A DNA stretch of 9,359 nt from NCBI GenBank assembly GCA_016203345.1, contig JACQMZ010000020.1, forward strand, positions 1 through 9,359, in the 5' to 3' direction. Under the pieces are notes generated by a model. That model saw only the letters and a list, made by a program, of their open reading frames with translations, made no database searches and was not told the origin of the DNA. Below, piece after piece: positions 1 through 9,359 of this stretch. Each line of letters opens with the position of its first letter. The first letter of the stretch is position 1. The DNA comes from Candidatus Woesearchaeota archaeon. Lineage in GTDB: Archaea; Nanobdellota; Nanobdellia; Woesearchaeales; ARS49. The position numbers and the translations under genes were made by a program.

Positions 1-22
1 CAATAGTGAAAATTTCTGAGCG

Positions 23-95
23 TCTCAAAAACCACCATCATTGAAATCTAGCTCCAAAAGCATCAGTGGTAATGTAGGAATGGTGGTTTTCGAGA
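23..95. repeat. Long-loop inverted repeat: 16-bp arms with one mismatch, 41-nt spacer
   Basis: TCTCAAAAACCACCAT (23-38) pairs with ATGGTGGTTTTCGAGA (80-95). 15 of 16 positions are complementary; the only mismatch is a27/c91. It lies in apparently non-coding DNA upstream of the first gene. The left arm overlaps a possible upstream-gene stop (TGA 42-44 in frame 3). Confidence 0.6.
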
Positions 96-140
96 ATTCG
101 TACTCACAGAATAGCTAAACAAGTACTTTGTGAGAAAGCT

Positions 141-146
141 TTTATA
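141..146 (+). promoter_or_regulatory. TATA-like box (TTTATA) preceded by a purine-rich AGAAAG
   Basis: The hexamer ends 22 nt upstream of the ATG at 169, and no Shine-Dalgarno-like sequence lies between them. The same spacing recurs at two other first genes in the window. Confidence 0.4.
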
Positions 147-168
147 GTATCATGCGGTATGTGCTGCC

Positions 169-432
169 ATGCACATTCGAGACCACTTGGCGCGCGTGCC
201 TGACCACCTGAAGAGTGCGCAGGAGTTCAAAACATTGCGTGTCCTGATTCGTGAACAGCATATAGACACGGCTACGCAGTTGAGGCGGTACATAAAGTCA
301 GAAATCTCGTCACTCTCAGCCTCCTTGAAATCATTGGGTGAATCTTCAACAAACAACAGGAAGCGTGCAGAGATTTCAAAAAAGCTTGAGTTCTTGCACA
401 CTGTCCAAGAAAAAATATTACAGTACCTCTAA
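169..432 (+). CDS. Hypothetical small protein, 87 aa, predicted helical
   Basis: ATG-initiated ORF. Its TAA stop overlaps the ATG of the next gene (TAATG at 430-434), which suggests co-translation. A TATA-like box lies upstream. I recognise no family motif. Confidence 0.45.
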   Translation: MHIRDHLARVPDHLKSAQEFKTLRVLIREQHIDTATQLRRYIKSEISSLSASLKSLGESSTNNRKRAEISKKLEFLHTVQEKILQYL

Positions 433-776
433 TGATTCGCAATCTCACCCGAAAGTCAGTTGTGTGCTGTGAAGAAGTATGGTGCACCACGTTTGTTCAA
501 CACGTGCTCGGTTTGATGTTCAAGGCGCGCATTACTCCGCACGTGCTTGCGTTTGCGTCTGAGAGGTATGTCACAATCCATACTTTTTTTGTCGCTGGTG
601 CCTTGGACCTCATATTTCTCAAAAACCGAAGGGTTGTTGAAATTACGCAAAAGCTTTTGCCGTTCTCGTGGTACACTCCAAGGGTGAGAACAGACTGCGT
701 TATTGAACTTCGGGCAGGTACTGTTGCGCATACGAGAACACGCGTAGGCGACAAAATTGAAATCTCCACACAGTAA
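432..776 (+). CDS. DUF192/UPF0127 family protein
   Basis: 114-aa ORF. The pattern ..HVLGLMFKAR.. / ..IHTFFVAGALDLIFL.. / ..CVIELRAGT...RVGDKIEI matches the DUF192 layout as I recall it (GLM-R motif, ..M.....LD..F.., ..vlEl.aG....gv..Gd.v). The size is typical for the family. Confidence 0.7.
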   Translation: MIRNLTRKSVVCCEEVWCTTFVQHVLGLMFKARITPHVLAFASERYVTIHTFFVAGALDLIFLKNRRVVEITQKLLPFSWYTPRVRTDCVIELRAGTVAHTRTRVGDKIEISTQ

Positions 777-833
777 CCAGTGTGGTAACTGTGGTGGACG
801 AACGATTAAGCCAGCATCTGGCAGGCTATAACT

Positions 834-1556
834 ATTGGGCTTTATAAACTGTTATCCACAGGCCTCCTTGCTCTCACTCTGGCGATGACGAGTGGGTGTG
901 CTGTTGTTAACAGGGCAGAACGGTTCGCACAAGCATTCCACAGAGAATTCACCACGGAATACGATAGACGGTCAGACCCTAACAATCCCACACCGAACAG
1001 GTATCGTGCACTGCAGGAACTCGGAGAGCTTCAACGACACGTGCAAGATGGAACTGTAGAACAAAGCGAAGCCATTGCACGCATCGAACGCGAAGAACTA
1101 GACGAACAAGCCTTCCGCGCAGTGCGAAAGATAGCTGAAAACGCGGCCCAAGATGCTTTTCGTGAAAGCGTGCCAGAAACAGATCTCGTCGAAAATCCCT
1201 TTCGGGCTGACAATACTGGCAGGCGACGCAATGAAGGGCTTTGTGACCTGCTAACGCCTCGTCTGAGCCTTAACATCAGCTATTCAGACTCACGGTTAAC
1301 GCTGGAGCCAACAATCAAGCTTGGATTTTATAGGGTCAAATTCACCAGTGACAACACGTTCGATCATCGCATTCATTTTAATTATGACAGGTGGTATTTT
1401 TTTGCAGGAATCGAGCATCACCGGGACGAAATTCACAACGCATCCATGGGTGTAAGCTATGGATGCAGCCCAGGTACATCAATAGGCACATCATACTCGT
1501 ATACTAACGAACCAGAAGACCACAGGATGGCGATCGGGTTCGCGAGCAGATTTTAA
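834..1556 (+). CDS. Putative lipoprotein with a helical N-terminal half and a beta-barrel-like C-terminal half ending in Phe
   Basis: The ORF track starts at ATG 885. The frame is open back to the stop at 828-830. TTG 834 adds (M)GFYKLLSTGLLALTLAMTSGC, a textbook signal peptide plus lipobox. The C-terminal ~100 aa show alternating hydrophobic strands (LSLNISYS, IKLGFYRVKF, RIHFNY, WYFFAGIEH, MGVSYG, SIGTSYSYT, MAIGFASRF) with a terminal F. Family unknown. Confidence 0.6.
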   Translation: MGLYKLLSTGLLALTLAMTSGCAVVNRAERFAQAFHREFTTEYDRRSDPNNPTPNRYRALQELGELQRHVQDGTVEQSEAIARIEREELDEQAFRAVRKIAENAAQDAFRESVPETDLVENPFRADNTGRRRNEGLCDLLTPRLSLNISYSDSRLTLEPTIKLGFYRVKFTSDNTFDHRIHFNYDRWYFFAGIEHHRDEIHNASMGVSYGCSPGTSIGTSYSYTNEPEDHRMAIGFASRF

Positions 1557-1562
1557 TGTCAG

Positions 1563-2120
1563 TCAGAACTTCCACGCAAATCCAACAATTCCCATGTGCG
1601 TTTCAATGCCGTGATTCTGCGAGTCACGTAAGCCCGCATGAGAAATGTGACGGTACTGATACCCTGCTTCCAAGGACATATTATCATCAATACTCAGCCG
1701 CACTCCCGCGCCGATTTGGTTCATAAAATTAAACCCTGCCTTGCCTTGCTCTCGTGTGTCAATGCCCAAGTACATCGGGCCAGCGCCGCCTTCGACATAG
1801 GGAGTAATCCCATGCACGTCCACCTCATATCTCGCCATTGCGCATAATCCTGCTTCCACACCACGCCTCGGCTCTTCGATATATCCTGCAAAAGGCTCAA
1901 CGATGCCAATCACACGACCAACAGGCAACGGCACAAGATCAGAAACGTCCAACCTCGCCTGTGGAACGATCACAGTCGCGGCGTACCGTCCGTCATGCAC
2001 TCTGCCTTCTGTCCTTCCCACACCTACACGAACAGAATCAAGACGAACACTATTAATCGCAGAACAGCCGCACACGGTCAGTAAGCCAGCACATACGGCT
2101 GCTTGTAAAAATTTCCACAT
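1563..2120 (-). CDS. PagL-like acyloxyacyl hydrolase (lipid A 3-O-deacylase family)
   Basis: 185 aa. N-terminal signal/lipobox-like MWKFLQAAVCAGLLTVCGC. The C-terminal region PYVEGGAGP...FNFMNQIGAGVRL...YRHISHAGLRDSQNHGIETH...GFAWKF parallels my recollection of P. aeruginosa PagL (PFIEAGIGV...NFEDRIGAGLKF...IHYSNAGLKQPNDGIES). The His-x-Ser and downstream Glu of the catalytic triad are retained: H158 at nt 1649-1647, S160 at 1643-1641, E173 at 1604-1602. Terminal Phe. Confidence 0.8.
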   Translation of the reverse strand: MWKFLQAAVCAGLLTVCGCSAINSVRLDSVRVGVGRTEGRVHDGRYAATVIVPQARLDVSDLVPLPVGRVIGIVEPFAGYIEEPRRGVEAGLCAMARYEVDVHGITPYVEGGAGPMYLGIDTREQGKAGFNFMNQIGAGVRLSIDDNMSLEAGYQYRHISHAGLRDSQNHGIETHMGIVGFAWKF

Positions 2121-2143
2121 ACGACAAATGTCACAGAAAAATC

Positions 2144-2149
2144 ATAAAA
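2144..2149 (-). promoter_or_regulatory. TATA-like box (TTTTAT on the - strand) upstream of the PagL-like gene
   Basis: 23 nt separate the hexamer from the ATG at 2120. No SD-like motif lies between them. Confidence 0.35.
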
Positions 2150-2218
2150 GCAATACGTGTGGATAATACTATTACGGTGACGACTGTAAAGGTTAAAAAG
2201 CCAAGGCCTTTTTCATTA

Positions 2219-2265
2219 CAAAATCTCGTGTGAGCGAGCCGAATGCGAGCGAACTCGAGATTTTG
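2219..2265. repeat. Perfect 10-bp inverted repeat with a 27-nt spacer, upstream of tRNA-Trp
   Basis: CAAAATCTCG (2219-2228) and CGAGATTTTG (2256-2265). The spacer contains a reiterated GCGAGC. The right arm ends 16 nt before the tRNA 5' end. Confidence 0.6.
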
Positions 2266-2286
2266 GAGAACTCGAGAATTTGGGAG
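2252..2286 (+). repeat. Imperfect tandem duplication (17 + 18 nt) running into the tRNA 5' end
   Basis: AACTCGAGATTTTGGAG (2252-2268) is followed directly by AACTCGAGAATTTGGGAG (2269-2286). The copies differ by one substitution and one 1-nt indel. The last 5 nt of copy 2 are tRNA positions 1-5. Confidence 0.6.
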
Positions 2287-2355
2287 CATAGTACAACCTG
2301 GCTAGTATGGCCGCCTCCAGAGCGGCTGATTTGGGTTCAAATCCCAATGCTCCCA
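2282..2355 (+). tRNA. tRNA-Trp (anticodon CCA), 74 nt, CCA tail not encoded
   Basis: Manual cloverleaf. Acceptor stem GGGAGCA/TGCTCCC (7 perfect bp). U8 present. D stem GTAC/GTAT, D loop with G18 G19. Anticodon stem GCCGC/GCGGC, loop CTCCAGA (U33, CCA, G37). 4-nt variable region. T stem TTGGG/CCCAA, T loop TTCAAAT. Discriminator A at 2355. A15/U48 is compatible with a Levitt pair. Confidence 0.9.
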
Positions 2356-2831
2356 CTTGACAGAATGCTTGCAAGTTTCTGCTTCTTGCTAGGATGATGA
2401 TTCACCATATTCAGGACAATTCTCTTCTGTATTGTTGATACGTATGCCTCATCATCGAATAGAGCTTGCAGCCATGCAGCCCGAATCTTGGGATTTCCTT
2501 GTTGAATTTCCTTCGCAATGAACCAATCACGAGATTTTCCCGCTCCTAATCCTTTAATCAAGTAGTAAATTTTCTTGCTTGAAACTTCATATTCATGCTT
2601 TCTGTGACGGTTAACCACACGTATATTGAAAACGTGCTTTACATCTCTAGTGAATTGTTGTATTAGAGCTGAATCCGTATTCACGTATCTAACAAACCAT
2701 CTCTGCCGAATCATATTCTTCCTAGGATGAGTCAACAGTTCTCTAACGCTTCTGCGCTGCGTTGCCGTCGCAAGATACCCATCCCCACAAATATGCGCCA
2801 CTGTTCTGGCCAACTCAGGAGTCACTTCCAT
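2337..2831 (-). CDS. Free-standing LAGLIDADG homing-endonuclease-like protein, second domain apparently truncated
   Basis: 164 aa with two LAGLIDADG-type motifs: LARTVAHICGDGYL (aa ~7-20) and AAWLQALFDDEAYV (aa ~118-131). Only about 33 aa follow motif 2, against about 100 aa between the motifs. The last 19 nt including the stop (2337-2355) are the reverse complement of the tRNA-Trp 3' end. Confidence 0.7.
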   Translation of the reverse strand: MEVTPELARTVAHICGDGYLATATQRRSVRELLTHPRKNMIRQRWFVRYVNTDSALIQQFTRDVKHVFNIRVVNRHRKHEYEVSSKKIYYLIKGLGAGKSRDWFIAKEIQQGNPKIRAAWLQALFDDEAYVSTIQKRIVLNMVNHHPSKKQKLASILSSGSIGI

Positions 2832-2853
2832 GATGTCAAACTGCTGCTTGGTT

Positions 2854-2859
2854 CTTATA
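2854..2859 (-). promoter_or_regulatory. TATA-like box (TATAAG on the - strand) upstream of the LAGLIDADG ORF
   Basis: 22 nt separate the hexamer from the ATG at 2831. No SD-like motif lies between them. Confidence 0.35.
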
Positions 2860-3003
2860 GTCGTTATGAAGCAATATGTCCTGTCCAGTGCCTATTTGCT
2901 CTGTTGTAGTTGCGCCACCAACAAGTCGCTATACGAACATTGCACCAAATCAATAGTTTTCAAATGCGGGTATTATGGCACAGCAATTATTAAAAAGTCA
3001 AGC

Positions 3004-4680
3004 ATGGCGCCCAAATGCATGCCAAAAGAGGAGTATAGTCCAGCGGCACAAAAACTTCTGCACTACATGATGTCACACCCATTTGACAGGGTGTCGCTTC
3101 TCACGCACTTGCCGCCCCAAACAAAAGCAACACTTCAATCCATGTACAGCAGAAACGACCTGCCCATGAGGGCCACGCTCTTAAAAATCATCGTGACTGT
3201 TGATCTTGAACTTGAAAGGAATAAGCGAAAGTTTGACGAAGTAACTCAAGCAGAGAAAGAAGCAGTCTTTGAGATGTTTGCACAAACTATTCCAGACGCT
3301 GATCCTCCGCTCGTACACCTGTTTGACAAGAAGGCAGAATCCTTTCTCGACCAGTGGGCAGTCAAGCACGGTCACGGCTCAATCAAGGAGGGTGCGTTCA
3401 CTTCGTACATCGTCGAAGGGGTTACGCTGATTACTGCAAAAGCGCTTGAGCATGACCCGTTGTTTCACGGACAGGAATTATCGACGAGGTACAAGTCTTT
3501 TGCAAAACAACGTGTGCCGATTCCACCTGTGCTCGATAAGTCGCCGCTTGCAGGGGAACTGCGTGCGTATTTTGAGCGGAGTTTGCAGGATTATCTCGAA
3601 GCATCACGAATAATGAATGAGTTTCAGGCCACGGCATTTCCGGCGCCTGAAGGAATCAGTCCTGCCGGATGGAAGCAGGTGTTGGGTGCTGAAACATTTG
3701 ACAACGCTCGATACTACCTCAATGCAGGCATCACCACTTCTCTTGGCATCGTCGAGGATGCGCGCACGCTTGAGCGAAAACTGCGCAACCTTCTGGTGTT
3801 TCCGTTTCCTGAAACAAGGGACGTGGCGCAGGAAATTCTTGAGAAAGGGCGTACGGAACTCACGACGCTTTTAAAGCATGTTGATCCGAACGAGTACAAG
3901 AAAAATGCGGAAGAACAATTGGCACTGGAACGGGAAACGGTCATGAAAGGTGCACGCCACACCATTCTTCCCACTCGCGACGTCGCGCTCCTTCACGCCA
4001 CCCCTGATCTTGAAAATAGAATGATTGCTGATCTTCTTTATGGTGAAGCCAGGCACGGATTTGCGTGGGCGGATGTCTACAGTCGTGTTCAACGATTATC
4101 TGCAGACGACAAAAAACAGATTCTCGAACGCGCATTTGAAAAGCTGGGCAAACACGACGACCCGTTGTCGACTTTGCGGGGAACGCGACTTGCATTCGAA
4201 CTTTATCCTGACTTTGGCGCGTGGCGGGACATTGAGCGACACAGGCGGTGCAACCAGTCATTCCCGCTTCCAACGTGCGATTACGGATATAACACGCCAT
4301 GGCTTGTGGGAGAAGCTGGTCTTGCACAGCATTACAAAGATCACATGGAGCGTGCGGCTGATGTGTTTGAGAAAGCACGAAAAGTGTGTCCTGAAGAGGC
4401 AGTGATTGTTCCTGCGCTTGGATTCAAGGTCAAGCAAACCATTGATGGAGATATCGACGAGTGGGTGTACATCTGGAGACTTCGTACTACTCCTTATGGC
4501 CACTTTTCCTACAGGAAGATATTCCAAGAAACATTCAGAGCAGCAAAACCGCATATTCCCCTCCTTGCAGACATCATTGAACGCAAACAGCTCATCGATA
4601 TGAACGGTTATCACCATGGCAGACTCGTTGAAGAGCAACGATTCGAAGCCAAGATGAAATTGCGGGAAGGGAATTCATGA
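3004..4680 (+). CDS. thyX: ThyX-like flavin-dependent thymidylate synthase, two tandem ThyX-fold domains in one chain (558 aa)
   Basis: Domain 1: KHGHGSIKEGAFTSYIVEG...LEHDPLFHGQELSTRY...NARYYL...DARTLERKLRNL. Domain 2: LAFELYPDFGAWRDIERHRRCNQ (RHR at nt 4237-4245)...IVPALGF...IWRLRTTPYGH. Both follow the T. maritima ThyX order as I recall it (HGHETPFEH..FTF...RHRIASYNELSGRY...ARIVLP...NARSL..FL.LR..SHAQ). Start moved from 2830 to ATG 3004, because the first 58 codons of the ORF lie in the divergent intergenic region and look non-coding. Confidence 0.8.
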   Translation: MAPKCMPKEEYSPAAQKLLHYMMSHPFDRVSLLTHLPPQTKATLQSMYSRNDLPMRATLLKIIVTVDLELERNKRKFDEVTQAEKEAVFEMFAQTIPDADPPLVHLFDKKAESFLDQWAVKHGHGSIKEGAFTSYIVEGVTLITAKALEHDPLFHGQELSTRYKSFAKQRVPIPPVLDKSPLAGELRAYFERSLQDYLEASRIMNEFQATAFPAPEGISPAGWKQVLGAETFDNARYYLNAGITTSLGIVEDARTLERKLRNLLVFPFPETRDVAQEILEKGRTELTTLLKHVDPNEYKKNAEEQLALERETVMKGARHTILPTRDVALLHATPDLENRMIADLLYGEARHGFAWADVYSRVQRLSADDKKQILERAFEKLGKHDDPLSTLRGTRLAFELYPDFGAWRDIERHRRCNQSFPLPTCDYGYNTPWLVGEAGLAQHYKDHMERAADVFEKARKVCPEEAVIVPALGFKVKQTIDGDIDEWVYIWRLRTTPYGHFSYRKIFQETFRAAKPHIPLLADIIERKQLIDMNGYHHGRLVEEQRFEAKMKLREGNS

Positions 4681-5801
4681 GAAAACTTCAACGCGTACCC
4701 CTCTGGTATTTTGCTGGCGCGATTGTTGGCGACAGGTCGCATCAAGAGTTTTACCAAGCCGCTGTTTCTGCGTTAAAGGAGACTGGAAAAGTGTGGTCTG
4801 AACATGTGGCGTATCCTGACGTGCAGGCATGGGAATCGAAACAAAATGACAACGTGTTTCTCCGTGATTTCAGGGGGTTGAGAAGTTCAAAAGGGCTTGT
4901 TGCTGACATCAGCATGCCAACGACAGGAGGCGGCGGAGAGCTTGAGTTCGCTCTTAATACGGATATTCCGGTTTGTTGCGTCTACCTCGCAGGTGAAGAA
5001 GCGCAGACAAGAAATATCAGGCCGTCACCGTATGTTCTTCACCGCGCCACAAGCGGCACTGCGCCAAACCTCACTGTACAACCGTATGAAAACAAGGAAC
5101 AGCTTGAAAAGATTGTGCGAGAGTTTGCGCAACAGGAACTCAAGGCCCGACCCCTTCTGGCAGGCGCTTACTTCGTGCTTGAGGGACCTGATGGTGCTGG
5201 TAAAACAACGCAGTGGAAGCTGGTGCTTGAACACTTAAAACAACAAGGTTATGATGTATTGTCTGTCAGGGAGCCGGGAGGAACGCTGCTGGGTGAAGAA
5301 GTGAGGAATATTTTGCTCAACAAAAACGTGCAGATGACGCCGTATGCTGAACTTTTCTTGTTTTCAAGTGCGCGTGTCCAGTTGTTTGAGGAGTCCATTC
5401 TGCCTGCGATGCACGCTGGAAAACTTGCTGTTAGTGACCGCAATTTTCTTTCCACAAATTGTTATCAGGGTGGCGGTCGCGGCATGAATAGGTCAGTACT
5501 GCACGTATTGAACACGCTTGCTACCAAACACACAGATCCTGACTATTGTCTCGTGCTCGATGCGCCAGGAGGGGTGCTGGACAGGCGAAAGGGTTCCCTG
5601 CCAAAAGACCGTATCGAAAAGGAAGGTGCAGGATTCCATGATCGTGTCAGGCAAGCATACAAAGACTTTTGTTGCGAACTGCCCAATGCAGAGTTGATTT
5701 CGATCATGGACGGCGACAGAGAACTTACAGTAGACGAGTTGTTCCAAACTGTGAAGTCAAGGATAGACACGTTTCTCAAAGACAACTTCCGAGAAGCTTG
5801 A
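4677..5801 (+). CDS. tmk: Bifunctional protein: DNPH1/Rcl-like (nucleoside 2-deoxyribosyltransferase superfamily) N-terminal domain fused to thymidylate kinase
   Basis: aa 163-374 carry YFVLEGPDGAGKTTQ (P-loop), SVREPGGTLLGEEVRNILL and SDRNFLST.CYQG, a classic dTMP kinase. aa ~7-150 carry WYFAGAIVGDR, FYQAAVSALKETGKVWSEHVA, LRDF, VADISMPTTGGGGELEFA and VCCVY, which resemble DNPH1/Rcl. The ATG overlaps the thyX-like stop (ATGA, 4677-4680). A G-rich GGGAAGGGA lies 4 nt upstream. Confidence 0.85.
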   Translation: MRKLQRVPLWYFAGAIVGDRSHQEFYQAAVSALKETGKVWSEHVAYPDVQAWESKQNDNVFLRDFRGLRSSKGLVADISMPTTGGGGELEFALNTDIPVCCVYLAGEEAQTRNIRPSPYVLHRATSGTAPNLTVQPYENKEQLEKIVREFAQQELKARPLLAGAYFVLEGPDGAGKTTQWKLVLEHLKQQGYDVLSVREPGGTLLGEEVRNILLNKNVQMTPYAELFLFSSARVQLFEESILPAMHAGKLAVSDRNFLSTNCYQGGGRGMNRSVLHVLNTLATKHTDPDYCLVLDAPGGVLDRRKGSLPKDRIEKEGAGFHDRVRQAYKDFCCELPNAELISIMDGDRELTVDELFQTVKSRIDTFLKDNFREA

Positions 5802-5809
5802 GAAACTTT

Positions 5810-6760
5810 TTAGCGCAACACATAATTTAAGTTTAATTCCACCATAAGGAAGAGAATGTAGACAAACACCAGCGTAACTCCTTCTTTCCACGTGATTTCT
5901 CGTCCTTTTTCAACAAATGTCGCAAAGAGAAAGCAGACGAAGACCATGAAGAGCGAGCTTGTAATAAACAAGAGAAAATCTGTTTGAATTGGGGTGATAA
6001 GGGCAGTGACTCCGAGGACAAGTGTGGAGTTTGCCACGACGCTTCCCATAAGATCTCCAATGTTTAATTGAGGGTGTTTCCTGACAATTGAAATTACGCC
6101 AAACGCCAGTTCGGGAAGAGATGTTCCGAGAGCGACGAAAAACAGCCCAATAAAAATTCGTGGAAGCGAGAGGTCAATGGCCAAATTCGTTCCTGATTCC
6201 ACAACCGTACGCGCACTGAAATACAGAACTGTCACACTTCCCACAAACAGTATCAGGTGGGCAATGCCTTTCCAATGCGTGACATGATTCTGAACAAGTT
6301 TGGGAAAGCTCTGCCGCTCATGCATCAAATGAAACAGGTATATCATAAAAGTGGCGAGCAAAACAAGCCCGTCGATCTGGCTTAGTTCGTTTCCGACGAA
6401 CATGAGTGCAACAGGCAGTGCGGCAATTGCAGTCATCCACAAGGCATCAGTCTTGATCAAAGGATTGCGCACAGGGATGCCTCGGGCAAGAATAACAGTC
6501 AATCCAAGAATGAGCGTCAGGTCGATGATGTTACTGCCAATCACGTTGCCCAATGCAAGCGATGCATTTCCACTGCGTCCAGCGCTGATGCCAACAAAAA
6601 GTTCAGGAAGACTCGTTGATACCGCCATGAGAACAAAAGCTATAACGAATTCGGTCATATGAAGAAATCTCGCAAGCATCACAAGAGAACGCACAAGAAG
6701 CCCTGCACTAACCATGAGCACAACACTGGACAAAACGAACCACGTCAGGTTAACCCACAC
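5810..6760 (-). CDS. CaCA-family Ca2+/cation antiporter (YrbG / NCX_Mj-like)
   Basis: Two alpha-repeats: STSLPELFVGISA...GNVIGSNIIDLTLILG and GTSLPELAFGVIS...GDLMGSVVANSTLVLG. About 10 hydrophobic segments. The maximal ORF starts at GTG 6802. I prefer GTG 6760, because GGGGGA (6772-6767) lies 6 nt upstream and TM1 is still included. Either start overlaps the ATPase 3' end (stop at 6752-6750). Confidence 0.85.
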   Translation of the reverse strand: MWVNLTWFVLSSVVLMVSAGLLVRSLVMLARFLHMTEFVIAFVLMAVSTSLPELFVGISAGRSGNASLALGNVIGSNIIDLTLILGLTVILARGIPVRNPLIKTDALWMTAIAALPVALMFVGNELSQIDGLVLLATFMIYLFHLMHERQSFPKLVQNHVTHWKGIAHLILFVGSVTVLYFSARTVVESGTNLAIDLSLPRIFIGLFFVALGTSLPELAFGVISIVRKHPQLNIGDLMGSVVANSTLVLGVTALITPIQTDFLLFITSSLFMVFVCFLFATFVEKGREITWKEGVTLVFVYILFLMVELNLNYVLR

Positions 6761-9359
6761 GGAAAGTCCCCCACTTGTACAATTCAAGTGCGGCAAAACC
6801 ACTCAAGGCAACAAAAACAATGGTGCCCATCTCTATGCCTGACAAAGGAACAACTCTAAAGAGCTCCTGAAGTGGTTGCCAGTAAATGACCGCAAGCTGT
6901 AACGCCAGCGATCCTCCGACTGCGGCGACCATGTATGGGTTTTTGAAAATGCCAATAGACAGGACAGGCCCGGTCAGCGATCGGCAACTCACTGCACGAA
7001 ACAACTCAAACAAGACGAGCGTTGAAAACGCAATGGTCTGCGCCTTCAAAACGTTTGCATCAAGATAATAGACGAACATGCCCAAGACTGCCACTGTCAA
7101 CAACAACGGTGACAGCAGCATCTGCCCGCCAGTGCCGGCGAACACGCTTGCTTCAGGCTTTCGCGGCGGCCGCGACATAATCCCTGGCCCAGCAGGATCC
7201 ACGCCTAATGCCAACGCCGGCAGGCCGTCAGTCATCAGATTGACCCACAACAAATGAATGGCAAGCAACGGCAAAGGCAGGCCGGCAACAACTGACACAA
7301 ACACCACCAACACTTCTCCAATATTGCATGACACAAGATACGTCAAGTATTTTTGAATGTTATCGTAAATCGTCCGACCTTCCTGCACTGCTTTCACGAT
7401 CGACGCGAAATTATCATCGGCAAGCACCATAGCGCTTGCTTCTTTTGCCACGTCGGTGCCGGTGATCCCCATGGCTATACCCAAGTCTGCTTTTTTGAGT
7501 GCAGGCGCGTCATTCACGCCATCTCCTGTCATGGCGACCACGTGGCCCTTCTTTTTCAACGCATCAACGATCGCCAATTTATGCGCAGGATCCACCCGGG
7601 CGTAAATCGCAATATCTTCAACTTCCTTCTCCAGGTCAAGCGATTCTACATCCTTGCCGGTAATGGCCCGTCCTATAATACCCAATTCCTTGCCTATCGC
7701 GACTGCAGTGGTCAAATGATCTCCAGTAATCATCACGACTTTAATCCCTGCAGTGCGGCACTGGGTGATGGCGTCCTTGACTTCCATGCGCGGCGGATCG
7801 ATCATTGCCTGCAAGCCAACCAAAACAAAATCCTTTTCCATTACCTTACTTTTTCCTTTCAAAGGCTTATACGCGAATGCCAGCACGCGCAAGGCATCCT
7901 GGGCAAACCCCTCGCACACTTTCAGAATCTGGCGTTTCTTTGCAGGAGTCAACGCAGTCTCTTTTCCATTCACCCGCAGCTTCTTGCACAAACCCAACAT
8001 GACTTCTGGCGCTCCCTTCATGTACGCCACTTTCTTGCCACTCACTGCATGCACAGTGGTCATCCGCTTCCGTTCGCTTGTAAACTCAACTTCGTCAACT
8101 CGTGGAAACTTTCCGTGTAGTTCTTCTGCATCAAGCCCTGCCTTTTTGGCGCTTACGATCAACGCAGCTTCTGTCGGGTCGCCCAACACTTCAAACGTGG
8201 AGTTTTCGTGGCGAACGCGTGCGTCATTATTGAGCGCGCCAATCTGCAGCAACAGTGAAAATTTCCTGGAATCCTCACTGAATTGGCCGGCAGGGTCGTA
8301 GCCTGATCCTGTAACGGTAATGACTTTCCCATTCACATACATTTTCGTCACTGTCATCTCATTGTGTGTAAGTGTTCCTGTCTTGTCAGAACAAATGACT
8401 GTGCACGCACCCAGAGTTTCCACACTTGGCAGCCGGCGCACGAGCGCGTTCTTCCGCGCCATTGCCTGCACACCCAGAGCAAGCGAAACTGTCACCACTG
8501 CAGGCAATCCTTCAGGAATCGCGGCCACTGCCAAAGCTACCGATGTCATAAACATTTCCACGAAGTCCTTTCCAAGTGCGACGCCCATTCCAAATGTCAC
8601 GACGGCAATGAGTACCACTGCAGTTCCCAAAAACTTTCCCAACCATGCCAGCTTTTTTTGCAATGGTGTTGGCTCGGTCTTTGTCTCCTGAATGAGAGAC
8701 GCAATCTTGCCCACTTCTGTTTTCATGCCCGTGCCAGTGACTACTGCCTTTCCATGCCCGCCAGTCACGATCGTGCCCGAAAACACCACGTTGCGACGTT
8801 CAGCAACAGGAACATCAGCAGAAAGCACCGCGTCCTCCTTTGACACGGGCAAACTCTCCCCAGTCAATGCAGCCTCCTGCGTCTTCAGGTTAACAACCTC
8901 CAAAAGGCGGGCGTCAGCAGGAATTTTGTCCCCTGTTTCCAGCAAAATAATATCGCCAGGAACCACACTGGAACTATCTACCTTTCGCTGGATGCCATCG
9001 CGCACAACAGTTGCCTTTAACGACAACACTTTTTTCAGCGCTTCAATAGCCGCCTCGGCCCGATAGTCCTGCACGAACCCAAGAATAGCGTTCAACACAA
9101 CGATGGCGGCAATGACGTAAAAGTCAGTGATTTCTCCGAGAAAATATGAAATGATCATTGCGCCAATCAGAATCCACACCAGAGGACTCGTGAATTGTTC
9201 GACAGCGAGCTTCAGAAGGCGAAACCGCTCGCGCACCTGAATAGTGTTCGGGCCATAGGTTTTCAGCCGCGCATCTGCCTCGGACTGTGACAGCCCTCGC
9301 GCAGGGTCGGTTTGCAGTTCATGAAGCACCTCTTTCGCAGGAACGGCAAAATATTCCAT
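6750..9359 (-). CDS. Ca2+-transporting P-type ATPase, P2A/SERCA-like (869 aa)
   Basis: Motifs present: LTGES, PEGLPAVVT (TM4 Ca site), CSDKTGTLT (phospho-Asp D325 at nt 8387-8385), KGAPE, MITGDH, TGDGVNDAPALKKADLGIAMG, NIGEV (TM5) and LLWVNLMTDGLPALALG (TM6). The ATG is the last codon of the window (9359-9357). The N-terminus looks complete (..EVLHELQTDPARGLS..EA..RL..YGPN), but an upstream extension cannot be excluded. Confidence 0.95.
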   Translation of the reverse strand: MEYFAVPAKEVLHELQTDPARGLSQSEADARLKTYGPNTIQVRERFRLLKLAVEQFTSPLVWILIGAMIISYFLGEITDFYVIAAIVVLNAILGFVQDYRAEAAIEALKKVLSLKATVVRDGIQRKVDSSSVVPGDIILLETGDKIPADARLLEVVNLKTQEAALTGESLPVSKEDAVLSADVPVAERRNVVFSGTIVTGGHGKAVVTGTGMKTEVGKIASLIQETKTEPTPLQKKLAWLGKFLGTAVVLIAVVTFGMGVALGKDFVEMFMTSVALAVAAIPEGLPAVVTVSLALGVQAMARKNALVRRLPSVETLGACTVICSDKTGTLTHNEMTVTKMYVNGKVITVTGSGYDPAGQFSEDSRKFSLLLQIGALNNDARVRHENSTFEVLGDPTEAALIVSAKKAGLDAEELHGKFPRVDEVEFTSERKRMTTVHAVSGKKVAYMKGAPEVMLGLCKKLRVNGKETALTPAKKRQILKVCEGFAQDALRVLAFAYKPLKGKSKVMEKDFVLVGLQAMIDPPRMEVKDAITQCRTAGIKVVMITGDHLTTAVAIGKELGIIGRAITGKDVESLDLEKEVEDIAIYARVDPAHKLAIVDALKKKGHVVAMTGDGVNDAPALKKADLGIAMGITGTDVAKEASAMVLADDNFASIVKAVQEGRTIYDNIQKYLTYLVSCNIGEVLVVFVSVVAGLPLPLLAIHLLWVNLMTDGLPALALGVDPAGPGIMSRPPRKPEASVFAGTGGQMLLSPLLLTVAVLGMFVYYLDANVLKAQTIAFSTLVLFELFRAVSCRSLTGPVLSIGIFKNPYMVAAVGGSLALQLAVIYWQPLQELFRVVPLSGIEMGTIVFVALSGFAALELYKWGTFRVG

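Follow-up and report, generated by a model that had tools for sequence, protein, structure and literature searches.

The 9,359-nucleotide stretch of DNA analyzed here (the window) encodes a 374-residue archaeal protein in which a domain of the DNPH1/Rcl family of 2'-deoxynucleoside 5'-monophosphate (dNMP) N-glycosidases is joined in frame to thymidylate kinase (Tmk). The catalytic residues of the N-terminal domain are conserved, the fusion recurs in other genomes, and it is linked to thymidylate synthase genes. The explanation that we prefer, and to which we give about an even chance of being right, is that the protein serves the thymidylate branch as a bifunctional enzyme whose hydrolase domain removes a dTMP look-alike, either 5-hydroxymethyl-dUMP (5hmdUMP, or hmdUMP) or dUMP, before Tmk phosphorylates it. 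The features that enter into the argument are collected in Table 1.

Table 1. Features of the fusion gene and of the gene upstream of it (positions are those of the window)
Feature	Position	Strand	Basis or remark
ThyX-family gene, tandem-duplicated type	3004..4680	+	PF02511; ends in the ATGA overlap
ATGA overlap, thyX-like stop and fusion start	4677..4680	+	read from the sequence: ATG 4677-4679, TGA 4678-4680
Fusion gene, DNPH1-like + thymidylate kinase	4677..5801	+	374 aa; HMM profiles for both domains
DNPH1/Rcl-type dNMP N-glycosidase domain, aa 9-157	4701..5147	+	sequence searches; AlphaFold/Foldseek
Y11 (human DNPH1 Y24), catalytic triad	4707..4709	+	invariant in all fusions
E42-H43 (SEHVA; human E55-H56, LTEHV)	4800..4805	+	alignment of fusions
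N59, clade-specific Asn at the human L75 position	4851..4853	+	precedes the base-stacking residue (human I76, V60 here)
D64 (human D80), general acid	4866..4868	+	codon GAT; alignment
T82-T-G-G-G-G-E88	4920..4940	+	T82 = human S98; Gly loop = G100/G102; E88 = E104
S117 (human S128'), phosphate-binding Ser from the partner subunit	5025..5027	+	profile alignment
Thymidylate kinase domain, aa 162-374	5160..5798	+	PF02223, TIGR00041, Foldseek
P-loop GPDGAGKTT	5184-5210	+	sequence motif
LID segment, R303/R304/K305 and R312	about 5574-5624	+	sequence; pLDDT dip

Domain identities and gene structure

The C-terminal half of the protein is a canonical type II (E. coli-like) dTMP kinase. It scores 112-114 bits against PF02223 and 130 bits against TIGR00041, for which the equivalog cutoff is 83.25. 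The Aquifex Tmk aligns along the entire half with an E value of 1e-32, and Foldseek matches have TM scores of 0.88-0.93. With the type II enzymes of E. coli and Aquifex aeolicus the 213 C-terminal residues share 33-37% identity and all motifs, including D254-R255 in addition to those in Table 1; canonical Tmk, in contrast, has no N-terminal hydrolase domain. The profile scores, fold matches, and intact motifs agree with the earlier description of this part of the chain as an unambiguous Tmk. In the full-length AlphaFold model the pLDDT falls to 71 at residues 301-310, a dip that would fit a mobile LID.

The N-terminal domain belongs to the DNPH1/Rcl family. When residues 1-160 are compared with the PDB by phmmer, rat Rcl is matched with an E value of 3.6e-9 and human DNPH1 with about 1e-7, and all matches outside DNPH1/Rcl have E values of 0.31 or higher. 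A profile built from three sequences reaches a best E value of 4e-13, and all that it retrieves at E ≤ 1 are DNPH1/Rcl entries. The Pfam family PF05014, whose gathering cutoff is 28.8 bits, scores 29.9 bits on the N-terminal domain alone and 27.4 bits, slightly below the cutoff, on the full fusion protein. For the fold comparison, the domain was modeled separately with AlphaFold (residues 1-159, pLDDT 93.9). The best 50 Foldseek neighbors of this model in the PDB are all DNPH1/Rcl structures, with TM scores of 0.76-0.85. The closest is 8qhq, a DNPH1 complex with hmdUMP (E 2e-10, TM 0.82-0.85). Identity to mammalian DNPH1 is about 22-26%. The resemblance to DNPH1/Rcl, proposed in the earlier note from short motifs, is thus significant in both sequence and fold.

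A classical nucleoside 2'-deoxyribosyltransferase (NDT) was considered and rejected: the phosphate-binding Ser/Thr is present, and the clade profile finds no NDT in the PDB at E ≤ 1. The same search finds neither MilB nor BlsM, the CMP and hydroxymethyl-CMP N-glycosidases, at that threshold. These enzymes and the NDTs have the PF05014 superfamily fold and the Glu nucleophile in common with the window protein. However, NDTs have a 5'-OH pocket (Asp/Asn) in place of the phosphate pocket, and MilB binds phosphate with the Arg that the window protein lacks (PMC10603095).

The AlphaFold model of the full-length protein has a pLDDT of 94.7 and a pTM of 0.90. Tmk matches dominate the list when it is compared with the PDB by Foldseek. 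Among viral structures the Tmk half alone was matched, with no two-domain viral equivalent; viral alignments longer than 370 columns have rmsd values of 13-20 Å. An NCBI record holds the identical protein under the name "dTMP kinase [Candidatus Woesearchaeota archaeon]".

The reading frame is present where it had been reported. A chance frame or a miscalled start was ruled out because four lineages share the conserved N-terminus MRKLQR(I/V)P.WYF. The overlap of its start with the stop of the upstream gene is seen directly in the sequence and suggests that the two genes may be translationally coupled. As a mechanical reading frame, the upstream gene starts at position 2830 and encodes 616 residues. 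Because its homologues run to 541-589 residues, the true start is probably M59 (nucleotide 3004) or M64 (nucleotide 3019). PF02511 scores 64.9 bits on the whole protein, which is above the gathering score, and 42.6 and 26.9 bits on the two halves separately; TIGR02170 reaches 15.3 bits versus a cutoff of 87.9. The ThyX motif RHR...S.RY is divided between the halves, with EHD...QELSTRY in the first and RHRRCNQSF in the second. The PF02511 match and the overlap together bear out the earlier claim that the fusion is coupled to a ThyX-like gene.

Catalytic residues and a remodeled base pocket

Human DNPH1 numbering was used as the ruler; by a script check, the human sequence has at positions 24, 29, 30, 55, 56, 76, 80, 98, 100, 102, 104, and 128 the residues that the papers name. 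The roles of the catalytic and phosphate-binding residues follow two of these studies (PMC10603095, PMC10483697). In human DNPH1, Tyr24, Asp80, and Glu104 form the catalytic triad, E55 activates water, and H56 contacts the leaving group and O2 (PMC10603095).

The equivalents of Y24, H56, D80, S/T98, G100, G102, E104, and S/T128' are kept in 21 of 21 well-aligned fusions. In the window protein the conserved Asp, D64, and the Glu at the position of the covalent nucleophile E104, E88 (codon GAG, 4938-4940), are retained, as the earlier note had stated. T82 is a conservative change at the Ser98 position, and G84 and G86 match the glycine loop. The Glu equivalent to E55 occurs in 17 of 21 fusions, the window protein included, and the His of the pair is invariant. 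S117 was placed by a profile that aligns 'kevSkyi' with rat 'rvlSami', and this position is Ser or Thr in all fusions. Because the partner subunit supplies this phosphate-binding Ser, its retention would imply a DNPH1-like dimer; in DNPH1/Rcl the two identical subunits swap a helical extension. Across 19 clade representatives with only ~30% overall identity (alignment A5), Y11, H43, D64, and E88 are invariant, which argues for selection on catalysis and not on binding alone.

The residues that surround the base have fared differently. The earlier note paired WYFAGAIVGDR with YFCGSIRGGR of Rcl; the likeness stands, but the pairing overlooked the loss of the lid Arg (rat R19, human R30), which is V17 in the window protein. 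Arg occupies the R30 position in 0 of 21 fusions, as compared with 82 of 130 other family members and all of a further 21 stand-alone homologues. Human D73, the salt-bridge partner of R30, is N57 here. All of the residues by which DNPH1 recognizes the base and its 5-hydroxymethyl group (R30, D73, A129', and G133') are replaced in the fusion clade, as are the further base or lid positions R33, L99, and Y103. All 19 clade members carry Asn at the N59 position, which is invariant in alignment A5, versus 3% of the rest of the family; this Asn is a candidate for a new contact in base recognition. Because the R30-type lid Arg is absent and N59 is invariant, the domain probably does not share the specificity of mammalian DNPH1. 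Homology does not support 5hmdUMP specificity, and with the base-reading and lid residues replaced, one cannot presume that 5hmdUMP is the substrate. A word-index search with the A5 clade profile, which serves as a control for the clade signature, matched canonical stand-alone DNPH1-like proteins alone; it added no taxonomic spread, and the fusions themselves were not among its matches.

Recurrence and gene context of the fusion

An exhaustive hmmsearch for the DNPH1-like domain gave 704 representative hits, mostly stand-alone proteins of 135-150 residues that are common in prokaryotes and have no linkage to Tmk. Architectures were determined for the best 150 of the 704. Among these 150, at least 18 representative clusters are fusions, 15 with the DNPH1-like domain first and 3 with Tmk first. 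One tmk-DNPH1 gene pair is unfused, with the genes 14 nt apart. The earlier note was aware of no characterized case of this architecture. It is indeed rare, and our literature search found no account of a DNPH1-like/Tmk fusion, functional or otherwise, in archaea (DPANN and Nanoarchaeota included) or elsewhere; with this many clusters and both domain orders, however, it is not a one-off. The fusions form a single clade in a neighbor-joining tree without bootstrap support. The named sources are DPANN archaea; the archaeon from which the window comes is characterized as tiny and symbiotic.

A thymidylate synthase gene adjoins the fusion in 10 of 11 readable contexts, as ThyX in nine and as ThyA with DHFR in one. 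The overlapping arrangement of synthase and fusion is also found at loci L001, L002-5, L006, L007/8, and L013, and ThyX-like homologues lie directly upstream of the fusion at L001, L002-5, L006, and L013.

Function of the fused domain

A hydrolytic activity, its substrate, and a sanitizing role are what we infer from this combination; the functions suggested in the earlier note, pool sanitation or channeling, are likewise tentative. The N-terminal domain would bind a dNMP through the conserved Ser/Thr-Gly phosphate pocket and cleave the N-glycosidic bond by the double-displacement route of DNPH1. In this route E88 would attack C1', D64 and H43 would aid departure of the base, and E42 would activate water, affording the free base and deoxyribose 5-phosphate. 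The domain would thereby destroy a dTMP look-alike before Tmk could phosphorylate it toward DNA. One candidate substrate is 5hmdUMP, which might arise from the methylene intermediate of thymidylate synthase or by oxidation. One study describes 5hmdUMP as an acid-trapped ThyX intermediate (PMC3498832); that ThyX releases it under physiological conditions is documented nowhere in the literature examined. The other candidate is surplus dUMP. A hydrolase acting on dUMP would compete for it with the co-transcribed synthase.

Mammalian DNPH1/Rcl is the best match in sequence and fold and has the triad, the Glu-His pair, the Ser/Gly phosphate pocket, and the partner-subunit Ser in common with the window protein. 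It differs in its base pocket, at the positions given above and in lacking the invariant Asn, and it stands alone, as a protein of about 150-170 residues, whereas the window domain is covalently joined to Tmk. Its function is likewise tied to thymidylate kinase: work in human cancer cells established that DNPH1 removes hmdUMP before DTYMK acts and so prevents its DTYMK-dependent phosphorylation (PMC10603095). By analogy with this antagonism, the fusion beside a synthase suggests a quality gate for thymidine nucleotides.

Gene fusions join consecutive steps more often than competing ones, which counts against such a gate and in favor of a phosphodeoxyribosyltransferase for salvage. In this alternative, which we consider unlikely, the E88-bound deoxyribose 5-phosphate of a salvaged dNMP would be passed to thymine or uracil and not to water, supplying the fused Tmk with dTMP or the neighboring synthase with dUMP, so that the fusion would join consecutive steps. 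In its favor, DPANN archaea rely heavily on salvage. A precedent is DmtZ, a DNPH1-like phage enzyme that acts on dAMP as a hydrolase and, as a transferase, moves deoxyribose 5-phosphate onto the Z base; some phages fuse it to DutZ, the dUTPase-like triphosphatase that precedes it in the pathway (PMC12884076). Like the window domain, DmtZ is a non-eukaryotic DNPH1-like domain that works on the dNMP pool, is encoded beside or fused to another enzyme of nucleotide metabolism, and is altered at the specificity position of human R30 (Asp12 in DmtZ, V17 here). Its partner, however, is DutZ and not Tmk, it serves phage Z-genome synthesis, and, compared by description, it has Asn77 in the triad where the window protein has D64. 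Retention of the water-activating Glu, with the rest of the LTEHV-type motif, in the window protein and most other fusions also speaks for hydrolysis, and DNPH1/Rcl itself is a hydrolase. Moreover, with a synthase adjoining the fusion in nearly every readable context, a bypass to dTMP is not obviously needed. N59 could, by a role that we infer for it, recognize an acceptor pyrimidine by its N3-H/O4 edge; that the domain is a natural deoxyribose-5-phosphate transferase that swaps the base of a dNMP for thymine or uracil with N59 reading the acceptor is slightly more doubtful again.

The slow turnover of several canonical dNMPs by rat Rcl and human DNPH1 (PMC10483697), together with the wide occurrence of the 704 prokaryotic representatives, mostly unlinked to Tmk, would suit an overflow valve. 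Such a valve would degrade dTMP or bulk dNMPs when Tmk is saturated or feedback-inhibited, for pool balance or to pass deoxyribose 5-phosphate into carbon metabolism. We regard it as improbable: it leaves the linkage to Tmk and thymidylate synthase and the clade-specific remodeling of the base pocket unexplained, and destroying a costly synthase product within the same operon would be wasteful. A non-catalytic module that binds dUMP or dTMP, or dimerizes or regulates Tmk, would agree with the lost lid Arg and with the rigid two-domain unit suggested by the pTM and by terminal β-strands (residues 4-6 and 371-373) that appear in the full-length model but not in that of the N-terminal domain, yet it is very improbable given the invariant catalytic residues.

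Archaea with minimal genomes thus join DNPH1-type and Tmk domains in one polypeptide, in both orders and beside either type of synthase. It was in human cells that DNPH1 was linked to thymidylate kinase, and genomes supply independent evidence, in the recurrent fusion, that the functional pairing of dNMP N-glycosidases with Tmk is ancient. To our knowledge, prokaryotic DNPH1-like proteins are essentially unstudied, and the fusion offers them a concrete, testable role. The altered pocket of the clade provides natural variants for dissecting the specificity of DNPH1, whose human form is currently a drug target. A textbook pathway would gain a new step, of metabolite repair or of salvage, if the substrate is a by-product of thymidylate synthase or the domain acts as a transferase; in the latter case, it would be a previously unknown nucleotide-level salvage of thymidylate in host-dependent DPANN archaea.

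A DNPH1-family domain fused to thymidylate kinase

The start codon of the fusion gene (ATG, 4677-4679) shares bases with the stop codon of the upstream ORF (TGA, 4678-4680). The codons that the earlier note had assigned to D64 (4866-4868) and E88 (4938-4940) read GAT and GAG, respectively, as it claimed. An identical protein, on a 9.6-kb contig, is publicly annotated as 'dTMP kinase [Candidatus Woesearchaeota archaeon]', a label that mentions dTMP kinase only.

The C-terminal half is a genuine thymidylate kinase (Tmk), in agreement with the earlier note. It scores 130 bits against the equivalog TIGR00041 (cutoff 83.25) and 112-114 bits against PF02223, and it matches Aquifex Tmk over its whole length (E 1e-32). 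The Tmk motifs are complete (P-loop GPDGAGKTT, REPGGT, D254-R255, and a LID with R303/R304/R312), and in Foldseek comparisons the E. coli, Aquifex, and Thermotoga enzymes superpose with TM scores of 0.88-0.93.

The proposed likeness of the N-terminal domain to DNPH1/Rcl was borne out by sequence and fold. A phmmer search of all PDB sequences with aa 1-160 returned rat Rcl (E 3.6e-9) and human DNPH1 (E ~1e-7), with all remaining matches at E >= 0.31. A profile built from the three closest fusion proteins matched DNPH1/Rcl alone in the PDB at E <= 1 (best E 4e-13); at this threshold, no classical deoxyribosyltransferase (NDT), MilB, or BlsM was matched. The Pfam family PF05014 (Nuc_deoxyrib_tr; gathering cutoff 28.8) covers aa 11-104, with 29.9 bits for the isolated domain and 27.4 bits for the full-length protein. 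In an AlphaFold2 model of aa 1-159 (pLDDT 93.9), all 50 of the 50 best PDB neighbors are DNPH1/Rcl structures, led by human DNPH1 with hmdUMP (8qhq; E 2e-10, TM 0.82-0.85). 

The functional residues of human DNPH1 were defined in structural papers from 2023 (PMC10603095, PMC10483697), and sequence and profile alignment maps them onto the window protein. The catalytic triad Y24/D80/E104, in which E104 carries the covalent deoxyribose-phosphate intermediate (PMC10603095, PMC10483697), corresponds to Y11/D64/E88. E55, which activates the hydrolytic water, and H56, which stabilizes the leaving base, correspond to E42 and H43. The 5'-phosphate is bound by S98 and a glycine loop (T82 and G84/G86 here) and by S128' of the partner subunit (S117), and the base is sandwiched by I29/I76 (I16/V60). 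The sole mapped position without a matching residue is the lid, R30 with D73, which reads O4 through water and is replaced by V17 with N57. Thus, chemistry and monophosphate pocket are common to both proteins, whereas the window protein lacks one defining DNPH1 feature, the base-reading lid. By sequence, fold, catalytic residues, and phosphate pocket it belongs to the DNPH1 family, and a classical NDT identity is rejected.

The full-length model (pLDDT 94.7, pTM 0.90) contains short terminal strands that are missing from the N-domain model, and terminal residues M1, L4, R6, P8, N370, F371, and E373 are unchanged across close homologues. These features suggest that the paired termini may clamp both domains into a single rigid unit.

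Features of the window
Feature	Position	Strand	Remarks
Barrel-like ORF	885-1556	+	outer-membrane beta-barrel-like; C-terminus ...SRF
Barrel-like ORF	1563-2120	-	outer-membrane beta-barrel-like; PagL (lipid A deacylase) 68 bits + OMP_b-brl
164-aa ORF	2337-2831	-	LAGLIDADG_3, very weak (E 0.11)
Extra stretch of 616-aa thyX ORF	2830-3003	+	
ThyX-like gene	3004-4680	+	tandem duplication; PF02511 in both halves
Fusion ORF	4677-5801	+	374 aa, read from sequence
Predicted beta-strand, aa 4-6	4686-4694	+	
Predicted beta-strand, aa 371-373	5787-5795	+	
Na+/Ca2+ exchanger and P-type cation ATPase genes	5810-9359	-	convergent to fusion gene

Spread of the architecture and its base pocket

The N-domain profile was run exhaustively (hmmsearch, E <= 1e-3) against 1.84 billion representative proteins and gave 704 matches, mostly stand-alone proteins of 135-150 aa. 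Among the 150 best, typed by local phmmer and Pfam, 15 clusters (one truncated) place the DNPH1-like domain before Tmk and three (P0028, P0039, P0129) place it after. Canonical, R30-type domains in the same set are also joined to NUDIX, GNAT acetyltransferase, SAM methyltransferase, DUF1801, or DUF4269 domains. A tandem DNPH1-like pair also occurs; the non-Tmk architectures are P0075, P0100, P0094, P0150, P0111, P0073, P0145, and P0013. All named sources of the Tmk fusion are DPANN archaea: Woesearchaeota (the window), Aenigmatarchaeota (locus L006), and Nanoarchaeota (P0039). Archaeal markers are also present on other contigs. We found no description of the architecture in the literature and no two-domain equivalent among viral structures.

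In a neighbor-joining tree of the domain, built without bootstrap, Tmk-fused domains of both orders form one clade separate from the rest, with three stand-alone proteins scattered within it. The gene for one of these, P0130, follows a stand-alone tmk with 14 nt between them, in an RNase HII/SET neighborhood like that of the Nanoarchaeota fusion; it is the same gene pair, unfused.

Arginine at human position 30 is found in none of 21 fusions versus 82 of 130 other members. Within the clade, R33 becomes mostly Asp, D73 mostly Gly, L99 mostly Thr, Y103 A/M/R/G, A129' K/W/R/P, and G133' H/D/Q/E. L75 is Asn in 19/19 (N59 in the window) versus 3% elsewhere. All 21 additional stand-alone homologues from a separate search carry canonical residues at these signature positions. 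Across 19 clade representatives of ~30% identity, Y11, H43, N59, D64, G84, G86, and E88 are invariant, that is, the catalytic residues plus the new Asn. Human DNPH1 uses R30 and the 128'-133' extension to read O4 of the base and the 5-hydroxymethyl group (PMC10603095). In DmtZ, a phage DNPH1-like enzyme, Asp12 at the R30-equivalent position is the proposed determinant of adenine specificity, based on modeling and mutagenesis (PMC12884076); the window protein likewise has a changed residue there. Because the catalytic set is kept while these base-reading positions are altered, the clade most likely retained its chemistry and switched the recognized base. The fusion is a recurrent yet undescribed combination of two known domains and makes up a subfamily of its own, in which the determinants of specificity are altered.

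Genes around the fusion

The suggested link to a thyX-like gene extends beyond the overlapping start and stop in the window, since a thymidylate synthase gene, ThyX or ThyA, adjoins the fusion in 10 of 11 contexts.

Thymidylate synthase genes at fusion loci
Locus (protein)	Domain order	Synthase gene
Window	DNPH1-Tmk	long ThyX-family, upstream, overlapping
L001 (P0002), L002-5 (P0003), L006, L013 (P0024)	DNPH1-Tmk	long ThyX-family, 541-589 aa, upstream, overlapping
P0017 contig	DNPH1-Tmk	ThyX, 533 aa, divergent
L007/8 (P0039)	Tmk-DNPH1	ThyX, 334 aa, upstream, overlapping
L009/10 (P0020)	DNPH1-Tmk	ThyA + DHFR, divergent
L015 (P0028)	Tmk-DNPH1	truncated upstream gene, ThyX C-terminus, 40.1 bits
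L016 (P0053)	DNPH1-Tmk	truncated upstream gene, ThyX C-terminus, 36.4 bits
L014 (P0015)	DNPH1-Tmk	ThyX fragment only, sub-threshold 12.9 bits

Long ThyX proteins (533-589 aa) stand next to most fusions; that of the Nanoarchaeota locus is single-domain. In the window's ThyX-like protein, the two halves are complementary: the first half has EHD in place of RHR and keeps QE.S.RY (EHD...QELSTRY), and the second keeps RHR (RHRRCNQSF) and has lost S.RY. This arrangement suggests a pseudo-dimer that has half as many active sites as usual. Because the protein falls short of the TIGR02170 cutoff, we only infer thymidylate synthase activity. Homologues have nothing that corresponds to the first ~58 codons of the 616-aa ORF, which places the probable true start at nt 3004 or 3019. 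The 164-aa minus-strand ORF abuts the mechanical start.

At L014 (353-2166), in one distant lineage, Pro replaces the water-activating Glu of fusion P0015, and the Tmk domain scores weakly, at 46.7 bits. The genes that come directly after it are a further tmk, strongly canonical at 147.7 bits, and one for adenylate kinase. Given the weak score and the second tmk, the fused kinase domain may have diverged in specificity in some lineages.

The exchanger and ATPase pair is also convergent to the fusion in L001 (with reversed order), L002-4, and L006. The ORF of the exchanger (330 aa) and that of the ATPase share 53 nt; the true exchanger start therefore probably lies a few codons into its ORF. 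The Gram-negative-type barrel ORFs are unexpected on a DPANN-labelled contig. The minus-strand one carries a lipoprotein-like signal sequence and has ...WKF at its C-terminus; among named homologues, the closest is a Prosthecochloris 'acyloxyacyl hydrolase' (41% identity). The GC content of the region is not clearly unlike that of the remaining window, and neither L001 nor L006, the syntenic relatives, has these genes. They could reflect bacterial transfer or an assembly/binning chimera.

Proposed role in the thymidylate pathway

Synthase, hydrolase, and kinase form a conserved module in which a DNPH1-family domain is covalently linked to a canonical Tmk. We give roughly an even chance to the fused domain being a gatekeeper of the thymidylate pathway. 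In this role, the hydrolase would break down a nucleotide resembling dTMP that Tmk could otherwise phosphorylate and pass on towards DNA. In human cells, DNPH1 and the thymidylate kinase DTYMK act antagonistically on hmdUMP (PMC10603095). A candidate substrate chemically tied to thymidylate synthases is 5hmdUMP: it is what acid trapping yields from a ThyX intermediate and, in phage SPO1, is made by ThyA homologues (PMC3498832). The other obvious candidate would be dUMP, and because the base pocket is remodelled, homology cannot decide between them.

The main rival, which we regard as improbable, is that the domain works like DmtZ as a deoxyribose-5-phosphate transferase and turns salvaged dNMPs into dTMP or dUMP. 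There is a published natural precedent for a DNPH1-like transferase joined to its pathway neighbor (PMC12884076). The retained water-activating Glu and the constant proximity of a synthase favor hydrolysis. An overflow or catabolic valve is less likely still. The catalytic and phosphate-binding residues of the domain are all strongly conserved; a non-catalytic module is very improbable.

The fusion provides evolutionary corroboration of DNPH1 and Tmk as a functional pair, and prokaryotic DNPH1-like proteins are thereby given a testable role.
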